Virus record (IMG/VR): IMGVR_UViG_3300037067_009025
Location: 21,950-85,949 of that record
DNA length: 64,000 nucleotides
Strand: one strand, 5' to 3'
DNA from: a virus
Lineage: Duplodnaviria > Caudoviricetes
The translations under genes were made by a program, and so were the position numbers. How positions within the stretch are numbered: the stretch's first letter is position 1; every line of letters starts with the position of its first letter. Below the pieces are notes generated by a model, which searched no databases, had not been told where the DNA came from, and saw nothing but the letters and a program-made list of their open reading frames with translations. Below, piece after piece: positions 1-64,000 of this stretch.

Positions 1-24
1 TTTTTCCAACATATCAAAACCTCG

Positions 25-342
25 TTACTTAGCAGCAACTGGTGTGCCGAAAGCCCCGAGAGCTTTTTGCATAATACGAACACAGGCTTCGAGAGTCAAA
101 ACCTTTTTCAAATCTTCTTTCTTGATTTGATTGTCATCTTTAATGAGAGCATAAACAATCTCAGCAAAGATTTCGGCCTGCTTCTCGATGTCTCCATTCT
201 TGTCTTTCATCTTATCCATCTCCTTGAGTTTCGGAGCGAGTAAGATGTAAGTCTCCAAAGACGCTGGATACACCTTGATAGTAACTTGACCACGGAGTTC
301 AAACTCGGTGGCTTGTGACAGATTAACCTTTTCGTTAGACAT
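25..342 (-). CDS. Putative tail assembly chaperone
   Basis: 105 aa helical charged protein with an RBS, downstream of tail-completion-like genes; call is from size and position only. Confidence 0.4.
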   Translation of the reverse strand: MSNEKVNLSQATEFELRGQVTIKVYPASLETYILLAPKLKEMDKMKDKNGDIEKQAEIFAEIVYALIKDDNQIKKEDLKKVLTLEACVRIMQKALGAFGTPVAAK

Positions 343-389
343 TTTAAAATCCTCCTATGTTTGTTTTAGGTCAACGTTTTTATTCTATA

Positions 390-833
390 TTAACTGGATT
401 CATCCAGAATATATTCATACTCCAACTGATAAAAAAATTCATTGGGCTCATCATCCACCTGTAAACCAGCATCGTTAGGAACCCGAGCCAGATGAATAAT
501 CTTCCAACCAGTTGTGGAAACCACATTTTCCTTTTTATTTAATAGGTCATCAACCCGTTTAGCAATATCAATACAGTTTTTGTGACTATTAGCCAACTTA
601 CGACTAACAACACATTCGATTTTGAAAGAACCTTTTTGAGAAGGAATATTATTTCCATCTTCTCCTACATCTGTAGAGACCACAACATATTTATCTTTTC
701 GGTCTTGAACAAACATGGCAAAAATATTATTGGCGTTTCCCACAAGAGTAGTTAATGTGGAATCCGTCCTCAAATATGCAATAATTCTTTGGCCGATAAT
801 ATTCATCTGAAATTCCTTATACGTTTCTGGCAA
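390..833 (-). CDS. Putative tail terminator/completion protein
   Basis: 147 aa; follows the neck genes in canonical head-to-tail order. Confidence 0.45.
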   Translation of the reverse strand: MPETYKEFQMNIIGQRIIAYLRTDSTLTTLVGNANNIFAMFVQDRKDKYVVVSTDVGEDGNNIPSQKGSFKIECVVSRKLANSHKNCIDIAKRVDDLLNKKENVVSTTGWKIIHLARVPNDAGLQVDDEPNEFFYQLEYEYILDESS

Positions 834-1356
834 ACACTAAATTTTGCCCAATGTCTGCCAAGACTGCATCCTGATTACTGGCATAATAAGCCAGCAAATC
901 GTTAAAAGCTCTTTCTACGAACCGTCGTCCCTTGTAACGACCTCTACGAACTCGGGCAAAAATATATACACCCTTTTTCCCAAGTCGCATAATGGAACTT
1001 CCTCTGCGGGCCTTCTTCCAAGCATCTTCTGGAAAAGCCATGAGAGGTTTTCCCTGAATTACAAAACGTCTCTTAAAACCATACTCTGAAGCAAATTGAT
1101 ATTTAATTCTTTCTGGAACAAACACTTCACCTGAAACGGAATTGCCAGACCATTTATAACGAGATGTGATGCTATTTGACAAATTACCAGTTGAGCGAGC
1201 ACTTTTTGAACCCGCATATTTTTTCATGCGTCGTTCAGTAAAAGCTGTAAATTTCTTAATCCATTTCGCAGAAGAACGAACCCTACCCCTATCAGCCGAA
1301 TTCAGCCCACTGATATAATTTCTTAATTGGGCGTCGTTGATAGTAAAATCAGCCAT
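817..1356 (-). CDS. Putative neck/tail-completion protein (HK97 gp10-like)
   Basis: Basic protein with TGNLSNSI, EYG and F.ERA-like segments; start reassigned to MADFTIND (GGAG RBS). Confidence 0.5.
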   Translation of the reverse strand: MADFTINDAQLRNYISGLNSADRGRVRSSAKWIKKFTAFTERRMKKYAGSKSARSTGNLSNSITSRYKWSGNSVSGEVFVPERIKYQFASEYGFKRRFVIQGKPLMAFPEDAWKKARRGSSIMRLGKKGVYIFARVRRGRYKGRRFVERAFNDLLAYYASNQDAVLADIGQNLVFARNV

Positions 1357-1357
1357 C

Positions 1358-1699
1358 TTAGTTCTCCATGTTCCAAAGATAAACCTCTTTGTGGTGGCCC
1401 TGTCCAGCAGCATCCTCAACAGCAATCACCAAATATTTTTTACTCTGAAATTCTACAATGTCATCTTCCAAAATATCCGCAGCAAACTTGAAAAACCCAC
1501 AAAGGCGAGTTTGAATTTTCTTGCCCCTGCGGGTAAATTCAATAGTCTCTTCCATCTGCTGAATCAAACAGGAAACACCTGTAGAAGAGGCTGCCACACT
1601 TTCAGGAATGGCTCCCCATTCGTCGGCTGTTCCAGCGGTGCTACGCCGATAGATAGAGACTGAGTGAATAAGTTCTGCATCAAAGATAGAATCAGCCAT
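1358..1699 (-). CDS. Head closure protein (SPP1 gp16-like)
   Basis: 113 aa with ADEWG near the N-terminus and ILEDDIVEF..KYLVIAVEDAAG..HH.EV, typical of head-closure proteins; position fits. Confidence 0.55.
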   Translation of the reverse strand: MADSIFDAELIHSVSIYRRSTAGTADEWGAIPESVAASSTGVSCLIQQMEETIEFTRRGKKIQTRLCGFFKFAADILEDDIVEFQSKKYLVIAVEDAAGQGHHKEVYLWNMEN

Positions 1700-1709
1700 T
1701 ATTTAATCC

Positions 1710-2297
1710 TTAAACGACGCTACCAAACTTCATGCGTCCGTCATCCCCAGCGATAACCCCGACAGTATCCATAATCTCCATATCGAGACTCTTGATAAAG
1801 CTGTCTAAGTCATCCGCAACGTTAGAGAATTGTTTTTGATATTTTCCAATCTTTACCATTTTCACTTGTCCCAGCTTACTGGGAGTAAAAATGGATAACC
1901 CTTTGGTCGCCAATAATGTGACTAAATAATCGTGAATCGCTTCCAGCGTCGCAGCATTGATAGTGTAAGTAATTTCTACCAACTGACCCCCTGAAAATCC
2001 ACCAGAATAATTTACCAATCCAGTATCTGGATTAAATTTCAAATCAGTAAACAAAGTGAAAGCTGTGGTTACATTATCAATTTTCAGTGTATCAATCTGC
2101 TTAATGTTAGAATCAGGCAACTTAATCCACATTCTTGATGTGCTCACAAACTCTCGATGTGTTCTCTGTGTATCGGCTGACCGTAAATCCGTGATTTTAT
2201 AAAAAATAGCCACGGCCCAATCATAAACAGATTGAGGCAAATCCGCATCTGCGATTCCGAGAACAGAAGCCACGGTTGGTTTAGTAATTAGAGCCAT
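1710..2297 (-). CDS. Head-tail connector/adaptor protein
   Basis: 195 aa; N-terminal helices, beta-rich insert, C-terminal VKIGKYQKQF; adjacent to the head-closure gene. Confidence 0.5.
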   Translation of the reverse strand: MALITKPTVASVLGIADADLPQSVYDWAVAIFYKITDLRSADTQRTHREFVSTSRMWIKLPDSNIKQIDTLKIDNVTTAFTLFTDLKFNPDTGLVNYSGGFSGGQLVEITYTINAATLEAIHDYLVTLLATKGLSIFTPSKLGQVKMVKIGKYQKQFSNVADDLDSFIKSLDMEIMDTVGVIAGDDGRMKFGSVV

Positions 2298-2300
2298 AGC

Positions 2301-2738
2301 TTATTCTCCATTCCTCTTGTCCCTGAAAGGCCGAGAAACTAAACGGGACACGATATTTTTAGTTCCAGTTTTTAAAACTTTCCCCTCTTGGTCAAGGATA
2401 GATTCACAATTGGGACACTTCGTGGCTCCCATTGCCACTTCTGGCTCAGAGGTTAAATCAAAAACATGATGACACGCCTGACATTCAACCCTGTATCCTT
2501 TGGTGCCAGTAGCTTCTTCAGCCTTAATATATTTCCAGTCATGGTCTTTCATCCACTTCTTCGCTTCAGCAAACGTCCATTTGCTGGATGAAAAGCGAAT
2601 TGACTGAACCTGGCTTTTCCCTTCTTTAATACCATAAATGACATGAATCCCATCTCCGAATTCATTATTCTTTCGAGCAAATGAATCGAATTGAGATGGT
2701 TCTTTAATCCGAAATGCGTGTTCGTTTGCGTAAGGCAT
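2301..2738 (-). CDS. Hypothetical phage protein with C-terminal Zn ribbon
   Basis: Start reassigned to MPYANEHAFR (GGAG RBS); CQAC...CPNC motif. Confidence 0.55.
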   Translation of the reverse strand: MPYANEHAFRIKEPSQFDSFARKNNEFGDGIHVIYGIKEGKSQVQSIRFSSSKWTFAEAKKWMKDHDWKYIKAEEATGTKGYRVECQACHHVFDLTSEPEVAMGATKCPNCESILDQEGKVLKTGTKNIVSRLVSRPFRDKRNGE

Positions 2739-2748
2739 TACTGACTCC

Positions 2749-3198
2749 TTAACGATAATTGTGCAAAATATGAACTCGCCACTCAGATTTAGGAACATTG
2801 CGGAAAATTTCGGCCACAGTTTTCTGGCCCTCCAAATACTTTTTTGGAGCATACAAAATTCCCGCAAAGACATAAACTTTGTTGGCGGTGATTCGGTCTA
2901 TTTCGTAATTCTCTTTGAAAAGGACGGCCCCGAAGGTGTTAATCTTCTTGACCACGATGAGGGGTTTAGACAGGTCTTTCTTAACATAACTTAACACTTT
3001 GTCTAAATCCACCTGAAACAAGCTCTGGTTAATGACAATCAGAAGGTTTTCATCTTCTGGTCTTACCCGAGACAGGTCAACTTTTTCTCCCAAGTATTCA
3101 TTCTCCATCTTCAAGGAGCCCTGAATCAACTTGAGAATCACGTTATCACCAATATTCTGCTTCCCGAAGATAAAGGCTCTCATAACAGTTTCCTCCAT
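2749..3198 (-). CDS. Hypothetical protein
   Basis: 149 aa ORF in operon orientation at the distal end of the glycosylation cassette. Confidence 0.5.
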   Translation of the reverse strand: MEETVMRAFIFGKQNIGDNVILKLIQGSLKMENEYLGEKVDLSRVRPEDENLLIVINQSLFQVDLDKVLSYVKKDLSKPLIVVKKINTFGAVLFKENYEIDRITANKVYVFAGILYAPKKYLEGQKTVAEIFRNVPKSEWRVHILHNYR

Positions 3199-3241
3199 AT
3201 ATTAAATACGATTAAAGGGGTAAAACATGTGCAAAATTGGT

Positions 3242-4279
3242 CTAAATTACCAACTTTTCTGCAATTTGTTTCCAGTAATCAAAAAATCTCTGCTTTTCTT
3301 TCTCTTTAATCTCCAAGATGTTAGGAACCGTGGAGAACACTGGCTGTCCTAAAGCAGGATAATTAGACTGAGAAATCGAAGAGACCCCAACCGTCTCTAA
3401 GATATTGGAACGACTATCATTTAAAACATTCATTACCTGTTTTCCAAGTGATAAGGCCACAACGCTTCCATGAACCCGAAAAGAAATCATCTGGTGAACC
3501 TTTGAATAAATTCTTAAAAGGTCATTGGGAAGACAAACACAAATCAAACGTTCCTTTGGAATAAATTGCTGCCACCAAAGGTATTCACGTTCCTCGTGAA
3601 CTAAATAATACAAAGGATATTCTCCGTCAAAAAACTGTTCTAAATTCAACGAGGCTTTGGCGATTCTCTTACACTCTTCTGGATTTTCTTTTCCTCTCAA
3701 CACAATCAGATTAAACTCATCAGGTTGTTTGGTAACAGAAAACCATTCAGGAGTATAAAAAACACAATCCAAGAATCGGGTATTCGGCACTCCTCCCCGA
3801 GTTAAAAGCTCATTGGTAATTTCATCACGAGTGATAATAAAATCCGCACACTGAGAAAGCTCCTTAAAAATTTCCAGATTGGGAGCTAACATTTTTGATA
3901 CAGCCTCTTCCTTCGTATAGGAATGCTCTGTATATCCAGAACCCAACCAAAAATAGGCTGTCAAGAGACCCTGAGATTTAGCCACCTTCATTCTTTCAAT
4001 CAAATTCCTAACATGGGCCCCACATCCATCTTTATTAAATTGGGGTGTTCCAGCAAAAATAGCCGTTTGAGCCCGCTTATTAACTAAAGACCATGTAAGA
4101 TTATCGTCCTCAGAATCCAAACGGTCAAAAAGATTTGCTTGAGAAAATAATGGCTCTACACCCAAATTTTTCTCAGCCTGAGTGATTAAATATTCCATTC
4201 CTCTAAGGATTAGAATATCCCCAGGATTGACTTTAGGGTTTAAGATGGCCCCAACTAAACAATGGTGTCTAAACTTCAT
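3242..4279 (-). CDS. Polysaccharide pyruvyl transferase family protein
   Basis: NPGD.LI..G, ADFIITRDEIT and SFRVHGSVVALSLG motifs match the family pattern (RD..S; SRLHG.I.A). Confidence 0.7.
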   Translation of the reverse strand: MKFRHHCLVGAILNPKVNPGDILILRGMEYLITQAEKNLGVEPLFSQANLFDRLDSEDDNLTWSLVNKRAQTAIFAGTPQFNKDGCGAHVRNLIERMKVAKSQGLLTAYFWLGSGYTEHSYTKEEAVSKMLAPNLEIFKELSQCADFIITRDEITNELLTRGGVPNTRFLDCVFYTPEWFSVTKQPDEFNLIVLRGKENPEECKRIAKASLNLEQFFDGEYPLYYLVHEEREYLWWQQFIPKERLICVCLPNDLLRIYSKVHQMISFRVHGSVVALSLGKQVMNVLNDSRSNILETVGVSSISQSNYPALGQPVFSTVPNILEIKEKEKQRFFDYWKQIAEKLVI

Positions 4280-4290
4280 GGCCTTTCTCC

Positions 4291-5010
4291 TTAAATTTTG
4301 GGCTCTGCGTAAAAAATTCCCAGTTTCTTATCACGATAATTATCAGGAATAATTACCACATGATTGAAACGTTGCATGTAATTTTTGGCGAAGTCCTTTC
4401 CCACACAATCTGGTAAATGAAATTCACCCACCATATACTTTATTTTTTTCAAAATATCATCTGACATTTGACGAAAGGCTTCCCGTTCTCCACCCTCACA
4501 GTCAAATTTTGCAATGTCAATACTCTGAAACTGAAAGGGGGCCAACTCAACTTCGAGAGTAGACCATTGAATCTCAGTTTCTAATTTGTAAAGACCACTG
4601 GCCAGACATCTATCTAAATTAGCAGGACTAATAAATAATCCACCGCCAGTAGCCCTAATTCCATTAACAAAGATTGTCCGTTCTTTATCGTAATTCACCC
4701 CTTTGTTGATGACAGTGACATTCGCATATCCATTCAATGCCACGTTTCTACGATAAAGTTCAGCATTATCTTTAACGGGCTCAAAAGCTACAATCTGACA
4801 CGATGGCCATAAAGATTTGCATTTCACAGCAAATGTTCCAATGTGTCCGCCCACATCAATGACAAACTTGGGATTAACTCCCCGAGCCTTTAATTGATTG
4901 AGCCGATAAACATCATTCACAAATACCTCGTGAATGACTTCGACATCATTCTGTCTATCAGCACGGACTTCAAATTTCTTACCACCGATAGTCCTTAGCA
5001 CTGTGTTCAT
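4291..5010 (-). CDS. FkbM family SAM-dependent methyltransferase
   Basis: IDVGGHIG SAM motif, VAFEP, IDIAKFDCEGGE. Confidence 0.85.
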   Translation of the reverse strand: MNTVLRTIGGKKFEVRADRQNDVEVIHEVFVNDVYRLNQLKARGVNPKFVIDVGGHIGTFAVKCKSLWPSCQIVAFEPVKDNAELYRRNVALNGYANVTVINKGVNYDKERTIFVNGIRATGGGLFISPANLDRCLASGLYKLETEIQWSTLEVELAPFQFQSIDIAKFDCEGGEREAFRQMSDDILKKIKYMVGEFHLPDCVGKDFAKNYMQRFNHVVIIPDNYRDKKLGIFYAEPKI

Positions 5011-7277
5011 TTCATTATCTCCTTTAGAGTATTTACTATTTTTTCACACGATATTTTATTCATACACTGAGCAGACATGGCCTTAGAACTACATCTGCAA
5101 TTCCGCTCATTACAAGGATAACAAGAGTCCGATGGAACTATAACTGTGGTCTCAGAATATTTTCGCCAATCTGCCTGAATAGACGAGGGTAAAAATATTG
5201 TGGGCTTAGTAAATCCACCAGCAATATGCAGTATGGCTGAATCAACAGACAAACAATAATCACTTCGATTAACGACAGAAAATAATTCTCTGATAGTTGT
5301 CTTTCCACGTAAGTCCAAACAATTAGTATACCGAAGTTCTTTTTTAACACCCACATTTTTTATAACCCAAGATTCATCCCCAGCCGTATCTCCAACTAAA
5401 ACTATTTGCAACTCTGGAAAATTAGCAGCAATCGCATCAATCAATTCCTGTCGTTTTTCCCGAGGATATTCTCTCTTAGCATCGGCACTGGTGAGCCCTA
5501 AACATAATACTTTTTTATCATTATAAAAAAACTTATTAACATAAAATTTTTCTTCCTCAGATAATATGATATGCGGGCGTTGTCTAAGTAAATCCTCTCC
5601 CTTCAATCCAAATAAATGAGCCGTGGCCAATAAACGATGCTGCCTACACCAAGCCAGTTCATACTGAGAGAGCTTATAACTAATTTCAATCTTCCTATGA
5701 TATTGTTTTCTGTCAGTAATGCTATCTTTATAACTTAATGCCTGTCTAACATAAGGAAGATTCGCAAAAGCCTCGGGATACCTGGTGGCAACATCCACCA
5801 CATAACCACGTTGATATAGGGCCTCTAAAGAGGGCGTCAACATTAAAACATCACCCAATCCATCATTATCATAAACCAGGAGAGCATGTTTTTGAATCTC
5901 ATTATTTACAGGAACTATCTGAATGGAAGAATTGGTGATTGTTTTTACTTCTTCTGGAACTTTTAAAATTTGTTTCAATCTCAACTTAAAAGAAACCAAT
6001 TCTTTATAAAGTCCCTCCCAATTAAAATGTGTATAACAAGAACAATTATGGCATTGCCATAAATGAGAAGGAACAAATTGTCTACCAACACATGGATGAC
6101 AATTTACATTTGGTGTCATTGGATGACAATTTTTATAGGTGCTACACCGCCAGGTGGGGTCAAAATAATTCATCAGAGCAAAAGTCTTTTTTTCCAGAGC
6201 ACCAGCTATATGGAGAAACGAAGTATCAATCGTTACAACAAAATCCATTACAGCCATAAGGGCAAATAACTCTCGCAGAGAAACTTGTTTTGTTAAATCA
6301 ATACAATTTTGAAGATTATATTTTCTCAAAGAAGCAGTAAAAACAGTAAACCCCTTTGCTTTAAAAGCATTTATCTTTTCTTGTGCTAAAAATTCTGGCA
6401 TCTTGGCATCGGCTCTATCGCTATCAAATCCAAAAAATAATTTGTTTGGATATATCCCCCATTTTTGACGTGCGGTATTCAATTCATCAGTAGTAAAAAT
6501 TATTTCTGGTTTCAAAATTACCAAATCTTTTCTATCAATACCACATAAGGCAGCGACCGCAAAAATTCTATTTTGCTTATTAAGGTCAGACCTATAATCA
6601 TTCAACACCTGACCAAAGTGTAAAATTAAAATTTTCTCAAATTTACTGACATTGATATGCTTGCGGTCTGTAAAAATCCCAGAAATATAATCCAGATTAG
6701 CAAAACATTCCATCCGATGTTTTTCACAAAGAATAAAAACTTTCTTTCCCTGAGAGGCCAACGTTTTTAAACTTGGAATAGTCAATAAGTGGTCACCAAC
6801 ACCACCAGTAATTTCAACCAAAATATTATCTTTATCTTGGTCTGTCTTTGTCAAAAATTTTTCTAATTCGACATCTGTTTTAATCCGTGGAATTTCATAA
6901 CGAGTAAATTCAGAAAAAGCTCTGGCCAATCTTTCAGAATGGTCATCTGAAAAAACGGCCCGAAACTGAAGTGGATTCATAAAAAGGGTATGAATATACC
7001 AACGGTAGGGACATTCAACATAAATAACGTGGTCATCAATGATAGGATTCTCAGGAAGAGCTTCACAAATGTAAACCACACCAACGTTATTTTTTATAGC
7101 TTGAGCGACAAATGGATGGATTGTTTTTGAACTATCGAGATGGGAAGCAAAACATACCGTCAAAAGACGGCCTGCGGGGGCCCGCATAATGTAATTATTT
7201 TCTTTGACTAAAGCGGAGTGGTCAAGATTGGAAAAATGAATGTGAACATCATCAGAAATCAGTCTGATTGAGGACAT
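5007..7277 (-). CDS. Tandem GT9 (ADP-heptose:LPS heptosyltransferase-like) glycosyltransferase
   Basis: Two GT9 units: GGVGDHLLTIP...IDTSFLHIAGA...CHPC and DGLGDVLMLTP...VDSAILHIAGG...CYPC, plus an unassigned N-terminal domain of about 130 aa. Confidence 0.85.
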   Translation of the reverse strand: MSSIRLISDDVHIHFSNLDHSALVKENNYIMRAPAGRLLTVCFASHLDSSKTIHPFVAQAIKNNVGVVYICEALPENPIIDDHVIYVECPYRWYIHTLFMNPLQFRAVFSDDHSERLARAFSEFTRYEIPRIKTDVELEKFLTKTDQDKDNILVEITGGVGDHLLTIPSLKTLASQGKKVFILCEKHRMECFANLDYISGIFTDRKHINVSKFEKILILHFGQVLNDYRSDLNKQNRIFAVAALCGIDRKDLVILKPEIIFTTDELNTARQKWGIYPNKLFFGFDSDRADAKMPEFLAQEKINAFKAKGFTVFTASLRKYNLQNCIDLTKQVSLRELFALMAVMDFVVTIDTSFLHIAGALEKKTFALMNYFDPTWRCSTYKNCHPMTPNVNCHPCVGRQFVPSHLWQCHNCSCYTHFNWEGLYKELVSFKLRLKQILKVPEEVKTITNSSIQIVPVNNEIQKHALLVYDNDGLGDVLMLTPSLEALYQRGYVVDVATRYPEAFANLPYVRQALSYKDSITDRKQYHRKIEISYKLSQYELAWCRQHRLLATAHLFGLKGEDLLRQRPHIILSEEEKFYVNKFFYNDKKVLCLGLTSADAKREYPREKRQELIDAIAANFPELQIVLVGDTAGDESWVIKNVGVKKELRYTNCLDLRGKTTIRELFSVVNRSDYCLSVDSAILHIAGGFTKPTIFLPSSIQADWRKYSETTVIVPSDSCYPCNERNCRCSSKAMSAQCMNKISCEKIVNTLKEIMK

Positions 7278-7325
7278 GATAATATCTCCAACAATTTAAT
7301 AACGGTTTAACAATCTTATAATACA

Positions 7326-7354
7326 AGTATAACACACATTTGCTGCGTTGTCAA
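7326..7354 (-). promoter_or_regulatory. Sigma70-type promoter for the glycosylation cassette
   Basis: Minus strand TTGACA-17 nt-TATACT with TGn extended -10, about 50 nt upstream of the GT9 start. Confidence 0.8.
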
Positions 7355-7567
7355 GAGAAAAATGCAAGGGACGCCCGAGACGCTTTGCGACTCCTGACGA
7401 CCCAAGATACGCCCTTCTACACTTGGTAGATGCGCTGTTCCAAACTACCTTCGTTCTTCGGCCCGTCGGCCTCCGCCATTCAAAGAATCCCTTTAGGGGA
7501 CAGAAAGCACGGTTTGGAGTTTTACAAAATTGGTGTCCTGGATTTGAGGTTCCAGGACAGACCTAAG

Positions 7568-7601
7568 AAAAAAGAGGGAGGAGAATAATCTCTCCTCCCT
7601 C
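7568..7601 (-). terminator. Intrinsic terminator after the major capsid gene
   Basis: 11-bp perfect stem (7574-7584/7591-7601) followed by a U6 tract on the minus strand. Confidence 0.8.
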
Positions 7602-7619
7602 GAAGAATCAAGGCTTAGA

Positions 7620-8555
7620 TTACGAGGTCTTCTGGATAAGAACCAGACCGTTGTAATCCCCATCACCGCTGGTCAGGGCCCATTTGAAATCGAACCAATA
7701 GGTCACAACCAACAGGTCAGCCCGACGGCCAGCTTTGTGCTCCACGTCCGCTTCGATGTTACCGAAGTAGCCCGCAAAGGCACCGCTCATGTTCGCCAGG
7801 ATGGCTTTTTCACCCGTCAAGAGCATTCTCTTGATAACGGGGATACCATGAAGATGGACAACGTTCTTGAGGCCCAGAGCAGGGACATCCTCTAAGTCAT
7901 ACCCGACCATGTTCTTGTCGGCGGACTTTTTCGCAGCAGCCAAGAAGTTCGGAGATGCGAAGATTACGAGGTTTTCCTTGTCTTCCTCTTCACCATAGAC
8001 ACCCAAGCTATTCTGAGCTTCGGCAACGGCATCCAAAATATTCTGGGCGTTGGAAGTCGTATAGCTCACAGGAGTGGCTTCGGCGGTTCCAGAAGCAGAA
8101 AGCACTTCGAGACCATCGGTAATCGTCAACGGATTGGTTGCACCAATGGCAGTAGTATCACCCTTGATGGCAACTTTGTCCGCTGTGCGAGCGATAGCAC
8201 GAGCGATTTTGTTTCTGAAGAGGTTCTCCAACTGAAGCTGCGGATACTGCTTTACCTGTTTCGTCTTCAGGTAAATATAGGTTCCGAGTTCAACGGGGGC
8301 CAAATCAGGAGACTTCACATCGAACGTCATCTCGTTCAGAGTCGTGATGTCCGCAGTATTGTCAATGCGATACACTCTGTCCAGAGATTCCTCGCCGATG
8401 ACAGGCACAGTGCCTTCATTGACGATTTCGATGAACTGACCACGAGACTCGACCATCCGAAGGATGAGCGACTTCTCGACAGCATCGTGAACAATTTTAT
8501 CAACCAACTCTTTAGGAAGATTGGTTGCACTACCAGCAGGAATTAAGAAATCCAT
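7620..8555 (-). CDS. Major capsid protein (HK97-like fold)
   Basis: 311 aa; LP.E.V..IV......S.I.R N-terminus; directly after the prohead protease; strong RBS and own terminator. Confidence 0.8.
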   Translation of the reverse strand: MDFLIPAGSATNLPKELVDKIVHDAVEKSLILRMVESRGQFIEIVNEGTVPVIGEESLDRVYRIDNTADITTLNEMTFDVKSPDLAPVELGTYIYLKTKQVKQYPQLQLENLFRNKIARAIARTADKVAIKGDTTAIGATNPLTITDGLEVLSASGTAEATPVSYTTSNAQNILDAVAEAQNSLGVYGEEEDKENLVIFASPNFLAAAKKSADKNMVGYDLEDVPALGLKNVVHLHGIPVIKRMLLTGEKAILANMSGAFAGYFGNIEADVEHKAGRRADLLVVTYWFDFKWALTSGDGDYNGLVLIQKTS

Positions 8556-8595
8556 TTTAGGTTTCCTCCTTATTATTTTCCTGTTTTCACAAGAC

Positions 8596-9789
8596 TTATT
8601 TTCTTGAGATTAAATTGCTGAAAAATGAATCAGCGTTTCCGCCCTTTGCCTTCTGTTGGGCGACCTGTCTTACTGTATCTATGTTATCAACTTCAACGGA
8701 TTTTCTTACTTCGACCATTTCGGCCTTTAACGTCTTGACCTCTTCCGAAGTCGCTTCGTTGGCAGCCATCCTGGTTTCCAGCTTGGCCATCCGTTCTGAT
8801 AACTCGCAATTCTTCTGATTGAGTTCCCCAAGTTGCCCCTTGAGAGCAGCGTTTTCAGCCTTTACGGCATCCAATTCCGCCCTTAAAGCATCTTCGGGTT
8901 TCCCAGCGACGGGCTCAGGTTCCTTGCCAGCATCAGCAGTTGAGACAGTAGAAGTTGACTCCGCAGCTTTAGTTTCCTCTGCTTTTGCTTCCGCAGGTGC
9001 GGGCTCGACAGATTTTTCCTCGGCTTTAGGAGTTTCAGGAGCAGCTTCCGCTTTCTTTTCTTCAGCGGGTTTCTCCTCGGTTTTTTTGCAAGTGCAATTC
9101 TCTTTATCTTCACATTTGCACTCGGCTTTCCGTCTCGCCTCATCCTTCTTTAAGAGGTCACGGAAATTGATTCGACGAGTTTCCTCATCTTCCAAAATCC
9201 CACGAGTTACCAACTCACGGGAAAACTTTTCAACTTCAGCATCACTGAGAGCCTCGGGATTTCCAGGAACAGGAACCGCAGAATACTCAAGCATTTCCCA
9301 TTCGGAGATAATCCAAATTCCCCAGAACGCATTATCCTCAAACTGCTTCTGCGTAATCGTCACATTGAGGTTGTATTTCTTTTTCAACTCCTCAAAATTC
9401 ACAGGAGTCACTTCCTCAAAAGTCTTCGGCATGAAACCGATTGACCACGCATTTAAGAAACCATCCTTATAAGCGTTGAAAACTTTCATTGACAACGCAT
9501 CATTCGGATTGAATTCAGTTGTGCAAACAATCTCGTCCTCACCAACTTGCAAATCCACGCAGCGTCCAATCGGAACTTGCATCGTGGATTTATCCATATT
9601 GTGAAGCCAAAGAACAACAGGATTCTTCGTGTAATGCTTTACGTCGGCACCTTTGGGCAGAACGATTGTCATGTATCTGTCCAGGGCCTTCGTGTTCACA
9701 ACGTGAGTAATCCTGAAATTCTCAGCATCAACACTACGAACTGAAGTCGTGAGGAAATTTCTCTCTTTAATTCCAGCGTTAATTCGCAT
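8596..9789 (-). CDS. HK97-type prohead protease with C-terminal scaffold-like coiled coil
   Basis: DRY..IV.P.G, NPVVLW.HN, PIG, WSIGF, LEYSAVPVPGNP.A motifs; Ala/Glu/Lys-rich linker and coiled-coil tail. Confidence 0.85.
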   Translation of the reverse strand: MRINAGIKERNFLTTSVRSVDAENFRITHVVNTKALDRYMTIVLPKGADVKHYTKNPVVLWLHNMDKSTMQVPIGRCVDLQVGEDEIVCTTEFNPNDALSMKVFNAYKDGFLNAWSIGFMPKTFEEVTPVNFEELKKKYNLNVTITQKQFEDNAFWGIWIISEWEMLEYSAVPVPGNPEALSDAEVEKFSRELVTRGILEDEETRRINFRDLLKKDEARRKAECKCEDKENCTCKKTEEKPAEEKKAEAAPETPKAEEKSVEPAPAEAKAEETKAAESTSTVSTADAGKEPEPVAGKPEDALRAELDAVKAENAALKGQLGELNQKNCELSERMAKLETRMAANEATSEEVKTLKAEMVEVRKSVEVDNIDTVRQVAQQKAKGGNADSFFSNLISRK

Positions 9790-9822
9790 GATTTTTTGAC
9801 TCCTTTCCTCGAACCTCAGTCA

Positions 9823-10209
9823 TTACGTGTCAGACTGCTTGGACAAGATAACTCTCGCCTTGACCACATCACCCTGACGGGACGTGACTGTATATTGAAC
9901 CACGACGCAATTTGTATACGTCGCAGCAGGAATACCACCTGCACGATAACCCGCAAGCAATTCAACTGTGACAGGCTGACCATTCTGAGCAATCGTGTCA
10001 ATAGCATAAGTGCTATCGGCCTTATACTCAGCAGAGTCAACAGTAATCGTCAATTCACTGTTGCCGTGGGCAACGTAAATCGGATACTGTCTGTCAGCAG
10101 CGAAGTGTTTAATCGGGTTGAAATCATAATCAACTTCGATACCTTCGCAATATGCGATTTCGTGGGTGCCGATGAGAATACGGCCCACATTCGCTTTTAA
10201 ATCAGGCAT
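9823..10209 (-). CDS. Putative tail-tube-fold protein
   Basis: 128 aa from MPDLKANVG; beta-strand pattern resembling tube proteins; unusual position upstream of the protease. Confidence 0.4.
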   Translation of the reverse strand: MPDLKANVGRILIGTHEIAYCEGIEVDYDFNPIKHFAADRQYPIYVAHGNSELTITVDSAEYKADSTYAIDTIAQNGQPVTVELLAGYRAGGIPAATYTNCVVVQYTVTSRQGDVVKARVILSKQSDT

Positions 10210-10319
10210 TTTAGTTTCCTCCTTGAATTTTAAACATCCACCCATTAAATACGAATTCACGGGTAAAATATTTACATTTTTCCACCATTTTCTTGACAAA
10301 ATTGGTCGTCGCTACCAAC

Positions 10320-10568
10320 TTAAATGGTGTCTTTCTGAGTCAACAATTTTGAAGCCTTCCAGGTTCCACTGACCTCCTCAGCTATTACGAGATAGGTCTT
10401 ATTTCCCGAGAAATTGAGATTCAATTCTAAAAAATAAACCCCAGTGGAATCCCACTCGTCAGCAAGCTGATTTAAAATTTCGGCTCCTGTATTACTGTAA
10501 ACTTTGAACCTAACTTGCTGCCCTGTCACGTAATTTTTGGAGGCAAATGTCGGTCTAACTTTCGGCAT
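10320..10568 (-). CDS. Hypothetical protein
   Basis: 82 aa ORF in operon orientation. Confidence 0.5.
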   Translation of the reverse strand: MPKVRPTFASKNYVTGQQVRFKVYSNTGAEILNQLADEWDSTGVYFLELNLNFSGNKTYLVIAEEVSGTWKASKLLTQKDTI

Positions 10569-10594
10569 TTTGCACCCCCAAATTTTTTCTTAGC

Positions 10595-11101
10595 TTATGC
10601 GAAATATCCGCCTGGTTTGATTTCGGCATCAATACCATCCACAGAATCTTGAATATCCTGTAATGATTGAGCCGTATTCGTTGGCAAATTATCCGTCTTG
10701 GCCTTAACGGCATCAACGTTTGCGTCCACAGTGTCTACTTTTCCTTCAACTGTATTTACCGATGTTTGAACCGCATCCACTTTTCCGTCAACGGTATCAA
10801 CCTTTGACTCGATGGAAGCAGTTTGAGATTTTACATCATCCACATCAGCAGCGGTAACTTTAACGGTGCGAACTGCACGGTCACCATTAACGACAGAAGA
10901 AACTTTCTCCTGCCAAAGACCAACCACGTCTGGTGTATATTCAAATGTATAAATCCCGTCGCCCTGTTCAGTAACCGTAGGGGCTGGTGATAAGGTGCTC
11001 CCATCAGGTTTACGAACAGCAACAACAAAATCGGAAACACCCGTGTTAAATTCCACGGCAACGTAGGCCACCTTGCGTAATTTGTTTATGGTAGCTTCCA
11101 T
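10595..11101 (-). CDS. Putative virion protein (beta-rich N-terminus plus heptad repeats)
   Basis: Repeated VDTVDGK/VDAVQTS/VNTVEGK/VDTVDAN heptads suggest a trimeric coiled coil. Confidence 0.5.
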   Translation of the reverse strand: MEATINKLRKVAYVAVEFNTGVSDFVVAVRKPDGSTLSPAPTVTEQGDGIYTFEYTPDVVGLWQEKVSSVVNGDRAVRTVKVTAADVDDVKSQTASIESKVDTVDGKVDAVQTSVNTVEGKVDTVDANVDAVKAKTDNLPTNTAQSLQDIQDSVDGIDAEIKPGGYFA

Positions 11102-11240
11102 GTTTCTATCTCCATTTCATTTTAGGCGAAGTGTCCGCCATTTGGTTTGTGATTATTTTCGTCGCTAAAATAACCACCCTTAATAAGTTCCAAAAATTTA
11201 ATTTTGATAACTTCAATAATTCTCCGAGCAGTCTTCCACA

Positions 11241-11504
11241 TTATTTTTCTCCTCGGATATAATAATACAACTGAATAGTAGACGCCACAGCTTTAATTTC
11301 AATCTCAACACACGGCATCTCATCAGACATTTCAACGTAAGGAAATCCATGAATCCACGGGCCCCAGATTTCCATACAGCGCATTCTCACCAAATAATTT
11401 CCATCCTCAGTATAAAATGCAAATTTCTTAATGTCAAAGGACGGCTTTAATTTGATACCCGTGGTATTTACTGAAACCGAATCAGAAAGGTAATGCGTTT
11501 GCAT
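11241..11504 (-). CDS. Hypothetical protein
   Basis: 87 aa ORF with AAGGAGG RBS. Confidence 0.55.
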   Translation of the reverse strand: MQTHYLSDSVSVNTTGIKLKPSFDIKKFAFYTEDGNYLVRMRCMEIWGPWIHGFPYVEMSDEMPCVEIEIKAVASTIQLYYYIRGEK

Positions 11505-11513
11505 ATACCCTCC

Positions 11514-11681
11514 TTATCGAGTCAAATAATTTTCCGCAGTCAAATAACTCGCAGGATATTGTTTCTTGCACATGTTACAAATAGCCCCAATGACTTTTCC
11601 AGACTTATCACAAATAGGAATCATTGTGCCACAGCACGAAATTTTCTTTTCACTTTTTCTTTGCGGTCTACGATAATTCAC
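11514..11681 (-). CDS. Small Cys-rich hypothetical protein (55 aa, not in ORF track)
   Basis: GTG start; MNYRRPQRK..CCG...C..CKK; fills the gap between neighbouring genes. Confidence 0.4.
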   Translation of the reverse strand: MNYRRPQRKSEKKISCCGTMIPICDKSGKVIGAICNMCKKQYPASYLTAENYLTR

Positions 11682-11689
11682 GGCACACC

Positions 11690-11974
11690 TTATTTCTTGG
11701 CTGCAACTCTCTTCGTCTTAGAACTGCGCCCAATTTTCAGAGCACCTTTGACGTAAGACATGTCTTCAGCCAGTGAACCAACTTTTTCTCTCAAACCTTT
11801 TTGCTCGTCGGAGAGATTTTTAATATTTTCATTCACATGATGCAAATCGTTTGTCATAATTTTGTGGAATGCCAAACGGTTCGCCACAAAAACAACAATG
11901 ATGCCCACAAAATTGAGGACACCAATAACACCCGCTACGACCGCAAAAATATTTTTTAATGATTCAAGTTCCAT
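11690..11974 (-). CDS. Membrane-anchored coiled-coil protein (holin/XhlA-like)
   Basis: One N-terminal TM helix, coiled coil, basic C-terminus; start reassigned to MELESLK. Confidence 0.4.
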   Translation of the reverse strand: MELESLKNIFAVVAGVIGVLNFVGIIVVFVANRLAFHKIMTNDLHHVNENIKNLSDEQKGLREKVGSLAEDMSYVKGALKIGRSSKTKRVAAKK

Positions 11975-11990
11975 TTTGAAACCTCCCCGA

Positions 11991-12494
11991 TTACGCTTCG
12001 TCGTATTGAATAATGTAATCAATGGCGTATTCACCGATGGAGGCTGTATTGATTACTTCAAGTTGGAAAACCAGCCACGAAGTATAATCTCCGATATTGA
12101 CCAGTTCACCATCCATAGAAATCGAATCATTCTCCGCAATATAATCGGTAAAAGAGACACGAGTGCCTTGAGCAGATTCTGTATCCACGGGCTGTTGATA
12201 GGTATTGACCACGGTGGAATTCACCTTGATTGTGAATCCAGGAGTGGGCATTCCCGAAACATACCAGGCTTTAAAGTTGTTGCAGAAATTTGCAGGGGCC
12301 ACATCACAACGACAACGAATCCAGGTCTCGAAAGAATAGGTCGTCCCAGTGTTCGGAATACGAACAGGATAATCCAATTTATCCACGATACCATCATCAA
12401 TGGAGATGAGGTTGGAAATATTTTTGGCGACCTCCCCGAAATAACTTGCAGAGGCCCAGCCGTAATTTTGAACGACAGCAATTGTGGCAGCCAT
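11991..12494 (-). CDS. Putative structural protein
   Basis: 167 aa, beta-rich, in the virion operon. Confidence 0.45.
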   Translation of the reverse strand: MAATIAVVQNYGWASASYFGEVAKNISNLISIDDGIVDKLDYPVRIPNTGTTYSFETWIRCRCDVAPANFCNNFKAWYVSGMPTPGFTIKVNSTVVNTYQQPVDTESAQGTRVSFTDYIAENDSISMDGELVNIGDYTSWLVFQLEVINTASIGEYAIDYIIQYDEA

Positions 12495-12495
12495 T

Positions 12496-12834
12496 TTATT
12501 TTCTCTCTTTCAAAGGTTCTACATTCGGCTCGATATAATCACCGTCAGGAGAAATCCAATGACGGTCATCAGTTCCATCGGCACGAACACGGCCAATACA
12601 AATTCTATAAACGTAATGGGCAACAACAATGCCCTTACTGAGTCGCATTCTTTTTCGCTGAAAATAAAAAACTTTGTCGCCTGGTTCCACATCAAATTCA
12701 CGAACCTCTACGCCATTCACGATGCGACCACGGCCAGCTATTAAAAAACTAAAAGGTGCCTCTACATGCTGCAAACTTTCCAGCGGGAGCACCAGTTGAT
12801 TTTTCAAAACACAAATCGGAGATTTCTTATCCAT
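12496..12834 (-). CDS. GroES-like co-chaperonin
   Basis: IAGRGRIVNGVEVREFDVEPGDKVFY resembles GroES AVG.G..L.NG.....VKVGDKVLF. Confidence 0.45.
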   Translation of the reverse strand: MDKKSPICVLKNQLVLPLESLQHVEAPFSFLIAGRGRIVNGVEVREFDVEPGDKVFYFQRKRMRLSKGIVVAHYVYRICIGRVRADGTDDRHWISPDGDYIEPNVEPLKERK

Positions 12835-13021
12835 TGAGATTCTCCTTAGAAACAATTTTTAAAAGGTCACGGAGCTTCTGTTCACCCTGCAACAGAAAAT
12901 ATTTTGCTTCTGAAAACAAAATCATGGCGTCACGATTTTTCGTGGACACCTTGAGTAAATAGTCGTTGATTTTTTTCTGTGCTTCGAGATAACGAGAAAC
13001 ACGCTCGGGATTTAATCGCAT
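12827..13021 (-). CDS. Hypothetical protein
   Basis: 64 aa, overlaps neighbours in operon fashion. Confidence 0.5.
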   Translation of the reverse strand: MRLNPERVSRYLEAQKKINDYLLKVSTKNRDAMILFSEAKYFLLQGEQKLRDLLKIVSKENLNG

Positions 13022-13233
13022 TTTTTTAACCTCTCATCACTGTTCATTGCCTCACCGAACTGATTCAAGACCACCAGGAGCTTATCAACCAAAATATCCC
13101 GAGAGACATGTGGAACAGGAATCTGTTCCTCGTTCGAGATTGCGGGGCCGTCCAAAGACATCACATGCGTTTGAAGCAACCCATAAAGCAAATTTTGATA
13201 TTCCTGTGCTAAGGTCAATTTATCAGCGGACAT
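13012..13233 (-). CDS. Hypothetical protein (first gene of the leftward operon)
   Basis: 73 aa with GAGG RBS. Confidence 0.5.
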   Translation of the reverse strand: MSADKLTLAQEYQNLLYGLLQTHVMSLDGPAISNEEQIPVPHVSRDILVDKLLVVLNQFGEAMNSDERLKKCD

Positions 13234-13361
13234 GGTATCCTCACAATTTGAATCTTACATACTTAAATACGAATAACTGGGTAAAATATCATAGATTTTA
13301 GGCCAATAACCGAGGAAATACTCCCGCATTTTTATGCAAAAATGCAATAGTTAATCTGTGA

Positions 13362-13475
13362 CAGGACTGTATTACAGTCCTGGAACTGATTAACTACATA
13401 CTGGTTACAGACCTGTCCTGTATTACAGAACTGTCCTGTATACAGACTGTATTACAGTTCTGTAACTGTATACAG
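13362..13475. repeat. Cluster of five CTGTA(T)TACAG palindromes
   Basis: CTGTATTACAG at 13367, 13418, 13447; CTGTATACAG at 13436, 13466; the first lies in a 21-bp inverted repeat (13362-13382). Confidence 0.85.
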
Positions 13476-13649
13476 GCCGAGTCCAGGGGGTTTAAGAAAA
13501 GACGGGAAAGTAAACCGTGGGTTGACCAAAACCGCACTAAATAAACTCGGGCCCTCTTTCTCTTCTTAAAGGCTGGACTCACTCCCCTCCGCTTTCAGCA
13601 TTCGCTGAAACTCGGAGCGGGGCTGGAACAGTTCCTGGCTTAACCCTAA

Positions 13650-13711
13650 TTGTATGCTATCGTGCAACATATTGTAGGGAATCATACAATTCCTTGTATG
13701 GATTCATACAA
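13650..13711. repeat. TTGTATG/CATACAA inverted repeats (x4)
   Basis: Copies at 13650, 13683, 13694, 13705 in alternating orientation. Confidence 0.6.
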
Positions 13712-14268
13712 CCAGGGTGCATGAATTTTAAATGAGGTTCCATGCAAAAGCTCTGCCAAACGAGTGGCAAGGCTCGACGAGGAATGGTCTAAAAAGTCTG
13801 CCATCCCGTCTTGGACTCTCACAAATATGGAGCTTTTCTGTGCCAGGAAATTTTCCCAGGATTTTTTGGAAAAGTCCTGGATGGATACCCGAGGTCAGGT
13901 CGCAAATGTCCACCAGCCACAGGACATTTCTCGGGAGTGGACTATTTGTTCATTACTTGGTGAACATTCCAGTTGACAACTTGTTGACGACTTCAAAATT
14001 CCATTACTGGCAAAAGTTGTTCACAAAAATTCCAGTGCACATAGTGGGGCTATGGAAAACAGAGACTTTTCAAACTGGCCAAATTTTTTTCAGTATTTTG
14101 GAACAGGGCGCACCAGTAAGGGAGAGGGTCAGGTCGGGATTTGTCCCGAGCCTGGGACTATCCCTTTCAGGAAATTTGACTTTTCCCAGGGGCTCTGTGG
14201 TTGAGCGTAGAAACAAGTGCCTACTGAAAGAAAACGCTTTCCCAGGTCATGGGGCCCCTTTAAATTAT

Positions 14269-14306
14269 ACTTATATTATAACATATACTTATATATAGAC
14301 TTATAT
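14269..14306. repeat. AT-rich tract with three ACTTATAT repeats
   Basis: ACTTATAT at 14269, 14287, 14299 inside otherwise GC-rich DNA. Confidence 0.6.
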
Positions 14307-14670
14307 AAGGCCCTGCCCTTGAAAGAATAAAAAGCCCATGCTTTCCCAGCCTTTGGGCTGGCCTTGTGCTTTCCTGTTATTCTTTGGCCGTCCCTGGGCT
14401 GGGGCGGGTCACGTTTTGCCCCTGTTATCTTCTGGCCGTGAAGGGGTGAACCTTTGGGACTATTGGCAGACCTTCAGGGATTGCCAGCCTTTGGGGCCTG
14501 GCTGGGGCTGGCTGGTGTTATCCCTGGGCCTTTGGCCTTTGGTGCCAGGTCACGGGGTCAAGGTCAAGGGCTGGCCGTGTGCTGGGCCTATGGCCTGGGC
14601 CTGGGGTGCTGGGCTGCTATCCCCTGGCCTGGCCCTTTAAGCACGTGTTAAAATATCTTTGGCCGTGCCC

Positions 14671-14699
14671 TTGACAATTCAAAAGCGGGGTGCTATATT
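14671..14699 (+). promoter_or_regulatory. Sigma70-type early promoter
   Basis: TTGACA-17-TATATT with TGn. Confidence 0.75.
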
Positions 14700-14723
14700 T
14701 TAATCAGAAGGGAGGGCCGAACG

Positions 14724-14885
14724 ATGAAAAGCCAAAGCGAACAAAGAAGGCAGGAAGCGGAAAGAATACTGGAAGGGATAGAAAAAAGCGGGCGGGTTTA
14801 CTGGCTGGCCGTCTTAGTTAAAAGCGGGGCCCTTCTGGCAAGTGAAGCGGGTTATATGCTTTTGAATTGGGAGGGTTTAAAATGA
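14724..14885 (+). CDS. Small early protein (53 aa, not in ORF track)
   Basis: AGGGAGGG RBS, ATG at 14724; stop overlaps the next start (ATGA). Confidence 0.6.
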   Translation: MKSQSEQRRQEAERILEGIEKSGRVYWLAVLVKSGALLASEAGYMLLNWEGLK

Positions 14886-15103
14886 TTCCATTATTCAAAA
14901 ACACTGAAGAGGCTTTAAAATACGGGGCCAGCATAGCGGGAAACGCTGAAGCCCTGGCAGAACTGAAGGCAGAACGGGCCCGCCTTGTCCTGGAAGGGCG
15001 CAAACTGCAAGAGGCTGAAGACTGGGCGGGAGCCCTGGCCCTGGCAAGCGGTCAAAGTCAATTCACACGGGAAGCCCTGGAAGCTGCGGGGCTTAAAGGA
15101 TAA
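14882..15103 (+). CDS. Small early hypothetical protein
   Basis: TGGGAGGG RBS; start reassigned to MIPLFK. Confidence 0.6.
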   Translation: MIPLFKNTEEALKYGASIAGNAEALAELKAERARLVLEGRKLQEAEDWAGALALASGQSQFTREALEAAGLKG

Positions 15104-15131
15104 ACACACCACAAACAAGGGAGGGTTAAAA

Positions 15132-15473
15132 ATGGAACACGTCAAGCGCATTGCAAACCAAAAAGCACATGAACACGTTTCACGGCGGGAACCGTTCAAA
15201 GGGTCAAACCTTTACGCCGAATATAGAACGGTGAAACAAGATTCTTTCAGGGAGGCAATCAGGGAGGCTTTAGGGGAACCGCTGGAAGTTTACGCCGTCT
15301 TTTCATACGGTGAACACTTTCCCATTTATGCCTTTAAGGCGGGCCAGTGGTTCAGGAATAAGGATAAATACAGCGTGACCACTTCAAAACATCAAAGCCA
15401 GGCCAGGCCCTGGGACGTGTCACACTTTACAGACCTTGACACGGACGGAATAAAAGCGGTTTGCGGTCTTTAA
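15132..15473 (+). CDS. Conserved-looking phage hypothetical protein
   Basis: GGGAGGG RBS; EPFKGSNL, VFSYGEHFPIY, KYSVTTSKHQSQARP motifs. Confidence 0.65.
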   Translation: MEHVKRIANQKAHEHVSRREPFKGSNLYAEYRTVKQDSFREAIREALGEPLEVYAVFSYGEHFPIYAFKAGQWFRNKDKYSVTTSKHQSQARPWDVSHFTDLDTDGIKAVCGL

Positions 15474-15500
15474 CTTTAACCTTTAAAGGGAGGTCTTAAC

Positions 15501-15725
15501 ATGGAAAAAACTTTCAAAGCTGAAACGGTTCAAGTCTGCAAAGTGGCCCGCCGTTTAGGGGTCATTGCCGAAAAGAAAACCCTTTGCCCTGGCTGCGGGA
15601 AAGTAAAACACTATGAAGCCCTGGCCTTTGAACTGCGGGCCCTTGAGGGCAGAATTAAAGAGGTGAACACACCCAAAGCGGACGGGCTGGAATGGTGCCA
15701 GGATTGCCAGGGCGGGAGGGGATAA
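15501..15725 (+). CDS. Small Zn-finger-like early protein
   Basis: AGGGAGG RBS; CPGC...CQDC. Confidence 0.6.
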   Translation: MEKTFKAETVQVCKVARRLGVIAEKKTLCPGCGKVKHYEALAFELRALEGRIKEVNTPKADGLEWCQDCQGGRG

Positions 15726-15726
15726 G

Positions 15727-15921
15727 ATGAAAGAATTCCTTTTCATGCTTTGGCAGATTTTTAAAGTGGGCCTGGTCTGTATAATCTGGGCCCTGGGGCT
15801 GGTAGTCAATGCCTGGGCCCTGGCCCTTTGCGCCCTTGTGGGGATTATAGGCTTAACAGTGGCCTTTTTTGGGTCACTGATTTTTTTCAATATTATCATT
15901 CTTGCAATGGGTTTAAAGTAA
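15727..15921 (+). CDS. Small membrane protein
   Basis: 64 aa, almost entirely hydrophobic; GGGAGGGG RBS. Confidence 0.55.
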   Translation: MKEFLFMLWQIFKVGLVCIIWALGLVVNAWALALCALVGIIGLTVAFFGSLIFFNIIILAMGLK

Positions 15922-15974
15922 ATTGTCATAACTTTGACACGTGTTAAGTCTTAGGACAAAAGGGAGGTCATAAA

Positions 15975-16229
15975 ATGGAACTTTGCACACACGGCAAACC
16001 GATAACGGGCTATTGCCAGCCCTGCGCCCAGGCCATAGACGGCGGGGACAATATGCTTTTAATGGTCAAGATTCGGGAAGTATACGGGAATAAAAGGGTT
16101 TATGTTCAATCCTTCCAGGCTGGGGCTTTAAAGGCTTTGACTGGACGGGAAACCTTGACGGATTCAGATATAAAGGCACTTAAAAGCCTGGGTTATTCCT
16201 TCCAGGTGCTGGGGAATAGTATTTTATAG
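15975..16229 (+). CDS. Small early hypothetical protein
   Basis: AGGGAGG RBS, 84 aa. Confidence 0.6.
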   Translation: MELCTHGKPITGYCQPCAQAIDGGDNMLLMVKIREVYGNKRVYVQSFQAGALKALTGRETLTDSDIKALKSLGYSFQVLGNSIL

Positions 16230-16421
16230 GGTTTTACGGGGCAAGGAATAGGAAAGAATGAGGCGGGGAACACGTCCCGCCCGCATAAACCCAGCCCCTG
16301 GGCTATTCTTTCCAGTCCCCTATAGTCAAATAACCCTTTAAAACCCTGGTTTTCTTTATCCTATATACTGGGGCAAGCTGGGGACTTATTCACGGACTTT
16401 TTAACCTGGGAGGGCTTAACT

Positions 16422-16595
16422 ATGGCAAGGCAATCTTTAACGGAATTCATAAGGGCCAATAGGGCCGAACTTGACGGGGCCATAAAGCGGGCAGTCCCGA
16501 ACATTGGCAGCCTAAACGATTCAGACCGTAAAGACTGGGTTTTAAACGATGAAGGGCTTTACAATTGGGCCAGGTCTGAAGGGGTGAAGGTTTAA
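16422..16595 (+). CDS. Small early protein (57 aa, not in ORF track)
   Basis: CTGGGAGGG RBS; MARQSLTEFIRANRAELD...WVLNDEGLYNWARSEGV. Confidence 0.6.
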   Translation: MARQSLTEFIRANRAELDGAIKRAVPNIGSLNDSDRKDWVLNDEGLYNWARSEGVKV

Positions 16596-16628
16596 CCCTG
16601 GCCGTCTTTTAACAAGGGAGGCTTTACA

Positions 16629-16811
16629 ATGGAAGCGCAAAAAATGACACTGGCAGAAGCCAGGCAGATTTTAGGCAATCGGCCCCGCTGGGAACTTTTG
16701 CAGATAAAGCGGGCCTTGTCCATGCTGGAACTTTTGAACACCCCAGAAGAGGCCCAAAGGCTGGAAGCTGCAAGGCTTTTACTGGGTGCTATGCCTAAGC
16801 CCTGGGCCTAA
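16629..16811 (+). CDS. Small early hypothetical protein
   Basis: AGGGAGG RBS, 60 aa. Confidence 0.6.
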   Translation: MEAQKMTLAEARQILGNRPRWELLQIKRALSMLELLNTPEEAQRLEAARLLLGAMPKPWA

Positions 16812-16847
16812 GCCTGGGGAACCTTTAAACCGTGGGAGGGTCTTTTT

Positions 16848-17084
16848 ATGCGGTCTTTAATCGCTGGGGCCCTTGTGCTGGCCCTGGGCCTGGCCTTCAC
16901 TGGGCCAGCCTGGGCGGGCAAGGGCGGGAAGCTGAAAGCCTGCAATGATTCAAGCGGGCGGGTCTACTACGTGCCAAAAGCTGGGAGCGGGAAGGGGCTT
17001 TACTGGGGCAGCAGTCCGAAGACGGCCCAGCCCCTAAAAGACGGGCAGCGGGTTTATATCATACCAAAGCGGGGCAAGCGGTAA
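16848..17084 (+). CDS. Small exported protein
   Basis: TGGGAGGG RBS; signal peptide ending A-W-A; basic mature part. Confidence 0.55.
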   Translation: MRSLIAGALVLALGLAFTGPAWAGKGGKLKACNDSSGRVYYVPKAGSGKGLYWGSSPKTAQPLKDGQRVYIIPKRGKR

Positions 17085-17257
17085 AGCTGGCCCCTGGCTG
17101 GGAGGGGTGAACATGCGCTATTATGTCCTATTTTATGCGGGCCTTGTGGCCTTCTGGGTCTTCCTGGGCTGGCTGGTCTACGGGGCAGCCCTGCGGGCCG
17201 TGTCCCAGGCAATGGGCCAGGCTGGGGCCATGCTGGGGACTTTTTGAGCGGGTGACC

Positions 17258-17286
17258 TTGACACGCTGGGCCCTGGGTGTTATACT
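17258..17286 (+). promoter_or_regulatory. Sigma70-type promoter
   Basis: TTGACA-17-TATACT with TGn; no convincing ORF for about 740 nt downstream. Confidence 0.75.
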
Positions 17287-17950
17287 TGAAGGGGCGGGGC
17301 CCTGGGTGCCTGGGGTGTGCCTGGCAGCGGAAAGCGTTTTCCTGGGAAGCGTTTTCACGGGGACGGGGTGACTTTGGCCGAACCTTGAAGACGGGCCCCA
17401 GTGCTAAAGTGTCCAGTAAATGTCAAATTGATTTTAAGGGTTCAAACTGAAAATTGCCCCGCTGCAAAAGTGTATCAGTTTAAGGGTGTTTTAGGACTTT
17501 GACGTTTTGGCCGATTTTTCGCTTGTAGATTCAAAAACTGGGGATTTTTCTGGGGAAAATCTGGTATTTTCACAAGTGACCCGAAAACCCTTTGCCCCAG
17601 GTTATTCCAGCGTGTTTTTGCGGGTGTTTTTCGGCCCCTGGCGGGGCCCTGGCGGGCAGCTTTTAAACACCTGGCAGCATATTATAGGATGATGACGGGC
17701 CAAAGGCTGGGACAAAGCCCGTGACATTTAAGGCATAAAATTTTGATAATTTGATGACGTTTTCAGCATAAGGGCGGGCAGAATGCGGGACAAAGGCACG
17801 GACAAAAGGCGGGACAATTCGGGAGGGATTGAACGGTGAAAGCGTTTTCTCAAAAATCCATTCGGGCCAGCCTTCAGCAGAAGAGGTCAAGGGGCCCCAG
17901 AATTCCAGGGCCTGGCCCTGGCAGACTGAAAAATATTTTTTGCCTGGCCC

Positions 17951-17979
17951 TTGTTTTTTGGGCTGGGGTGTGCTATACT
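17951..17979 (+). promoter_or_regulatory. Extended -10 promoter for the AAA/VWA operon
   Basis: TTGTTT-17-TATACT with TGn. Confidence 0.6.
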
Positions 17980-18035
17980 TTATAATGCAATAGGGCAGCA
18001 CGAACAAACAAACCTTAAACCTGGGAGGGTTAAAA

Positions 18036-19031
18036 ATGACGCCGAAAAAATTACAAGAGATTTTAAAAGACGCCGTAAAGCACGGTGAACAATTGCTTAT
18101 CGTGGGCCCGCCTGGCATTGGCAAAACGGATATTGTCAAGGCGGTATGCAAGGACTTAGGGGCCGACATGATTATATCACACCCCGCCGTGTCCGACCCC
18201 ACGGACTACAAGGGTTTACCGTTCAAAGTGTCCGACAATTCACACGCCGAATTTTTGCCATTCGGGGAAACCTGGCGGGCTATTCAAGCGGACAAAGTGA
18301 CATTATGGTTTATTGATGACCTGGGCCAGGCTTCTGAAGCGGTTCAAAAAGCCCTTATGCAATTGCTTTTAGGGCGGAAGTTAAACGGTCACAAGTTAAG
18401 TGACAAAGTGGTTTTTTGCGGGGCCACTAATGACATAGGCCATAGGGCAGGTGTCACGGGACTTTTGGAACCCGTAAAATCCCGCTGGGATTCAATCGTG
18501 AACCTGGAACCGTCACTTGATGACTGGTGCACGTGGGCTTATGGCAATGGGCAGCCTGCGGAATTGATTGCATTCCTGCGGAACTGTCCCGAATTGCTTT
18601 CCCACTTTGAACCGACCAAAGCACTGATAAACCAGCCTTGTCCCAGAACGTGGGCCAGTGTTGGCCGTAGAATTGCCAGGAACCAGCAGGACTTTGACTT
18701 GATTGCTGGGGCCGTGGGGAAGGGTGCAGCCCAGGAACTTTTAGCATTCCTGGAACTGGCAGCAAAGGCCCCGTCCCTGGACGCTATCTTGATGAACCCG
18801 AAGACTGCGCCGATTCCTGAAAAGCCAGCCCTTCTTTATCTTGTGGCTGCGGGTTTGTCCCAGCGTGCTAAGAAGGATAATTTTAATCGTGTCTATCAAT
18901 ACCTTTTGAGGCTTCCCCAGTCATTCAGAACTATGGCAATCAAGGACGCTATCAATCGGGACAATTCCTTGACGGGCACGGACACTTTCACCGCTTATGT
19001 CACGTCTGCGGAAGGCAAAAGCATTTTATAA
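18036..19031 (+). CDS. MoxR/AAA_5-like AAA+ ATPase
   Basis: Walker A GPPGIGKT, Walker B WFIDD, sensor ATN, PCPRTW. Confidence 0.85.
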   Translation: MTPKKLQEILKDAVKHGEQLLIVGPPGIGKTDIVKAVCKDLGADMIISHPAVSDPTDYKGLPFKVSDNSHAEFLPFGETWRAIQADKVTLWFIDDLGQASEAVQKALMQLLLGRKLNGHKLSDKVVFCGATNDIGHRAGVTGLLEPVKSRWDSIVNLEPSLDDWCTWAYGNGQPAELIAFLRNCPELLSHFEPTKALINQPCPRTWASVGRRIARNQQDFDLIAGAVGKGAAQELLAFLELAAKAPSLDAILMNPKTAPIPEKPALLYLVAAGLSQRAKKDNFNRVYQYLLRLPQSFRTMAIKDAINRDNSLTGTDTFTAYVTSAEGKSIL

Positions 19032-19061
19032 ACCGTTTTGAAAACCTGGGAGGGTTTGAAC

Positions 19062-19907
19062 ATGGACAAAATTTTGACACGTGCCGTATTAGTGAAGGTA
19101 TCAATCAGCCAATTCAATCCGAAAAGGCAGGACGGGAAAACCACGGCGGAAGTCCTGGCCGACAAAGGCGCAAAGTCTACCGCTGGGGTGTGGATTAAAA
19201 ACCTGGTAGACCCTAAAGCCCTTGAGGCTATCAACACGCTGGCCCAGGCTGCACGGGCTGAACATTACAGGCTTTCGCTTCCCTGGGCGGATGAAGGCTG
19301 GCGGATTCTTCCCACGGCCATTTATATGAAGTATCAAGAGGCCATGAGGGAAAAACGGACGGGATTTTCCTGGGAGGTTCAAAAATTCCTGGATAAATAT
19401 CCCCAGTATATTGAAGAGGCAAAGGCAGCCTTAAACGGCATGTTTAACCCTGGGGACTATCCGACCCCTGAACAAGTCAAGGGAAAATTCGGAATGAAAA
19501 TTGACGTGGCCCCGCTTCCCTGCGGAAGTGATTTTCGGGTGTCCCTGGGAAGTGATGAACTGGCAGCAATGCAGCAGGATGTTGACCAGCGTGTTAAGGA
19601 AGCCACGGCCCAGGCAGTAAAAGACCTTTGGAACCGCCTGGCCCAGCCAGTAAAAGCAATGGTCAATCGTTTATCGGAACCCGATTCCATTTTTCGGGAT
19701 TCACTGATTGATAATCTGCGGGATATTATTGACCTGGTGCCGTCCCTGAATGTCACGGGTGACCCTGCACTTGACGCCGTGGCCCAGGAATGCAAGGTCA
19801 AACTTTCGGGCTTCAAGGCTGAAGACCTGCGGAAAGATAAAGCCCTGCGGAAGAGTGCAGCGGAAGAGGCGGACGCTATCTTGAAGAAAATGGAGGGCTA
19901 TATCTAA
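19062..19907 (+). CDS. DUF3150-like protein
   Basis: Helical protein between the AAA ATPase and the VWA-metallopeptidase, the usual context for this family; start reassigned to MDKILTR. Confidence 0.6.
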   Translation: MDKILTRAVLVKVSISQFNPKRQDGKTTAEVLADKGAKSTAGVWIKNLVDPKALEAINTLAQAARAEHYRLSLPWADEGWRILPTAIYMKYQEAMREKRTGFSWEVQKFLDKYPQYIEEAKAALNGMFNPGDYPTPEQVKGKFGMKIDVAPLPCGSDFRVSLGSDELAAMQQDVDQRVKEATAQAVKDLWNRLAQPVKAMVNRLSEPDSIFRDSLIDNLRDIIDLVPSLNVTGDPALDAVAQECKVKLSGFKAEDLRKDKALRKSAAEEADAILKKMEGYI

Positions 19908-21139
19908 TGACCCCGACACTTTCAAAAATTGACAAGGCAATGAACACCCTGGTTTTAGACCAGCCCTTTTTTGCCGTGTTGGCAATGCGCCTTGAACAAG
20001 TGGAAACCAAAGAAGTCCCGACCTTTGCCACGGACGGAAAACGTCTTTTAATCAATCCCGATTTTTGCGCTTCATTATCGGACGGGGAAGTTGTGACCGT
20101 CCTGGCCCATGAAGTTTTGCATTGTGCCCTGGGCCATATATGGCGGGCCCCTGCGGGTGCAGACCTTCAGACCTGGAACCTGGCAATTGATAATGAAACG
20201 AACTGGGAACTTGAAAAGGTAAACCGTCAAAATAGGGGTGTCCCGCCCTTCCCGTGGCCGTCCTGCGGGAAAGTCATGGAAGACCGCTTTGAGGGCTGGG
20301 CTGCGGAACGGGTTTATAAAGTCCTGGCAGAAGAGAAGGCCCAGCAAAAGGAAGACCAGCAGGGCCAGCAAGGCCAGGGAGGCGGTAAAGGGCAGCAGCA
20401 GAAGGCGGGAGGCCAGGGGCAGAATAAAGGGAAGGGGCAGCAGGGCCAGGGGCAGCCTGGACAAGGCCAGCAGCAGGGCTTTGGTGACATTATCCCAGTA
20501 AAGAAGGATGACCAGGCCCAGCTTAAACAGGAATGGGAACGGGCCGTTATTCAGGCGGAAAAATGTGGGCGGGAGCGTGGGGATATTCCAGGGGCCGTCA
20601 AGGAATTGATTCAAGAGGTGACCAGCACTAAAGTTGACTGGCGGAATATCCTGCGGGACTTCTTATCTACCACGGCAAAGGAAGACTGGAACTTTGCCCG
20701 ACCGAATGCCCGCTTTGAAGACACTGGCTTTTTAATGCCGTCCCTTTACAATGAACGGGCGGGCCACTTAGTTTTTGCAATTGATACCAGCGGGAGCACG
20801 TCAAGCGAATTGCTGGCCGAATACATAGCGGAAGCCCAGCAGGCCCTTGATGAACTGAACCCAGAAAAATTGACCCTTGTTTATTGTGACGCTAAGATTC
20901 AACACGTCCAGGAATACGAACCAGGGGACAAGATTGAACTGGAAACCTATGGACGGGGCGGGACGGATTTTCGGCCCGTGTTCAATCATTTTAACAAGGC
21001 GGATGAAGCCCCTAAAATCGTGGTTTACTTGACCGACCTGGAAGGGACTTTCCCAAAGGAAGCCCCAGAATATCCCGTCTTATGGGTGACCGAAAACCAC
21101 GGCCAGGAAGTCCCATTCGGGGACTTGATTGAAGTATAA
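19907..21139 (+). CDS. DUF2201-type metallopeptidase plus VWA-like domain protein
   Basis: TFATDG, HEVLH (HExxH), Gln/Gly linker, AIDTSGS MIDAS motif, GRGGTDFRP, YLTD. Confidence 0.85.
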   Translation: MTPTLSKIDKAMNTLVLDQPFFAVLAMRLEQVETKEVPTFATDGKRLLINPDFCASLSDGEVVTVLAHEVLHCALGHIWRAPAGADLQTWNLAIDNETNWELEKVNRQNRGVPPFPWPSCGKVMEDRFEGWAAERVYKVLAEEKAQQKEDQQGQQGQGGGKGQQQKAGGQGQNKGKGQQGQGQPGQGQQQGFGDIIPVKKDDQAQLKQEWERAVIQAEKCGRERGDIPGAVKELIQEVTSTKVDWRNILRDFLSTTAKEDWNFARPNARFEDTGFLMPSLYNERAGHLVFAIDTSGSTSSELLAEYIAEAQQALDELNPEKLTLVYCDAKIQHVQEYEPGDKIELETYGRGGTDFRPVFNHFNKADEAPKIVVYLTDLEGTFPKEAPEYPVLWVTENHGQEVPFGDLIEV

Positions 21140-21363
21140 ACCAGCAGCCAGGGGCCCAGTAAGGGCCCCAGGAATTGGAGGGTTAAAACATGTTAGTCTT
21201 TTCAGGGGATAGAAAATCTTTGACGGTCAAGGCTGGAAAGTTTTTCCAGAAAATTTTTGGCCATGCCTTTATCAAAATTGCTTTATGGGACGGATATAAA
21301 AGCCTTTGTTATTTTGAGGCGGGAACTTTCCGAATTGCCGTCTATTAAAAGGGAGGTGTAAAC

Positions 21364-21555
21364 ATGGCAGACTTTCGGCGTATTGTTAGGAAGGTCTATA
21401 AAACTACCGTGGTTTACAAGCTGGATGTTTTACTGGCTGAAGAAAAACGCTGGGCCCGCAAAGCCACGATTGCCAATACTAAACTGCGGGCAGTCCGAAA
21501 AAAGATAAACACCCTGGCCCAGGAACTGGCGCAAAAGACCGTAAGTGTCCAGTAA
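21364..21555 (+). CDS. Small coiled-coil hypothetical protein
   Basis: AGGGAGGT RBS, 63 aa. Confidence 0.55.
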   Translation: MADFRRIVRKVYKTTVVYKLDVLLAEEKRWARKATIANTKLRAVRKKINTLAQELAQKTVSVQ

Positions 21556-21610
21556 GGGCAGCCCGTGGGAGCGGGTTCAAACTGAAAACTTTTAAGGGAG
21601 GTATCAAACT

Positions 21611-22312
21611 ATGGAACCAATTTTTGAGGAAGTTTTGAAGGGCCATAAAATTGAGATTCATTCAGACGATGACGGTATCAATCCCCGCCATGAATGGGAT
21701 AATATGGGGACAATGGTTTGCTTTCATGGCCGTTATAACCTGGGAGATAAAGACCACGGATTCAAACAAAGCAATTATGATTCCTGGGCGGAACTTCAGA
21801 AGGCCATTATCAGGGAGCACGGGCCTTGTTTGATTGCCCCGCTTTATCTTTATGACCATTCAGGTATCACAATTTCAATGGGTGAATTTTCTTGCAAGTG
21901 GGATTCTGGACAAGTGGGCTTTATCTTTGTCCCGCATTCCAGGATTCGCAAGGAATATTCTTGCAAAAGAATTTCAAAGAAGACCCTGGAACGTGCCAAA
22001 GGGTGCCTGGAAAGTGAAGTCAAGGTATACGATGACTATTTAACGGGAAACGTTTACGGATTCAAAATTTTTGATGACGTGGACGGGGAAAATGAAATTG
22101 ATTCATGCTGGGGATTCTTTGGGGACTATGAAGAAGGGGCCCTGGCTGAAGCCCGTTCAATCGTGCATTCCAGGACGGACACTTTTAGGAATGCCGTTAG
22201 AGAAAAACTGCGGGAAGTGGAAAATCAAAAGAAGGCAGAACTGGCGGACAAGCTGGACGCTGCACTTGAACACCAGCAGGAACTTAACAAGGAAGTTTTA
22301 CAGGCAGCTTAA
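21611..22312 (+). CDS. Conserved-looking phage/ICE hypothetical protein
   Basis: NPRHEWDNMG, PLYLYDHSG, WDSGQVG, DSCWGFFG motifs; AGGGAGGT RBS. Confidence 0.65.
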   Translation: MEPIFEEVLKGHKIEIHSDDDGINPRHEWDNMGTMVCFHGRYNLGDKDHGFKQSNYDSWAELQKAIIREHGPCLIAPLYLYDHSGITISMGEFSCKWDSGQVGFIFVPHSRIRKEYSCKRISKKTLERAKGCLESEVKVYDDYLTGNVYGFKIFDDVDGENEIDSCWGFFGDYEEGALAEARSIVHSRTDTFRNAVREKLREVENQKKAELADKLDAALEHQQELNKEVLQAA

Positions 22313-22368
22313 TTCTAAAATACGGCCAGGGTGTCCAGTAAAGGCCAGGTCACAAAAGGCGGTTCAAA

Positions 22369-22530
22369 ATGAAATATAAAATCCAGTATAATGTTGGTAA
22401 AGTAAAATATCTTGTTAGTTTTTCAGACGGAACAAAAAGGCACAAGGACGGAAGCGAATTTTGGGATATTAAATGTTTTAAGTCAAAGGATAAAATGAAT
22501 AAGTTTATCCTGGGTTTAAATAAGCAATAA
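22369..22530 (+). CDS. Small hypothetical protein (53 aa, not in ORF track)
   Basis: MKYKIQYNVGKVKYLVSFSDGTKRHKDGSEFWDI; fills an intergenic gap. Confidence 0.55.
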   Translation: MKYKIQYNVGKVKYLVSFSDGTKRHKDGSEFWDIKCFKSKDKMNKFILGLNKQ

Positions 22531-22547
22531 CTTGAAAGGTTAAAATC

Positions 22548-22736
22548 ATGCTACAATTAGTCAAGGTGAATGCCATAAAACCCGAATACAGAATTGAGGG
22601 CTTATCCGCTGAACAAGTGCTAAGGATTCATTGCGCTTTAAAGGCCGTGCCACAAAAGCCCCTGGAAGTGGAAGTCATGGTGAACTGTTTGAACCAGGAC
22701 ATAAACCGTTTGAACAAGTCTGAAGGGAGGGAATAA
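22548..22736 (+). CDS. Hypothetical protein
   Basis: 62 aa in operon orientation. Confidence 0.5.
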   Translation: MLQLVKVNAIKPEYRIEGLSAEQVLRIHCALKAVPQKPLEVEVMVNCLNQDINRLNKSEGRE

Positions 22737-22737
22737 C

Positions 22738-22989
22738 ATGTGCTTTGAAATGGGACATAGTGCAGGATGTTTGTGTAATAATTCGGGACGTGAAAAGTCA
22801 AAAGCCCAGGGATATAATCCAGTATCCGAACATGGAAAACTGCGGTTAATTCCAGCCAATGAGCCCAGGAATATTTGCTGGAACTGCGGAAAACTTTTTT
22901 CGGAAGACCCAAAACATTTTCTTCCAAAGGAAGTGGGACAAAAACAATATTTATCCTGTAATCATTGTGGAAAGGTGAACCACTTATAA
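22738..22989 (+). CDS. Zn-ribbon protein
   Basis: AGGGAGGG RBS; CWNC...CNHC. Confidence 0.55.
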   Translation: MCFEMGHSAGCLCNNSGREKSKAQGYNPVSEHGKLRLIPANEPRNICWNCGKLFSEDPKHFLPKEVGQKQYLSCNHCGKVNHL

Positions 22990-23197
22990 ATTTCTTTAAA
23001 CACGGAGGGGCCACTATGACCGCCACGGCGAAAAAGGATATTGTTTCAGAATTGAAAGTTGTTTCCTTGCAGATTGAGTCTATTGAGGCCCAGCTTAAAA
23101 ATACGTTCGACCTGCATAAGAAAACAGAACTGAAGGAACAATTGAAAAACAAGTGGGCCCTGGTTGACAATTTGCTGGATAAATATCCGCCCAGGAC

Positions 23198-23226
23198 TTG
23201 ACAAAAGTCTGGAAATATGGTATACT
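23198..23226 (+). promoter_or_regulatory. Sigma70-type promoter
   Basis: TTGACA-17-TATACT with TGn. Confidence 0.8.
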
Positions 23227-23625
23227 TATCTTAACGGAGGAACGAATGAATAGTCAAGACCGACAACGAATTCAAGAAATGATTGATGCAGCCAAAGCAG
23301 GTTCAGCGCAAGTCATTAAGCTGGATGAATTCGGGGTTTTGATGTTCAGGAATATTTACAATGAAGCCACGATTGCGGGATTGACCATAACGATTCTTGA
23401 ACGTGGAAAGATTTTTCAAATTGAGCGGACATAGGGAGGTTAATATGACCTTAAAAGACTTGATAACAAAAAGCAATTTAAGTAAAGCAGACCTGGAAAA
23501 GGAAATTCTTTTCAGCAATGATGAAGAATTAAATAATCTTCATTCAGAAGCGCAAATTGCCGAACTGGGTAACACTGGAAAATTGGTTATCTATCCCTTA
23601 ACAATGAGCAGAACGGAAATTTAAG

Positions 23626-23850
23626 ATGAAGACCCGCTTTCGTGCCAGCATATATCTGGATGTTTTCATTGAAGGGGATAAACCCCTTGAAGAAGCACGG
23701 GCGGAAGCCACGGCACAAGTCAATGAACTGGTGCAATCAATCTCAGAAGTTGGCTTCAGGGAAGACTTGAACTATAGCAATCCTTATGTGGGAGGCGTGG
23801 CCCACTATGAACCAAAAAATTTGCTGAAGCCTCTGGACAAGGACATTTAA
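23626..23850 (+). CDS. Hypothetical protein
   Basis: 74 aa; one of several short ORFs between 23.0 and 24.2 kb. Confidence 0.5.
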   Translation: MKTRFRASIYLDVFIEGDKPLEEARAEATAQVNELVQSISEVGFREDLNYSNPYVGGVAHYEPKNLLKPLDKDI

Positions 23851-24218
23851 AATGTTAAGGATTAAATTGGATATTACAGACAAGGATGAACACAAACTTA
23901 TAACACACCTTGAACACGTGCAATGGGCCATTGCTGGCGGAGAAAAGGCTGGCCCAGGCTGGGAACTGGAAGGCGAAAATGAAAGTCAAGACGATTCTAA
24001 AAAAACTTAGGACTGAAAATCTTTTCGGAAAACCCGTTAAGATTCTTAAAGTGTCCAGTAAAGCCCCTAAAGAATTAGAGGGTAAAACTGGAACTTTAAC
24101 AAACCCATTTGCGGGATTCGAGGTTGAGGGTATTGGAATATTCCTGGATAACAATGAGCCCGATGTTTGCAATCTGGGCCTGGAAGATGATATTGAAATA
24201 ATTGGTTAATTTGTCCGC

Positions 24219-24272
24219 AGCGGGGCCTCCTCCCTAACCCAGTCTCCTCCCAGTCTGGGTTTTGGCCCCGCT
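24219..24272 (+). ncRNA. Candidate small structured RNA with two exposed anti-SD motifs
   Basis: 9-bp stem 24219-24227/24264-24272; bulge UCCUCCCU; 7-bp stem 24236-24242/24255-24261; apical loop containing CCUCCC; intergenic. Confidence 0.5.
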
Positions 24273-24425
24273 AATATTTTAATGACCAGTAATCACGCAC
24301 ACGGAGAACAGGTTTAAATGGAAAAGGAACTTAACAATAGATGTATTGAATGTGGTTGCGTATTAGATGAGGGAGAATATGACCTTTGCGAAGCATGTAG
24401 AGAAAGACTGGATAATGACTAACCC

Positions 24426-24454
24426 TTGACAAAATTAGAAAAGTATGCTATAAT
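24426..24454 (+). promoter_or_regulatory. Sigma70-type promoter
   Basis: TTGACA-17-TATAAT with TGn. Confidence 0.8.
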
Positions 24455-24465
24455 TAAAGGGCTTT

Positions 24466-24684
24466 ATGAACCTTGCGGACATGCTGAAAGAGATTAGATT
24501 TTTTGGAGTGAAGCCCACGCTTGATTCTATCGAGCAGGTAAAATCTCCCAGGTTAAGGTTAAAATTGAGAAGGCTATTTGAGGAAGCCTTTCATATTTTG
24601 AGAGTTGGAGATTATCGTTATCAGAATATCACGTGGCCCGATACTACCAGGCCCAAAGGAGAAAATCAAAATGGACAAGATTGA
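24466..24684 (+). CDS. Hypothetical protein
   Basis: 72 aa immediately after the promoter. Confidence 0.5.
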   Translation: MNLADMLKEIRFFGVKPTLDSIEQVKSPRLRLKLRRLFEEAFHILRVGDYRYQNITWPDTTRPKGENQNGQD

Positions 24685-25114
24685 AACATCCTACAAAGGT
24701 TACAAAATTGAACACGATATTGATTATGATAAAAAAGAGAAGTGGGTTTTAAAGGATGACGATGACACTTCTGTTTATGAACATGCGTCCCTGGCTGCCG
24801 TGAAAGAATATGTGGACAGGTTGAACAAAAAAGGATTCAAGACGTTCACGATTCTTTACGATTCTGGATGGGGAAACAATAAAGGATATATTCGTCATAC
24901 GGTCACATCCATTGATGACCAGGGTGATTATTGGATTAAAAATGATGAAGGCAGGCGTCAAAAGATTCGTCCTGGGAATGCCGTGGTAGATTCTCCCGAG
25001 AATGCAACACTCATTCAGGAGATTCGAGCGGTTGAGGCCGAAGAGGATAAGCTCCAAAAAAGACGCCATGCTTTGGAGAAAAAGCTCAAGAGACACGGAA
25101 AGAACGATGACTAA
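24671..25114 (+). CDS. Hypothetical protein
   Basis: AAGGAG RBS; start reassigned to MDKIETSY. Confidence 0.6.
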   Translation: MDKIETSYKGYKIEHDIDYDKKEKWVLKDDDDTSVYEHASLAAVKEYVDRLNKKGFKTFTILYDSGWGNNKGYIRHTVTSIDDQGDYWIKNDEGRRQKIRPGNAVVDSPENATLIQEIRAVEAEEDKLQKRRHALEKKLKRHGKNDD

Positions 25115-25379
25115 GTGGAACTACTACGTCAACGATTTTGAGTTTGAATGGCCCGATGGTGACGGTGGGTATACTTATCTGAAAGCAAATTTTCAGGTGA
25201 ATGCCTGCCGTTATCTCTTTGGTGATGACGCCGATGGAAACCGTGGCGTCTATGTCACAGAGAGAGAACTTGTAAACATTGAAGTCAAAGATGACACGGG
25301 CAATCCTATTGAACTTAAACCAGGCATGGAAGAACATCTTGCCGATAGAGTCAGAGAAGAAGGCAGCGATTTAGAATAA
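25107..25379 (+). CDS. Acidic hypothetical protein
   Basis: Start reassigned to MTKWNYY; overlaps the upstream stop. Confidence 0.55.
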   Translation: MTKWNYYVNDFEFEWPDGDGGYTYLKANFQVNACRYLFGDDADGNRGVYVTERELVNIEVKDDTGNPIELKPGMEEHLADRVREEGSDLE

Positions 25380-25394
25380 CACGGGAGGGAGTTA

Positions 25395-25733
25395 ATGAAT
25401 AGGCCCCTCAGAAATCCCGAATTGACCAAAAAAGAGCGAGTCGCTCAAAAACGTCAAGCCCTCACCCAGGAACTGTATACGGTCTTTACCCGTTCATACG
25501 AAATGGATAGGGCCTGGGGTGTGCCTCAAAGAAAAGCATTTGAAAAAGCCTTTCAGCTTCTGAACAAACGAGTAGATGAGTTGAATAAGCAGAAGCCCCA
25601 GGAATCTTCCTTTGTTATCGGTTGTCGTGGGGAAGTGAAAGACCTGGTTCTTAAACGTGTCGCAGAGCTTGAAGGACAGGTAAACAAACATGACGGAAAG
25701 AAAACAGCCAAAATACACTCACATAGAAATTAA
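25395..25733 (+). CDS. Hypothetical protein
   Basis: GGGAGGGG RBS, 112 aa. Confidence 0.55.
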   Translation: MNRPLRNPELTKKERVAQKRQALTQELYTVFTRSYEMDRAWGVPQRKAFEKAFQLLNKRVDELNKQKPQESSFVIGCRGEVKDLVLKRVAELEGQVNKHDGKKTAKIHSHRN

Positions 25734-26013
25734 GTTGTGGGTGTTTCGTTTTTCATTTTACAAATTAAACCATAAATGGACAATCAGATTTGAAATGTCC
25801 AGCGGGTGGGAATAATATGTGTTTACTGAAAGACCATTCAAAAACTTGTAAGTGTCATTTGACCACAAAATTTAAGGAAAAGAAAACTATCTGTTTTGTT
25901 TGCAAGAAAAGTGTGGATAAGGTTCTTGATTTGTGTGCTACCAGTAAAGACCTATGTAGCATTGAGTGTGAACGAACGTTTTGGTTGGATATTCTTTATT
26001 AAGGAGCCTCTTC

Positions 26014-26406
26014 ATGTTAAAACTGAATTTAAAAAGTATGGGAGAGTTATTTACCTCTGCCCAGATTGAGGATTTTATCACCAAGAATTTCTTTAATCTG
26101 AAAACCAGTGATGTAATCAAACTCCGTGCTTTGATAAAAACACTCCACGAAAAAAGTATTAAGGCTGAACTCCTCTGGGATAGTAACTTCAAGGATAAAC
26201 AAAGTATTTTCTCCCTGGCAGTTTTAAGGTTGAAGCAGGTGTATGGGGACGATATTCATGTGGCCTGTATTGAAGATTTGGGAAGGCTCACAGATAAACA
26301 ATATGATTCCTTCTGGGAATTTTGTAGGAAAATCTCTGAGTATAAAAGCTATCAGAAAAGTATGTCATTACGGGCGAAAAGAAAATACTTGACAACGCAC
26401 AAATAA
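26014..26406 (+). CDS. Hypothetical protein
   Basis: AAGGAG RBS; start reassigned to MLKLNL. Confidence 0.55.
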   Translation: MLKLNLKSMGELFTSAQIEDFITKNFFNLKTSDVIKLRALIKTLHEKSIKAELLWDSNFKDKQSIFSLAVLRLKQVYGDDIHVACIEDLGRLTDKQYDSFWEFCRKISEYKSYQKSMSLRAKRKYLTTHK

Positions 26407-26417
26407 TGTGGTATATT
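26389..26417 (+). promoter_or_regulatory. Sigma70-type promoter (TTGACAACG class)
   Basis: TTGACA-17-TATATT with TGn; upstream of the polymerase operon. Confidence 0.75.
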
Positions 26418-26429
26418 TAAAGGAGACCA

Positions 26430-26759
26430 ATGAAGCTAATCTACTCTGACAAGATAAGTGGTAGTTGCAATAAATGTCATGGCCCCTTTACTGGCGGTTT
26501 TCTTTCTTTAGATGAAAACGGCACGGTAACGGGTATGCTGTGTAAAGAGTGTCGGCAGACTGAAGAAGTAGAGACCAATAAAACTGTCACGCTCACCGTG
26601 AAGAAGTTGCAAGGTTCTTTTATGCAATTTATTCTGAAGCAAGACCTATACCAGGTTGTGACTTGCAAAAATTTAATTTTGAAAAATGATATTTTAACAG
26701 GCGAAGAAGTGAATCGTTATATTCAAAATCCGAATGTAGCGGTCACTATTAGGCATTAA
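26430..26759 (+). CDS. Hypothetical protein with CxxC motifs
   Basis: CNKC...CKEC; AAGGAG RBS. Confidence 0.55.
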   Translation: MKLIYSDKISGSCNKCHGPFTGGFLSLDENGTVTGMLCKECRQTEEVETNKTVTLTVKKLQGSFMQFILKQDLYQVVTCKNLILKNDILTGEEVNRYIQNPNVAVTIRH

Positions 26760-26772
26760 GAGAGGAACTCTC

Positions 26773-29364
26773 ATGGCTTTAAGATGTGAACAATGTCCAT
26801 TTCATAAGCAATCCCGCAGCGGTTTTCTGTGCACTAACTTTAATGAGGGCGTTGGTAAAAAGGACGCTAAAGTTATGTTGGTGTATGATGCCCCCTTCTC
26901 TTCTGATGTCTTATCAGATAGGTTTGCCTCTGATGACCAGTATAACACTCAGATGTCACTCTATTTGAGCAGACTGGGACTGAAGCTGGAAGATGTTTAT
27001 ACCACTTCTTTCGTGAAATGTTTTATTGCGGATAAGAAAAAGAAGCCCACAAAAGGTATCAAGCAGAAGTGCGTGGATTTATATCTTTCTCAGGAAATCA
27101 AAAACATTAAGCCAAAAGTAGTTATTCTTTGCGGGAGTATGGTAACAAAATGGTTTTTGCCTGAGTCTCAAACATTGTCCCAGATTGTGGGACAGTCGTT
27201 CTATTCCAATGAATATAAAACCTATTTTATTCCAATCTTCGATTTGTTTTATCTGGCGAATTTTCATAAGCAATCTATCCAGGCACGGAAGATGGACAAA
27301 GCCTTTGCTAAAGTCAGTGTTCTTTTGAACGGTAAAGAGACGAATCCGAATAAGCCCGAGAAGATTGTATACTTCAGCGATTGGGATAAGCTGAAGTCAT
27401 TAAAATCTGTGGTTACATGCGACGTTGAAACGACGGGTCTTGATGACTTTGAAGACCGCATTGTTACGGTGGGTGTAGGCGACAACGAAACCCGAGTAGT
27501 TTTTGATGTGTCCGATTGCTCTGGCTATCCAAAAATTCTTGCATTGCAAAAAGAAATGGATGCTGCACGCAAAGCCAATACAGACACAGAGGCTGAGAAT
27601 GAAGCAATAAAGGCTGGCAATAAAAATAAGAAAGCAAAAGATAAGCTCCCGTTTAAGTCTTTACCTTACACGGATGACTACATCGAAGAGCGACGCAAAA
27701 AGATAATTGAAGTGGTGGGTCAGACCTTCATACCACAAATTGTTGCCAAGATGGTTCCAGAATTAAAGAAGCGGAAACTGGTTTTCCAAAATGGTCTCTT
27801 TGATTTAAAGATGTTTCTACGTGATGGCTTTGATTTAACGGATAGTTTTGCTGGGGATACCCGTCTTCTCCAATATTTAATTGACCCACTTGGAGCCACG
27901 GCATTAGGTTTTATGGTGCAGCTTTATTACGGGGTCAATTATAAGGAAGCCATTGACCGTGGAAATATTCTTGACATGGATGGAGACGAACGTAAGTATT
28001 ATTGTAACGAGGATATTTTCTACACCTACAAGCTGTTCAGTGATTTGTATGCGAAGATTAAGGCCCAGGGCAGCGAGCTTGCTCACGGTATCAAAATCAA
28101 TCTGGCCAAAATTTTGGCGCATACAGAACGGCGAGGAATTAAAATTGATTTAAAGAAAGCCGACCAATTGGTTCAGTTTTATACCGAACAAAAAACAAAG
28201 ACTGAGAAAAAATTCAAGGACAAGTTTAGTCTGTCTCCCGAATTCAATTTGAACTCACCAAAACAATTGAGCAAATTGCTGTATGAAGATTTACAATTGC
28301 CTGTGTTGCGTAAGACGAAAGAAGGAAATCCGTCTACCGATGAATACGCAATCAATATGCTGGCAAGTCGAAGACCCTCCCTGGATGTTTTAGTGGATTA
28401 CAGAACCTTTAAGGGTCACATTGAGAAGTTGGAACTTTACAAACGAAACACAAGAGCAGATGGACGCCTGAGAACTCAATTTGATATGTTCGCTCAGGAT
28501 TCGGCCCGTCTTATGTCAAAGAAGCCGAATATCCAAAATGTTCCGAGGGATAGTCTTTACGGGATTTCTGCAAAAGACATTGAGAACTTTATGACCCAAT
28601 ATGGGTGGAAGCCCGATATTAAGGGAATCTTTGTTGCAGAGACTGGTTATTGTTTTGTGAAATATGATTACAAGGCCATTGAATTCCGTGTGTGGATTGA
28701 ACTGGCAAAAGACCCAAAGGGCACTGAATTTATTCAGAGTGGCCGTGATATTCACGCTTACATTGCCAGTCAGTTTTACCGTGAGGATGAAGCACTTTTC
28801 CTGGATAAGAAAAACGAACCGTATCAGGAAAAAAGAAACCGAGTTAAGGCTATCGTTTATGGTTCCATGTATGGCCGAACCCCCGAAGGTATCGTTAAAG
28901 AACACGGCGGGACAATTGAAGAAGCCGAACAGATTCAAAGAATTTTCTTCAGTATCTGTCGTGTTGGATACTTGTGGATGAAACAAGTTGAGCAGCAAGT
29001 TATGAAAGACCATCATTTGAAAACTCCTTTCGGGGCTCATCGAGTATTCCCTGATATTGAGTTGGCCATTGGTAATAAGAAGGATGAAATTCTCCGTGAA
29101 GCAAAATCATTTATTGTTCAAAGCTGGGCTGCGGAGCTTGGATTTATCGGGATGTCCCGAGTTTGGGCAAAGATTCGGGAATTGGGTCTGGATGCGTTTT
29201 ATGTTCACCAGATTCACGATGCAGGGATTATCGAGGTTAAAGTAGAACAGGCCGAAAAGCTACAAAAGATTGTCAAGACCTGTGCCACGAATCCCTACAG
29301 CAAAATGAAAATCCCGTTGGATGTTGATATGAAGGTTGGACATTCATGGGCTGAAGTTGGATAA
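26773..29364 (+). CDS. polA: Family A DNA polymerase with N-terminal uracil-DNA-glycosylase-like domain
   Basis: N-terminal CEQC...KC...C family-4-UDG-like pattern; ExoI DVETTG; motif A DYKAIEFR; motif B KAIVYGSMYG; motif C QIHDA. Confidence 0.92.
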   Translation: MALRCEQCPFHKQSRSGFLCTNFNEGVGKKDAKVMLVYDAPFSSDVLSDRFASDDQYNTQMSLYLSRLGLKLEDVYTTSFVKCFIADKKKKPTKGIKQKCVDLYLSQEIKNIKPKVVILCGSMVTKWFLPESQTLSQIVGQSFYSNEYKTYFIPIFDLFYLANFHKQSIQARKMDKAFAKVSVLLNGKETNPNKPEKIVYFSDWDKLKSLKSVVTCDVETTGLDDFEDRIVTVGVGDNETRVVFDVSDCSGYPKILALQKEMDAARKANTDTEAENEAIKAGNKNKKAKDKLPFKSLPYTDDYIEERRKKIIEVVGQTFIPQIVAKMVPELKKRKLVFQNGLFDLKMFLRDGFDLTDSFAGDTRLLQYLIDPLGATALGFMVQLYYGVNYKEAIDRGNILDMDGDERKYYCNEDIFYTYKLFSDLYAKIKAQGSELAHGIKINLAKILAHTERRGIKIDLKKADQLVQFYTEQKTKTEKKFKDKFSLSPEFNLNSPKQLSKLLYEDLQLPVLRKTKEGNPSTDEYAINMLASRRPSLDVLVDYRTFKGHIEKLELYKRNTRADGRLRTQFDMFAQDSARLMSKKPNIQNVPRDSLYGISAKDIENFMTQYGWKPDIKGIFVAETGYCFVKYDYKAIEFRVWIELAKDPKGTEFIQSGRDIHAYIASQFYREDEALFLDKKNEPYQEKRNRVKAIVYGSMYGRTPEGIVKEHGGTIEEAEQIQRIFFSICRVGYLWMKQVEQQVMKDHHLKTPFGAHRVFPDIELAIGNKKDEILREAKSFIVQSWAAELGFIGMSRVWAKIRELGLDAFYVHQIHDAGIIEVKVEQAEKLQKIVKTCATNPYSKMKIPLDVDMKVGHSWAEVG

Positions 29365-29375
29365 GGAGGAACAAA

Positions 29376-29618
29376 ATGAAAACCCTAATCGGACTGCTTC
29401 TAATTTTGGCAGGAATCGCTCTGGGCCTGTATGTGGGAATCTGGCTTTGTTTTATTGGCGGTATTGTGGACGTTATCAATGCCATCAAAACAACCCCAGT
29501 GCCTGCGTTACAAGTGGCCGTGGGTGTTGCCAAAGTTATTTTCAGCGGATTTTTAGGCCAGTTGAGTTTCTGGCTGTCTGCTGTTGTTGGGTTAGCATTT
29601 ATCCAATCGGATAATTAA
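29376..29618 (+). CDS. Small membrane protein
   Basis: Two hydrophobic segments; AAGGAGG RBS. Confidence 0.55.
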   Translation: MKTLIGLLLILAGIALGLYVGIWLCFIGGIVDVINAIKTTPVPALQVAVGVAKVIFSGFLGQLSFWLSAVVGLAFIQSDN

Positions 29619-29621
29619 AAC

Positions 29622-29650
29622 TTGACAACGCACATTTTTTGTGCTATACT
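29622..29650 (+). promoter_or_regulatory. Sigma70-type promoter (TTGACAACG class)
   Basis: TTGACA-17-TATACT with TGn. Confidence 0.8.
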
Positions 29651-29690
29651 TATAAAGTGAAAGGTTAAAACCTAAAAGGAGGAAGTAAAA

Positions 29691-30368
29691 ATGCAATTTC
29701 AATTACCGAATGGCCAGATGTTCGACACGGAAAATCCGTGCTGCCCGACCTGTGGCGGAGAAATGTGGGATAATCGGAATAACAAAAAGAATCCGAAACA
29801 GCCCGACTTCCGCTGCAAAGACCAAGAATGCAAGGGTGATAAGGGTTACCAGACAGGCGTCTATCTACCCAAAGCTAAGGGTAAAGCCCCTGCTCCTGCG
29901 CCCGCCAAGCCCGTGCCTGCTCAAACTGCGAAGCCCGCTGCTGCGCCTGTTGCGAGACCCGTGACGCCGACACCTGCCCCTGTGCAGAAGTCTGGTGGAA
30001 AAGGTGATTATGGCAATACTGTGCCTCCCTCTATGTATGGAGCCTGGGCCATGAATTTGGTTGTGGCTTTGGTGGCTAAGGACAAAGTTACGTCTGTAGC
30101 CGAGGGTATCGCTGCCTATAAAGAGGCTCTCAAGGGTGTTGGTGAGACCATCGAAGAGAATAAGAAGACCCTGGATGCCAGAACGCCGTTACCGCCTGCA
30201 CAGCAAGAGAGACAGGTTGCAAAGCCCGCTCCCGCTGCGCCAGTGGCCGAAACACCACAAGCTGCGTCTGAGCCCTTACCCGACCCGTTACAACAAATTG
30301 AACAGGATTTGGGGACTGCTGGCGTGGATGAAATTTCCGCCGAAGACTTGTCCAATTTGGACTTATAA
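29691..30368 (+). CDS. Zn-finger protein with acidic tail, possibly ssDNA-binding or recombination accessory
   Basis: CPTCGGEMWDNR...PDFRCKDQEC, Pro/Ala linkers, C-terminal DEISAEDLSNLDL; upstream of recA. Confidence 0.45.
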   Translation: MQFQLPNGQMFDTENPCCPTCGGEMWDNRNNKKNPKQPDFRCKDQECKGDKGYQTGVYLPKAKGKAPAPAPAKPVPAQTAKPAAAPVARPVTPTPAPVQKSGGKGDYGNTVPPSMYGAWAMNLVVALVAKDKVTSVAEGIAAYKEALKGVGETIEENKKTLDARTPLPPAQQERQVAKPAPAAPVAETPQAASEPLPDPLQQIEQDLGTAGVDEISAEDLSNLDL

Positions 30369-30462
30369 TCGCCGTTGGTGAGAATCCTATGACGGATGGG
30401 CCAACCCAGAGGCGCAACGTGGGCCTCTTTAGGATTTCATTAACGGTTTAAAGGAGAATACA

Positions 30463-31665
30463 ATGGGCAGAAAACCCAAGAAAAAAGAAGACCAGGCCCC
30501 AGTAACAGACCAGGCAACTCCCGAGGTTAAAACTGAAGTTGCCAGTTCAGAAACTGAGACTAAAAAGAAAAAAGCTCCCAAGACTGAATTGGAGCAGCTT
30601 CTTTCTCAGATGGAGTCTCAATTCGGGGAAGGCTGTATTGTGACCGCCGAAGAATTCTGTGAGGTTGTGAAGATGCCCACGGGAATCTTGTTGGAGGATA
30701 TTCTCCTACGTGGTGGCATTCCTGAATCCTGTATCGTTCTAAAATGTGGCGAGGAGAGTTCAGGAAAAACATTGTCTTCTCTTTATGAGGCTGCTGAGTT
30801 GACAAAGAAGGGTATCCCTGTTATGTTTGTGGATGCCGAGCATTCTTTTACGAAAGAATGGGCCATCAAATTAGGTAATGACCCGAAGCATTTTTATGTG
30901 GCCCAGCCCGCTGATTTGGAAAAGGCCGTGGATATTACCGATATTGCCGTCAGAAGTCGTAAATTTGGCATGGTAATTTTTGATTCATTGACTGCTGCTA
31001 TTCCGAAAGAAGCTGTGGAGAAATCGGCCTATGAAGTTCAAGTCGCATTACAGGCCAGAATCAATTCCAAGCTCTGTCAAAAAGTTACCGCAGGTTTGCA
31101 ACCCGAAAATCTGGAAGACCCCACCACGCATAATAAAACAAGAGTGATTTGGATTGCTCACTTGAAACAAAAGGTGGGAGTTGTTTATGGTAATCCAGAT
31201 ATTATTCCTGGCGGTAAGGCAATTCTTTTCCACTCGCATTACATTATGAAATATTCCAAAGGTGCTGTTTTAAAAAATGGGGATGACATCATTGGCCGTG
31301 AAATTAGAATTAAGATTGAGAAAGCCAAGTATTCCCGTCCTTTGGTTTCTGGGGTCACTGAATTTTTCTTCGAGCCTCCCAGAATCAATAACGCCAAGAC
31401 ACTCATAGTTTATTCCATGAACTTGGGACTCATTCGCAGAGTCAATAAAGAAGGCCAGGAACATGAGAAAGGCCAGTTTTATGTTTATGGTGATGTCACG
31501 GCAAAAGGTCAGGCGGAACTGGTTCAGATTTTGAAAGAGCGACCCGACCTGTTATCTAAACTGAAACAATCCATTATTGCGGGAGCCCAGAATGTTGAAA
31601 TCAAACCCGAAACAGAAGAAACCGAACCAAGCGGAACAACTGAAAAATCTGCGAAGACTGTTTAA
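30463..31665 (+). CDS. recA: RecA/UvsX-like recombinase
   Basis: Walker A GEESSGKT, FVDAEH, IFDSL, ALQAR, PGGKAI.F, IEKAK. Confidence 0.9.
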   Translation: MGRKPKKKEDQAPVTDQATPEVKTEVASSETETKKKKAPKTELEQLLSQMESQFGEGCIVTAEEFCEVVKMPTGILLEDILLRGGIPESCIVLKCGEESSGKTLSSLYEAAELTKKGIPVMFVDAEHSFTKEWAIKLGNDPKHFYVAQPADLEKAVDITDIAVRSRKFGMVIFDSLTAAIPKEAVEKSAYEVQVALQARINSKLCQKVTAGLQPENLEDPTTHNKTRVIWIAHLKQKVGVVYGNPDIIPGGKAILFHSHYIMKYSKGAVLKNGDDIIGREIRIKIEKAKYSRPLVSGVTEFFFEPPRINNAKTLIVYSMNLGLIRRVNKEGQEHEKGQFYVYGDVTAKGQAELVQILKERPDLLSKLKQSIIAGAQNVEIKPETEETEPSGTTEKSAKTV

Positions 31666-31947
31666 GTTTAATGCAGATGGAACTCCCGACATTTACTCTT
31701 ACGGAGTTTTTAAAGTTGGTGTTTCCTCTACGGAGATTGACGAATATCTTCAGGTTCGTCTGAACACCCTTAATATCAAGCGAGTTCGCCAGGCTGTCAA
31801 TGGAGCATTCTCGGGAAGCACTTGTCCTGTTGCTTCTTTTAATAGACAGTCTGTGTGCCTGTTTTATCGCCACGATGTGCAGCGATTCGCTGATTTGGTT
31901 ATTTCAAAAACGCCAACCTATTTTGATTAAAAGCGAGGTCAACCATT

Positions 31948-32913
31948 ATGAAAGAAAATCTCCTCAAAATCCTCAAGCTCTTCACGTTGTCAGTGATAAG
32001 TTTTTGCGCTGGCTTTATTATCCTATCAAGCATCTTCTATGTCCGCACCATTAAAGAAGAAATTGTTGTGGTTCAGGACATGGTGCTTGAACTTTACGAG
32101 GCTCAGGCTGCGATATATGCCAGTCAGAGTTATGTAATTATAGGACTGGAAGAAAATCTTGAGACCGCTAAAGCAGAGGCTATCAAAAATCGTGATGAAC
32201 TGGCTCAGACGATTTTGGGAGTTGAGACTACAGTCAATAATAAGATTTCCGTAACTGATGAGGCATCGAAAAATAGGGATACTGCCATTTTATCCGCTGT
32301 TGCCAAAGAGCTTCATCGGCCAGAATATAATGAATTGAAGAGTCACACAGTGATGATAATCGCTGAAGAAAAAGCTAATCCAGAACATGGTAGTTTGGGA
32401 ACTGGCGTCGTTATCAAAACCACAGAGTCTTACACATACATTGTGACCAATAAGCATGTTTGCGAGGGTGACGATGCTACTCGTTGTTATGTGTTTGACC
32501 CCGAGACTAAAGCTGAATATGCTGTTTCCATTGTAAAAAGACACAGCCAACATGATGTTCAGATTGTGAAAGTCAGTGGGACAATTCCTGATAAGACACC
32601 AGTAAAAGGAATCAAGGACGTTTCTCACCAACAAAAAGTCTATCTGGTTGGTCATTATCTGGGAAATAGTTTCTTCTATGCTGAGGGCGTTGTCGCTGGT
32701 TTTGCCAGAGAGAATGGAGATTTGGTTGTGGCTGCGCCTGCGGGCCCTGGTAATTCTGGGTCTGGGATTATTACGCAGGATGGTTACTTAACAGGAATCT
32801 TGTATGCAGGGAATGTTGTAGGTTCATTTCCCTTTATGACACTTGATTTAACACACAGTCTTTGCGTAAATTCTAAAGTGCTGAGATTGTTTTTGGTGGG
32901 TTATATCGAATGA
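31948..32913 (+). CDS. Membrane-anchored trypsin-like serine protease
   Basis: N-terminal TM helix and coiled coil; GTGVVI, TNKHV (His), HDVQIV (Asp), GNSGSG (Ser). Confidence 0.85.
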   Translation: MKENLLKILKLFTLSVISFCAGFIILSSIFYVRTIKEEIVVVQDMVLELYEAQAAIYASQSYVIIGLEENLETAKAEAIKNRDELAQTILGVETTVNNKISVTDEASKNRDTAILSAVAKELHRPEYNELKSHTVMIIAEEKANPEHGSLGTGVVIKTTESYTYIVTNKHVCEGDDATRCYVFDPETKAEYAVSIVKRHSQHDVQIVKVSGTIPDKTPVKGIKDVSHQQKVYLVGHYLGNSFFYAEGVVAGFARENGDLVVAAPAGPGNSGSGIITQDGYLTGILYAGNVVGSFPFMTLDLTHSLCVNSKVLRLFLVGYIE

Positions 32914-33173
32914 CACAAGAACAAATTTCAAAAAGAGCAATAGCTGTTCTTGAGGGGCTCGCTCTCCTTTGGGAGAATGGGCCGAAAACACTTCAACGGG
33001 CAGAACCAATGATGGATGCCGTCTATCGGTATTCGCATATAGCCCGTGGAGATTGTAAAAACCCGCACGCCGATTGGCTTATTGAAATGAATCAGGTATA
33101 TGAATCCTTTATTAAAGGTGGCCTGATTACGAGGTGTGATGATGGTAATCGGACTGAGACAGAGAACCATTGA
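32910..33173 (+). CDS. Hypothetical protein
   Basis: 87 aa overlapping the upstream stop. Confidence 0.5.
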   Translation: MTQEQISKRAIAVLEGLALLWENGPKTLQRAEPMMDAVYRYSHIARGDCKNPHADWLIEMNQVYESFIKGGLITRCDDGNRTETENH

Positions 33174-33278
33174 AAGACTGGCTCATCGTTATTGGATAAA
33201 AAATCCTAAACGGTCAGCCGAGGAGAACTGGAAGCTCGCAGAAAAGCTCCTCGCAAAACTTGAGAAGAGATACTGGAA

Positions 33279-33848
33279 ATGAAAATTCTTTGGTTTGATA
33301 GCGAAACGGGTGGTCTAAAACCCAAATTAAATCCAATCCTCACTCTCGCAGGAATTATAGAAGTCGGCGGGAAAGTGGTGGAAGAATTCTATTTTAAGAT
33401 TAAACCCTTTCATGGCCAGATTGTAGAAGACGGGGCCTTAAAGGTAAATGGGATTACTCGGGAAGAAATTGCCACCTTTGAAGAACCCAGAATTGTCCAC
33501 GACAAACTTAATGCAATCCTGGGAAAATATTGTAATAAGTTCGACCGCAATGATAAGTTTATTCCTGGTGGGCACAACGTGGGATTTGATATTGAACAGT
33601 TGATTGCTTTTTATGAATTAGCTGGTGATAAATATCTTTTTAGCTGGCTTGATTATCATAAATTTGACACAATGACATTGAGCCTTCTCTTGAAAAAGAA
33701 GGGCTGGATAGATGTGCCAAACGTGAAACTGGAAACAATGTGCCAGGCGTTTGGGATTCAGATTAAGGCGCATAATGCTCAAGAAGATATTCGGGCTACC
33801 AAACAGTTATGGGAAGCCATAGAAGGCCGTTTGGTATATAAACCTTGA
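33279..33848 (+). CDS. DEDDh 3'-5' exonuclease (DnaQ-like)
   Basis: FDSETGG, GHNVGFD, HNAQEDI. Confidence 0.9.
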   Translation: MKILWFDSETGGLKPKLNPILTLAGIIEVGGKVVEEFYFKIKPFHGQIVEDGALKVNGITREEIATFEEPRIVHDKLNAILGKYCNKFDRNDKFIPGGHNVGFDIEQLIAFYELAGDKYLFSWLDYHKFDTMTLSLLLKKKGWIDVPNVKLETMCQAFGIQIKAHNAQEDIRATKQLWEAIEGRLVYKP

Positions 33849-33873
33849 CAACGTAGGAAAGTTATGCTATACT
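33845..33873 (+). promoter_or_regulatory. Sigma70-type promoter (TTGACAACG class)
   Basis: TTGACA-17-TATACT with TGn. Confidence 0.8.
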
Positions 33874-33894
33874 TATATTAAAGAGGGTATTGAC

Positions 33895-34125
33895 ATGTTT
33901 CAGAAATCTACACCAGGCTATGAGTTGTTGCAGAAAGAACTTGATGATTTAGAACGTTCTGGTGTTACCTCTTTGCCCAGTTTAAACGCCTTTCTTGAAA
34001 AGAATCACCTCTTTATGACTAAGGCAGATTTGACTGAGCTTAAAAAGATTATGACGCAGAACAAGAAATGGAAGATGGTCTGCGTTTATGACAGACAAAT
34101 TGTTCGCAGAGGTAAGAAAAAATGA
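33895..34125 (+). CDS. Hypothetical protein
   Basis: 76 aa after the promoter. Confidence 0.5.
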   Translation: MFQKSTPGYELLQKELDDLERSGVTSLPSLNAFLEKNHLFMTKADLTELKKIMTQNKKWKMVCVYDRQIVRRGKKK

Positions 34126-34484
34126 TAGTTTGCTTAGTCCTATTCTTAATCGGTTTTGTGGAAGAGTTTATCGCCATTATCTATTATGGATTTGTCCGTA
34201 AAGGATGGAAGGGGCCATGCGCCTTCATGTCCATGTTGCGGAACGTGGTTTGGTTGATTGTTTCTGTGGGTATCTTTTCCAGTTTTTTGGAATCTGCTGA
34301 ATTGAAGGAACAGATTTCTGTCTTCTTGTTGCGGGCTGCCAGCCATACAGTTGGAATCGGTGTAGGCGATTATTGCAGCCTGTTAGTAGAACCTTACATT
34401 GATAAAGTAATTCTGAAACTATCCCGAAAAGGAAAGCGTAAGGTTAGGTTTCATATTAAAGGTTCGATGAAGAATGAGTTATAA
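34122..34484 (+). CDS. Membrane protein
   Basis: Two to three hydrophobic segments, basic C-terminus. Confidence 0.55.
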   Translation: MIVCLVLFLIGFVEEFIAIIYYGFVRKGWKGPCAFMSMLRNVVWLIVSVGIFSSFLESAELKEQISVFLLRAASHTVGIGVGDYCSLLVEPYIDKVILKLSRKGKRKVRFHIKGSMKNEL

Positions 34485-34506
34485 TGCCTAAAGGAGGCGA
34501 GTTTAA

Positions 34507-35073
34507 ATGAGACATTTTATTATGATTTTGTTGTTGTGCTTCTCTCTCACAGGATGTTCTCTGTTGCCAAAAATTACTTTTGACAAACCAGGAGTGACTC
34601 CGACAAGCACAGAAAAGTCGAACAAGAATGTTCGCTGTGCGGGCGAGTTAAAGTTGGCTGAGGATGGCACTGTTTTATATTGCTCAAAGGGTTATTATAA
34701 CAATGAGCAGAATTATAAACAGGCGGAGAGAAAATTCACCTTACAGGAACGCATTGCCAATTTTATCCGCAACTTAACTGGATGGGGATTTTGGATTCTG
34801 GTTCTCTTGTGTGTGTTTACCCCCTTCGGTGGTGCAATCGTTGGTGGTATCTTGAATAATATTTACGGTATCGGTGCCCGAGGGATGAAAATGCTGGTTA
34901 CGGGCATCCAAAATGGTAAGAAGTATGTCCGTGAAAACGGAACAAAATATACCGAAGCCGAAAGGGTTATCTATAATCAGGGTGCCAATGATATGTTGAC
35001 TGCCATTGCAGCCGAGACTACAGACCTGAAAGTGAAAAAACAAATTGCTCTTTTAAGAGCGGAGGTAGATTAA
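34507..35073 (+). CDS. Lipoprotein with internal TM segment(s)
   Basis: Lipobox LTGC at residues 14-17; hydrophobic WGFWILVLLCVFTPFGGAIVGGIL. Confidence 0.65.
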   Translation: MRHFIMILLLCFSLTGCSLLPKITFDKPGVTPTSTEKSNKNVRCAGELKLAEDGTVLYCSKGYYNNEQNYKQAERKFTLQERIANFIRNLTGWGFWILVLLCVFTPFGGAIVGGILNNIYGIGARGMKMLVTGIQNGKKYVRENGTKYTEAERVIYNQGANDMLTAIAAETTDLKVKKQIALLRAEVD

Positions 35074-35075
35074 AC

Positions 35076-35741
35076 ATGTTACAAAATCCTGATGCCAATA
35101 TCATAAAAAGCCAGGGTATTGATAGACCCTTCCTTTATGTCTATTTGGCTGGACGTATTGCGGGAGATTGTATTGACAAGTGTCTATCCTGGCGTCATCA
35201 AATTGTGGATTATTACCGCAATTATAAAGGCAAGGGAGCGTATCCTATTGTCTTTTTGGATGCCTTGAATTCTAAAGAGGCAGATAGTATTGACACTAAA
35301 GGTCTAACTTCAGCCATACCGCCCAATATGATTTATGATAAAGATTTGTTGAGCGTTGAGACAGCAGATGTTGTTGTGGCCAATATGGCCGATTATATGG
35401 ATGCGGGAATCGAAGAGCTTTTAAAAATCCCCAACCCCGATGAGTATAAAGAAGGTTCGGATTATCCCTATAAAGACTTTGATTTTTGCAAAGCCTTTTT
35501 TCAATTACAGGAACGTATTGTGAATCGGCGTCCTAATTGGGGAACGGATTCTGAGGTTTCTTGGGCCCTATATTTGAAAAAGCCATTGATTCTTATCGCC
35601 AGTTCGGATATTCAAAAATCCATGTTAGAAAAACATCCTTTTATGAAGAGAGCTTCCGTCATTGTGGGTTCTGCGGAAGAACTTCTGGATAAGAAATGGC
35701 TGAACATTCTTTACAAATCCATTTCAGGAGCGATTTATTAA
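35076..35741 (+). CDS. Nucleoside 2-deoxyribosyltransferase-like protein
   Basis: VYLAG, D...VETADVVVA, GT.SEV.WA...KP. Confidence 0.7.
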   Translation: MLQNPDANIIKSQGIDRPFLYVYLAGRIAGDCIDKCLSWRHQIVDYYRNYKGKGAYPIVFLDALNSKEADSIDTKGLTSAIPPNMIYDKDLLSVETADVVVANMADYMDAGIEELLKIPNPDEYKEGSDYPYKDFDFCKAFFQLQERIVNRRPNWGTDSEVSWALYLKKPLILIASSDIQKSMLEKHPFMKRASVIVGSAEELLDKKWLNILYKSISGAIY

Positions 35742-35743
35742 AC

Positions 35744-36607
35744 ATGAAAGTTCTTTGTCCTTCGCCCGAGTTTTATTATTCCCTTGCCAGAGAACATGCT
35801 TGGTATGATTATCTTATGCGGGGATTTAAGCAAATTGCTGAGGTCGAATATTCCTCGGGGCTCACGAAATTTGCTTCTAAGTTCTTTGATAAAAGTTTAT
35901 TGATGTTTGAGATTCAAGGGCGTAAAATCATTTATGATTATTCTGATTTTACAGGCAAACAAGTGCACGGAATAGATGACGCCGAATACTTTAAAGTTCA
36001 GGCCCTCCCCAAAGATGGCACTAAGCCTATTGGCCAAGTTGTAATGGATGTCTCATTCATGGATAAACTTATTCAACTGCGAGAAGTCAAAGACCAACGA
36101 GTTTATGATTATGATGTTGTTGGTTTGTTTCGGACAACGAATATGACTTGGAGATATAAAGCAGTTGAGATTGTCAACGCCAGACCTGATTGGCGAACTA
36201 TGTGCGGATTGCATGTAAATAATCTAACAGAAAATGTCCCTGAGCCATTAAAACGCAACCGCCTTAAGTATGATGCTTATTTGAATCTTCAAGTCAGGTC
36301 AAAATTGGTATTGGTATTTGCAGGTCTCGGTGGTAAAGCAGCCTTTAGCTGGCGATTAACTGAAGCCTTAGCAATGGGCTGTGCTGTGGTCACACATTTC
36401 CATGACACAGTTTTACCGAACCATAAGAAATTCCAGCAAGGTATCATTGAGGTAAGCCCAGACTTAAAAGATTTGGAGTCTGTTATTGAGCATTACCTAC
36501 AAAATGATGTCGAAAGAGAGCAAATAGCTCAAGTGGGCCGTGAGTATTTTGAGAAATATTTGGCTCCAAAGCAAATGGCTCAGAGACTAATCAAAGGGGC
36601 AAAATAA
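35744..36607 (+). CDS. Glycosyltransferase (GT-B, CgeB/Glyco_trans_1_2-like)
   Basis: C-terminal RLTEALAMGC...HYLQNDVEREQIAQVG. Confidence 0.75.
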   Translation: MKVLCPSPEFYYSLAREHAWYDYLMRGFKQIAEVEYSSGLTKFASKFFDKSLLMFEIQGRKIIYDYSDFTGKQVHGIDDAEYFKVQALPKDGTKPIGQVVMDVSFMDKLIQLREVKDQRVYDYDVVGLFRTTNMTWRYKAVEIVNARPDWRTMCGLHVNNLTENVPEPLKRNRLKYDAYLNLQVRSKLVLVFAGLGGKAAFSWRLTEALAMGCAVVTHFHDTVLPNHKKFQQGIIEVSPDLKDLESVIEHYLQNDVEREQIAQVGREYFEKYLAPKQMAQRLIKGAK

Positions 36608-37224
36608 TGAGTCCAGCAGACAACGTTAAAATCATCAATAATTATCTCAAGGTCTATCTCATCGGGCCAATGGAAAAAACTCAGGCCGATGATGCAGGCC
36701 GTGGTTGGCGAGATAAGATTCGTCCAGAACTTGAGGGGCTAATAGACCCCTCGGGGAATCCTATTTACATTTTCGACCCTACCCGAGAAGAGCAGAATAA
36801 GGTCGGCCTTGAACCAAAAGCCTTCCATAAAAAGCTCAAAGGATGGATAAGTGGTGGCAACAATGACAAGATTGCTGAGGGCACCCGCATGATTTGGAAG
36901 GGTAAAAGCTATCTTGAACCAGGCACAGAACCAGGAACTGAGAGATTGATTCATCTCCTGGGAGATGTGGATTATGTTTTAAATTCTACCTTTTTAATCG
37001 CCCGAATGGAAGAAGGCGACCAACCCTGTGGCACTTATGGTGAAGCCTGTATGGCATTCGCCAGCAATATTCCAATCTATGTTCTTCAAACCATGCCCCG
37101 AGAAAAATATCCAGTTACCTTTACAGGCTGGGTCTTTGGAAGCGGTGGTGATTTCTTTCCTAATCAAACCCAGTTGATAGAATTTCTGGTGAAGAAATAT
37201 AATTTAAAACCCATCAAGAAATAA
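36607..37224 (+). CDS. Second nucleoside 2-deoxyribosyltransferase-like protein
   Basis: VYLIGPME, DVDYVLNS, GTYGEACMA. Confidence 0.65.
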   Translation: MSPADNVKIINNYLKVYLIGPMEKTQADDAGRGWRDKIRPELEGLIDPSGNPIYIFDPTREEQNKVGLEPKAFHKKLKGWISGGNNDKIAEGTRMIWKGKSYLEPGTEPGTERLIHLLGDVDYVLNSTFLIARMEEGDQPCGTYGEACMAFASNIPIYVLQTMPREKYPVTFTGWVFGSGGDFFPNQTQLIEFLVKKYNLKPIKK

Positions 37225-37238
37225 GCGAGGATTTTCCT

Positions 37239-37550
37239 ATGCAGGTTACTTATTGCGATTTGTGTGGACTCCCAGTTCACGGAAAACGGTATTACTTGGT
37301 GGTGGTTGCAGATGACCCCAGACAGGGTGCACATAGACCACCGCAATCGAAGGAGCAATATGAGATAGACGAATCTTGTTATGCTCTTTTAGGTAAAATC
37401 TTTGATTTGAAAAAGGCCAAAATTGCCGAAATCAAAGAATATCTTGATGAACAATATAAGCTGCCCTCGAATCGCAAAAAGAAATCCAAGTCCAGAAAAG
37501 GAACCAAAATCTATTTCCATGTTCAACCAAAGAAAACTGGGAGTAAGTAA
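37239..37550 (+). CDS. Hypothetical protein
   Basis: CDLC motif, basic tail. Confidence 0.5.
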   Translation: MQVTYCDLCGLPVHGKRYYLVVVADDPRQGAHRPPQSKEQYEIDESCYALLGKIFDLKKAKIAEIKEYLDEQYKLPSNRKKKSKSRKGTKIYFHVQPKKTGSK

Positions 37551-37551
37551 C

Positions 37552-38145
37552 ATGTCCGAATTTACTGAAGTAAAAGATTCTGGAAAGCGTCAGGAATTTT
37601 CTACGGGGTCTCGCAGAGATACAGATGATGGAAAGGGTTGGCCACATTTAGTTGCAGGGGAACCCTTTAATGTCATCCTTAATAAATATGGCTCCTGGAC
37701 AACCACCGAGTTTCAGGTAGAGCAACCCCTTGTTGAATGTTTAAAGGAACTCTTTGCCTATAGCCGATTTGAAGAAACTCGGGAAGCAGGCGAAGACCAT
37801 CTTCATAGAGCAATCATGTTTACTATGAGGGCTATTGCCGAGACAGAGGATGGGACATTCAATTCAGTTTTACGTCGTTTGGCGGTGCATTATCAAAACG
37901 GGGCTAAGAAATATGCCAAAAATAATTGGCGCAAAGGACAGCCCATTACACGATATTATGATTCAGCCATGCGCCACCTGGCAAAGGCTGTTGATGGTTT
38001 GAAAGATGAAGACCATCTTGCAGCCCTTCTGTGGAACTTATTTGGGATTGTTCAGATGAAGATTGACGTAAAGCGTGGGCTCTTACCACCCCAAATTGAC
38101 GATTTTCCCTTTACTACGGGAGAAACTTTCGTAAAGGCCACATAA
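37552..38145 (+). CDS. dATP/dGTP diphosphohydrolase-like (DUF5664) protein
   Basis: F.TGSRRD...GKG, GAKKYAKNNWRKG, YYDSAMRHL, EDHLAA..WN. Confidence 0.75.
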   Translation: MSEFTEVKDSGKRQEFSTGSRRDTDDGKGWPHLVAGEPFNVILNKYGSWTTTEFQVEQPLVECLKELFAYSRFEETREAGEDHLHRAIMFTMRAIAETEDGTFNSVLRRLAVHYQNGAKKYAKNNWRKGQPITRYYDSAMRHLAKAVDGLKDEDHLAALLWNLFGIVQMKIDVKRGLLPPQIDDFPFTTGETFVKAT

Positions 38146-38462
38146 TGGGAATGCCTGCATATTTCAATAAATCTGAATCCATCAAAAGCAAAGCCAACAA
38201 ACGAGAGGCAAAGGTTTATAAGCACCTCGTGAGTGGGGCTTTGTCTTATAAAGGAGACTTTTCTGATGCGGAATCTCTGATTGATAATAAGAGCACAGAG
38301 AAGAAATCCATCAAGGTCACAGAAGATATGCTCCAAAAATTATTGGAGGATACCTTGACAATGAATAAAAAATATGCTATACTTATTTTAGATTTACCGA
38401 ACTTCTATGTCGTAGGCAAGGTAGTCAAAAAGGATAAATCAGATGGCCCAAAAAACAAATAA
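38145..38462 (+). CDS. Putative Holliday-junction-resolvase-like PD-(D/E)XK nuclease
   Basis: E..VYK..VSGA..KGD....LIDNKST pattern. Confidence 0.55.
   Translation: MGMPAYFNKSESIKSKANKREAKVYKHLVSGALSYKGDFSDAESLIDNKSTEKKSIKVTEDMLQKLLEDTLTMNKKYAILILDLPNFYVVGKVVKKDKSDGPKNK
38355..38383 (+). promoter_or_regulatory. Sigma70-type promoter inside a CDS
   Basis: TTGACA-17-TATACT with TGn, 60 nt upstream of the SbcD-like start. Confidence 0.65.
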
Positions 38463-39465
38463 AAAAGATGCTGGGGCAGCAAATTTGGATGCCCGAGGTA
38501 AAGTTCCTGCGCCAGCTTGGACTGAGGCCGTTCTTGACCATTTGGATAAGTATCGTATTCTGGTCATCGGTGACCCCCACTACGATGAAAAGCGTAAGAA
38601 GTCTATTGCTACCGCTGAGGAGAGCATCTTTCAAGTATTGGAGACTGAATTTAAACAGAAAAAAGTCGGGTTTGATATTTGTGTGATTACTGGGGACATC
38701 TATAATGAAACCCCCACAGTAGAAGAACGAGTCATGTTTGCGACCTTTTTAAATCGTCTGAGAAAAAGAGTAGGCAATATGATTCTTATTAAGGGAACAG
38801 ATACCCATGAATTCACCAAAGGGTTTTACAACATGGAGGATATTATTCTTCTCTCCAACATTCAGGCTTATGAGGAGATTGAAATTGTTGATTTTGTTTT
38901 CGGGCATTATGAGGTTAAAGGGACTAAGTATGTAAATGGTTTTGAATCTAAAAGCGAGAGAGTTATTGACCCAAAGAAAACTTATATGCTCGGGCATATC
39001 CACTCTCCTCAGTGTTCTTTTGATAAGGTTCATTATGTAGGCTCAATTTATAAAAATGATTTTGCAGAGAGAAATGACCAGAAAAGAATTGCCATCATTG
39101 ATAGGGGAACACTCCAATGGTTTCCTATTCAATCTCGTCCCATGCACCAGATTAAGCTGGTAGGAAAAGACGGTGGTGTAAAGGTTGATAAAGAGACCAA
39201 AGAATTTTTGCAGAATACTCCCGAAAAAAGCGAAATGGATTTGAAAATCGTGGTTGATACAGATGCTCAAAGTTTGGGAGCCATTGACAGACAAATTGCA
39301 AAAATCAAAGAGAAGTTTTCTATTGAATATTATGTCCAAGAGAAAAATATTCGAGAAGTCAAGGTGGATGTTCCCCAGAATTTGAATCAAGACTATCTCT
39401 TTGAAACTTACGTTAAAGCAAAGAATGTTCCATTGGAACTTGCCTTGAAAGAATACAAGGCGTAA
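38443..39465 (+). CDS. SbcD/Mre11-like metallophosphoesterase nuclease
   Basis: IGDPH, TGDIY, GTDTH, GHIH. Confidence 0.75.
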   Translation: MAQKTNKKDAGAANLDARGKVPAPAWTEAVLDHLDKYRILVIGDPHYDEKRKKSIATAEESIFQVLETEFKQKKVGFDICVITGDIYNETPTVEERVMFATFLNRLRKRVGNMILIKGTDTHEFTKGFYNMEDIILLSNIQAYEEIEIVDFVFGHYEVKGTKYVNGFESKSERVIDPKKTYMLGHIHSPQCSFDKVHYVGSIYKNDFAERNDQKRIAIIDRGTLQWFPIQSRPMHQIKLVGKDGGVKVDKETKEFLQNTPEKSEMDLKIVVDTDAQSLGAIDRQIAKIKEKFSIEYYVQEKNIREVKVDVPQNLNQDYLFETYVKAKNVPLELALKEYKA

Positions 39466-39475
39466 AGGAGGAAAT

Positions 39476-39664
39476 ATGGAAGCTAAAGCCTTACCAGAGC
39501 GCATGGAAACACTGAAGAAGGACATCAATAAGCTCCTCTTTGAATTCAATCGGGAGGTGGGCTTAGAAATTTCCGAAGTTCATGTGCAACCCATGACTCT
39601 CAAAGAGTTGGATGGAAAATCTAAACTCATGGCGTATGATGTTGTTATCGGAATGGATTTCTAA
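39476..39664 (+). CDS. Hypothetical protein
   Basis: AAGGAGG RBS, 62 aa. Confidence 0.55.
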   Translation: MEAKALPERMETLKKDINKLLFEFNREVGLEISEVHVQPMTLKELDGKSKLMAYDVVIGMDF

Positions 39665-40317
39665 TGATTAAGAAATTTAACCTTGATGACATCATTGATG
39701 TTGTGGGTTCTCCTATAAAAAAGAATACCATGTCCCTGGGAATAGATGTTGCCCAGATTAAGACAGGTATGTGTCTTTTACGAACGGACGATAAGTTTCT
39801 CTATATCGAGGGCCTCTATACGCTCATTGCCAAAAAACAAAAGAATACGTTACACCAGATGGTTGACAAATACGTGCATGAGGCTGTCCAGATTAGAGAA
39901 CAGTTAGAGAAAGATAGTGGGAAAGAAAAACAAACCAAAATTCTTATCATTGAAGATTGCTGGTTTGGTAAATCTGTTTGGACAACAAAAATTCTGGCGA
40001 AGTTTGCTGTAATTGTCTATTTGGTTTTCAAAAAATGGGCCACGGTTACACCAGACCCTATACAACCTACCACGGCCAGAAAAAGAGTTGGTTTCAAACA
40101 AGATACGGGAGAGTGGCATTATCAAATTTTAGCGGACAATTCACGAAAGAAAGTTTGGGACAGAAAACCTGATGATACTAAAGACCAGATTTATGATTAT
40201 CTGGCCGAAGAACTCGGTGTAGAGATTGATGATGAAGATTTAGCAGATGGATTTGTTTTGGCTTTGGCTGGTTTAGTAGAGTCAGAGGAGATAGCAAATG
40301 CTGAAGATGCAGACTGA
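39664..40317 (+). CDS. RuvC-like resolvase/RNase H-fold nuclease
   Basis: LGIDVAQIKTG, IIEDC, DLADGFVLA. Confidence 0.7.
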   Translation: MIKKFNLDDIIDVVGSPIKKNTMSLGIDVAQIKTGMCLLRTDDKFLYIEGLYTLIAKKQKNTLHQMVDKYVHEAVQIREQLEKDSGKEKQTKILIIEDCWFGKSVWTTKILAKFAVIVYLVFKKWATVTPDPIQPTTARKRVGFKQDTGEWHYQILADNSRKKVWDRKPDDTKDQIYDYLAEELGVEIDDEDLADGFVLALAGLVESEEIANAEDAD

Positions 40318-40537
40318 ACAGTGTTATCCTAATCAACGCTATGTTAAGGTTGATGATTTTCGTAAGCAAGTTTTTCTGGCCAGCGTTAAAGCAGGGAAAG
40401 CAGAGGTTGTCTGGACAAAGACTTCCCCAGGGCAACCAGATAAAGTTCGTCAAATAATTAAAGCGGGTAATCATAAGTATATGGTGCATTTTTGGAAGAA
40501 CAAAGTTACTGAAATCTATCTTATCCAGAGAGGTTAG
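40298..40537 (+). CDS. Hypothetical protein
   Basis: 79 aa with GAGGAG RBS. Confidence 0.5.
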   Translation: MLKMQTEQCYPNQRYVKVDDFRKQVFLASVKAGKAEVVWTKTSPGQPDKVRQIIKAGNHKYMVHFWKNKVTEIYLIQRG

Positions 40538-40539
40538 AA

Positions 40540-41796
40540 ATGTCAACTTTAATTGTTTCCCTAAGCCGTGTTGAAGAGCTCATTCCCATTCCTGGAAAAG
40601 ACCGTATAGAGGTCGCCAAGATTAAGGGCTGGAACTGTATTATAGAGAAAGGTCATCGGGTAGGAGAATTGGCCATCTTTATTCCACCTGAAAGTATTGT
40701 CCCCGAAAATGTTGTGGATGCACTCAATTTGGGGTATCTCAAAAAGAATGGTCGGGTAGGAACGATTAAACTCTCGGGAGTGGTTTCTCAGGGTCTTGTT
40801 TTATGGCCATCCAAATTACTTCATCCTGAAATTTTTTCCAACATTGAAGAAGCGGTGAATTATGTTGTTATTGGAAAGCAGCGATTCAATGAGGGTGATA
40901 ATATGGCTGAAGTTCTTGGAGTAAAGAAGTATGAACCACCTGAGCCGACCTTTTCAATCGGGCCCAAGAAAGAGTCCATTAAAGAACAGTGGCAGAAACT
41001 CCTGGCGAAAGAGATTACATTACGTCGTTTTGTCACGAAAAGTGTCGGGATTATCAAAGACCAATATTTTACTCCCAAGAAAAAGTTGAATCCTCTCTTT
41101 GACAAATATACCGATATTGAAAACGTGAAGCATTATAATACGGTTTTCAAGCCAGGCGAATTGGTCGTAATGACTGAGAAGATTCACGGGACAAATTTTC
41201 GTGCTGGGTGTCTTCCTCGCTATGTCACTGGAACCCTTCTCCGAAGACTCTATCAATATGTCATGTCTTCAATGGGAAAGAAATACGAGTTTGTTTATGG
41301 AAGTCACACAGTTCAAAAAACAATGATGAATTCCAAAACGGGATTCTATGCGGGTGATGTTTACGGAATGATTTCTGACCGCTATAAACTGAAAGAAATT
41401 ATTCCCCAGGATTATATAGTATATGGTGAAATCTATGGGACAAATCCTGAGAACAAATCTCCCATTCAGAAACATTATCAGTATGGTTTAACAGAAGACA
41501 TTGATGTGATGTTCTTCGATGTCAAGTATAAAGGACGCTACCTTGATTTTAAAGAAGCCTGGGCCTTTTTCCAGAAATTGAATCTGCCGACAGTGCCTGT
41601 TCTATACTATGGGCCATATTCAGAAACAGAAATGAAAAAAGCTACAGAGGGGCCATCCACCGTTGACGTAAATATTGTGCGAGAGGGTTCTGTCATTAAG
41701 CCCGAAAAGGAAAGCACGGATATGTGTGGCCGTAAGATTCTCAAGAGTATCAATCCTGATTATTTGCTCATCAAGGACAATACACAATGGCACTAA
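40540..41796 (+). CDS. RNA ligase, DRB0094/Rnl5 family
   Basis: N-terminal OB-like PIPGKDRIE..GW, SQGL; motif I TEKIHGTN; GEIYG; FFDV; REGSVIK; LKSINPDYL. Confidence 0.85.
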   Translation: MSTLIVSLSRVEELIPIPGKDRIEVAKIKGWNCIIEKGHRVGELAIFIPPESIVPENVVDALNLGYLKKNGRVGTIKLSGVVSQGLVLWPSKLLHPEIFSNIEEAVNYVVIGKQRFNEGDNMAEVLGVKKYEPPEPTFSIGPKKESIKEQWQKLLAKEITLRRFVTKSVGIIKDQYFTPKKKLNPLFDKYTDIENVKHYNTVFKPGELVVMTEKIHGTNFRAGCLPRYVTGTLLRRLYQYVMSSMGKKYEFVYGSHTVQKTMMNSKTGFYAGDVYGMISDRYKLKEIIPQDYIVYGEIYGTNPENKSPIQKHYQYGLTEDIDVMFFDVKYKGRYLDFKEAWAFFQKLNLPTVPVLYYGPYSETEMKKATEGPSTVDVNIVREGSVIKPEKESTDMCGRKILKSINPDYLLIKDNTQWH

Positions 41797-42251
41797 AGCG
41801 CAAGATTGAAAATACGGAAGATGTCTTGATAGACCTTCTCGGATACTGGAAGAAGGTTCTAAGAGTGCCCGATTTTGTTATAGTAGTGCGGGCTATTAAA
41901 GATACAAAGTCTGAAGCCTATGTTTATCGCACTCGCAAGGGAATAATTTATTGTGTAATTGACCCTGAAAAGTTTGTTAAGCAGCGTAATGATGCACACG
42001 ATTATATTGCAGCGGTTTTCCATGAATTGGGCCATATTAAGACGAACAGTTTTTATAGTTCCAAATTATCAGAAGAAGAGGCAGAATTCAGAGCGGAGAC
42101 ACAGGCCCTCAAGTGGTTGAAAAAATATCTTCCTGAACGGTATAAAGAGCAAGTCAACCGTTTCAAAAAAATTTTAAAAAACAGTCCGTGGAAAGGCAGA
42201 CAGGCACACTATACTCATGCCTTCAAACGCATAAAGGATTACAATGATTAA
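41787..42251 (+). CDS. HExxH metallopeptidase-like protein
   Basis: FHELGH followed by EEAEFRAE. Confidence 0.55.
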   Translation: MALKRKIENTEDVLIDLLGYWKKVLRVPDFVIVVRAIKDTKSEAYVYRTRKGIIYCVIDPEKFVKQRNDAHDYIAAVFHELGHIKTNSFYSSKLSEEEAEFRAETQALKWLKKYLPERYKEQVNRFKKILKNSPWKGRQAHYTHAFKRIKDYND

Positions 42252-43662
42252 GCAGCTTCATCTAAAAGGTTTTGGAATTCATAAAGACCTCACTGTAAAT
42301 TTCCAGGGTGGGCTTAATGCCATTATCGGTCAAAACCGCAAAGGTAAGACCAATATCATGGAGTCAATCTGCTTTGCTTATTATGGGAAGACACAGAATA
42401 GCACTCTGGATAAGATTATCAATTTTGAAATGGAACGGGCAACAGTTAAAGTGTCCTCAGATACTTGTCAATTTTCTCGCACCAGGTCGCCCAACTCCTC
42501 AAAATTAGAGGGGATTGATAAGCTGGCTCTTGACAAAGAATTGAATTTGGGTTACCAGGAATTTTTGAGCATCTTCTATATATCCTCACATGAACAGAAG
42601 AGTTTATTCGACCCATCCTATTTCAGAAACTTTTTGATTTCATTATTTGGCCTCGAAGTTTATGCCAAGAAATATGAACGTCTGTCTTCAGAATATCAGG
42701 GTCTTCAAGCTGCTGTGCAATCTTACAAGAAAGTGAACGTTCCTCTATTAAAGGCCCGCTATGTAAGAGTGCAGGCTGCTATTCAACGGTTATCTGAGGA
42801 ACGAGTAAAGTATGGGGATGCACACGTGAAATGCCAGACTGTCTTTAATCAATTGGCCACAAAAGAGGGAGAAATACGGGTAAGTTGGAATACAGCAATC
42901 AGAAAAGAGAATCTTATTGCTCAAGCAAAATGCACTGAATGTGGCAGACCCTTTTCTCCCGAAGATATACAAGCCCGTCTGGCAAAGATTAACGAAGCAA
43001 AACAAAAGATTACCACAGTTCACCAAGCAGTTGAAGCGAAGAAAGCCAGCACCAATGCCGTTTATGTGAAGGTGGAAGAAAAGCTAAACGCAATTGATTA
43101 TCGTATTGAAAAAGGCAGAAATCTTCTTTATAGAATCCAAGAGAAAGCGAAGCAGCAGGGCCCTCAAATCAATATCACTCGTATAAAAGAATTGGAATCT
43201 TTAATGCCAATCTTTAAAGCAAGTGGCTTTCCTTCTTATTTGTTGCAAGTTTACGTTCCAGTAATCGTAGAATCCGCTAATAATTTATTGCAGATGATGT
43301 TTCCCGACATGCGAGTGAGTATTCGCACTGAGAAACCAGAGAGCGGTAGACCTGATTTTAAAGTGCTGGTTCACAAAAAAGATGTTGTTCAAGAAATATC
43401 CGACTTGTGCGGAGCCGAGAGAGTTCTGGTCAATCTGTGTTTTCGTCTTGGTATAATGGTTATCTTCAAACAACTTTCCAAAACAAACATTGACTTCTTC
43501 ATGGTTGATGAAGGCTTTGAAAAATTAGATTCAGAAAATGCAATAGAGGCTCTAAGGTTATTTGATAATTTTATTGGTCTGGGTTATTTGAAACAGGTAA
43601 TCCTGGTTACACATAAAAAAGAATTAAAGTCACTCAAAAACGTCAACTATATCGAATTATAA
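42244..43662 (+). CDS. SbcC/Rad50-like SMC ATPase
   Basis: Walker A GQNRKGKT, coiled coils, Zn hook CTEC, signature LCGAE, Walker B MVDE, VTH. Confidence 0.85.
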   Translation: MIKQLHLKGFGIHKDLTVNFQGGLNAIIGQNRKGKTNIMESICFAYYGKTQNSTLDKIINFEMERATVKVSSDTCQFSRTRSPNSSKLEGIDKLALDKELNLGYQEFLSIFYISSHEQKSLFDPSYFRNFLISLFGLEVYAKKYERLSSEYQGLQAAVQSYKKVNVPLLKARYVRVQAAIQRLSEERVKYGDAHVKCQTVFNQLATKEGEIRVSWNTAIRKENLIAQAKCTECGRPFSPEDIQARLAKINEAKQKITTVHQAVEAKKASTNAVYVKVEEKLNAIDYRIEKGRNLLYRIQEKAKQQGPQINITRIKELESLMPIFKASGFPSYLLQVYVPVIVESANNLLQMMFPDMRVSIRTEKPESGRPDFKVLVHKKDVVQEISDLCGAERVLVNLCFRLGIMVIFKQLSKTNIDFFMVDEGFEKLDSENAIEALRLFDNFIGLGYLKQVILVTHKKELKSLKNVNYIEL

Positions 43663-43676
43663 AGGAGACAAACATC

Positions 43677-44825
43677 ATGTCTAATATCTCAATTAAGAAA
43701 CAAGGAAATACAGTTTTGGTCGGGGCCTTCGTTCCTGTGGGGTCTCGTGATGAAGATACTCGGGTAAAAGGTATTTCTCACTTCGTGGAGCACATGCTTT
43801 TCAAAGGAACAAAAACTCGCACCAAAGACCAACTGAAGCGAGAAATCGAACAGTATGGGGCCTACTTCAACGCTTATACTTCTGAAGAGGTCACCTTCTA
43901 TTATATTCAAATCGCCAGCAAATATGCAGACGTGGCTCGAAAGGTTATTGATGATATGGTTCACAACGCCAGCTTCCCGAAAGAAGAGGTTGACAGTGAA
44001 CGCTCAGTAATCCTTCAGGAACTTCAGATGTATGAAGACAATCCCCAGTCTCATATTTTTGAGGTGGCCCAGCGAGCAATTTTTCAGCCCGAATCTGGAT
44101 TGCACCTCCCAATTATCGGAACGAGAGAAACCCTCGCCAATATTGACAGGGATAAACTGGCTGCCTATTATGCCAGGATGTATAAGAACCCGATTTCTAT
44201 TGAGGTTGGCGACGTAGAGCAAGCTGAGGCTCAAATGCTACTTCCTAAGAAGTTTGCCCTGGAAACAGCCAATCCTGACCGCAGCGACCTTCTGGTGCCC
44301 CGTAAAGGCGTCAATCAAGCTAATATGACCCTTACAGGGTTGTTACACTTCGATGACCCTATTAGGGCCTACCATGACCTGGATTTATATTCTGGGGTAA
44401 TGAATGGTTTTACTGGTCGGCTCTTTGATACAGTGCGAGAAAAGAATGGTCTTGTCTATCACGTTGGATTTTACTATCAAATCTTTAGCTGCGGAACGGT
44501 GCTTTATCACATCTATGCAGCATTGGAACCCTCAAAGATTGAAAAGGCCAAAAAGCTGATTATTGAAGAATTGACACGTCCTGTTTCCACAGAGGATATT
44601 GAATTCGCCAAGAATAAAATCCTCGGGCAATATAATCTCTCTTCTGATGATAAGTCTGAAGTCAGCCGTGTCATCATCAACTCAACTGTGAATCACTTAA
44701 ATTACGCTGAGATTTTATCAAACTATGAAAAGCACATTGAAGTCTCTGCTAAAAACTTAAACCAATTCATTGCCAGTGCTCAGTTTGATAAATCCAAACT
44801 CGTGGCGGTGATACCTGAAAAATAA
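43677..44825 (+). CDS. M16 (pitrilysin/insulinase) family peptidase
   Basis: GSRDE...GISHFVEHMLFKGT (HxxEH), NAYTS.E, ELQMYED. Confidence 0.9.
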   Translation: MSNISIKKQGNTVLVGAFVPVGSRDEDTRVKGISHFVEHMLFKGTKTRTKDQLKREIEQYGAYFNAYTSEEVTFYYIQIASKYADVARKVIDDMVHNASFPKEEVDSERSVILQELQMYEDNPQSHIFEVAQRAIFQPESGLHLPIIGTRETLANIDRDKLAAYYARMYKNPISIEVGDVEQAEAQMLLPKKFALETANPDRSDLLVPRKGVNQANMTLTGLLHFDDPIRAYHDLDLYSGVMNGFTGRLFDTVREKNGLVYHVGFYYQIFSCGTVLYHIYAALEPSKIEKAKKLIIEELTRPVSTEDIEFAKNKILGQYNLSSDDKSEVSRVIINSTVNHLNYAEILSNYEKHIEVSAKNLNQFIASAQFDKSKLVAVIPEK

Positions 44826-44848
44826 GCTACGACAACAGGGGTGTTGCT

Positions 44849-45256
44849 ATGGAAAAATACCAGAATATCGTGCAATTCAGACGGGAAATGCGCCGATTCT
44901 TTAATGAATATAAAAAGAAATTGGGCATAAATCCTTCTTGGAAAATCACACTTGAAATTAAGCAAATCAGGGATACCTGGGCAGAGGTGGAGTGGGATTA
45001 TCCAAAACGCCGATTCTGGGTTTTTATCAATGACAAAAAAAATGCTACACCACAGGAGTTAAAAGACAGCATCATTCACGAATTGATTCATGTCATGTTA
45101 ATGCCCTATACTAATCGGGCAGAACAAATTACTCGGCAAATGCACGCCGATAGAGGAACAGACTCAAAGGCAGCTTTAAAGGTCTTGGATAATCAAGAGG
45201 AAGCCCTGGTCAGAAAGCTGACAGCGGTTATTATGGGCTTAGACAAGCATGTTTAA
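44849..45256 (+). CDS. HExxH metallopeptidase-like protein
   Basis: IIHELIH motif. Confidence 0.55.
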   Translation: MEKYQNIVQFRREMRRFFNEYKKKLGINPSWKITLEIKQIRDTWAEVEWDYPKRRFWVFINDKKNATPQELKDSIIHELIHVMLMPYTNRAEQITRQMHADRGTDSKAALKVLDNQEEALVRKLTAVIMGLDKHV

Positions 45257-45488
45257 ATTTAGAGATTATAACGTCCATCAAGTTCAAATTTTAGAATCCG
45301 ATACTAAGGATGAACTGTGTCATCAAATTAGTATTATTGGAAGCTCCTATGAACTTATTGATGTTCAATTCTCTGTGACACCTGCGGGTGTTCGACGAAA
45401 GAAAAATTATCACGCCCTGTTATTGATTGGGGCTGCTCATGGTTCTCGGCCTGCACCTACTCCGAGACCTTCAGGAGGGGACTCATAA
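45249..45488 (+). CDS. Hypothetical protein
   Basis: 79 aa overlapping neighbours. Confidence 0.45.
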   Translation: MFKFRDYNVHQVQILESDTKDELCHQISIIGSSYELIDVQFSVTPAGVRRKKNYHALLLIGAAHGSRPAPTPRPSGGDS

Positions 45489-46021
45489 TGTCTAAGGTCA
45501 TTGTTGTTTTAGTCGGAAATATCGGAAGTGGAAAAACCACTTTGACTAAAGTTGCTGTGGATATGGGCTGGATTGCGATTGCCCGTGATGGATTACGTTA
45601 TGCAATCGGAAGTGGGAAATATATTTTCAATCCTGATTACGAACCTATTATCCATGAAGCAAATGTGACCTTCTTTAGACGCTTTACAGATTTAGGCGTT
45701 AATATTGTAATGGATGAGACCAACATCACCCGTGGAAATCGTAAGGCATACATCCATCATGGCCATGAACAGGGTTATAAAGTTGTGGCCGTGGAATTTC
45801 ATCGGTGGCCAAAGGATGTTGCTATTGCTCGCCGTCTATCAAATAATCATGGAGAAAATGATAGAGCTATTTGGACTATGGTCTGGGAGCGAAATAATCA
45901 ACATTATCAGGCCCCGACGAAAGAAGAGGGCTTTGATGAGGTCATTCAATTGAAGGGTGATAACTCCGAGGCTGAATTAACCAGGCTCTTACAAGGACTG
46001 ACAAATGGAAGTAATGCTTGA
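45488..46021 (+). CDS. P-loop kinase (AAA_33/polynucleotide-kinase-like)
   Basis: GNIGSGKTT, ARDGLR, VMDETN, R...R lid, EEGFDEV. Confidence 0.75.
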   Translation: MSKVIVVLVGNIGSGKTTLTKVAVDMGWIAIARDGLRYAIGSGKYIFNPDYEPIIHEANVTFFRRFTDLGVNIVMDETNITRGNRKAYIHHGHEQGYKVVAVEFHRWPKDVAIARRLSNNHGENDRAIWTMVWERNNQHYQAPTKEEGFDEVIQLKGDNSEAELTRLLQGLTNGSNA

Positions 46022-46709
46022 ACGAATTCAAAAGGGTGAATATCGTTTTTATAGAAAGCTGGTTGATGGCCAGCCCACAGGTGAAGAATTTATTTCCGTT
46101 ACAGCCTGTCTTTCTATTCTGCCTAAGCCTGGAATCATTCTCTGGGCTGTTATGCAGACGGTAAAATATATCGCCCAGAAACAATCTCTCTCTGATAAAG
46201 TTATGGGAGAGGCTTTTCATTTTCATAAACAACTATTGTCTCTATTGGCCAGTGAGGGAACTGAAGACCATAACATCATCGAAGATTATCTTAAAGGAAT
46301 TGCAGTAGACGAGACTGACACTTCCATTAAAAGATTCAAAGAATTTGAAGCTGAGTGTGATTTTCACATGGAAGCAACTGAGTTGATGCTTTATAATGAC
46401 AAACTTCGTAGTGCTGGAACTGCTGACCTTATTGGGCACTGTTCTGGGGTAGGGATGGTGGTTGACCTAAAGACTTCCAAAGCAATTCGGTTATCGCATA
46501 AAATTCAGGCCGTAGTCTACAAATACATGTATGGTGAGCACCACAGAAAGGCTGCAATTTTATTGATTCCCAGAGAAGCCAAGAAAAAATGGGAATTTTA
46601 CATTTTGACTGAGGAAGAAGAGAAGACTTATTTGAAAATTTACTTTCTCTTGAGCCAGTTGTTTTACATGCTATGGGATTTAGGGGAAATTGACCCAAAC
46701 AGGAAATAG
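46005..46709 (+). CDS. PD-(D/E)XK exonuclease-like protein
   Basis: SVT..LS.LPKP, GT..H..IE, AGTADL, VDLKTS. Confidence 0.7.
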   Translation: MEVMLERIQKGEYRFYRKLVDGQPTGEEFISVTACLSILPKPGIILWAVMQTVKYIAQKQSLSDKVMGEAFHFHKQLLSLLASEGTEDHNIIEDYLKGIAVDETDTSIKRFKEFEAECDFHMEATELMLYNDKLRSAGTADLIGHCSGVGMVVDLKTSKAIRLSHKIQAVVYKYMYGEHHRKAAILLIPREAKKKWEFYILTEEEEKTYLKIYFLLSQLFYMLWDLGEIDPNRK

Positions 46710-46738
46710 TTGACAACGCAGGATTTATGTGTTATACT
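46710..46738 (+). promoter_or_regulatory. Sigma70-type promoter (TTGACAACG class)
   Basis: TTGACA-17-TATACT with TGn. Confidence 0.8.
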
Positions 46739-46758
46739 TATATTAGAGGTTAAAGAAC

Positions 46759-47124
46759 ATGATAGATATTCTTCAAAACTCATTAGGCGTGGCATTCTTG
46801 ATTACCAGCGTGTTTGACGCAATCAAGTATCATTGGAATGCCGTAAAAATTCGTTCCCTCAAGACGGCCCGAGGTCACTCTCGGAAGTTTATCAATGTTG
46901 CCATCTTGAATGATGTGGTGCGGATGGCTTATGGGTTCTCAGTTGCGGATTGGTATATTGTGGTAAGCAGTTTGCTGGCCATGATTTTTATGGGTGAATT
47001 ATTTCTGATGATTTATCTGCACTATCCATACCGATACCGAAATTTAAAAGGGTTCAAAAGACCTAACATTGTCAAGTATCTTTGGAATAGCATATTGCCC
47101 AATCGCTGGGCAGGGAGAATTTAA
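46759..47124 (+). CDS. PQ-loop/SemiSWEET-like 3-TM membrane protein
   Basis: Three TM segments; KIRSLKTARGHS...AYG...DW.IV pattern; lacks the literal PQ. Confidence 0.5.
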   Translation: MIDILQNSLGVAFLITSVFDAIKYHWNAVKIRSLKTARGHSRKFINVAILNDVVRMAYGFSVADWYIVVSSLLAMIFMGELFLMIYLHYPYRYRNLKGFKRPNIVKYLWNSILPNRWAGRI

Positions 47125-47804
47125 TGAAGACTGTTAAGAAAAATAAACCAACAGATTTGCAGGATTATATTGCAGCCAATTATAATGTTGGTCTGCGTCA
47201 TTATAAAAAGACCTTTCTGACTGATAGGACTGATTCCGTAGAAGTCTTTTATCTGTTTGTTTTTTGTCTTTTGGTTCCTGGTGGTCGTGCTACAAGGACA
47301 AAAGAAGCGGTTGTTATGCTGAGACATGGCATGGATTATCTGAATCGGGATTATACTCGTAAAGAACTTTTAGAAACCATTCACGGCTATGTCAGATTCC
47401 CAAGTCAGAAGGTTGACCGTCTTATTGAATTCAAAATCATGTGGCCCGTATTCAGCAAATGGCTTTTCCAGGCAATGGAATATAAACTCTCCGCTGTCAA
47501 AGTAAGAGAAAACATTGTCAACAATATTCAGGGATTTGGATACAAAGCTGCCAGTCATGCACTTCGGAATTTAGGATATACCAATTTGGCTGTGATAGAT
47601 ACGCATATCTTGAAGTATGCCAAACAGTGGCTACCATTCGCTGGTGAGGCTGTCTCCTATCCTGGTAGCAAGAAAAGATACCTCTACATGGAAGATTGTT
47701 TCCGTAGATGGTCACAAACTCGATTTGGACTTGACCCCTGTATTCTGGACTGGTTTATTTGGTGCAAAGAGTCTGGGAATGCAGTTACAGCACTGGACTG
47801 TTAA
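47124..47804 (+). CDS. ogg: 8-oxoguanine DNA glycosylase/AP lyase (archaeal/Thermotoga OGG type)
   Basis: RENIV..IQGFGYKAASHALRNLG..LAVIDTHIL HhH motif; LDWFIW. Confidence 0.8.
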   Translation: MKTVKKNKPTDLQDYIAANYNVGLRHYKKTFLTDRTDSVEVFYLFVFCLLVPGGRATRTKEAVVMLRHGMDYLNRDYTRKELLETIHGYVRFPSQKVDRLIEFKIMWPVFSKWLFQAMEYKLSAVKVRENIVNNIQGFGYKAASHALRNLGYTNLAVIDTHILKYAKQWLPFAGEAVSYPGSKKRYLYMEDCFRRWSQTRFGLDPCILDWFIWCKESGNAVTALDC

Positions 47805-48218
47805 ATGGACTGTTCTTTGAAAGTATATGAAGTCTTTTACGGGCCCAATCCAATTGGCATTATGCAGAGCTTTGAAATGAATAATGAGACTGCACCAATT
47901 TATCAAATTGGAAATACTCAGCCGATTGTAGCTGAGGTGGAAGCACCAACTTTAAAGATGCGAATGTTGATGACACGTGACCAGAAAGTAATGTTCGCTG
48001 TCATGTATCGCTTAATGGGTAAGGTAGACTTCTCGATGGAGGTTTATGGTCAAGGTAGATATACGATTAACGGAAGACTGGATATTTCCCGAGAACTTCT
48101 TAAAGAATTTGCAGAAAGAAAACACAGTGATAATGAGGTGGAATTTATAGTAGAGAATGCCTCCTTAGAACTGATAAAGGAGAAAAAGCATGGAAAATCA
48201 AAAGCCAGAATTTATTGA
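47805..48218 (+). CDS. Hypothetical protein
   Basis: 137 aa ORF abutting the upstream stop. Confidence 0.5.
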   Translation: MDCSLKVYEVFYGPNPIGIMQSFEMNNETAPIYQIGNTQPIVAEVEAPTLKMRMLMTRDQKVMFAVMYRLMGKVDFSMEVYGQGRYTINGRLDISRELLKEFAERKHSDNEVEFIVENASLELIKEKKHGKSKARIY

Positions 48219-48396
48219 GAACTCCAAGAAGCAGGAACCTTGTAAGCGTTGTGAAGGTAAAGGCAAAGAACCTGGCACCAGCGCAGTCTGTAGAGTATGT
48301 GGGGGCTCGGGAGTCTTCAAAGATTCCAGTTATATCATGGTCGTTGAGACGGCTGAGGGTAAGATTGGATTTGATGTTGACAACCCTGGAAAATAA
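48190..48396 (+). CDS. Small DnaJ-type Zn-finger protein
   Basis: CKRCEGKG and CRVCGGSG. Confidence 0.6.
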   Translation: MENQKPEFIENSKKQEPCKRCEGKGKEPGTSAVCRVCGGSGVFKDSSYIMVVETAEGKIGFDVDNPGK

Positions 48397-48581
48397 TGGT
48401 CTACAAGTGTTATTCCTGCGATTTTGAAGTAGAATCAGACCACTTCTGTGCCTGTCCTCGATGTGGCTGGACGATGCACCCGAAAACAGACAATAAAGAA
48501 TTGGAGCAGGAATATCGAGATACAATAAAAGAAGTGATTCGATTACAGAGCTTCTCTAAATATGTTTGGAGGTCAAAATGA
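48396..48581 (+). CDS. Small Zn-ribbon protein
   Basis: CYSC...CPRC. Confidence 0.5.
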   Translation: MVYKCYSCDFEVESDHFCACPRCGWTMHPKTDNKELEQEYRDTIKEVIRLQSFSKYVWRSK

Positions 48582-49004
48582 TAAAGGTGTGGGTTGATGG
48601 TTCTTGTAGAGACAACGGTGGGAAAAACGCCTTAGCGGGGATTGGGATGGTGGCCCGTAGGGATGACAAAAATTTATTCAGTATCGGGCGCATAGTCAAG
48701 GGTGGAACCAATAATGTGGCCGAATATTACGCCGTGATTCATGTCTTGAGAGAACTTCGTCCATACAACCGAGAAGATATTGTGATTTACTCGGACAGCA
48801 GTTTGGTTGTGAATCAAGTTAATGGTAGCTGGCAAATTAAGAACGACGAGTTGAGAAAGCTCCGTGATTCAGTGCAGATTTTAATCAATAAGACCCCCGT
48901 TTAGGAATGTCAAGTTCCAATGGATTCCTCGGGAGAAAAATAAAGAAGCCAACAAGATTGCTCAGGCAATCACTAATGAAAAAAGGGGTGAGTCGAATGT
49001 CTAA
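48578..49004 (+). pseudogene. rnhA: RNase HI split by an apparent +1 frameshift (pseudogene, recoding or sequence error)
   Basis: DGS, TNNVAEY, SDSSLVVNQ in one frame (stop 48904); canonical C-terminus VKFQWIPREKNKEANKIAQ in the +1 frame; C5 run at 48894-48898. Confidence 0.75.
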
Positions 49005-50124
49005 TTATACCTGGACAGATGATAAAAAAGAATTGCTGAAAACGTTCATCGAGAATTCTTCGTTGAGCTATGCGAATATCGCCAAGAAGATGAAAACTAC
49101 GGAGGCCACTATTGAACATGCCATCCGTCGCTATGGCTATACTCGCACAGAGAACCATGATATGATTATGGATGGTTCTAAGAAGCTCACGAGAAATGAC
49201 ATCAATGAATTGGCGGGTGAACTCGGCAAACGTCTCTATGATGGTTTCCAGCCTATAGCTTTTAGTGAACCAAAAGCTGTAAAGGGTGCTGGTAAGCGGG
49301 AAGAAATCTCCGTCCTTGACATCTCTGACGTTCACGTAGGGATGATTAACCATATCTACGATGAAAAATTGGGGAGGAAGATTGTCACGTATAACCATGA
49401 AATCTTCTTACAGGAACTTGATACCCTTTATAAGAGCATCAAAGAAATCCATGATATTCTTTCCCCAACATATCGTCTGAGAAAATTGGTCATCTTTGTT
49501 CTCGGGGATGTCGTGACTAATGACCGTATTTTTCCTGAGCAGGTCTTTGAAATTGAAAAATGTGTCGGCCTGCAAATGTGGGATTCAATTGGAATTTTCA
49601 GCCAGTTCTTCAAGCAATTGCTCTCTGTATATGAGGAAATTGAAATCGTTTGCGTCGTAGGTAATCATGGACGGTCAAATCCTTCTCATTACAATGAGCC
49701 TATTCAGAACAATTTCGAGTATCATATTTATCGGTGCTGGCAGAAACAGTTCGAGAATAGCAAGCGGGTGAAAGTTATTGTTCCTGATACTGGCCGTTAT
49801 ATTCATAAGGTTGGGCCCTGGCGTCATTTGATTGAACACGGGCACAATCTCCGTGGGTATACTCCAAACGCCATTCAGCAACAGGTAAAGGATATGTGCG
49901 TCAACGTGGGTAATTTTGATGTTTTCCACTTTGGGCATATCCATGAATTAGCCGAGAAACGAGTCTCAGATAAAGTCCTCGTGAAACAAAATGGCTGTTG
50001 GATTTATAAAGACGAATACGCCTGGACGAAGTTCAAGAATTATTCCATTCCTGAACAGCATTTCTTTGGTTGCAATGAGAAGCGCAAGGAGACCTGGGCG
50101 TTCAAGCTCGATTTGAGGGCATAA
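48997..50124 (+). CDS. HTH plus calcineurin-like metallophosphoesterase
   Basis: N-terminal SYANIAKKM HTH; ISDVHVG, LGDVV, GNHG, EHGH, GHIH; start reassigned to MSNYTW. Confidence 0.75.
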   Translation: MSNYTWTDDKKELLKTFIENSSLSYANIAKKMKTTEATIEHAIRRYGYTRTENHDMIMDGSKKLTRNDINELAGELGKRLYDGFQPIAFSEPKAVKGAGKREEISVLDISDVHVGMINHIYDEKLGRKIVTYNHEIFLQELDTLYKSIKEIHDILSPTYRLRKLVIFVLGDVVTNDRIFPEQVFEIEKCVGLQMWDSIGIFSQFFKQLLSVYEEIEIVCVVGNHGRSNPSHYNEPIQNNFEYHIYRCWQKQFENSKRVKVIVPDTGRYIHKVGPWRHLIEHGHNLRGYTPNAIQQQVKDMCVNVGNFDVFHFGHIHELAEKRVSDKVLVKQNGCWIYKDEYAWTKFKNYSIPEQHFFGCNEKRKETWAFKLDLRA

Positions 50125-50606
50125 TGCAATTTGTGATTTTAAGCCAAGACCAAGTAGAAGAATACGTCTACGAGGAGCCACATGTGAATATTTCGATTCA
50201 CAGTCCTCGGGAAGCAGAAGCTAAATTATCCGAATTAGCAACTGGGCGTAAGGCATCTTTGTTCCTTGAATTCCATGATTGTGATGACGTGACTTTAAAC
50301 GGTGCTAAGATTTCTGATATAACAGGCACCAAAGCTCTGGGAACCATCCAGTGTATCACACCAGAACATGCCAAACAAATTCTGGATTTCTTCAACACAT
50401 GGAAAGATAAGGTGGACTTGGTGGTTGTAAATTGTCTGGCTGGGATAAGCCGTTCTTCAGGCACGGCTGCTGCTCTGACAGTGGTTTCTGGTGGGTCTGA
50501 TGAATGGATATTTAAGAGCAAAAAGTATCATCCCAATATGTTAGTTTACAGGACAATTTTGAATGAGGCTTTCGGTTATGGGAAAGAAGATTCCAAAAGT
50601 TCCTGA
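50124..50606 (+). CDS. Protein tyrosine/dual-specificity phosphatase-like protein
   Basis: CX5R P-loop VNCLAGISRS; FHD acid loop; HPN. Confidence 0.8.
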   Translation: MQFVILSQDQVEEYVYEEPHVNISIHSPREAEAKLSELATGRKASLFLEFHDCDDVTLNGAKISDITGTKALGTIQCITPEHAKQILDFFNTWKDKVDLVVVNCLAGISRSSGTAAALTVVSGGSDEWIFKSKKYHPNMLVYRTILNEAFGYGKEDSKSS

Positions 50607-50747
50607 TAAGATTGATGTCAATGAGCTTCGATTGAAGCAGCGCAGAGGTTGGGAAATCAACCCTAAAACTCGAATCGTGGAGTCTAAAAAACTCTACAAG
50701 CGCAGCAAGGCCAAACAGAAATTTATTAAAGATTTACGTGAAACCTA

Positions 50748-50776
50748 TTGACAACGCTTAGAATTTGTGGTATACT
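50748..50776 (+). promoter_or_regulatory. Sigma70-type promoter (TTGACAACG class)
   Basis: TTGACA-17-TATACT with TGn. Confidence 0.8.
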
Positions 50777-50919
50777 TATATGAGAAAGCTGGCGAGTTTT
50801 CTTTTAATGTTTGTAGGGTCTTTAATCGTCACGCCATTGTTTATCATCGGCGTAACTGTTGTCATTATATTCTCTATCGGACTTATGATACTCAAAGCAG
50901 GTCTTGATTTAGGAGTCAA

Positions 50920-52311
50920 ATGAAAATCGAATTCCTCGACAATCATCCCGTGGTTCACGAAGTTCGTCAGGTCTTGGCTGATGTCTACATTCAATTTGGA
51001 TGTGGCCCGCAGGATGCCTGGGTTGTGGGTGGAGCCGTAAGAAATTGTCTTATGGGTCTTCCTATTAAAGACCTGGACTTCGCTACGAATGCCCATCCTG
51101 ACCTGGTTCAGAAGCTCTTTGAATCCGCTGGGTATAAGCCAATTCTCACTGGCAAATCATTTGGGACAATTCGTGTAATCGTCCAGGGTATGGAAGTGGA
51201 AATCACGACTTATCGAGAGCAGGAAAACTATAATAAGGGAAGTCGAAAACCGTCTGTGGTTTTTGGCACCACGATTCAGGGAGACTTGGCACGCAGAGAC
51301 TTTACCCTTAATGCTATGGCTTACAGCCCGCTTCGGGGCCTCTGTGACCCATTTAATGGCCAAGAAGCTCTTTCCAAAGGCCGTTTAATAACACCGCTTG
51401 ACCCAAAACAGACCTTTTCGGATGACCCGCTGAGAATGCTTAGAGCCTTGCGATTTCAGGCCACTTATGGCTTCACAATGACCGAAGATGTCTTTAATGC
51501 AATTCGGGAGAATGCCCATAGAATGCTTTATCTGTCCGCCGAAAGAATCAAGCAAGAAATGGATAAGCTATTGGTGGGCCCTAATGTTGCTGAAGCTATT
51601 AGAGGTTTGGTGGCCACTCGTATAGCGAATTTCATTTTACCAGAATTGCTCCCTACTGTGGGGATGAAACAAAATGAACAGTATCATCATAAGAATGTTT
51701 TTGAACACACGCTTTCCGTGGTGGAAAGTTGTCCTGCTACTCCTTTAATGCGCTGGGCTGGTCTTCTCCATGATATTGGTAAGCCCGCAACCTGGCAGAT
51801 TACCGAGACTGGAATTCATTTTTACAACCACGAAGACCTGGGGGCCAAGATGGCTGAGGAGATTGCTTACCGTTTCAGATTTAGCACCACAGAGCGTGAA
51901 ATGTTAAAGAGTCTGGTCAAGTATCACATGAGACCAAATCTTTACCGCTCTGAATGGAAAGACGAATCTGTGCGCCGTTTGAAACGTGAATGTGAGCCGT
52001 TCCTTACTGAATTACTGGATTTGTCTAAGGCGGATATTACTTCGATGAATCCAGTAAAGGTTGAAAAGGCTCTTGGAAAACTTCAGGAATTGAAAGAGCG
52101 TCTTGAAAAGGAACCAGAACCCCTAAAAAAGTGTCCATTATCTGGTAACGAAATTATGGTGCGCTTTGGTATTCCTCAAGGCCCCTTAGTCGGAATGGTT
52201 CAGAGTTATCTGATGAAGAAAATTGAATCTGGCGTCAGCAAGGATGATACAGAAAAACTTTGGGAACTGGCACAGAGAAAAGTGGAGGAACTCACGAATG
52301 AATCCCGTTAA
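50920..52311 (+). CDS. cca: CCA tRNA nucleotidyltransferase with HD domain
   Basis: VVGGAVRN, DLDFAT, RRDFTLNA, DDPLRMLRA.RF, LLHDIGKP, H..LGA. Confidence 0.88.
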   Translation: MKIEFLDNHPVVHEVRQVLADVYIQFGCGPQDAWVVGGAVRNCLMGLPIKDLDFATNAHPDLVQKLFESAGYKPILTGKSFGTIRVIVQGMEVEITTYREQENYNKGSRKPSVVFGTTIQGDLARRDFTLNAMAYSPLRGLCDPFNGQEALSKGRLITPLDPKQTFSDDPLRMLRALRFQATYGFTMTEDVFNAIRENAHRMLYLSAERIKQEMDKLLVGPNVAEAIRGLVATRIANFILPELLPTVGMKQNEQYHHKNVFEHTLSVVESCPATPLMRWAGLLHDIGKPATWQITETGIHFYNHEDLGAKMAEEIAYRFRFSTTEREMLKSLVKYHMRPNLYRSEWKDESVRRLKRECEPFLTELLDLSKADITSMNPVKVEKALGKLQELKERLEKEPEPLKKCPLSGNEIMVRFGIPQGPLVGMVQSYLMKKIESGVSKDDTEKLWELAQRKVEELTNESR

Positions 52312-53080
52312 AGACTGGAAAAGCATCATTGAATACACCAACCTCAAATCGCCAAGCTCAAAGGAAATTAGAACTTTCGTTGAGACAGCGAACAAAGAGA
52401 AATATTATGGTGTATGTATGCAGTATGGAGATTTGGGAGTCGCTGCGAAATATCGCAGTCCTGACCTCAAGTTAATTACTGTAGCGGGTTTTCCCCCATT
52501 TGCAGCCTGGCCTCATTTCAAAAATGAGCGTAGAGACCCGAGAATGTCGTTATATCTTGGACTCTATGGAAGCCGAGAAATTGACTCTGTGAAAGGTATG
52601 ATTGATGACCCACATGTTGATGAACTCGACCTTGTATTTCCGATGCTCTGGTATGCCAGAGGCGAACTTGGTCGCATCTATAAATTCTTTAAAGGCGTTA
52701 AACAACGCTTTAAGAAACCTGTAAAGGTAATTACGGAATTGGGGACTATTTTTAGAAATCGTATTAACCTCTTTGAAATCGCCGACCTTATTGAACAGTC
52801 TGGTGTGGATTTCTTCAAAACAAACACAGGACTTATCCCTGGCAACTTTAACTTAATGGCTGCGGGGATTCAAGAGGTCAGAGATTTGAAGCCTAATATG
52901 CGATTCAAGGCTTCAGGTGGCATCCGAACGCTCAGTCAGGTTCGATTCTTGATGAGTTTGGGTGTAGAAAGAATCGGCACAAGCAACATTACCGATGACA
53001 CTGTTCAACTCAAAGCCCAAGATGATAAACTCATCCTCGGTAAAGAAGGAGTAAATAAAGATGAAAGCCCCAGTTATTAA
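52298..53080 (+). CDS. deoC: Deoxyribose-phosphate aldolase-like protein
   Basis: KVITELG, DFFKTNTG, KASGGIRT, RIGTS; start reassigned to MNPVKDW. Confidence 0.75.
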   Translation: MNPVKDWKSIIEYTNLKSPSSKEIRTFVETANKEKYYGVCMQYGDLGVAAKYRSPDLKLITVAGFPPFAAWPHFKNERRDPRMSLYLGLYGSREIDSVKGMIDDPHVDELDLVFPMLWYARGELGRIYKFFKGVKQRFKKPVKVITELGTIFRNRINLFEIADLIEQSGVDFFKTNTGLIPGNFNLMAAGIQEVRDLKPNMRFKASGGIRTLSQVRFLMSLGVERIGTSNITDDTVQLKAQDDKLILGKEGVNKDESPSY

Positions 53081-53369
53081 AGGGATGTCCGAAAATCTGA
53101 GTAAGGGTATGACATGGTTGGCAAAAACTTTCGCCGAAACACTCCATGACCCCGCTCAGGATGAAAATGATATTTATCAAGACCTCTGGGTGGTCTACCT
53201 GGAAAAGCAAAAAGAAATCAATAGCCGACCACTTAAAAAGAGCTATGAGAATAAAGACAGCCTATGGTTTATGATTTTCAAAAACTATCTGGTTGATAGG
53301 GCCCGTCGTTCCAAACTGGAACCGAATTCTTTAAAGATGGCATTGGATAAAAATCCTTACGAAAGTTAA
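53061..53369 (+). CDS. Sigma factor region-2-like protein
   Basis: ENDIYQDLWVVY...WFMIFKNYLVDRARR resembles ECF region 2. Confidence 0.5.
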   Translation: MKAPVIKGMSENLSKGMTWLAKTFAETLHDPAQDENDIYQDLWVVYLEKQKEINSRPLKKSYENKDSLWFMIFKNYLVDRARRSKLEPNSLKMALDKNPYES

Positions 53370-53374
53370 ATCTA

Positions 53375-53746
53375 ATGGCAACAAAACAAAACAAAAAAAC
53401 TTGGGCTTCTACTAAGAGGATTCTCCTTGATGTTCAACTGCCTGAATATGTCAGTAAGTTTCTTACGGATAAAGAGGCAGCCCTACTCAAGTATATCTTA
53501 GCAGAAATGGATATTCGAGAACTACGGAAAGTTTACAAATGCAAGCCCAATCAGTTGCAGTTAGAGATTGTCATGGACATCTTGGCTTTAGGTCACAGGC
53601 TGGCTGAAATCGCTATCTTAGAAAACAAAATTTTAATTGATTGGAATAAGACCAATAAACCAGGATATTTAGAAGGATTTTTAGACTGCAAAAACCAAGT
53701 CAAAGGAGTGATTCATAATGGACTCAGAAAAAAATCAGGGCGGTAG
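53375..53746 (+). CDS. Hypothetical protein, possible sigma region-4-like HTH
   Basis: LTDKEAALLKYILAEMDIRELRKVY resembles LT.RE..L....G.S..EIA. Confidence 0.35.
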   Translation: MATKQNKKTWASTKRILLDVQLPEYVSKFLTDKEAALLKYILAEMDIRELRKVYKCKPNQLQLEIVMDILALGHRLAEIAILENKILIDWNKTNKPGYLEGFLDCKNQVKGVIHNGLRKKSGR

Positions 53747-54545
53747 ACCCAGCAACGAAGAGGTCTCGGGTCGTCGTGACAAGATTAAAGAAATGCTGTT
53801 GCAGGGTATCTCAATTCGGGATATGGCCAATGCCCTCGGTGTGAGCGTGAACACCGTGCAAGCAGATATTATTTACTGGACAGATTATTTTCGACAATTG
53901 GGTATGAATCATCCTGAAGTTGTTAGACTTCAAATGGCCAAAGTCCAGGAAGTTCTCAGCGAAATTGATATGGTGAAACGTCAATATTGGTCTGCCTACA
54001 ACAAACTTCTGGAAGAGCAAAAAGAGCAGGAAGATATTAAGAAGAAATGGCGAACCGAGTTTGACCAGATGAAAATGGATTACCAAACCGCCGTAGAGAA
54101 CAAGAATCGTGAAGAAATGCGTCGTTTGGCGAAACTCATTAAAGAAACGGCCAGGGCTCCGAGATTGCCTTCTCTGCATAGGGCACAGTTGGACAATCTG
54201 AAACTTATCATGGACAGGATTGATAAAGAGGCCAAGTTATTGAATCTCTTCAATCCTGGGGCCAATCAAGTGAAGATGAACACTATCTCTTTGGAGACCT
54301 TGAAGGCTGTAATGATGGTTTTTAAAAATATCATTATTGACCTTGTGCCCGAAGACCAAAGACGCTATGCTTTTGAACGTCTGCGCCGAGTAAAGATTGA
54401 GGAATTGAAACCTTCGGATATTACAGATGCCGAGATTGTGGAACCAAAGCCAGCGGGGTTGACTCGAATTGACCCGCCAACAGATTCTCCCGTTCCTGAA
54501 AAAGAAGGGGATAATGATACAGGCTTAGAAGACTTGGATATTTAA
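53718..54545 (+). CDS. Putative terminase small subunit
   Basis: N-terminal HTH (GISIRDMANALGVSVNTVQAD), coiled coil, directly upstream of TerL. Confidence 0.6.
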   Translation: MDSEKNQGGRPSNEEVSGRRDKIKEMLLQGISIRDMANALGVSVNTVQADIIYWTDYFRQLGMNHPEVVRLQMAKVQEVLSEIDMVKRQYWSAYNKLLEEQKEQEDIKKKWRTEFDQMKMDYQTAVENKNREEMRRLAKLIKETARAPRLPSLHRAQLDNLKLIMDRIDKEAKLLNLFNPGANQVKMNTISLETLKAVMMVFKNIIIDLVPEDQRRYAFERLRRVKIEELKPSDITDAEIVEPKPAGLTRIDPPTDSPVPEKEGDNDTGLEDLDI

Positions 54546-54547
54546 CT

Positions 54548-56320
54548 ATGTCAGAAGATAAACAAGCAAATGAGTTTTGGAAAGAGTTCTGGGTGGATTC
54601 ACAGAATACGGCGAAAAATGCTTCTTCTAAATTCGCCATTCAGCCTGTGCCTCCGTCAGAATTCTTTGCACATTGGTTGCAAACGCCCCTGTTTCCTCGG
54701 CAACAAAAAGCCGTAGACGCTGCATTTACCAAAAAGGGTGACCTGAGCGAAATCTATAATGAGTTCGTTCTTGCCTGGGGAAAGGGGTCAGGAAAAGACT
54801 TGACAATTGCCAACCTTTTGTGCTATATTTGTTATTGGCTGTGCTGCCTGAACGACCCGCAGGAAACACTGGGGATTAAGTCAGGCGAGCCCATTGATAT
54901 TGTCAACGTCTCCTTCGATGCCGACCAGGCCAAGTCTGTGTTCTTTGAAAAGTTTGCTCGTAAGATTCGGGATGCCATAAATCCTGGCACTGGTAAGAAT
55001 TTCTTTGAAGAACAGGGCATGGATATTGAGAAAGCAATTGTTCGGGATGCTATCATCTTCCCTAAGAATATCCGTTGCTGGTCGCTCAACTCAAAGGAGT
55101 TCAAGGCAGAAGGTAAAAATATTCTTTGCGGAATCTTTGACGAAATTGGGCAGTTCAGATGGGACAAAGCTGAAGCTATCTATGACCACATTAAGTCTTC
55201 AGCCAAAACCCGTTTTGGGAAGGTCTACAAATTATTCTTTATTTCCTTTTTAACCTCTGGTGCTGATTACATGGCACATTTAATTGATGAGGCCGAAGGC
55301 GGGGCCCCTAAGACATATTTTGACCGTGCTGCAACATGGGAAATTCGTTCTGCTGAAAATTGTCCAAAAGAACTCCTGAAGTATACAGAAAAACAGGAGA
55401 ACTATACGGACGATTATGATAAAGACCCAGGTTCAGCTATGTTGAAATATGAGTGTAAGGTTCCTAAGTTTCGCTCGAATAATTTCATAAAGCAGGCGGT
55501 GAAGATTACGAATTGCGTGCAGAGCAGCCGTAAATCTCCGATTATCTTTCCCGAGAAGGATAAGAACGAGCAACTTGAGCGTTTCTGGGTTTACAATCCA
55601 AATGACGAAGAATATGAAAGCTGGTTTCGCCCAGGAATGATTTACGAAGTGGATAATCTTATTAAGGAATATGAGCAAAATCCCAACGATGAGTTGGAAA
55701 AGAAAATCAAAGCATTAAAAGAACAACACAAGAATGCTGAATACTTTGTTCACATTGACCTTTCTCGGGGTGTGGTAGATACCGCAGGTTTAGTCCTGGG
55801 ACATGTCTACTATGTTCTGGATAAGAAAAAAATCTATGTGGACTTGATGATGCAAATTCGGGCCGAAATTCAACCTGATGGCACCAAGAAAGAAATTGAC
55901 CTGGAACAAATCTTGGATTTTGTTATCAAAGTGTTGAAGAAGGAAAAAAAGTTCAATCTCGTCAAGCTAACAATGGACGGTTGGAACTCGGCTCTTTTTA
56001 TGCAAATCTGCGAGAAGAATAAAATTCCTGCGGAGCTTCTGTCAATTGATAAAGACAGTGTTCCGTATGATACTCTCAAAGATTTCTTATATAGGGAGGA
56101 TTTGAATATGTATTTTTATCCTCCCGCAATTCGTGAGCTTACTGAGCTTATTGTGGACGAGGCCAAGAAAAAGGTAGACCATCCCAAGAAATCTCAGTGG
56201 CGCATGAGAGAAGAAGGATTACCCAGAGGCAGTAAGGATATTGCCGACTGTCTCGCTGGTATAGTAACTTCCGCTACAAAAGCGGATGATGAGGAGCCGT
56301 TGGCCTACGGTTCTACTTAA
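54548..56320 (+). CDS. Terminase large subunit
   Basis: Walker A WGKGSGKD, Walker B GIFDEIG, nuclease HIDLS, TMDGWNS, KDIADCLAG. Confidence 0.85.
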   Translation: MSEDKQANEFWKEFWVDSQNTAKNASSKFAIQPVPPSEFFAHWLQTPLFPRQQKAVDAAFTKKGDLSEIYNEFVLAWGKGSGKDLTIANLLCYICYWLCCLNDPQETLGIKSGEPIDIVNVSFDADQAKSVFFEKFARKIRDAINPGTGKNFFEEQGMDIEKAIVRDAIIFPKNIRCWSLNSKEFKAEGKNILCGIFDEIGQFRWDKAEAIYDHIKSSAKTRFGKVYKLFFISFLTSGADYMAHLIDEAEGGAPKTYFDRAATWEIRSAENCPKELLKYTEKQENYTDDYDKDPGSAMLKYECKVPKFRSNNFIKQAVKITNCVQSSRKSPIIFPEKDKNEQLERFWVYNPNDEEYESWFRPGMIYEVDNLIKEYEQNPNDELEKKIKALKEQHKNAEYFVHIDLSRGVVDTAGLVLGHVYYVLDKKKIYVDLMMQIRAEIQPDGTKKEIDLEQILDFVIKVLKKEKKFNLVKLTMDGWNSALFMQICEKNKIPAELLSIDKDSVPYDTLKDFLYREDLNMYFYPPAIRELTELIVDEAKKKVDHPKKSQWRMREEGLPRGSKDIADCLAGIVTSATKADDEEPLAYGST

Positions 56321-56337
56321 CAAGGAGGAAAGAAGAA

Positions 56338-57540
56338 ATGGCAAAAAGTCAGAAACAACCTACAGGTGGCAAAGAGGTCACGGTCGTGAAATCGTCCAAG
56401 AGACTGCAAAAAACGGAGCAGGTCAGGGACAGAACACGCACAGCGGGCTTCGGGGCTGCCAAACCGACCTATGTGCCGTTGAAGAATATGTCAACGTCGC
56501 AGATTCGGGACTTCTTGCTGACGACCGTCTGGGCCGAGACATGTATTCAGACCATTGTTGATGAAGTGGTCAAATACGACCTCTCCACAGACCCGACAGA
56601 TGAGAAGATTGATTCATTCTTAAAGTTCCCTTCAGAACGTGAGCCAATGCTGACGGTGCGTAAAAAATATCTGAAGGATATGCTCCGTTGGGGTAATGGT
56701 GCGTGCGTTATCCAATACAAACAGGATAAGCCCGTTGGATTAGTCACACCTCCTGGGTATACCTTGAGAGTCACGGATGAAAATCCGCCGACCTACAAGT
56801 TTACTAAGGTGGATTCATCCGACGAAATGCTTACCGATAAAAGTGGCAAAGAAATCGAAATGACTGGCAAAGAACTGATTCATTTTCAGTTGGACGCCGA
56901 TTCCGATTCTACCCAGGCCCGCTCTAACTTGGAAAGAGCTTACAATGATGTGCTCTCTGACAAGAACATGGCCGAGAATCTTGCCAATTTTACGGAAAAG
57001 GGTTATTTTCTCCCCGCCTTCCTGAGCTTGCCGAAGACCAATGCTGCGGATGTCAAGGAGTTCATTGAATATTTGAACGCCATGATTGCCGACAACGCAA
57101 AGCTCTTTGGTATCAACAAGGAAGCTACCGTGCAAACCATTCCTTTCTGGTCGGCCACTGACATTATTGAAATGCAACGTTGGGTCGGCATGAAAGTCGC
57201 TTCGGTATACAAAGTTCCGCCCTTTATGATTAACCTCGTTCAGGATGTCGGTTCTTTGAATGCTCGTGAACAGCGAGCCCGCTTCTTAGAGAATGTGGTT
57301 CTTCCCATTCTCACTTACGAAGCCTACATGCTAACTGCTGTGTTGGTTCGTAAAGGTTTTAAAAACCTGAATGTTCAGATTAGTTCTCCTGTTCTCGGAA
57401 CCAAACTGAACTATGATAGGGCCCGTATTGCTCGCCTCCTGGTTGGCAATGAGGGAGAAATCATTACCGCTGATGAGGCCAGAAAGATTTTCTTTAATCT
57501 GCCTCCGCTCGGTGAAGTCAAAAACAAGAAAGGAAAGTAA
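56338..57540 (+). CDS. Portal protein (HK97-like)
   Basis: DMLRWGNGAC, ELIHF, VASVYKVPP, ITADEAR; directly after TerL. Confidence 0.8.
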   Translation: MAKSQKQPTGGKEVTVVKSSKRLQKTEQVRDRTRTAGFGAAKPTYVPLKNMSTSQIRDFLLTTVWAETCIQTIVDEVVKYDLSTDPTDEKIDSFLKFPSEREPMLTVRKKYLKDMLRWGNGACVIQYKQDKPVGLVTPPGYTLRVTDENPPTYKFTKVDSSDEMLTDKSGKEIEMTGKELIHFQLDADSDSTQARSNLERAYNDVLSDKNMAENLANFTEKGYFLPAFLSLPKTNAADVKEFIEYLNAMIADNAKLFGINKEATVQTIPFWSATDIIEMQRWVGMKVASVYKVPPFMINLVQDVGSLNAREQRARFLENVVLPILTYEAYMLTAVLVRKGFKNLNVQISSPVLGTKLNYDRARIARLLVGNEGEIITADEARKIFFNLPPLGEVKNKKGK

Positions 57541-57541
57541 A

Positions 57542-57997
57542 ATGGCCCTCGAAGATAAAGTCGAAAAGTTCAAGAAAGATGACTCCGCTGCTCTGGCCAA
57601 AATCCTTAAAGAACTTGAACCTACCTTTAAGGAAGTCGAAGCAGCCAGACGGATTCTGCCGAAACTCGACATCAATAATCTTGATAAGGCCAAGACTATC
57701 CAAATGCAATTGTTGGCTCACTATGGGGTTCTCAAGGAATGGTATGACCGTATTGAGGCCCTCAAGGTGAATAAAGAGGTCGCTTACAAGCAATATCTGA
57801 AGAACAAAGCGGAAGAAAAGAATGAAAAGTTCGTGTCCGCTGCTGCTGAAAGCGAAGCCTCCTTATATGTTGCTGAGGAGAGAAAAGTCCGTAATCAAAT
57901 TTCAGGAAAACTTGAATTTGTCCTGGAATCAATTAAGGGCTGTCGTAGTTTAATCAACAGTCAGCAATATCCGTCTCAGGCTTCATTGACCGCATAA
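57542..57997 (+). CDS. Coiled-coil protein (possibly UvsY-like)
   Basis: All-helical charged 151 aa; start reassigned to MALEDK. Confidence 0.4.
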   Translation: MALEDKVEKFKKDDSAALAKILKELEPTFKEVEAARRILPKLDINNLDKAKTIQMQLLAHYGVLKEWYDRIEALKVNKEVAYKQYLKNKAEEKNEKFVSAAAESEASLYVAEERKVRNQISGKLEFVLESIKGCRSLINSQQYPSQASLTA

Positions 57998-58005
57998 GGA
58001 GTAAC

Positions 58006-58236
58006 ATGAAAACGTATGCTATATTACCGTTAGAGTCGGAAACGAAAAAGTTTGAAGCCATCACTTTTCAGGCAGAGAACTTGGACGATGTTATCATAGT
58101 GCACCTCCCAGATGATACTGACCCAGAAGATGCGGGTCTGCTTCGGGATAAATTGATGGTTGCTATGGCCGACAAGACGGTGATTGTTGTTCCAGAGTCA
58201 GTCAAGTTTTGCCGAATCAAAGAAGTCGGCAAATAA
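58006..58236 (+). CDS. Hypothetical protein
   Basis: AAGGAG RBS, 76 aa. Confidence 0.55.
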   Translation: MKTYAILPLESETKKFEAITFQAENLDDVIIVHLPDDTDPEDAGLLRDKLMVAMADKTVIVVPESVKFCRIKEVGK

Positions 58237-58408
58237 AGGAGGAAACACATGGATACCAAAACCATCGTTAAGTATGTCAGCTATGTTGTCGGAGCAATTG
58301 CTCTGGTCAGCTTAGTAACTGTGGCTCCTGTGCAGGTGGTCGTATTGGCCGTCTGTGCTGGTGTCAATATTCTGTATGTTGGTCGTTAATTAACGGCCCA
58401 GGTTTCCC

Positions 58409-58544
58409 AGGGGTGGAGGCACAAACCCTCCCGTGCTTTAAAAAAGGCCAGGATATACGCCCTGGCACCCCTATTCAGGGTCGGTAGCCCAATTAGAGGC
58501 AAGCCGACAAGGCCCCACAGTGCTGGATAATCCAGCCCGACCCT
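58409..58544 (+). ncRNA. Candidate structured intergenic RNA
   Basis: Closing stems 58409-58415/58466-58472 and 58477-58484/58537-58544 with internal hairpins; a loop containing CCCUCCC is possible. Confidence 0.4.
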
Positions 58545-58563
58545 TTCTTTAAGGAGATTTGTA

Positions 58564-58758
58564 ATGCCAACGTATCAGTATGAATGTGACAATCCAGAAT
58601 GCAAACACACTTTTGAGCACATGCAGGGGATGACAACAGCCAAGCTCAAGAACTGCCCAAAGTGTAAAAAAGATACGTTGGTTCGATTGATTGGGAAGGG
58701 CAGCGGAATAATTTTTAAGGGCCCTGGATTTTATGCCACAGATTATCCAAAGGAGTAA
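58564..58758 (+). CDS. FmdB family Zn-ribbon protein
   Basis: MPTYQYEC..C.H.FE, CPKC, FKGPGFYATDY. Confidence 0.85.
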   Translation: MPTYQYECDNPECKHTFEHMQGMTTAKLKNCPKCKKDTLVRLIGKGSGIIFKGPGFYATDYPKE

Positions 58759-58763
58759 TTCCA

Positions 58764-59216
58764 ATGAATAAAGACGATTTTAATGCCATATCCAGAGTTT
58801 CCTTTTTGGAACTGGTCTCCTCAGAAAAGACTTTCCAGGGACGAACTCTGAATTATTTTGACCCCGTGGCCAATAAGCAAATGAATTACAATATTTTTAT
58901 TGCGGACAGCCAGACAGGACTCTCTGTTTGTATTCCTATTGACCGCAAGAACCTTATTCATCTTGAGAAAGCCGATTTGAAGAGAATAATGTTCCAGGTG
59001 TTGGAACAGTTGGTGGCAGCACTCAAGAAAATGCCCAACTCGGGGAAGCCAATTGATTATACCCAGCTTCACTTAAAAGCTGGTAGAAAATCTTCCATTC
59101 TTGATAAAATCGAAAAGGTCAATGGGGTTGTGGTCAACCAATTCCGCTGGTCTTCGATTATTCTCCCTATGAGAACTCAAGAAGAGGTCGAGGAATCGCA
59201 GCAAGACAATGATTAA
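58764..59216 (+). CDS. Hypothetical protein
   Basis: AAGGAG RBS, 150 aa. Confidence 0.55.
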   Translation: MNKDDFNAISRVSFLELVSSEKTFQGRTLNYFDPVANKQMNYNIFIADSQTGLSVCIPIDRKNLIHLEKADLKRIMFQVLEQLVAALKKMPNSGKPIDYTQLHLKAGRKSSILDKIEKVNGVVVNQFRWSSIILPMRTQEEVEESQQDND

Positions 59217-59946
59217 ATTCCTGAAATTCCTATTTCCTTGCAGGCATAGACGCTTGACTGAAAATGTCAAGTGGGCTACCCGTTTTGGTAAACCGATAGT
59301 TATTGAATATCGGGAGTGCCAGGACTGCGGAAAAATTCCGTATTGCAAGGTCTCATTTCAGGAGGAAGTCAAAAGTGTTCCAGTTGTAAAATCTGTTCCA
59401 ATTCCTGTTATTGAAGTAAAGGCCAAACCGACCGAGGTTCCAGTTCAGGTCGTTCCTATAAAGAAGGAGGAACCGAAAGTGGAAGCACCTAAAGAAGAAC
59501 CAAAAGTGACTGAACAAAAACCTGTGGAACCACCCCAGGAAACTCCTTTGAGAGAGGCTGAAACTGCTGAGGAGTCTTTAGAGAAAGACCACGATGAGGG
59601 CCCCTTCTCTTCTCAGCCAGATAATTCTCCCGTGCCAGCCCCAGGCCCAATTCCAGACGCTGACCCCGTGGATGAGGATGAAATTGATTCAGAGGTTCCT
59701 AAACCGAAAGCAGATGAGGCAATGGTTGAAGGTGCCTGCTTTTTAAAGGAATCCCGTGCCTCAATCAATCGTCGCAGAAAAGACTTGGCCAGGCGTAGAG
59801 CAAAAGCATTAGAACAAGCCAAGAAAGCAGGGGCCAAGATTCCCGCTGATGGAAAGATTAAAATTAAGGTAGTGGGTAAGAAATCTGAGGGGATTCCTTT
59901 CTTGGATGAGCCCGACCGCCCTGGCAAAGAAGAAGAGTATAACTAA
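59209..59946 (+). CDS. Pro/Glu-rich low-complexity protein
   Basis: N-terminal C-H...CxxC, long disordered acidic region, basic helix. Confidence 0.55.
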   Translation: MIKFLKFLFPCRHRRLTENVKWATRFGKPIVIEYRECQDCGKIPYCKVSFQEEVKSVPVVKSVPIPVIEVKAKPTEVPVQVVPIKKEEPKVEAPKEEPKVTEQKPVEPPQETPLREAETAEESLEKDHDEGPFSSQPDNSPVPAPGPIPDADPVDEDEIDSEVPKPKADEAMVEGACFLKESRASINRRRKDLARRRAKALEQAKKAGAKIPADGKIKIKVVGKKSEGIPFLDEPDRPGKEEEYN

Positions 59947-59957
59947 AGGACAGCTAA

Positions 59958-62147
59958 ATGAGAATCAAAAATATAGATAAGGTCAAAGAATTGATTAAAG
60001 AAAAGCTCCCGCTTTATTTAAAAGAGCTTGGACTTCGTATCGAGCACACGAAATGTCAGTGCCCGAATACAGATGCCCATGAGCACGGTGATTCTCAAAA
60101 GTTATCGGCTGCCTTTTTGCCCCAGTCGAATAACACCAATGTTTATTGTTTTGTTGAAGACAGAACCTTTGATATTTTTGATGTGTATGCTTTGAAACAG
60201 GGCAAACAATTGGTGGGTGAAAACTTTTATCAGGCTATCGAAGAGTTGGCTAAGAAATATGATATTCCTCTGGAACGGGAGGAAGAATTCTCCATGAAAG
60301 AAAAGGAGAAGCGGGCGAAGCAGAAAATCCTCGAAGCCGTTCATACTGCGTCCAAAAAATATATCAAAGAGGGCCTTGAATATTATAAGAAGCGAAATAT
60401 CAGCAAGGAAAAACTGGTTGCTTGGCAAATTGGTTTCTTAACGCCCCAGAATTTACCAAAGGATGTGGACGTTCAATTCAAGACTCTTTATGAATATAAA
60501 TTGAGCAGCGTTTTTCAACACCCAGCACTGGTCATCCCTGTGTTTAATGCCCACAATCAATATGTGGGGATTATCATGCGCCAATTCGGAGCACCAAAGG
60601 GGGATGAATATTTGAATATCTCTCTTAACGGGAAAAATCTGTTCAATATTCATAACGTCCGTGGAAATGAAAAAGTCACAATCGTCGAAGGCGTATTTGA
60701 CACAATTGCTCTCTTCCCTGATATGAATGTGGTTGGCTGTTTGACCAATCAGATTCACGATAGTGATTTAGAGGCACTCGCCAAAGGGAAATACAAGCAG
60801 ATTATTTTAGCCCTTGACCCCGATAATCTTTATCAAGGGCCTGCTCGTGATGGTGTTTTAAAATCTATCCTTCGTCTGAAGAATTTTGATTCTGAAATCA
60901 AGGTTGTGGAAATTCCTGCTGAACCAGAACAGGCAAATAAGCCAGACCCAGACGAGTATATGAGAACGCATAAGCTGGAAGACTTTAATAATCTTCCTCG
61001 AAAAAATGCGTTGGATTATCTCATTGAGAATTACCAACAGAGCACAATTAAAGTTGAATTGCTCTATGAATTTTTGGCTGGTTGTCCTAATCTGATTCGT
61101 AAAGAGCAAATGATTACCAAAGTTGCTGATACGTTGAAGATTGGAAAACGACAGTTGATGAAGTCAATCGAGGGTCTGAGCGAAAATAAGGATTCCTTTA
61201 ATTTGATTCAATATGCCCAGGAAAAAGATTCCTTTGATGAATTACTTGAAGGATTCACAGAAATTGCCTGGAATGGAAACTATAAGGGTATTCCTTCAGG
61301 ATTCCCACTCTTTGACCAGAAATTTGGTGGTTTTGAAGACACCCTGTATCTCATGGTTGGGTTCCCTGAAATGGGTAAGACCACGTTCCTCATCAACTTC
61401 GTTTATCGGCTGGCCCGCAATCCAAATAATTTCGTGGCCTTCTATTCTCTGGATGATGGGGCCCGTCGTGCAATTGTTCCTCGCTTGATGTCCATAGCTT
61501 CGGGCTTGACCTCGAAACAAATCAAGCAGCCCACTAAAGAAATTGAGGCTGAATGGTTTCAGGGCCTGAAAAACCTTCAAGCTCTCAAAACGAACCTGGT
61601 CATAAAGGATGGTTCTGAAATTCGGACACTCCCTGACCTTGAGAATTTTGTGAAGATTCACCACAGTATTTCACAAGACAGAGGCAAAAAGTTTATTGTA
61701 GTCATTGATAACATCCATGACTTGCAGTATGGTGGTAAAAGAGAAATGGAAACCACCCAGAATTCTGTTCGTGTTGCGGGGTTTTTGAAGAAGTTGCCCC
61801 AGGAATTAGGATGTCCCATTATCTGCACGGCTGAGGTTCCTAAGTCCGCCAAAGAAAAACCAACAGGTAAAGACATCAAAGAGACCATTGATTTTTGGTA
61901 TGCTGCTCGTTTTGTCGGTGGTATCTTCTCTGATTATCACAACACATCTGACCGCACCAGTCCTTATGTCTGGCGCACACCAGATGGACAGTTCCACCCG
62001 ATTATGGAGTTGTTGGTCTCGAAAAATCAAACTGGTGACTCATTCCACGGGTCGTTATTTTATAAATTCAACAGAACAAACAATGCTCTGATTGAATGCA
62101 CACTCGATGAACATGTGCTTTTGGAAAAAGGCCAGAATATTATATGA
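59958..62147 (+). CDS. DNA primase-helicase fusion
   Basis: Zn-binding C.N..HEH...C; TOPRIM VEGVFD and DPDEY; SF4 helicase Walker A GFPEMGKTT, IDNIH, KNQTG. Confidence 0.88.
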   Translation: MRIKNIDKVKELIKEKLPLYLKELGLRIEHTKCQCPNTDAHEHGDSQKLSAAFLPQSNNTNVYCFVEDRTFDIFDVYALKQGKQLVGENFYQAIEELAKKYDIPLEREEEFSMKEKEKRAKQKILEAVHTASKKYIKEGLEYYKKRNISKEKLVAWQIGFLTPQNLPKDVDVQFKTLYEYKLSSVFQHPALVIPVFNAHNQYVGIIMRQFGAPKGDEYLNISLNGKNLFNIHNVRGNEKVTIVEGVFDTIALFPDMNVVGCLTNQIHDSDLEALAKGKYKQIILALDPDNLYQGPARDGVLKSILRLKNFDSEIKVVEIPAEPEQANKPDPDEYMRTHKLEDFNNLPRKNALDYLIENYQQSTIKVELLYEFLAGCPNLIRKEQMITKVADTLKIGKRQLMKSIEGLSENKDSFNLIQYAQEKDSFDELLEGFTEIAWNGNYKGIPSGFPLFDQKFGGFEDTLYLMVGFPEMGKTTFLINFVYRLARNPNNFVAFYSLDDGARRAIVPRLMSIASGLTSKQIKQPTKEIEAEWFQGLKNLQALKTNLVIKDGSEIRTLPDLENFVKIHHSISQDRGKKFIVVIDNIHDLQYGGKREMETTQNSVRVAGFLKKLPQELGCPIICTAEVPKSAKEKPTGKDIKETIDFWYAARFVGGIFSDYHNTSDRTSPYVWRTPDGQFHPIMELLVSKNQTGDSFHGSLFYKFNRTNNALIECTLDEHVLLEKGQNII

Positions 62148-62282
62148 TAGCTCTTTTGCTCGTATGGGGCCTTCTCAGCTTATTGTTGATTCCGTTCTAT
62201 GCTCGGTGCATTAAACAGGCCGAACAAAAGAATCAAAGCCCCATTATATCCGCAGCAGAAGATATTTTAAGGAGAGATAAAG

Positions 62283-62714
62283 ATGATTAACCAAGTAAAT
62301 AAAAATTGGGGTTCAGAAGATTGGCTGGTCAACAATGAAAAATATTGTGCCAAGTTTCTGAATCTAAACCACGGGTATCAGTGCAGCGTTCACTATCACG
62401 CATGTAAGGATGAAACCTTTTATGTTCTTGCAGGGGAAGTGGAACTCTATGTTGTTGAACTGTTACCCTATTCCCGCATTTATCCACTTGAACAAGCTGA
62501 AATTGATGAGTGGTATAAAGAAATTCTGACCAGGAAAGAAGAAATTCTTGCATCAATGCAGAAAATTGTCTTGACTCATGGCCAGCAATATCGTCTGAAA
62601 CCCTTTACAGCCCATAAGTTTACATCAATTACATCTGGGGCTAAGATTCTGGAAATCAGCACGACGCACTATGAAGAAGACAGTTACCGACTCACAGAAT
62701 CGGGAAAGGTATAA
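62283..62714 (+). CDS. Cupin (sugar-phosphate isomerase-like)
   Basis: KNWGSEDWLVN, SVHYH..KDETFYVL.G, H.F...LEIST.HYEEDSYR. Confidence 0.75.
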   Translation: MINQVNKNWGSEDWLVNNEKYCAKFLNLNHGYQCSVHYHACKDETFYVLAGEVELYVVELLPYSRIYPLEQAEIDEWYKEILTRKEEILASMQKIVLTHGQQYRLKPFTAHKFTSITSGAKILEISTTHYEEDSYRLTESGKV

Positions 62715-62715
62715 T

Positions 62716-63258
62716 ATGGATAAGTTGGAGAAACTTGAAAGAGCTTTTCAAAAAACACTTTGGGATAATATTGTGAGTTTCTTTCACGAATATGCTGAGG
62801 TGTTGGACAGAATGGTTTATTGGGCAGGGGCCATGAAGCGGAGCTACGACTTCGATGGGCACACATTTTATGATATGCTTTATCGAAAGCTGGACAGAAT
62901 GTATGTCTGTTTTTTAAAGCACGGTCATTGCGTGTGGAATAGTAAGCCCAGCAATAAATTGATGAGAAAGCTCTTAATTGCAAAGAATCTGGCTCATAGG
63001 TTGGCCGAGAATGATTATCATACAAAAGCAGATGCGGTGACAGCCAAGTATGGTAATGTTCAAATGGCCTTCTCCCCTATTCCCGAACGTCACGTATCAC
63101 GAGTTGACTTTTATATGGAGAAAGCCACACCCGCTGAACAGAAAAAAGCCTTGAACGAATTACATAAGGCCCACGCCGAAGATGATAAACAGCGGGAAGT
63201 TGAGAAAAAATATTTGTTTAACCTGGTGCAAAAGCACATTGACCAATGGTGGGACTGA
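62716..63258 (+). CDS. Hypothetical helical protein
   Basis: Start reassigned to MDKLEK; ends HIDQWWD. Confidence 0.55.
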   Translation: MDKLEKLERAFQKTLWDNIVSFFHEYAEVLDRMVYWAGAMKRSYDFDGHTFYDMLYRKLDRMYVCFLKHGHCVWNSKPSNKLMRKLLIAKNLAHRLAENDYHTKADAVTAKYGNVQMAFSPIPERHVSRVDFYMEKATPAEQKKALNELHKAHAEDDKQREVEKKYLFNLVQKHIDQWWD

Positions 63259-63584
63259 TGGCATCGGCTGAATATATGCGGGAATATTTTAAAAATAACC
63301 CGTGGATACAGGTCTTAAATTGGGCCAGACGCCGTTGTAATAATCCCCATCATTCCAAATTTCGCTGGTATGGTGGTAAAGGGATTAAATGTCTTTTAAC
63401 TAAAGAAGATGTAAAAGAACTATGGTTTAGAGACCATGCTTATGCTATGATGCAACCCAGTTTGGACAGAAAAAAGACCGACAAAGACTATACTCTGGAT
63501 AATTGCAGATTCATTGAACTAAATAAAAATCGGGCCACAAGTATTTTTAAACTTGGACACCCCAGCTATCACAAGGAAAAATAA
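63258..63584 (+). CDS. HNH-like endonuclease
   Basis: RRRCNNP...YGGKGIKC...SLDR...DYTLDNCRFI. Confidence 0.65.
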   Translation: MASAEYMREYFKNNPWIQVLNWARRRCNNPHHSKFRWYGGKGIKCLLTKEDVKELWFRDHAYAMMQPSLDRKKTDKDYTLDNCRFIELNKNRATSIFKLGHPSYHKEK

Positions 63585-63585
63585 G

Positions 63586-64000
63586 ATGAAAGAACTCAAA
63601 GACCTGAAAATTTTAGTCCTCGGTGATATTATCTTGGATGAATATGTTGAAGGAACCGTAACTCGTCTTTCACCAGAAGCACCCATCCCAATTTTGGATA
63701 AAACAAAAACATGGTATCGCCTGGGCGGAGCCAGTAATGTTGCCAAGAATATCTCTTCACTGGGAGCCTACGTCCTTCAAATGGGTCGTGTAGGTATAGA
63801 CAGGGCGGGAGAGATTGTTCACTCCGAATTGGAGAAGAGCAAGATTGACGTTATGGGTGTGATTTGTGACCCAAATATTCCGACCATCGTTAAGACCCGT
63901 TTCGTCTGTCATAACACCCAATTATTGAGAGTGGATTATGAAGATAGACGTTCCATTGAGAACACAGAAATCGGAGATTCAGTGAATGAGTATATTAGAT
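63586..64000 (+). CDS. hldE: Heptose-7-phosphate kinase (HldE/RfaE kinase domain), partial
   Basis: Own translation, runs off the window: ILVLGDIILDEYVEGTVTRLSPEAPIP...LGGASNVAKNISSLG...TIVKTRF...QLLRVDYE closely matches HldE GDVMLD.Y..G...RISPEAPVP...GGAANVA.NIASLG. Confidence 0.88.
   Translation, partial: MKELKDLKILVLGDIILDEYVEGTVTRLSPEAPIPILDKTKTWYRLGGASNVAKNISSLGAYVLQMGRVGIDRAGEIVHSELEKSKIDVMGVICDPNIPTIVKTRFVCHNTQLLRVDYEDRRSIENTEIGDSVNEYIR

Follow-up and report, generated by a model that had tools for sequence, protein, structure and literature searches.

Enzymes of the GT9 family are known for heptosylation of the LPS core and of autotransporters. The LPS enzymes WaaC (HepI; PDB 2GT1, 2H1H and 6DFE) and WaaF (HepII; PDB 1PSW), both in CAZy GT9, are encoded in the waa operon. 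The protein-modifying enzymes, the BAHTs TibC and Aah, are represented by structures 4RAP and 4RB4 in the PDB, and TibC is a protein O-heptosyltransferase with an iron finger (eLife 2014, PMC4358343). Among phages, glycosylation of the virion has been described for mycobacteriophages: accounts citing Freeman et al. (2023) name Che8, Corndog and cluster O, and Myrna (PMC11600133, PMC12619734, PMC13313380), one of them relays that in cluster O an O-methyltransferase and three glycosyltransferases modify the capsid and the tail tube (PMC11600133), and glycan sites are reported at the C-terminus (PMC12619734). The phage locus described here shares with the mycobacteriophage systems the combination of phage-encoded glycosyltransferases and an O-methyltransferase; modified capsid and tail tube have been demonstrated there, and the hosts there are actinobacterial. 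The mycobacteriophage enzymes are not known to belong to GT9 or to involve heptose. Nor are those systems known to hold a constant place after the capsid gene, to include a kinase for nucleotide-sugar precursors, or to have decorating enzymes of the pyruvyl, LicD or TagF-like kinds.

The locus lies in a stretch of 64,000 nucleotides (the window; positions 21,950 to 85,949 of IMG/VR record IMGVR_UViG_3300037067_009025) of an uncultured, lytic-looking phage of 86 kb, whose genome is about 95% complete and whose contig ends overlap circularly. The 756-aa ORF at 5007-7277 on the minus strand is real, with an ATG start and a GGAGA Shine-Dalgarno sequence, and encodes a tandem GT9 protein (Table 1). 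The original prediction placed this gene between the major capsid and connector genes, and that position holds; it is not, however, the sole gene there. It is followed by an FkbM-family methyltransferase gene, whose first 4 nt are shared with the end of the GT9 gene, by a pyruvyl-transferase-like gene and by two small ORFs before the head-tail genes begin. The double GT9 gene and the FkbM gene sit in one operon inside the virion module. The pyruvyl-transferase-like protein scored far under the cut-off of the CsaB equivalog (17.6 versus 213).

Table 1. Coordinates of the head-module locus and of the kinase gene in the window
Feature	Position	Strand	Basis
Prohead protease with coiled-coil (scaffold-like) C-terminus; first gene of the head block shown	8596..9789	-	Pfam Peptidase_S78; PHROG head maturation protease
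Major capsid protein, HK97 type, 311 aa	7620..8555	-	Pfam Phage_capsid 32 bits; PHROG_10 major head protein
Intrinsic terminator directly 3' of the capsid stop	7574..7601	-	12-bp GC-rich stem and T run; best terminator-like site in 12 kb
Promoter TTGACA-17-TATACT, extended -10	7326..7354	-	11/12 match
GT9 protein, N-terminal domain (residues 1-147), fold without known match	6837..7277	-	Conserved in alignments A1, A2, A4
GT9 unit 1 (residues 148-440)	5958..6836	-	D162, S286/R288/K292, D351-T352, H356, Cys393/396/409/414
GT9 unit 2 (residues 463-756)	5010..5891	-	D476, D678-S679, H684, Cys719/722/729/738
FkbM-family SAM methyltransferase	4291..5010	-	TIGR01444 79.7 bits (cut-off 37.7); Pfam Methyltransf_21
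Polysaccharide pyruvyl-transferase-family protein	3242..4279	-	Pfam PS_pyruv_trans (PF04230) 51.6 bits (cut-off 25.3), profile 1-280/280
Head-tail adaptor, closing the variable slot	1710..2297	-	PHROG_442; conserved 195-aa ORF in relatives
HldA-like (RfaE domain I) heptose-7-phosphate kinase, N-terminal part	63553..64000	+	TIGR02198 144 bits, first 129 profile positions

The GT9 assignment and the presence of two intact units were both upheld when the protein was compared with WaaC, WaaF and TibC by profile and by structure. Pfam Glyco_transf_9 (PF01075) matched the whole protein in two stretches with 78 bits (cut-off 22), and each unit scored singly also exceeded the cut-off (33.8 bits for unit 1 and 48.1 bits for unit 2); the two units share 28% identity (E 2e-27). 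In AlphaFold2 models (pLDDT 91.5 and 92.8) both units are predicted to form complete GT-B folds, and their top matches in the PDB are GT9 enzymes throughout. Modelled unit 1 (residues 148-437) gave Z 22.7 to 3tov, 22.0 to WaaF, 20.5 to TibC and 19.6 to WaaC, and modelled unit 2 gave 24.3, 23.8, 22.2 and 20.7, respectively, while other GT-B families did not exceed Z 13 against either predicted fold. In HMMER alignments D162 of unit 1 and D476 of unit 2 fall on the GD motif of WaaC and WaaF, S286 and K292 of unit 1 and an S/R pair of unit 2 fall on WaaC T187 and K192, and D351-T352 and D678-S679 fall on WaaC D261-T262. We take WaaC Asp13 to be the catalytic base and T187, K192 and D261-T262 to be donor-binding residues. 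The columns of the catalytic Asp, the donor motif and the basic residue are conserved across the phage family and several are invariant. ADP-heptose is the expected donor of the GT9 protein, with indirect support from the heptose-7-phosphate-kinase-like gene described below.

Each unit does end in a cluster of four Cys, as had been noted, and family alignments show all eight residues (C393/C396/C409/C414 and C719/C722/C729/C738) to be conserved. When profile positions 15-120 are aligned to TibC 229-344, the CxxC (positions 115/118) coincides with Cys339/Cys342, two residues of the iron finger of TibC, and no equivalent Cys cluster was found in WaaC, WaaF or 3tov when these were compared with the GT9 protein. 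Ahead of unit 1 lies an N-terminal domain that is conserved, that is predicted with pLDDT above 90 to be of mixed beta/alpha build, and that also heads single-unit homologues. It found no match in Pfam, PHROG or Atlas, and a weak match to RNase J (E 0.008) was disregarded. No match to the TibC beta-barrel was obtained either; in one chain the alignment with the N-terminal end of TibC was longer by only about 17 residues. We consider it a candidate acceptor-recognition domain.

The phage protein resembles TibC and Aah in the GT9-type GT-B core of its models (Z 20-22), in what aligned residues suggest is a four-Cys putative metal finger at the same insertion point in the C-lobe, and in carrying an extra N-terminal domain ahead of the catalytic core of a soluble, cytoplasmic protein; a protein substrate encoded by the adjoining gene would, if our reading is right, be a further likeness. 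It differs in its weak sequence similarity to TibC (profile E 7e-4), in carrying two catalytic units per chain, in its Cys spacing (CxxC-x12-C-x4-C and CxxC-x6-C-x8-C, versus CxxC-x15-C-x11-C in TibC) and in adjoining a capsid gene instead of an autotransporter gene, and no BAHT-specific NCBIfam model was among the matches at E<=0.01. WaaC and WaaF are the best relatives in sequence and fold, and their N-terminal GD-motif catalytic Asp and C-lobe D-T/S-G...H donor motif align with those of the phage units; unlike the phage protein they lack a Cys finger, an N-terminal domain and a tandem layout, and their context is the waa operon as against a head module. By sequence the nearest solved relative is WaaF (E 1.6e-12). 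By predicted fold the scores of 3tov, WaaF and TibC differ by no more than about 2 Z, and TibC is not favoured.

Transcription of the locus appears to be interrupted behind the capsid gene and restarted before the GT9 gene. In nearly every related locus a hairpin with a T run follows the stop codon of the capsid gene, and the TTGACA-17-TATACT promoter is predicted to restart transcription for the GT9 gene and the genes downstream of it, including the neck and tail genes, past the capsid terminator. Promoters of this type occur 12 times in the window versus 0.29 expected; before the GT9 gene one is present in relatives with a long intergenic gap and missing in those with a short one. Since the promoter is of the phage's general type and also serves the neck and tail genes, there is no sign of a special program. 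The possibility that the GT9 gene is an independently promoted moron was considered and ruled out on the same grounds, the promoter being real but general and shared.

The GT9 protein and its relatives form a clade so far met only on phage-sized metagenomic contigs. The GT9 protein, the capsid protein and the first 20 kb had no DNA or protein match among 50,697 GenBank phage records, in which the terminase had distant matches only (<29% identity). In all 22 contigs examined that carry a capsid homologue with enough DNA downstream of it, a GT9 relative lies directly 3' of the capsid gene (in two of them with one endonuclease-like ORF in between), and the capsid proteins of these contigs range from 93% down to 25% identity. 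Homologue L008/L009 is situated close to the portal gene and not 3' of a capsid gene. Some homologues are interrupted by inteins, which are usual in conserved, needed phage genes.

What is constant in these relatives is the N-terminal domain with unit 1. In place of unit 2 they carry a very different type of GT9, a GT2 domain, a Capsule_synth domain or nothing, and in minimal loci among the 22 contigs a single N-terminal domain plus GT9 unit is the only sugar gene. The suggestion that the two units build a di-heptose is not supported in that form, unit 2 being exchanged or absent among relatives. The genes behind GT9 vary as well (methyl-, pyruvyl-, LicD-like, TagF-like and GT2/GT4 enzymes), and this cassette differs between close relatives while its flanks are conserved. 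No transmembrane segments were found in the cassette proteins, and a Pfam search of the cassette and flanking ORFs found no flippase, ligase or polyprenyl-phosphate transferase. Alignments of homologues show neither a tail nor an extension rich in Ser/Thr on the capsid protein, in contrast to the C-terminal glycan sites of mycobacteriophages (PMC12619734), and this speaks against the capsid as acceptor; the protein does contain a conserved PV-x-Y-(TT)-S segment (Y165, S168).

The window also carries part of a putative gene of heptose metabolism. The kinase gene runs across the point where the contig ends, which overlap circularly, are joined, and it encodes 323 aa once circularised, with a PfkB match at contig positions 55-654 for its C-terminal part. 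The cut-off of TIGR02198 is 345 bits; full-length homologues in related phages come close to it with 308-330, and the end of the contig cuts the copy of the window in two. The gene had been called an HldE kinase; it is indeed heptose-7-phosphate-kinase-like, but it consists of domain I only, as in HldA, and is not a full HldE. Ten related records were available for comparison, five of which carry an HldA-like kinase as this phage does, including two of the three complete ones; it is missing from the third. A phage-encoded heptose glycosylation pathway, which had been envisaged, was not found in complete form: there is the kinase, and no GmhA/SIS protein, GmhB-type phosphatase or HldE domain II (adenylyltransferase) in the window phage, nor a GmhA in five relatives. 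Cytidylyltransferase-like matches in the relatives were considered as heptose-pathway genes and rejected, being cassette genes that score 66-73 bits against a cut-off of 181. The cellular homologues of the kinase are 36-42% identical to it, with Omnitrophota at the top, and as they are scattered over many diderm phyla they give no host signal. No tRNA genes were found in the phage.

A GT9 gene linked to the capsid gene in every relative found, together with a set of sugar-decorating enzymes that differs from one to the next, indicates that the phage most likely sugar-coats its own particle. We lean, at somewhat better than even confidence, towards a reading in which a virion protein, probably that of the capsid, receives a heptose-based glycan in the cytoplasm, with a decoration that varies between lineages. 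Virion heptosylation was also the first proposal of the original prediction, and the option of virion glycosylation draws genuine support from the strictly conserved capsid-GT9 adjacency in 22 contigs, the TibC-like position of the Cys finger and the absence of an integrase. Adjacency to the capsid gene falls short of proof of the substrate.

In the mechanism we propose, the GT9 protein would be a soluble, cytoplasmic, two-headed glycosyltransferase acting on a virion protein, most likely the adjoining capsid protein. Unit 1, with the N-terminal domain and the Cys4 metal finger, would recognise the protein acceptor and move a first heptose from host-made ADP-heptose to Ser/Thr, as TibC does on autotransporters, and unit 2 may then attach a second sugar. 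The co-transcribed FkbM methyltransferase could O-methylate the resulting short glycan and the pyruvyl transferase could cap it with pyruvate; in relatives the corresponding decorations would be O-methyl, pyruvyl, LicD/cytidylyltransferase phospho-alcohol, TagF-like and GT2/GT4 additions. The pyruvyl- and phospho-transfer enzymes suggest a glycan coat that varies between lineages and is often anionic. While the infection proceeds, the HldA-like kinase would raise the flux of the host's ADP-heptose pathway.

Modification of LPS is a live but weaker rival, and the original prediction had offered it as its second possibility. Here the tandem GT9 protein would heptosylate the LPS inner core or a lipid-linked glycan on the cytoplasmic face, methyl or pyruvyl groups would cap it, and the altered envelope would block the adsorption of competing phages or keep progeny from being trapped on cell debris. 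BAHTs aside, every characterised GT9 enzyme has the LPS core as its target; WaaF leads the matches in sequence and nearly does so in predicted fold, WaaC and WaaF, too, are cytoplasmic enzymes of a soluble or peripheral kind, nearly all cellular homologues of the kinase belong to diderm lineages, and a hypervariable cassette would also fit receptor masking. The specific models of LPS heptosyltransferases, however, were all missed by a wide margin: HepI (TIGR02193, RfaC) scored 50.4 versus 185.3, HepII (TIGR02195, RfaF) 65.8 versus 134.6, HepIII (TIGR02201, RfaQ) 35.5 versus 170.2 and the PRK models 24-39 versus 437-569. Neither the Cys4 finger nor the N-terminal domain occurs in WaaC and WaaF, and a place behind the capsid gene, in a virion operon, co-transcribed with neck and tail genes and kept down to 25% capsid identity, would be odd for a role at the host surface. 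The genome, about 95% complete, yielded no tyrosine or serine recombinase and no integrase or lysogeny module, and among 185,579 species genomes a scan with two patterns (alignment A1) found no copy of the GT9 protein; both results make lysogenic conversion unlikely. We regard envelope remodelling as an unlikely explanation of the locus. PADLOC returned no defence-system match for the GT9 protein or the pyruvyl transferase.

A further alternative, to which we assign a low probability of roughly one chance in eight, is that the acceptor is neither a virion protein nor LPS, being instead phage DNA with glycosylated hypermodified bases, a phage or host protein that has no structural role, or a metabolite in solution. 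Reconstitution has been reported for phage GT-B enzymes that add one or two heptoses to 5hmC in DNA (bioRxiv 10.1101/2023.12.21.572611), and the present phage has a nucleotide-modification-like cluster of its own at 35-38 kb (NDT-like, GT-B and dATP/dGTP diphosphohydrolase domain). The reported DNA heptosyltransferase, however, is T4 beta-GT-like and not GT9 (same preprint), and the 35-38 kb cluster, situated in the replication region, comes with a glycosyltransferase of its own. The pyruvyl, LicD and TagF-like partners are decorators of the polysaccharide or teichoic type, and such an acceptor would leave the linkage to the capsid gene unexplained. Finally, a non-catalytic head-assembly or structural factor that merely retains the GT9 fold, after the example of PnsB1 of the chloroplast NDH complex (among the top matches of the predicted folds at Z 18-20), in a gene position common for head accessory proteins, is very improbable given that D162, D476, the D-T/S...H motif and the basic residue aligned with WaaC K192 are conserved family-wide, that the gene is always accompanied by sugar-modifying enzymes or a fused GT2/Capsule_synth domain, and that a heptose kinase is co-conserved.

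Returning to glycosylation of the virion, a broader form of this reading would have tailed phages of (probably diderm) bacteria practise a widespread and undescribed capsid O-glycosylation, in which a phage-specific clade of TibC-like Cys4-finger GT9 enzymes (here with an N-terminal targeting domain), ADP-heptose supply boosted by HldA, and a quickly exchanged cassette for methyl, pyruvate and phospho-glycerol/ribitol/choline groups give close relatives different, teichoic-acid-like surfaces. We offer this tentatively, at a little under even odds. In the literature searched, glycosylation of phage particles has so far been demonstrated only in actinobacteriophages, where it alters antibody recognition; the present lineage suggests that it occurs in unrelated phages as well, with the GT9 family, another sugar and a gene for nucleotide-sugar supply. 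That the cassette is swapped among relatives with 70-90% identical capsids implies strong diversifying selection on the glycan-covered surface, for which adsorption to cell debris, grazers and recognition by host defences are possible pressures. If this is true, virion proteins would join autotransporters as a second class of natural substrates of GT9 enzymes with a Cys4 finger.

The open reading frame of the GT9 gene is real, encoding 756 aa from an ATG start preceded by GGAGA, and it lies on the same strand as the head genes around it (table). The parent record has 85,949 bp (the window being its bases 21950–85949) with a CheckV completeness of 95%. Although IMG/VR classes it as linear, the roughly 125 bases that open it recur at 85820 (window 63871–64000 against contig bases 1–125), so the genome is probably circularly permuted or terminally redundant. 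No integrase or resolvase was found in the phage genome. In the part of the record outside the window (L003), an M50-family peptidase (contig bases 2222–2794, 118 bits) and a BT1/MFS-type transporter (contig bases 5512–6678, 87 bits) are encoded, unusual membrane-protein cargo for a phage.

Features of the head block around the GT9 gene (window coordinates)
Feature	Position	Strand	Remark
Prohead protease/scaffold	8596–9789	minus	
HK97-type major capsid protein	7620–8555	minus	
Strong terminator	7601–7574	minus	hairpin and T run
Promoter	7354–7326	minus	TTGACA-17-TATACT
GT9 gene	5007–7277	minus	756 aa
FkbM methyltransferase	4291–5010	minus	start overlaps GT9 stop by 4 nt
Polysaccharide-pyruvyl-transferase-family gene	3242–4279	minus	
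Two small ORFs		minus	between pyruvyl-transferase-family gene and head-tail adaptor
Head-tail adaptor	1710–2297	minus	

The GT9 gene lies directly 3′ of the capsid gene in all 22 contigs examined that carry a capsid homologue and enough downstream DNA, with one endonuclease-like ORF intervening in two of them. Besides the window itself, the set comprises eight capsid relatives, additional IMG/VR loci picked up with a capsid profile and contigs reached via GT9 homologues, and the capsids range from 93% down to 25% identity to that of the window. The sole exception to capsid adjacency is L008/L009, whose single GT9 lies near the portal gene together with a TylF methyltransferase and a pyruvyl-transferase/methyltransferase fusion. 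What stands behind GT9 varies: FkbM and pyruvyl transferase in the window; FkbM, TylF and pyruvyl transferase in L023; a methyltransferase and a GT4 in L006; TylF, a TagF-like glycerophosphotransferase, a nucleotidyl/acetyl-transferase and an aminotransferase in L007; an O-methyltransferase in L012; cytidylyltransferase, SDR and LicD, with or without DUF2284 or UPF0047, in L013, L016, L017, L021 and L024; and nothing in L022 and L025.

As originally predicted, the protein contains two complete GT9 units, Pfam Glyco_transf_9 scoring 78 bits over two stretches that each alone exceed the cut-off of 22 bits. An AlphaFold2 model using 60 homologues (pLDDT 91.5) has three parts and a single disordered linker (residues 445–462), and a separate model of residues 1–445 reached a pLDDT of 92.8. 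The predicted fold of unit 2 (463–756) matches solved GT9 structures with Z scores of 24.3 (3tov), 23.8 (WaaF), 22.2 (TibC) and 20.7 (WaaC), against at most 13 for GT-B folds outside GT9, and unit 1 (148–437) gives the same ranking (22.7, 22.0, 20.5 and 19.6, respectively). Since each unit resembles its partner (28% identity, E 2e-27) more closely than it resembles any cellular GT9, the tandem stems from a duplication inside this clade. HMMER alignments with WaaC and WaaF place invariant D162 (unit 1) and D476 (unit 2) on the GD motif holding WaaC Asp13, S286/K292 of unit 1 and the corresponding S/R of unit 2 on WaaC T187/K192, and D351-T352 with H356 (unit 1) and D678-S679 with H684 (unit 2) on WaaC D261-T262...H. 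We take WaaC Asp13, T187, K192 and D261-T262 to be functional (catalytic or donor-binding) residues; both units look catalytically competent.

The Cys cluster predicted to close each unit is likewise present, with four conserved cysteines in each (393/396/409/414 and 719/722/729/738). Its CxxC (profile positions 115/118) falls on TibC Cys339/Cys342 in an alignment of profile positions 15–120 with TibC 229–344, and both residues belong to the set of four ligands in the TibC iron finger (PMC4358343). A cluster of this kind is missing from WaaC, WaaF and 3tov. Residues 1–147 form a well-predicted domain conserved across the family; it has no match in Pfam, PHROG or Atlas, nor does it convincingly resemble the TibC beta-barrel. 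Profile, fold and motifs together place the protein in GT9. It is not a WaaC/F/Q orthologue, scoring below the equivalog cut-offs tested, and membership of the BAHT family was also rejected: the Cys finger is common to both, whereas the substrate context differs, the phage gene neighbouring a capsid gene.

Searches returned 41 cluster-level relatives among 5.8 billion proteins and 39 representatives with E < 1e-30 among 1.8 billion, all metagenomic and carried by contigs that reach about 92 kb; GenBank phages contain none, and a scan of 185,579 species genomes found no copy with the patterns used. Architectures comprise the N-terminal domain with a single GT9 unit (about 420–445 aa), tandems whose second unit is of two very different types (15–20% identity between them), and fusions of GT9 to GT2 or Capsule_synth. 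Some homologues (P0023, P0030 and P0042, the last being L032:8217–12500) are interrupted by inteins (Hint/Intein_splicing domains), which tend toward conserved, needed phage genes. The ORF between capsid gene and GT9 in two relatives (L016:1726–2409, L017:6275–6925) is endonuclease-I-like, and selfish elements appear to target the conserved capsid–GT9 junction. GT9-fold proteins are also annotated, with no assigned role, among uncultured phages in BFVD. On the cellular side, P0085 and about 40 similar giant proteins (1,400–3,100 aa) carry three to six GT9 units alongside long TPR arrays; because TPR-glycosyltransferase fusions usually modify proteins, protein-directed GT9 enzymes may be commoner than one would conclude from the BAHT family alone.

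Nearly all related loci show a GC-rich hairpin and T run behind the capsid stop. A TTGAC(A/T)-17-TATACT promoter stands ahead of GT9 in loci with a long capsid–GT9 gap and is lacking from those with a short one (70–100 nt). TTGACA-N17-TATACT occurs 12 times in the window (7326, 11409, 14671, 17258, 23198, 24426, 26389, 29622, 33845, 38355, 46710 and 50748) against 0.29 expected by chance, heading many gene blocks on both strands, and many copies extend to TTGACAACGCA...TGTGnTATACT. They make up a sigma-70-type promoter family with extended −10 that is used across the phage and speaks for a host with classical −35/−10 promoters. Because the copies stand at block heads and no terminator was found behind the cassette (GT9 and the sugar-modifying genes after it), the promoter ahead of GT9 is of the general phage type and serves the neck and tail genes as well. 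GT9 is predicted to be made together with the virion genes, at a level below the capsid protein.

We lean, if only slightly, towards a cassette that glycosylates a virion protein, a reading with which most of the evidence agrees. Counted in its favour were the fixed place behind the capsid gene across deep divergence, the minimal loci in which a single GT9 is the sole sugar gene, a metal finger resembling that of TibC, the additional N-terminal domain, the inteins and the missing integrase or resolvase. The cassette enzymes are soluble, with no transmembrane segment in any of them, and no lipid-carrier or flippase machinery was found among the ORFs scanned. Precedent comes from cluster O mycobacteriophages, in which, according to PMC11600133, an O-methyltransferase and glycosyltransferases modify capsid and tail tube. 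Against it count the better sequence match to WaaF than to TibC and the lack of a Ser/Thr-rich extension in the capsid protein. A PV-x-Y-(TT)-S segment at capsid residues about 160–170 (roughly 8046–8078, minus strand) is conserved in capsids of 93% to 25% identity, with Y165 invariant, S168 nearly so and a variable Ser/Thr/Ala-rich flank; it is a candidate glycosylation site.

Remodelling of the host LPS or core is the role of most characterised GT9 enzymes but seems unlikely here, fitting poorly with absent lysogeny and with the head-module linkage, and all LPS equivalog models failed. That DNA or another cytoplasmic molecule is the acceptor is improbable: phage GT-B enzymes heptosylating 5hmC have been reconstituted (bioRxiv 10.1101/2023.12.21.572611), but they are T4 beta-GT-like, the phage's candidate nucleotide-modification cluster (35–38 kb) has its own glycosyltransferase, and the cassette partners are polysaccharide-type decorators. 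Encoded in that cluster (35076–38145) are an ORF weakly similar to nucleoside 2-deoxyribosyltransferases, a GT-B glycosyltransferase (Glyco_trans_1_2), an ORF without known function and a protein with a dATP/dGTP diphosphohydrolase N-terminal domain (PF18909). Together they may form a pathway that modifies nucleotides or DNA bases, distinct from the capsid-linked cassette. A non-catalytic, structural role is very hard to credit, since conservation of the residues for catalysis and donor binding contradicts it.

Of the proposed phage-encoded heptose pathway with an HldE kinase, only a kinase-like gene was found. ORF 63553–64000 matches RfaE domain I (TIGR02198, 144 bits across the first 129 profile positions) and resumes at contig bases 1–654 as the PfkB C-terminal part; in the circularised sequence this is an HldA-like kinase of 323 aa after a DnaB-like helicase gene, split artificially by the contig end. 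Homologues scoring 308–330 bits (TIGR02198 cut-off 345) occur in five of ten related records, including two of the three complete ones; the third lacks the kinase. The phage lacks GmhA, which is missing from five relatives as well, and has neither a GmhB-type phosphatase nor the HldE adenylyltransferase domain, so it could at most boost a host ADP-heptose pathway. Cellular homologues of the kinase (36–42% identity) are spread over diderm phyla and thus assign no host. Immediately before the kinase come a cupin/D-lyxose-isomerase-like ORF (62283–62714) and two ORFs with no family match (62671–63258 and 63246–63584); the ORFs of 62283–63584 are not conserved beside it in relatives, and the idea that they replace GmhA or GmhB non-orthologously, though possible, lacks support.

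None of the papers searched linked GT9 or heptose to phage particles. In its action the GT9 protein most plausibly resembles a BAHT, a cytoplasmic protein O-heptosyltransferase whose substrate is encoded by the gene next to it, and the whole system would work like the mycobacteriophage virion-glycosylation cassettes. Because relatives carry different genes behind GT9, the slot behind the capsid gene seems to behave like a glycan-decoration locus, in which the N-terminal domain and unit 1 would be the conserved initiating enzyme and the tailoring steps that follow would be exchangeable between phages.

Follow-up and report, generated by a model that had tools for sequence, protein, structure and literature searches.

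A phage early region nearly free of CTC on its coding strand and stripped of many other short words on both strands

The early region of this uncultured 86-kb phage is almost devoid of the trinucleotide CTC on its plus strand. Within the window, the 64,000-nucleotide stretch of the phage record analyzed here, three successive CTC on this strand lie at 14193, 17849, and 23742, leaving exactly one (17849) inside the 9546 nt from 14196 to 23741. The same interval carries 63 GAG, comprising 45 GAGG, 11 GAGC, 5 GAGA, and 2 GAGT. These counts agree with a preliminary description of the sequence, which had reported one CTC and roughly 60 GAG, mostly as GAGG. A larger set of short words is missing from both strands of nearly the same interval, which is best read as the host-takeover module of a lytic phage.

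The loss of CTC is far beyond chance. Base composition predicts 100 copies in the interval, a first-order Markov model predicts 70, and the density of the other plus-coded genes (10.5 per kb) would give 101. The two longest CTC-free gaps of the 85,949-bp genome, 5893 and 3656 nt, both lie in the early region, and the third longest is 806 nt. When the amino acid sequences of 22 early genes (7416 nt) are kept and their synonymous codons shuffled 500 times, the region's own codon usage, which includes no CTC codon, still yields 37.3 ± 5.0 CTC (minimum 24 among the 500 shuffles), and late-gene codon usage yields 86 ± 8; none is observed. A codon-preserving expectation already near zero, which the preliminary description had named as the outcome that would undo its claim, is therefore not what the shuffles give. 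CTC counts by frame are 0/0/0 in the early genes versus 114/106/60 in the late genes, and the non-coding DNA of the interval holds one copy versus 15.7 expected, bearing out the earlier statements that the depletion covers all frames and intergenic DNA and that it is a strand-specific bias under selection. The flank directly upstream (13234 to 14195, 962 nt) has 15 CTC versus 14.0 expected. Assemblies made independently from a landfill run and from a freshwater run contain the same early-region sequence, indicating that the depletion is not an artifact of a single assembly; several X2 contigs covering 14197–16347, 17685–18329, 18924–19491, and 21588–22691 show zero differences.

CTC is missing, or almost missing, in each of its eight 4-mer contexts, making the trinucleotide the avoided unit, and this does not match the usual 5–6 bp length of type III recognition words. 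GAGG and GAGC together number 56, versus no CCTC or GCTC (GAGS 56, SCTC 0). GAG had been called common, which holds relative to the single CTC; in absolute terms it is depleted about 2–3-fold, with 63 copies versus 137 expected overall and 41 versus 69 in coding DNA. Only about 21 of the 63 copies belong to ribosome-binding sites.

Avoidance of other words is found at two levels. CCGG, CGCG, CTAG, GATC, and GTAC have zero copies in the whole genome (79–316 expected), suggesting that the phage is under heavy restriction pressure. The words purged from both strands of the early region include TCGA, CGAG/CTCG, CACAG/CTGTG, CCAAG/CTTGG, and CTGAC/GTCAG, as well as GCAAC/GTTGC, GGTGG/CCACC, GATGG/CCATC, and AGCCG/CGGCT; TCGA has one copy there versus 149 in the remaining genome. 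Early coding DNA lacks 62 5-mers that contain neither CTC nor GAG (Poisson expectation 1.8), and for 40 of these the reverse complement is missing too. An equal-sized late set lacks 22 5-mers, 19 of which fall in symmetric pairs that each contain a word absent genome-wide. Absent double-strand words number 30 in the early region versus 7 in adjacent late DNA, and one-orientation 5-mer pairs number 14 versus 2.5 ± 1.5 under the null (4 versus 2.0 in the late control). Most purged words are thus a property of the double strand, and GAG/CTC is strand asymmetric. The genome-wide loss of five palindromes, the other region-specific words, and the depletion of GAG had all been overlooked in the preliminary description.

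The edges of the purged zone were tested with an 18-word double-strand set, none of whose members contains CTC. The left edge is sharp: the last outside test-set word lies at 14195, 2 nt after the last outside CTC, and the set then goes unmatched over 8.9 kb, a span that takes in the 528-nt non-coding leader; the leader is likewise free of CTC (5.5 expected) and of the purged double-strand words. The right edge is graded, with TCGA at 23107, the next match at 24118, and a gradual recovery across about 23.1–25.0 kb to normal density near 25.0 kb. A sharp left edge combined with a graded right edge is what polar DNA entry would predict. No good promoter was found at 14196, and the CTC-free zone begins about 475 nt upstream of the first recognizable one. 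The earlier suggestion that early or first-injected DNA is under special selection gains from the roughly 25 extra words purged on both strands from the same left edge; that this DNA is injected first is something we infer.

The features of the region are collected in the table below. Predicted consensus sigma-70 promoters lie at 14671, 17258, 23198, and 24426, and the consensus -35/-10 elements of the first three favor the earlier claim of an early operon with host-type promoters, at the level of prediction. About 25 small genes in the early region have uniform GGGAGG-N8-ATG sites. None of the ten genes preceding the non-coding array matches a Pfam family above the cutoff, and the small early proteins as a whole include no match above the cutoff and none that is strongly acidic like Ocr. 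An inverted copy of a leader motif has the sole CTC at its 3' edge, and the first CTC cluster, carried by the terminator-like hairpin, is made up of two anti-Shine-Dalgarno-like motifs, CCTCCTCCC and CTCCTCCC.

Table. Coordinates of the early region and its features in the window
Feature	Position	Strand	Details
CTC-free zone	14196..23741	+	1 CTC and 63 GAG; word counts
Zone without ~25 additional short words, both strands	14196..24117	.	word counts
Non-coding leader, G+C-rich	14196..14723	+	repeated CCWGG-type words, A+T-rich TATACTTATAT repeat
First consensus sigma-70 type promoter (predicted)	14671..14699	+	TTGACA-17-TATATT with TG
Ten small early genes, 44-113 aa	14724..17247	+	GGGAGG ~8 nt before each ATG
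Non-coding array	17248..18035	+	promoters 17258-17286 and ~17951-17979; repeats GAAAGCGTTTTC, GGGACAAAGGC; only CTC (17849)
MoxR-like AAA ATPase	18036..19031	+	
DUF3150-like protein	19062..19907	+	weak Pfam match; adjoins ATPase in relatives also
DUF2201 protein	19907..21139	+	metallopeptidase-like N-terminal domain and VWA-like domain
Ten further early genes, 52-233 aa	21190..23624	+	mostly unique to this phage
Predicted promoter	23198..23226	+	consensus sigma-70
Graded right margin	23742..25000	+	in 1.3 kb, 3 double-strand words and, outside hairpin, 4 CTC
Terminator-like hairpin closing early unit	24215..24275	+	

The explanation we favor, tentatively and at somewhat less than an even chance, is that the region is a leading segment similar to the first-step DNA of T5, stripped of the target words of defense systems and keeping GAG in one orientation. 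The early module would occupy the end of the genome that goes into the cell first, as T5 first-step-transfer (FST) DNA and the leading region in T7-like phages do. As long as it is alone in the cell, before its own products neutralize host defenses, a nuclease target within it would be lethal. Selection at the DNA level, with host nucleases as the putative agents, would clear the early DNA of a long list of short target words that the remainder of the genome keeps. Since GGGAGG serves as the ribosome site of every early gene, GAG could not be lost from the sense strand; what would be purged instead is its opposite orientation, CTC on the plus strand, so that all GAG-containing asymmetric sites become co-oriented. 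Nucleases that cut only between inversely oriented sites, by the logic of type III or type ISP enzymes, would then be unable to cut, and this orientation dependence would account for the strand asymmetry.

Among the candidates named in the preliminary description, such head-to-head-site enzymes fit best with the double-strand purge, the promoterless left edge, and the 14 one-orientation pairs, but to our knowledge no orientation-dependent restriction enzyme reads a word of only 3 bp. The absence of CTC in all contexts also looks like the work of one trinucleotide-specific agent, not of a union of longer sites, and the CTC at 17849 would form inverted pairs if the site were GAG, being harmless only if it were GAGS or similar. 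The three closest relatives (L001, L002, and L003) are 2.5-fold depleted in CTC in the same module (O/E ~0.4), so the bias that was to be checked in related genomes recurs there in weaker form. A partial bias protects little against a head-to-head enzyme. These relatives show no extra double-strand purge and avoid different palindromes; the pressure on CTC may therefore predate the restriction purge and be distinct from it.

Several known systems share features with the region. T5-like phages resist restriction–modification of types I, II, and III as well as CRISPR and Ssp unless sites lie in the ~9.7-kb FST repeat; defenses act only via sites in that block (PMC10644984), a regime that would purge sites in the early region alone. 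The early region resembles T5 FST DNA (terminal repeats of ~9.7–10 kb) in having about 10 kb of small takeover genes, predicted use of host RNA polymerase, and long repeat-rich non-coding stretches. It differs in that all early genes run in one direction, whereas T5 pre-early genes form two opposed units, and first entry is here proposed from sequence, while a terminal repeat would be putative. The parts of the T5 account considered here describe FST DNA as without sites for particular enzymes, with no catalogue of ~30 words or one-strand trinucleotide ban, and present strand bias as an established way of escaping type III enzymes (PMC10644984). No sequence similarity to T5 was found. The nearest terminases (26–28% identity) belong to Streptomyces BE1 phages, which have ~11 kb direct terminal repeats (PMC5764925). 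The depths of contigs from two other runs do not clearly double over the block, and such depths are no valid measure of a repeat. In Autographiviridae, whether a motif is missing from the leading region is enough to decide type I sensitivity, and escape follows even with copies of the motif in other parts of the genome (PMC12455610). A single bipartite motif and one host are at issue there, whereas many words are involved here, one of them strand-specific. T7, as Meisel reportedly found in 1992, has its sites for EcoP15I (CAGCAG) all in one orientation. The likeness lies in an asymmetric word used many times one way and (nearly) never the other, seen here for GAG (63:1) and CAGCAG (13 copies versus 0 of CTGCTG). 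However, known type III recognition sites are 5–6 bp long and the T7 bias spans a genome transcribed in one direction throughout, whereas the present bias concerns a 3-mer, in every context, only within 9.5 kb. The host-takeover module of SPO1, in a terminal region, likewise comprises some two dozen small early genes whose promoters and ribosome sites are unusually strong, a likeness in organization but not in homology, and we know of no word avoidance reported for it.

A serious rival to first entry, although on balance unlikely, operates on RNA. An mRNA-interferase-type RNase of the host, or possibly of the phage, would cut single-stranded CUC; early transcripts, having to function ahead of any neutralization of the enzyme by the phage, would have been cleared of it, and the double-strand purge would be a separate restriction effect. 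RNases with 3-nt specificity exist (MazF at ACA, MqsR at GCU), ACA-less mRNAs are immune to MazF, and loss of a 3-nt word from the sense strand would protect mRNA. In this operon, whose genes all point one way, the bias does sit on the sense strand, in every frame and in transcribed intergenic DNA, and hits one trinucleotide in all contexts, as would be expected of a 3-nt-specific RNase. Partial depletion, as in the relatives, would bring proportional benefit; the only CTC falls within non-coding spacer DNA that may be untranscribed; and the gene products of the phage include an RNA ligase and a CCA-adding enzyme, suggesting that RNA damage is part of the phage–host conflict. However, unlike what protection from a MazF-type enzyme would call for, the zone extends beyond the recognizable transcription start, and it begins within 3 nt of the double-strand purge edge. 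Transcripts from the predicted promoters at 23198 and 24426 contain CTC, the depletion of GAG is left unexplained, no such RNase was recognized among the early proteins, and we know of none specific for CUC.

Self-immunity is improbable: an early phage enzyme would attack host DNA or RNA at a CTC-containing word, and the early region, being in the cell during the attack, would be built to lack that word. The CTC bias is common to relatives whose hosts impose other restriction patterns, suggesting a lineage-intrinsic cause, and the unsettled question of how T5 keeps its FST DNA intact as it destroys that of the host (PMC10644984) counts in its favor. No nuclease fold was recognized in the early genes, though, most of the small early genes are not common to the CTC-depleted relatives, and, because late DNA and transcripts are full of CTC, the enzyme would need a timely switch-off. 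Damage to the template strand is less probable still. By analogy with DarT, a defense enzyme would modify or nick single-stranded 5'-GAG-3', so that lesions in the minus template block early transcription and are purged while those in the non-template strand are tolerated. This would account for the strand specificity as well as for the confinement to early genes, and the partial depletion of sense-strand GAG would fit a weaker non-template cost. The idea is purely analogical, however, we know of no GAG-specific DarT-like enzyme, and other GNG words show no depletion on the template strand. DarT2 reads the short strand-specific DNA word TNTC, and DarT1 favors two G spaced by one base (PMC11543638). 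It is very improbable that CTC is under no direct selection and that its loss is a by-product of composition, codon choice, or other avoided words, or came with a module imported from a donor of different signature. The early region does differ in G+C content (0.50 versus 0.41) and codon usage, and its left edge is sharp like a recombination junction. Composition and codon usage are contradicted as the cause by the codon-preserving null and by the count in non-coding DNA; a donor would just shift the question, and the early region shares all the genome-wide avoided palindromes, suggesting that it evolved in the same host background. Least probable of all is avoidance of CUC pairing with GGGAGG sites, or of RNA structure generally. 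Any Watson–Crick partner of the GAG core must contain CUC, and the early sites are uniform and strong. Yet the predicted unpaired probability of 20 Shine-Dalgarno (SD) sites is 0.302 in the native sequence versus 0.303 in shuffles carrying ~37 CTC, with half of the shuffles doing at least as well, and the native early RNA is predicted to fold more stably (-26.8 versus -25.3 kcal per 100 nt, z = -4), so this earlier candidate failed both folding tests. CTC is equally missing from the middle of 1-kb genes, far from SD sites, and the CTC-biased relatives have GAG-free early SD sites.

Under the favored reading of leading DNA stripped of defense target words, contact with host nucleases before the phage can switch them off would be the probable cause of word loss in its first-expressed 9.5 kb.

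Within the 9546-nt early region (14196-23741, plus strand), a putative host-takeover module, the trinucleotide CTC is nearly absent. Plus-strand copies lie at 14193, 17849, and 23742, so only one falls inside the interval. A first-order Markov model predicts 70, and both base composition and the CTC density in the remaining plus-coded genes predict ~100. The longest CTC-free gaps of the whole genome, 5893 and 3656 nt, both occur here, and the third longest is 806 nt. The preliminary description had reported this near-absence and its extension to all frames and intergenic DNA, and both observations hold: the 22 early genes analyzed contain no CTC in any frame, and the non-coding DNA of the interval holds one copy where 15.7 are expected, compared with 15 (14 expected) in the non-coding DNA just upstream. 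Shuffling synonymous codons among these genes yields 37 ± 5 CTC with the region's own codon usage (minimum of 24 in 500) and 86 ± 8 with late-gene usage, so the codon-preserving expectation is far from the near-zero value that could have accounted for the pattern. Among 38 of ~550 strain differences none creates a CTC, a result too small to be informative, as only 1.5 would be expected. The complementary word GAG was described as common and mostly GAGG. The interval does contain 63 copies, including 45 GAGG and 11 GAGC, but GAG itself is likewise depleted 2-3-fold (41 vs 69 in coding DNA), with GAGA and GAGT reduced ~10-fold and GAGG undepleted.

CTC is one of many missing words. Five palindromes, CCGG, CGCG, CTAG, GATC, and GTAC, have no copy in the entire genome (79-316 expected each), an unusually broad restriction-site avoidance for one phage, and GCSGC, GGWCC, GGGGG, and CCCCC are nearly absent genome-wide. 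TCGA has one copy in the early interval and 149 in the rest of the genome. The interval additionally lacks, on both strands, CGAG/CTCG, CACAG/CTGTG, CCAAG/CTTGG, CTGAC/GTCAG, GCAAC/GTTGC, GGTGG/CCACC, GATGG/CCATC, AGCCG/CGGCT, and others. In total, 62 5-mers containing neither CTC nor GAG are absent from the early genes, compared with a Poisson expectation of 1.8 under the codon-preserving null, and for 40 of them the reverse complement is absent as well. An equal-sized late set lacks 22 5-mers, 19 of which form symmetric pairs, all holding a word absent genome-wide. This comparison indicates that the dominant signal of the early interval is avoidance of words on both DNA strands, a signature of restriction pressure on DNA that greatly exceeds its level in the remainder of the genome.

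Other words are over-represented. CCWGG is enriched ~5-fold over late genes (77 CCTGG and 40 CCAGG in the interval; 58 and 46, respectively, across 39 kb of late sequence), as are CTGG, GGCCC/GGGCC, and GCGGG. The CCWGG/CTGG enrichment probably arises because CTGT, CTGA, and CTGC[C/T] are banned; a function for CCWGG, such as binding or methylation, is conceivable. A Chi-like role was rejected, as the words are enriched in both orientations and the bans explain them better.

The edges of the zone were mapped by placing 18 double-strand words without CTC along the window. On the left, the last such word lies at 14195 and the last outside CTC at 14193; the following 8.9 kb are free of these words, including a 528-nt non-coding leader that formed no part of the coding sequences in which 5-mers were counted. 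No good promoter was found at this edge, the first being at 14671. On the right, TCGA at 23107 is followed by words at 24118, 24355, and 24530, with normal density from ~25.0 kb, and CTC returns in the same graded manner (23742, 23831, a cluster in a hairpin, 24545, and 24993). This combination is unlike the expectation for a transcript-defined feature. A sharp, promoter-less left edge with a gradient on the right fits a left edge that is the first-entering end of the DNA, with exposure falling with distance. Two contigs of another study's sequencing run (X2) break at 14177/14197, a position that hints at a terminus although such a break is expected by chance at this coverage. Contig depths, no valid gauge of terminal repeats, differ ~1.2-1.6-fold between the inside and the outside of the region. 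The first base of the zone, 14196, is also the sole difference (T/C) over 16 kb between the window and the 85,849-nt contig of its probable source run; the same C is read in two other runs.

The early region contains ~25 small genes, each with GGGAGG ~8 nt 5' of its ATG, and, as judged from sequence, resembles a typical set of host-takeover and anti-defence genes. Most of the small early proteins are found in this phage alone when compared with its relatives. Pfam searches with ten of them gave no match above threshold, and an ESM Atlas search with a 233-aa early protein returned only unnamed clusters. The trio encoding a MoxR-like ATPase, a DUF3150-like protein, and a DUF2201-VWA protein is conserved across many uncultured phages; a scan of viral contigs with the DUF2201 protein gave no relatives. 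Among cultured phages, the best ATPase matches have genomes of ~72-79 kb and are presumably N4-like, and related ATPase genes also occur in Burkholderiaceae genomes and plasmids.

Features of the early region and its flanks (window coordinates)
Feature	Position	Strand	Remarks
Predicted consensus sigma-70-type promoters	14671, 17258, 23198	+	Consensus match
Likely further promoter	~17951-17979	+	Sequence prediction
Two repeat-rich non-coding stretches	14196-14723 (528-nt leader), 17248-18035
MoxR-like ATPase / DUF3150-like / DUF2201-VWA trio	18036-21139	+	Mid-interval, conserved
Terminator-like hairpin, end of early unit	24215-24275
Bipartite co-oriented motif, GTGTCCAGTAAA then GGGTTCAAACTGAAAA ~29 nt on	17409-17453, 21545-21588, 22331-22375, 24051-24065		Candidate promoter class
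Near-palindromic GAAAGCGTTTTC and its complement	14229-14249 (leader), 17328-17362 and 17830-17850 (central non-coding array)		Likely protein-binding array
GGGACAAAGGC repeats	17700-17815		Likely protein-binding array
Inverted and direct repeats built on CTGTATTACAG	13340-13480		Divergent non-coding DNA just outside the zone

The GTGTCCAGTAAA/GGGTTCAAACTGAAAA motif is a candidate phage-specific (middle) promoter class whose first copies lie inside the CTC-free zone, copies of GAAAGCGTTTTC and GGGACAAAGGC likely represent protein-binding arrays, and the CTGTATTACAG cluster may be a regulatory or packaging site. The sole early CTC adjoins one copy of GAAAGCGTTTTC. Two anti-Shine-Dalgarno-like motifs in the hairpin, CCTCCTCCC and CTCCTCCC, make up the first cluster of CTC beyond the 9.5-kb CTC-free stretch, and no counterpart of this hairpin was found in the relatives L001 and L002.

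The window is drawn from one 85,949-bp contig (positions 21950-85949) whose ends overlap. A family A DNA polymerase, a UvsX-like recombinase, an RNA ligase, SbcCD-like nucleases, a CCA-adding enzyme, and a primase-helicase are encoded on the plus strand, and capsid and protease genes on the minus strand upstream. Scans of the region and window found no tRNA gene and no Rfam match. Deposited phages include no close relative, megablast of the region against phage records giving no match; near-identical DNA is present in contigs from two runs of other studies, one landfill and one freshwater, and these contigs reproduce the region's sequence. Sequencing runs with matching DNA include no confirmed RNA run, four wastewater runs being labelled RNA by guess only. 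The terminase has distant relatives in Streptomyces BE1 phages, whose terminal repeats are ~11 kb long (PMC5764925). As to the host, a GT9 protein gave no match in genomes, and the nearest genome homologues of the ATPase (≤50% identity) lie in Cloacimonadota-binned contigs that are GATC-rich, show no CTC bias, and are uninformative about the host of this phage.

Eight contigs from uncultured phages with homologues of the ATPase were compared, CTC observed/expected ratios being taken in the syntenic early module. CTC is the lowest of the 64 trinucleotides in L002 (81% ATPase identity; ratio 0.44) and L001 (75%; 0.41), and the third lowest in L003 (72%; 0.40). L004 (69%) shows only a short dip at 12-14 kb, and the four more distant contigs (55-68%) show no sustained CTC bias. 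A modest sense-strand CTC bias thus characterizes this small clade and reaches completion in the present phage. The missing palindromes differ (CCGG in L001; GATC in L002; CGCG, GATC, and GCGC in L003), all relatives compared lack the extra early-specific purge, and no gene was found to be confined to the CTC-depleted ones. Because the bias is shared while the palindromes differ, the CTC pressure would be at least partly distinct from strain-specific restriction. Early ribosome sites are mostly GAG-free (AAGGGGG, AAAGGA, AAAGGG) in L001 (8522-15023) and L002 (1364-7805), a choice contrary to the GGGAGG used uniformly by the present phage; L001 genes further downstream have GGAG/GAGG sites.

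Our tentatively preferred explanation is that the early region is a leading takeover module proofed against restriction, with its GAG sites maintained in a single orientation. The left edge would be the leading end, where nuclease exposure would be greatest, declining further in. GAG is fixed in every ribosome site, and with GAG so locked, purging the opposite orientation would be the sole way to avoid converging sites. Among the causes suggested in the preliminary description, enzymes acting on inverted sites fit best, given DNA-level selection, the left edge shared by CTC and the other words, and co-oriented pairs: 14 asymmetric 5-mer pairs have eight or more copies in one orientation and none in the reverse (2.5 ± 1.5 under the null), compared with 4 vs 2.0 in the late control. 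CAGCAG, the classic EcoP15I word, is oriented 13:0 over the region. The fit is incomplete in that CTC is avoided as a 3-mer whatever its flanking bases, whereas the type III recognition words known so far span 5-6 bp, and the CTC at 17849 (context TCTCA) is tolerable solely if the true site is GAGS-like. The idea of a cost asymmetry, in which removing GAG would be harder than removing CTC, was rejected: beyond the 21 Shine-Dalgarno sites, synonymous codons could replace GAG in every frame, and yet 42 such copies remain. Confidence in the unified DNA model is held back mainly by the relatives, which share the CTC bias without the purge.

Other strand-specific agents are rivals to co-oriented restriction sites. 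A CUC-specific RNase, also suggested earlier, would be the simplest account of one trinucleotide hit in all contexts, and a partial bias such as the relatives show could still be beneficial. On the other hand, the zone begins well upstream of the first recognisable promoter, the predicted transcripts starting at the 23198 and 24426 promoters contain CTC, and no CUC-specific RNase is known; this cause is less probable than the preferred one, though a serious competitor. The relatives nonetheless keep it alive, together with immunity to the phage's own takeover nuclease, which would accommodate a CTC bias common to phages with differing missing palindromes. Protection of ribosome sites from CUC pairing, the remaining earlier suggestion, fails: the predicted unpaired probability of 20 Shine-Dalgarno sites is 0.302 natively and 0.303 in synonymous shuffles carrying ~37 CTC, and CTC-biased relatives use early sites without GAG. 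Selection for low structure was likewise rejected, since, for all its banned words, early coding RNA (14724-23624) has more predicted structure than its synonymous shuffles do (z = -4). A broader proposition, which we regard as doubtful, is that an undescribed strand- or orientation-dependent activity reads GAG/CTC only, that the entire 9.5-kb module has been recoded so as to escape its notice, and that this is one instance of a wider, unrecognised phage habit of writing first-expressed genes in a restricted vocabulary. Candidates for such an activity are a translocating nuclease that cuts between sites facing each other, an enzyme that modifies or nicks single-stranded DNA, and an RNase specific for CUC.

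Leading segments with related properties have been described. T5-like phages withstand restriction-modification (types I, II, and III), CRISPR, and Ssp systems unless sites fall in the ~9.7-kb first-step-transfer repeat, and the same paper cites strand bias among the known ways of evading type III enzymes (PMC10644984). For T7-like Marinomonas phages to evade a type I system, it is enough that the motif is missing from the leading region (PMC12455610). The present region may work like such a segment, a likeness drawn from sequence that implies no membership of the T5 type. It differs from all described cases in scale (~30 words), in its razor-sharp boundary, and in its one-strand trinucleotide ban.

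If the preferred reading is correct, the sequence of a leading region records the defence specificities of the host, and its missing words list the sites that the host cuts, including specificities found in no database, here a three-letter one-strand word. The pattern also makes it possible to find, by sequence alone, where the injected end and the early module lie in genomes of uncultured phages and bears on the open question of how first-step DNA of T5 survives. It shows how far a natural segment can be recoded against many nucleases while encoding ~25 proteins, which is relevant to phage engineering and to the design of restriction-proof DNA for transforming recalcitrant bacteria.

Follow-up and report, generated by a model that had tools for sequence, protein, structure and literature searches.

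An uncultured 86-kb phage carries, at the end of one of its operons, a stable hairpin that exposes two C-rich motifs complementary to a uniform class of ribosome-binding sites upstream. Our working model, which we favour tentatively, is that this is an operon-end hairpin with a selected anti-Shine-Dalgarno (anti-SD) function, the exposed motifs pairing with GGGAGG-type sites. We think that the display of the motifs is selected and not incidental. The hairpin closes a block of 17 genes with one strong type of ribosome-binding site in common; if the model is true, a simple RNA would control a whole class of early messages, in the role that the protein RegB has in T4. If the motifs work as they do in NfeR1 and CcsR, it would be a minimal version of a CCUCCUCCC regulator, carried by a phage and made up of one hairpin; if it is just a terminator, it is ordinary. 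The window, by which we mean the whole 64,000-nt stretch that was analysed, comprises bases 21950-85949 of an IMG/VR virus contig of 85,949 bp with ~95% completeness. Groundwater, landfill and freshwater sites are among those where the phage is present.

RNAfold predicts one dominant structure for the hairpin (Table 1), with a dG of -32.1 kcal/mol and a z-score of -4.65, and none of 200 shuffled sequences folds as well; the 54-nt GC-stem hairpin described in the first-pass annotation is thus real. Eight of the nine pairs in the lower stem (24219-24227 with 24264-24272) are G-C. The stretch above this stem, originally described as an 8-nt bulge, does contain the unpaired UCCUCCCU (24228-24235), but it is one side of an 8x2 internal loop, the facing UU (24262-24263) having been omitted. 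The upper part consists of 7 bp (24236-24242 with 24255-24261), a U.U mismatch, two further pairs and an apical hexaloop, CCUCCC (24246-24251). The fold is stable in contexts from 90 nt to 1.5 kb, in all of which 24228-24235 and 24246-24251 are unpaired with p ~1.0, in agreement with the earlier prediction that both C-rich motifs are single-stranded. The hairpin is among the most stable 70-nt segments, and no other non-coding segment folds as strongly where the plus strand has 40% GC; the minus-strand fold of the same 54 nt is equally stable. The tail, AAUAUUUU, begins with AA and contains five U in its first 8 nt; the A/U tail has a run of four consecutive U and is found on the plus strand only. 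The tail itself satisfies the tail rule of our terminator scan, from which the hairpin is absent because the scan allows loops of 3-8 nt.

Table 1. Features of the hairpin locus and its candidate targets (window coordinates)
Feature	Position	Strand	Remark
Composite hairpin: 9-bp GC clamp, 8x2 internal loop, 7-bp upper stem + U.U + 2 bp, hexaloop	24219-24272	+	RNAfold
Motif 1, CCUCCUCCC, exact cuckoo/ar14 anti-SD 9-mer	24226-24234	+	First two C in lower stem, remainder in internal loop
Motif 2, UCUCCUCCC, 8/9 match to cuckoo motif	24243-24251	+	CCUCCC forms the apical hexaloop
A/U-only tail AAUAUUUUAAU, weak U tract	24273-24283	+	Abuts stem
Sigma70-type promoter of the five-gene operon ending at the hairpin	23198-23226	+	TTGACA-17-TGgTATACT match
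76-aa gene, without Pfam or PHROG family; homologues found	23979-24209	+	Stop codon 24207-24209, 9 nt before hairpin
Bipartite motif copy CCAGTAA-N18/19-GGTTNAAANTG, one of seven plus-strand copies	24286-24324	+	Begins 13 nt past hairpin
34-aa CxxC...CxxC zinc-ribbon gene	24318-24422	+	Judged a real gene
Sigma70-type promoter of the next operon, perfect (12/12)	24426-24454	+	
Candidate targets: 17 genes with GGGAGG, 4 genes with GGAGG, 5-10 nt before start	14710-23439	+	Co-extensive with CTC-free block

Within the window, genes lie on the minus strand to the left of ~14 kb, where the capsid and a glycan cassette are encoded, and on the plus strand from 14.7 kb on. The promoter at 23198, which had been placed upstream of the hairpin, is present and belongs to the type TTGACA-17-TGnTATACT, whose sigma70-type members occur genome-wide and are not confined to the early part. 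From it runs a five-gene operon (genes 23246, 23445, 23626, 23852 and 23979-24209) with the hairpin at its end, and the distance to the stop codon of the 76-aa gene places the hairpin in the 3' UTR of that gene. The zinc-ribbon gene downstream being real, the non-coding spacer is limited to 24210-24317. No sigma70-type promoter for a separate hairpin transcript was found; the nearest promoter-like element upstream is the bipartite-motif copy at 24055, within the 76-aa gene, which is a candidate internal promoter. This motif, CCAGTAA-N18/19-GGTTNAAANTG(A), may be a promoter or a protein site; its plus-strand copies lie at 17413, 21156, 21549, 22335, 24055, 24286 and 30499, its second box overlaps the start codon in three copies, two copies are inside genes, and a GGGGCCC/GGGCCCC hairpin directly after a stop codon has the first box of the 21156 copy as its loop.

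Both exposed stretches contain the 8-mer CUCCUCCC, starting at 24227 and 24244. With respect to CCUCCUCCC, motif 1 is the exact 9-mer with its first two C paired, and motif 2, UCUCCUCCC, has its CU paired to AG, both CCUCCC cores being unpaired with p = 1.0. With both strands of the 86-kb genome counted, the 8-mer CTCCTCCC is found five times, twice in the hairpin, twice in a palindromic capsid terminator and once in coding sequence. That terminator, on the minus strand at 7574-7601 after gene 7620-8555, has the perfectly palindromic arms GAGGGAGGAGA / UCUCCUCCCUC and then U6, and over 9 nt its 5' arm is fully complementary to the apical UCUCCUCCC of the hairpin. IMG/VR was scanned for pairs of CTCCTCCC spaced 5-30 nt apart, and the pairs were filtered for those that are non-coding and stable with both motifs unpaired. 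The scan gave 155 occurrences, 151 in long open frames and 4 non-coding; of these 4, the only two that are stable and leave both motifs unpaired are true cuckoo RNAs. The same filter retains the hairpin in the window.

The two motifs also carry the trinucleotide CTC, which is otherwise nearly missing from this part of the genome. On the plus strand between 14194 and 23741 there is one CTC (at 17849) in 9,548 nt, where 70-100 would be expected, and its complement GAG is just 2-3-fold low; two more (23742 and 23831) lie between this block and the hairpin, which itself has four (24227, 24230, 24244 and 24247). The counts agree with the earlier observation of four CTC some 480 nt past a 9.5-kb region with a single one. 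By our own arithmetic, four or more CTC in 54 nt have P ~0.002 at the window-wide rate (633 in 64 kb) and a far lower P at the local rate. The hairpin holds 4 of the 8 CTC of 14194-24992, all within the two motifs, which indicates that the CTC of the motifs have been kept against the local trend.

The candidate targets are as uniform as the motifs. In 17 genes between 14.7 and 23.5 kb a GGGAGG is found 5-9 nt before the ATG (GTG for the gene at 17836), compared with one gene that has a GGGAGG-type site past 23.5 kb, and the C-rich motifs of the hairpin are perfect complements of these sites, as had been proposed. The individual sites named earlier all exist at this distance from an ATG, AGGGAGG at 14709, 15118, 15487, 15961, 16615, 21350, 21595, 22724 and 23433 and CTGGGAGG at 16406, 17098, 18021 and 19046. 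Additional complementarity in the flanks (the U after motif 1 and the AG after motif 2) is not significant, since three of the four possible bases fit some subclass of sites and the AG is predicted to be base-paired. A specific long target has no support, the longest complementarity being 8-9 nt of generic Shine-Dalgarno sequence; for the same reason, the suggestion that the RNA globally silences early or host translation is an extrapolation, the longest match to a start region being of that length and kind. The related idea of a temporal early shut-off fits poorly because the element is co-transcribed with its supposed targets from promoter 23198.

In its working, the hairpin would be most like an anti-SD RNA of the cuckoo type. 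The motif CCUCCUCCC defines the loops of the alphaproteobacterial cuckoo/ar14/CcsR small RNAs, which have 2 to 4 adjacent hairpins of 24-50 nt each, without nesting (PMC4615179). For cuckoo/ar14 RNAs, occlusion of ribosome-binding sites through this motif has been shown by experiment: in reporter assays, seed mutants of NfeR1 established that ~8 nt of pairing to the start region suffices to silence ntrB and that the three motifs act redundantly (PMC10746234). RNase E processes CcsR1-4 out of the 3' UTR of a 71-aa gene (PMC8034643), and the hairpin described here lies 9 nt after a 76-aa gene. Likeness to this family (NfeR1, CcsR1-4; RF02344, RF02791) extends to the repetition in one RNA of a CCUCCUCCC-type motif whose CCUCCC core is unpaired here, and to GC-rich stems, which are variable in the family. 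However, the family has 2-4 adjacent hairpins with loops of 9-27 nt, whereas here a single nested 54-nt hairpin has an internal and an apical loop; and the family is found in an alphaproteobacterial CIN1 context beside a DUF1127 gene, whereas the present hairpin is phage-borne, beside a gene without a Pfam family. The Rfam models RF02344 (ar14) and RF02791 (CcsR1) gave no match on 24000-24500, either at the gathering score or at E <= 10, whereas a positive control (L113, 3342-3444) matched both with E 4e-7 and 9e-7. With its nested fold, no Rfam match and a neighbour other than DUF1127, the hairpin is not a member of the family. The positive control and a second locus (L116, 241-284), both on IMG/VR virus contigs, are true two-hairpin RNAs of the cuckoo/CcsR type (ar14 E 4e-7, below the gathering score), indicating that CCUCCUCCC small RNAs are carried on, or beside, some (pro)phages.

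Features are also shared with other known systems. Unpaired loops with UCCC, complementary to Shine-Dalgarno sequences, are found in the C-rich-loop small RNAs of Bacillota (PMC4615179), among them hairpins 7/13/14 of S. aureus RNAIII, RsaE/RoxS and LhrC. These are independent genes with their own promoters, and the hairpin here has no sequence or model similarity to them. The likeness to T4 RegB lies in a uniform class of early ribosome-binding sites that can be targeted as a class (GGGAGG contains GGAG); RegB, however, is a protein nuclease that shuts off early mRNAs at GGAG, whereas the candidate effector here is an RNA. No RegB-like gene was found among the early proteins searched against Pfam or among the ten flanking genes searched against PHROGs.

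In the proposed mechanism, the 9-bp GC clamp and the A/U tail would stop, or at least punctuate, transcription of the operon from promoter 23198 and would protect its 3' end, while the upper part would hold two single-stranded copies of the cuckoo-type anti-SD motif, (C/U)CUCCUCCC. The RNA may act as the 3' UTR of the mRNA or as a fragment trimmed from it, like CcsR. Most likely it would pair over 7-9 nt with GGGAGG-type sites of phage early genes, and possibly of host genes, and such pairing would keep 30S subunits off and lower translation. The geometry of the fold is awkward for this. The motif in the internal loop faces only UU, and we infer that a 7-bp intermolecular helix would be hard to fit into the 8x2 loop, so that full pairing would be limited without melting of the stem; the hexaloop, too, is small for a 6-bp helix between loop and target. 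A simple trans-silencer is further argued against by the single copy of the hairpin, by its co-transcription with the targets and by complementarity that is generic and only 7-9 nt long. These points are not decisive, since 8 nt suffices for NfeR1.

Comparison with relatives yields little evidence on the hairpin. Two short contigs (L020 and L021) are identical to the window, and a strain variant from a freshwater metagenome (run X3) is identical over the hairpin and the whole upstream kilobase, to position 24294. These sequences are uninformative on selection of the hairpin because the entire upstream kilobase is identical too. From 24295 on, the X3 variant differs by ~4% or more (24295-24570), giving a sharp mosaic joint 23 nt past the hairpin. 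Among the listed differences are a deletion of 4 nt, for which a new ATG in frame compensates, and conservative changes of the CxxC codons; so far as these differences allow, the retained frame shows that the zinc-ribbon gene of 34 aa is genuine. In the variant, the bipartite motif is not conserved in its second box, in which 24313 T>C departs from the consensus.

The only syntenic relative, L005 (PolA 64% identical), has homologues of both flanking genes. Its 111-nt spacer, which cannot be aligned to that of the window, has a 9-bp GC-rich closing stem ~10 nt after the stop codon and folds with -40 kcal/mol (z -2.5); it holds two of the five CCTCCC of the locus (P ~3e-4 by our own arithmetic) and has no U tract. 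Of the pattern proposed earlier, conserved loops on co-varying stems, no covariation is found, and conservation does not extend past L005, where a positional analogue in an unalignable spacer also has two CCUCCC. A covariance model of the hairpin had no match in 484 kb of relatives, and the more distant L022 and L024, which have relatives of the upstream gene, have no hairpin. The 23000-26000 segment had no blastn match among GenBank phages, and in IMG/VR neither the exact hairpin core nor PolA alone was found. A PolA alignment yielded 12 loci, which have 43-54% identity or less and all lack the flanking genes; the contigs of the closer PolA relatives P0003, P0005 and P0006 stop short of the region, and P0002 has no contig on record. 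The downstream 72-aa protein was found, among 5.8 billion proteins, in this phage and L005 only, and scans of IMG/VR and JGI metagenomes gave no further copy. When the host was sought through relatives of RecA or PolA, the matches were all uncultured phage contigs.

It is possible, if rather doubtful, that the hairpin is no more than an intrinsic terminator, or a stabiliser of the 3' end, that separates two transcription units, with the C-rich loops as incidental filler. The position of the hairpin 9 nt after a stop codon, with AAUAUUUUAAU behind it, makes a non-canonical terminator or 3' stabiliser plausible as well. The resemblance is to Rho-independent terminators, including long imperfect phage ones such as T7 T-phi, which have a GC-rich stem after a stop codon and an A/U tail at an operon end. 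Consistent with this are the location at an operon end, the 9-bp GC clamp, an all-A/U tail with U4 on the plus strand only, and the copy of the bipartite motif followed by a perfect promoter downstream. The capsid terminator at 7574-7601 on the minus strand is also made of these same words, GAGGGAGGAGA and UCUCCUCCCUC, from which it follows that this phage puts SD-like and anti-SD-like words in terminators. However, 54 nt with an 8x2 internal loop is atypical, the clear terminators of the phage being compact with 6-7 U, compared with only four consecutive U here; the tail starts with AA, and termination may consequently be weak. It is very unlikely that filler would give two exact 8-mers, both unpaired, in a region poor in CTC, and the analogue in L005 keeps CCUCCC without a U tract and cannot terminate in this way.

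The depletion of CTC gives rise to a different reading, which we consider unlikely, in which the hairpin is a site for a CUC reader, i.e. a nuclease or binding protein acting on the mRNA-sense strand that has purged the early region, with the hairpin being a processing site, a decoy or a mimic of the 16S tail. The block has one CTC against 70-100 expected with GAG only 2-3-fold low, and 4 of the 8 CTC in 10.8 kb are located in the hairpin loops. The purge is specific to CTC, which is missing in every context, while UCCC, CCCU and CCUU are enriched 1.7-3.3-fold in the block; for these reasons, avoidance of words resembling the anti-SD, including avoidance of self-pairing between the mRNA and its GGGAGG sites, was rejected as the cause, and a factor that reads the CTC trinucleotide itself is implied. 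Deazaguanine or Z-base chemistry as the origin is without support, the genome having no TGT/DpdA and no PurZ. Precedents exist in ACA-free mRNAs, which escape MazF, and in a phage pseudo-ToxI RNA, which neutralises ToxN. Nevertheless, a literature search returned no CUC-specific factor of this kind, and no recognisable one is encoded among the early genes. The block spans DNA of 50% and 41% GC and is co-extensive with the class of GGGAGG ribosome-binding sites, and it ends mid-operon, 480 nt before the hairpin, which counts against this reading. It also starts 475 nt ahead of the first recognisable promoter, covering 14196-14670, which hints at a cause at the level of DNA, and the relatives L003, L005, G002 and G003 are without the purge.

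An extended form of this idea is quite unlikely: the early mRNAs would be CUC-free to evade a CUC reader (an abortive-infection RNase of the host, or a shut-off RNase or binding protein of the phage), and the hairpin, whose copy of the 16S anti-SD tail exposes four CUC, would be the one dedicated decoy, titrator or processing switch, timing the transition from an early programme driven by GGGAGG to the later genes. As the only CUC cluster in ~10.8 kb nearly free of CUC, the hairpin offers a natural handle for finding a CUC reader in this system.

It is very unlikely that the hairpin is a processing signal of the RNase III type, as between T7 early genes, in which cleavage of a helix of ~21 steps, interrupted by an internal loop of unequal sides, would detach the upstream message and make it more stable. 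The 3' strand does provide 9+2+7+1+2 = 21 positions in a near-coaxial helix, and the location is intercistronic in a polycistronic early unit. T7 RNase III sites, however, are not known to be as asymmetric as the 8x2 loop, no further hairpins of this kind lie between the early genes of the phage, and the duplicated motif would be left unexplained. Least credible is an element acting as DNA (a protein-binding palindrome or recombination boundary) or as a minus-strand RNA with GGA loops that sponges CsrA. In its favour are the sharp divergence of the strain variant from 24295, 23 nt past the hairpin, and the equal stability of the minus-strand fold. Phages, however, often have mosaic joints at gene borders, and a CsrA sponge has many GGA sites whereas the hairpin is present in a single copy; the CsrA/RsmA sponge considered in the first-pass annotation is without support since the genes here are all on the plus strand, no good minus-strand promoter is nearby and the A/U tail is found on the plus strand only.

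Several other features of the window were observed. Among ~30 early proteins searched against Pfam and PHROGs, informative matches were limited to a MoxR-type AAA, a DUF2201 VWA/metallopeptidase and a UDG-PolA. Consecutive genes at 18036-21139, within the CTC-free block, encode a MoxR-like AAA ATPase, a DUF3150-like protein and a DUF2201 metallopeptidase/VWA protein; apart from UDG-PolA, no further early protein matched a family. The window has no tRNA genes, and a tRNA-like stretch in L022 was not confirmed by ARAGORN. A long, near-perfect hairpin (-32 kcal/mol) at 25155-25217 lies within the coding region of gene 25107-25379. At 17258 a strong sigma70-type promoter is followed by ~550 nt without a convincing ORF (17258-17830), with very stable hairpins at 17291-17360, and this segment may be a non-coding RNA or a leader. 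The segments 13348-13476 and 14250-14640 comprise dense inverted repeats of the TTACAGnnCTGT type in the divergent region and, after them, AT-rich repeats resembling TATACTTATAT and a 300-nt GC-rich, A-poor and strongly folding stretch without a convincing gene; this part may serve as an origin or for control, or it may mark a genome end.
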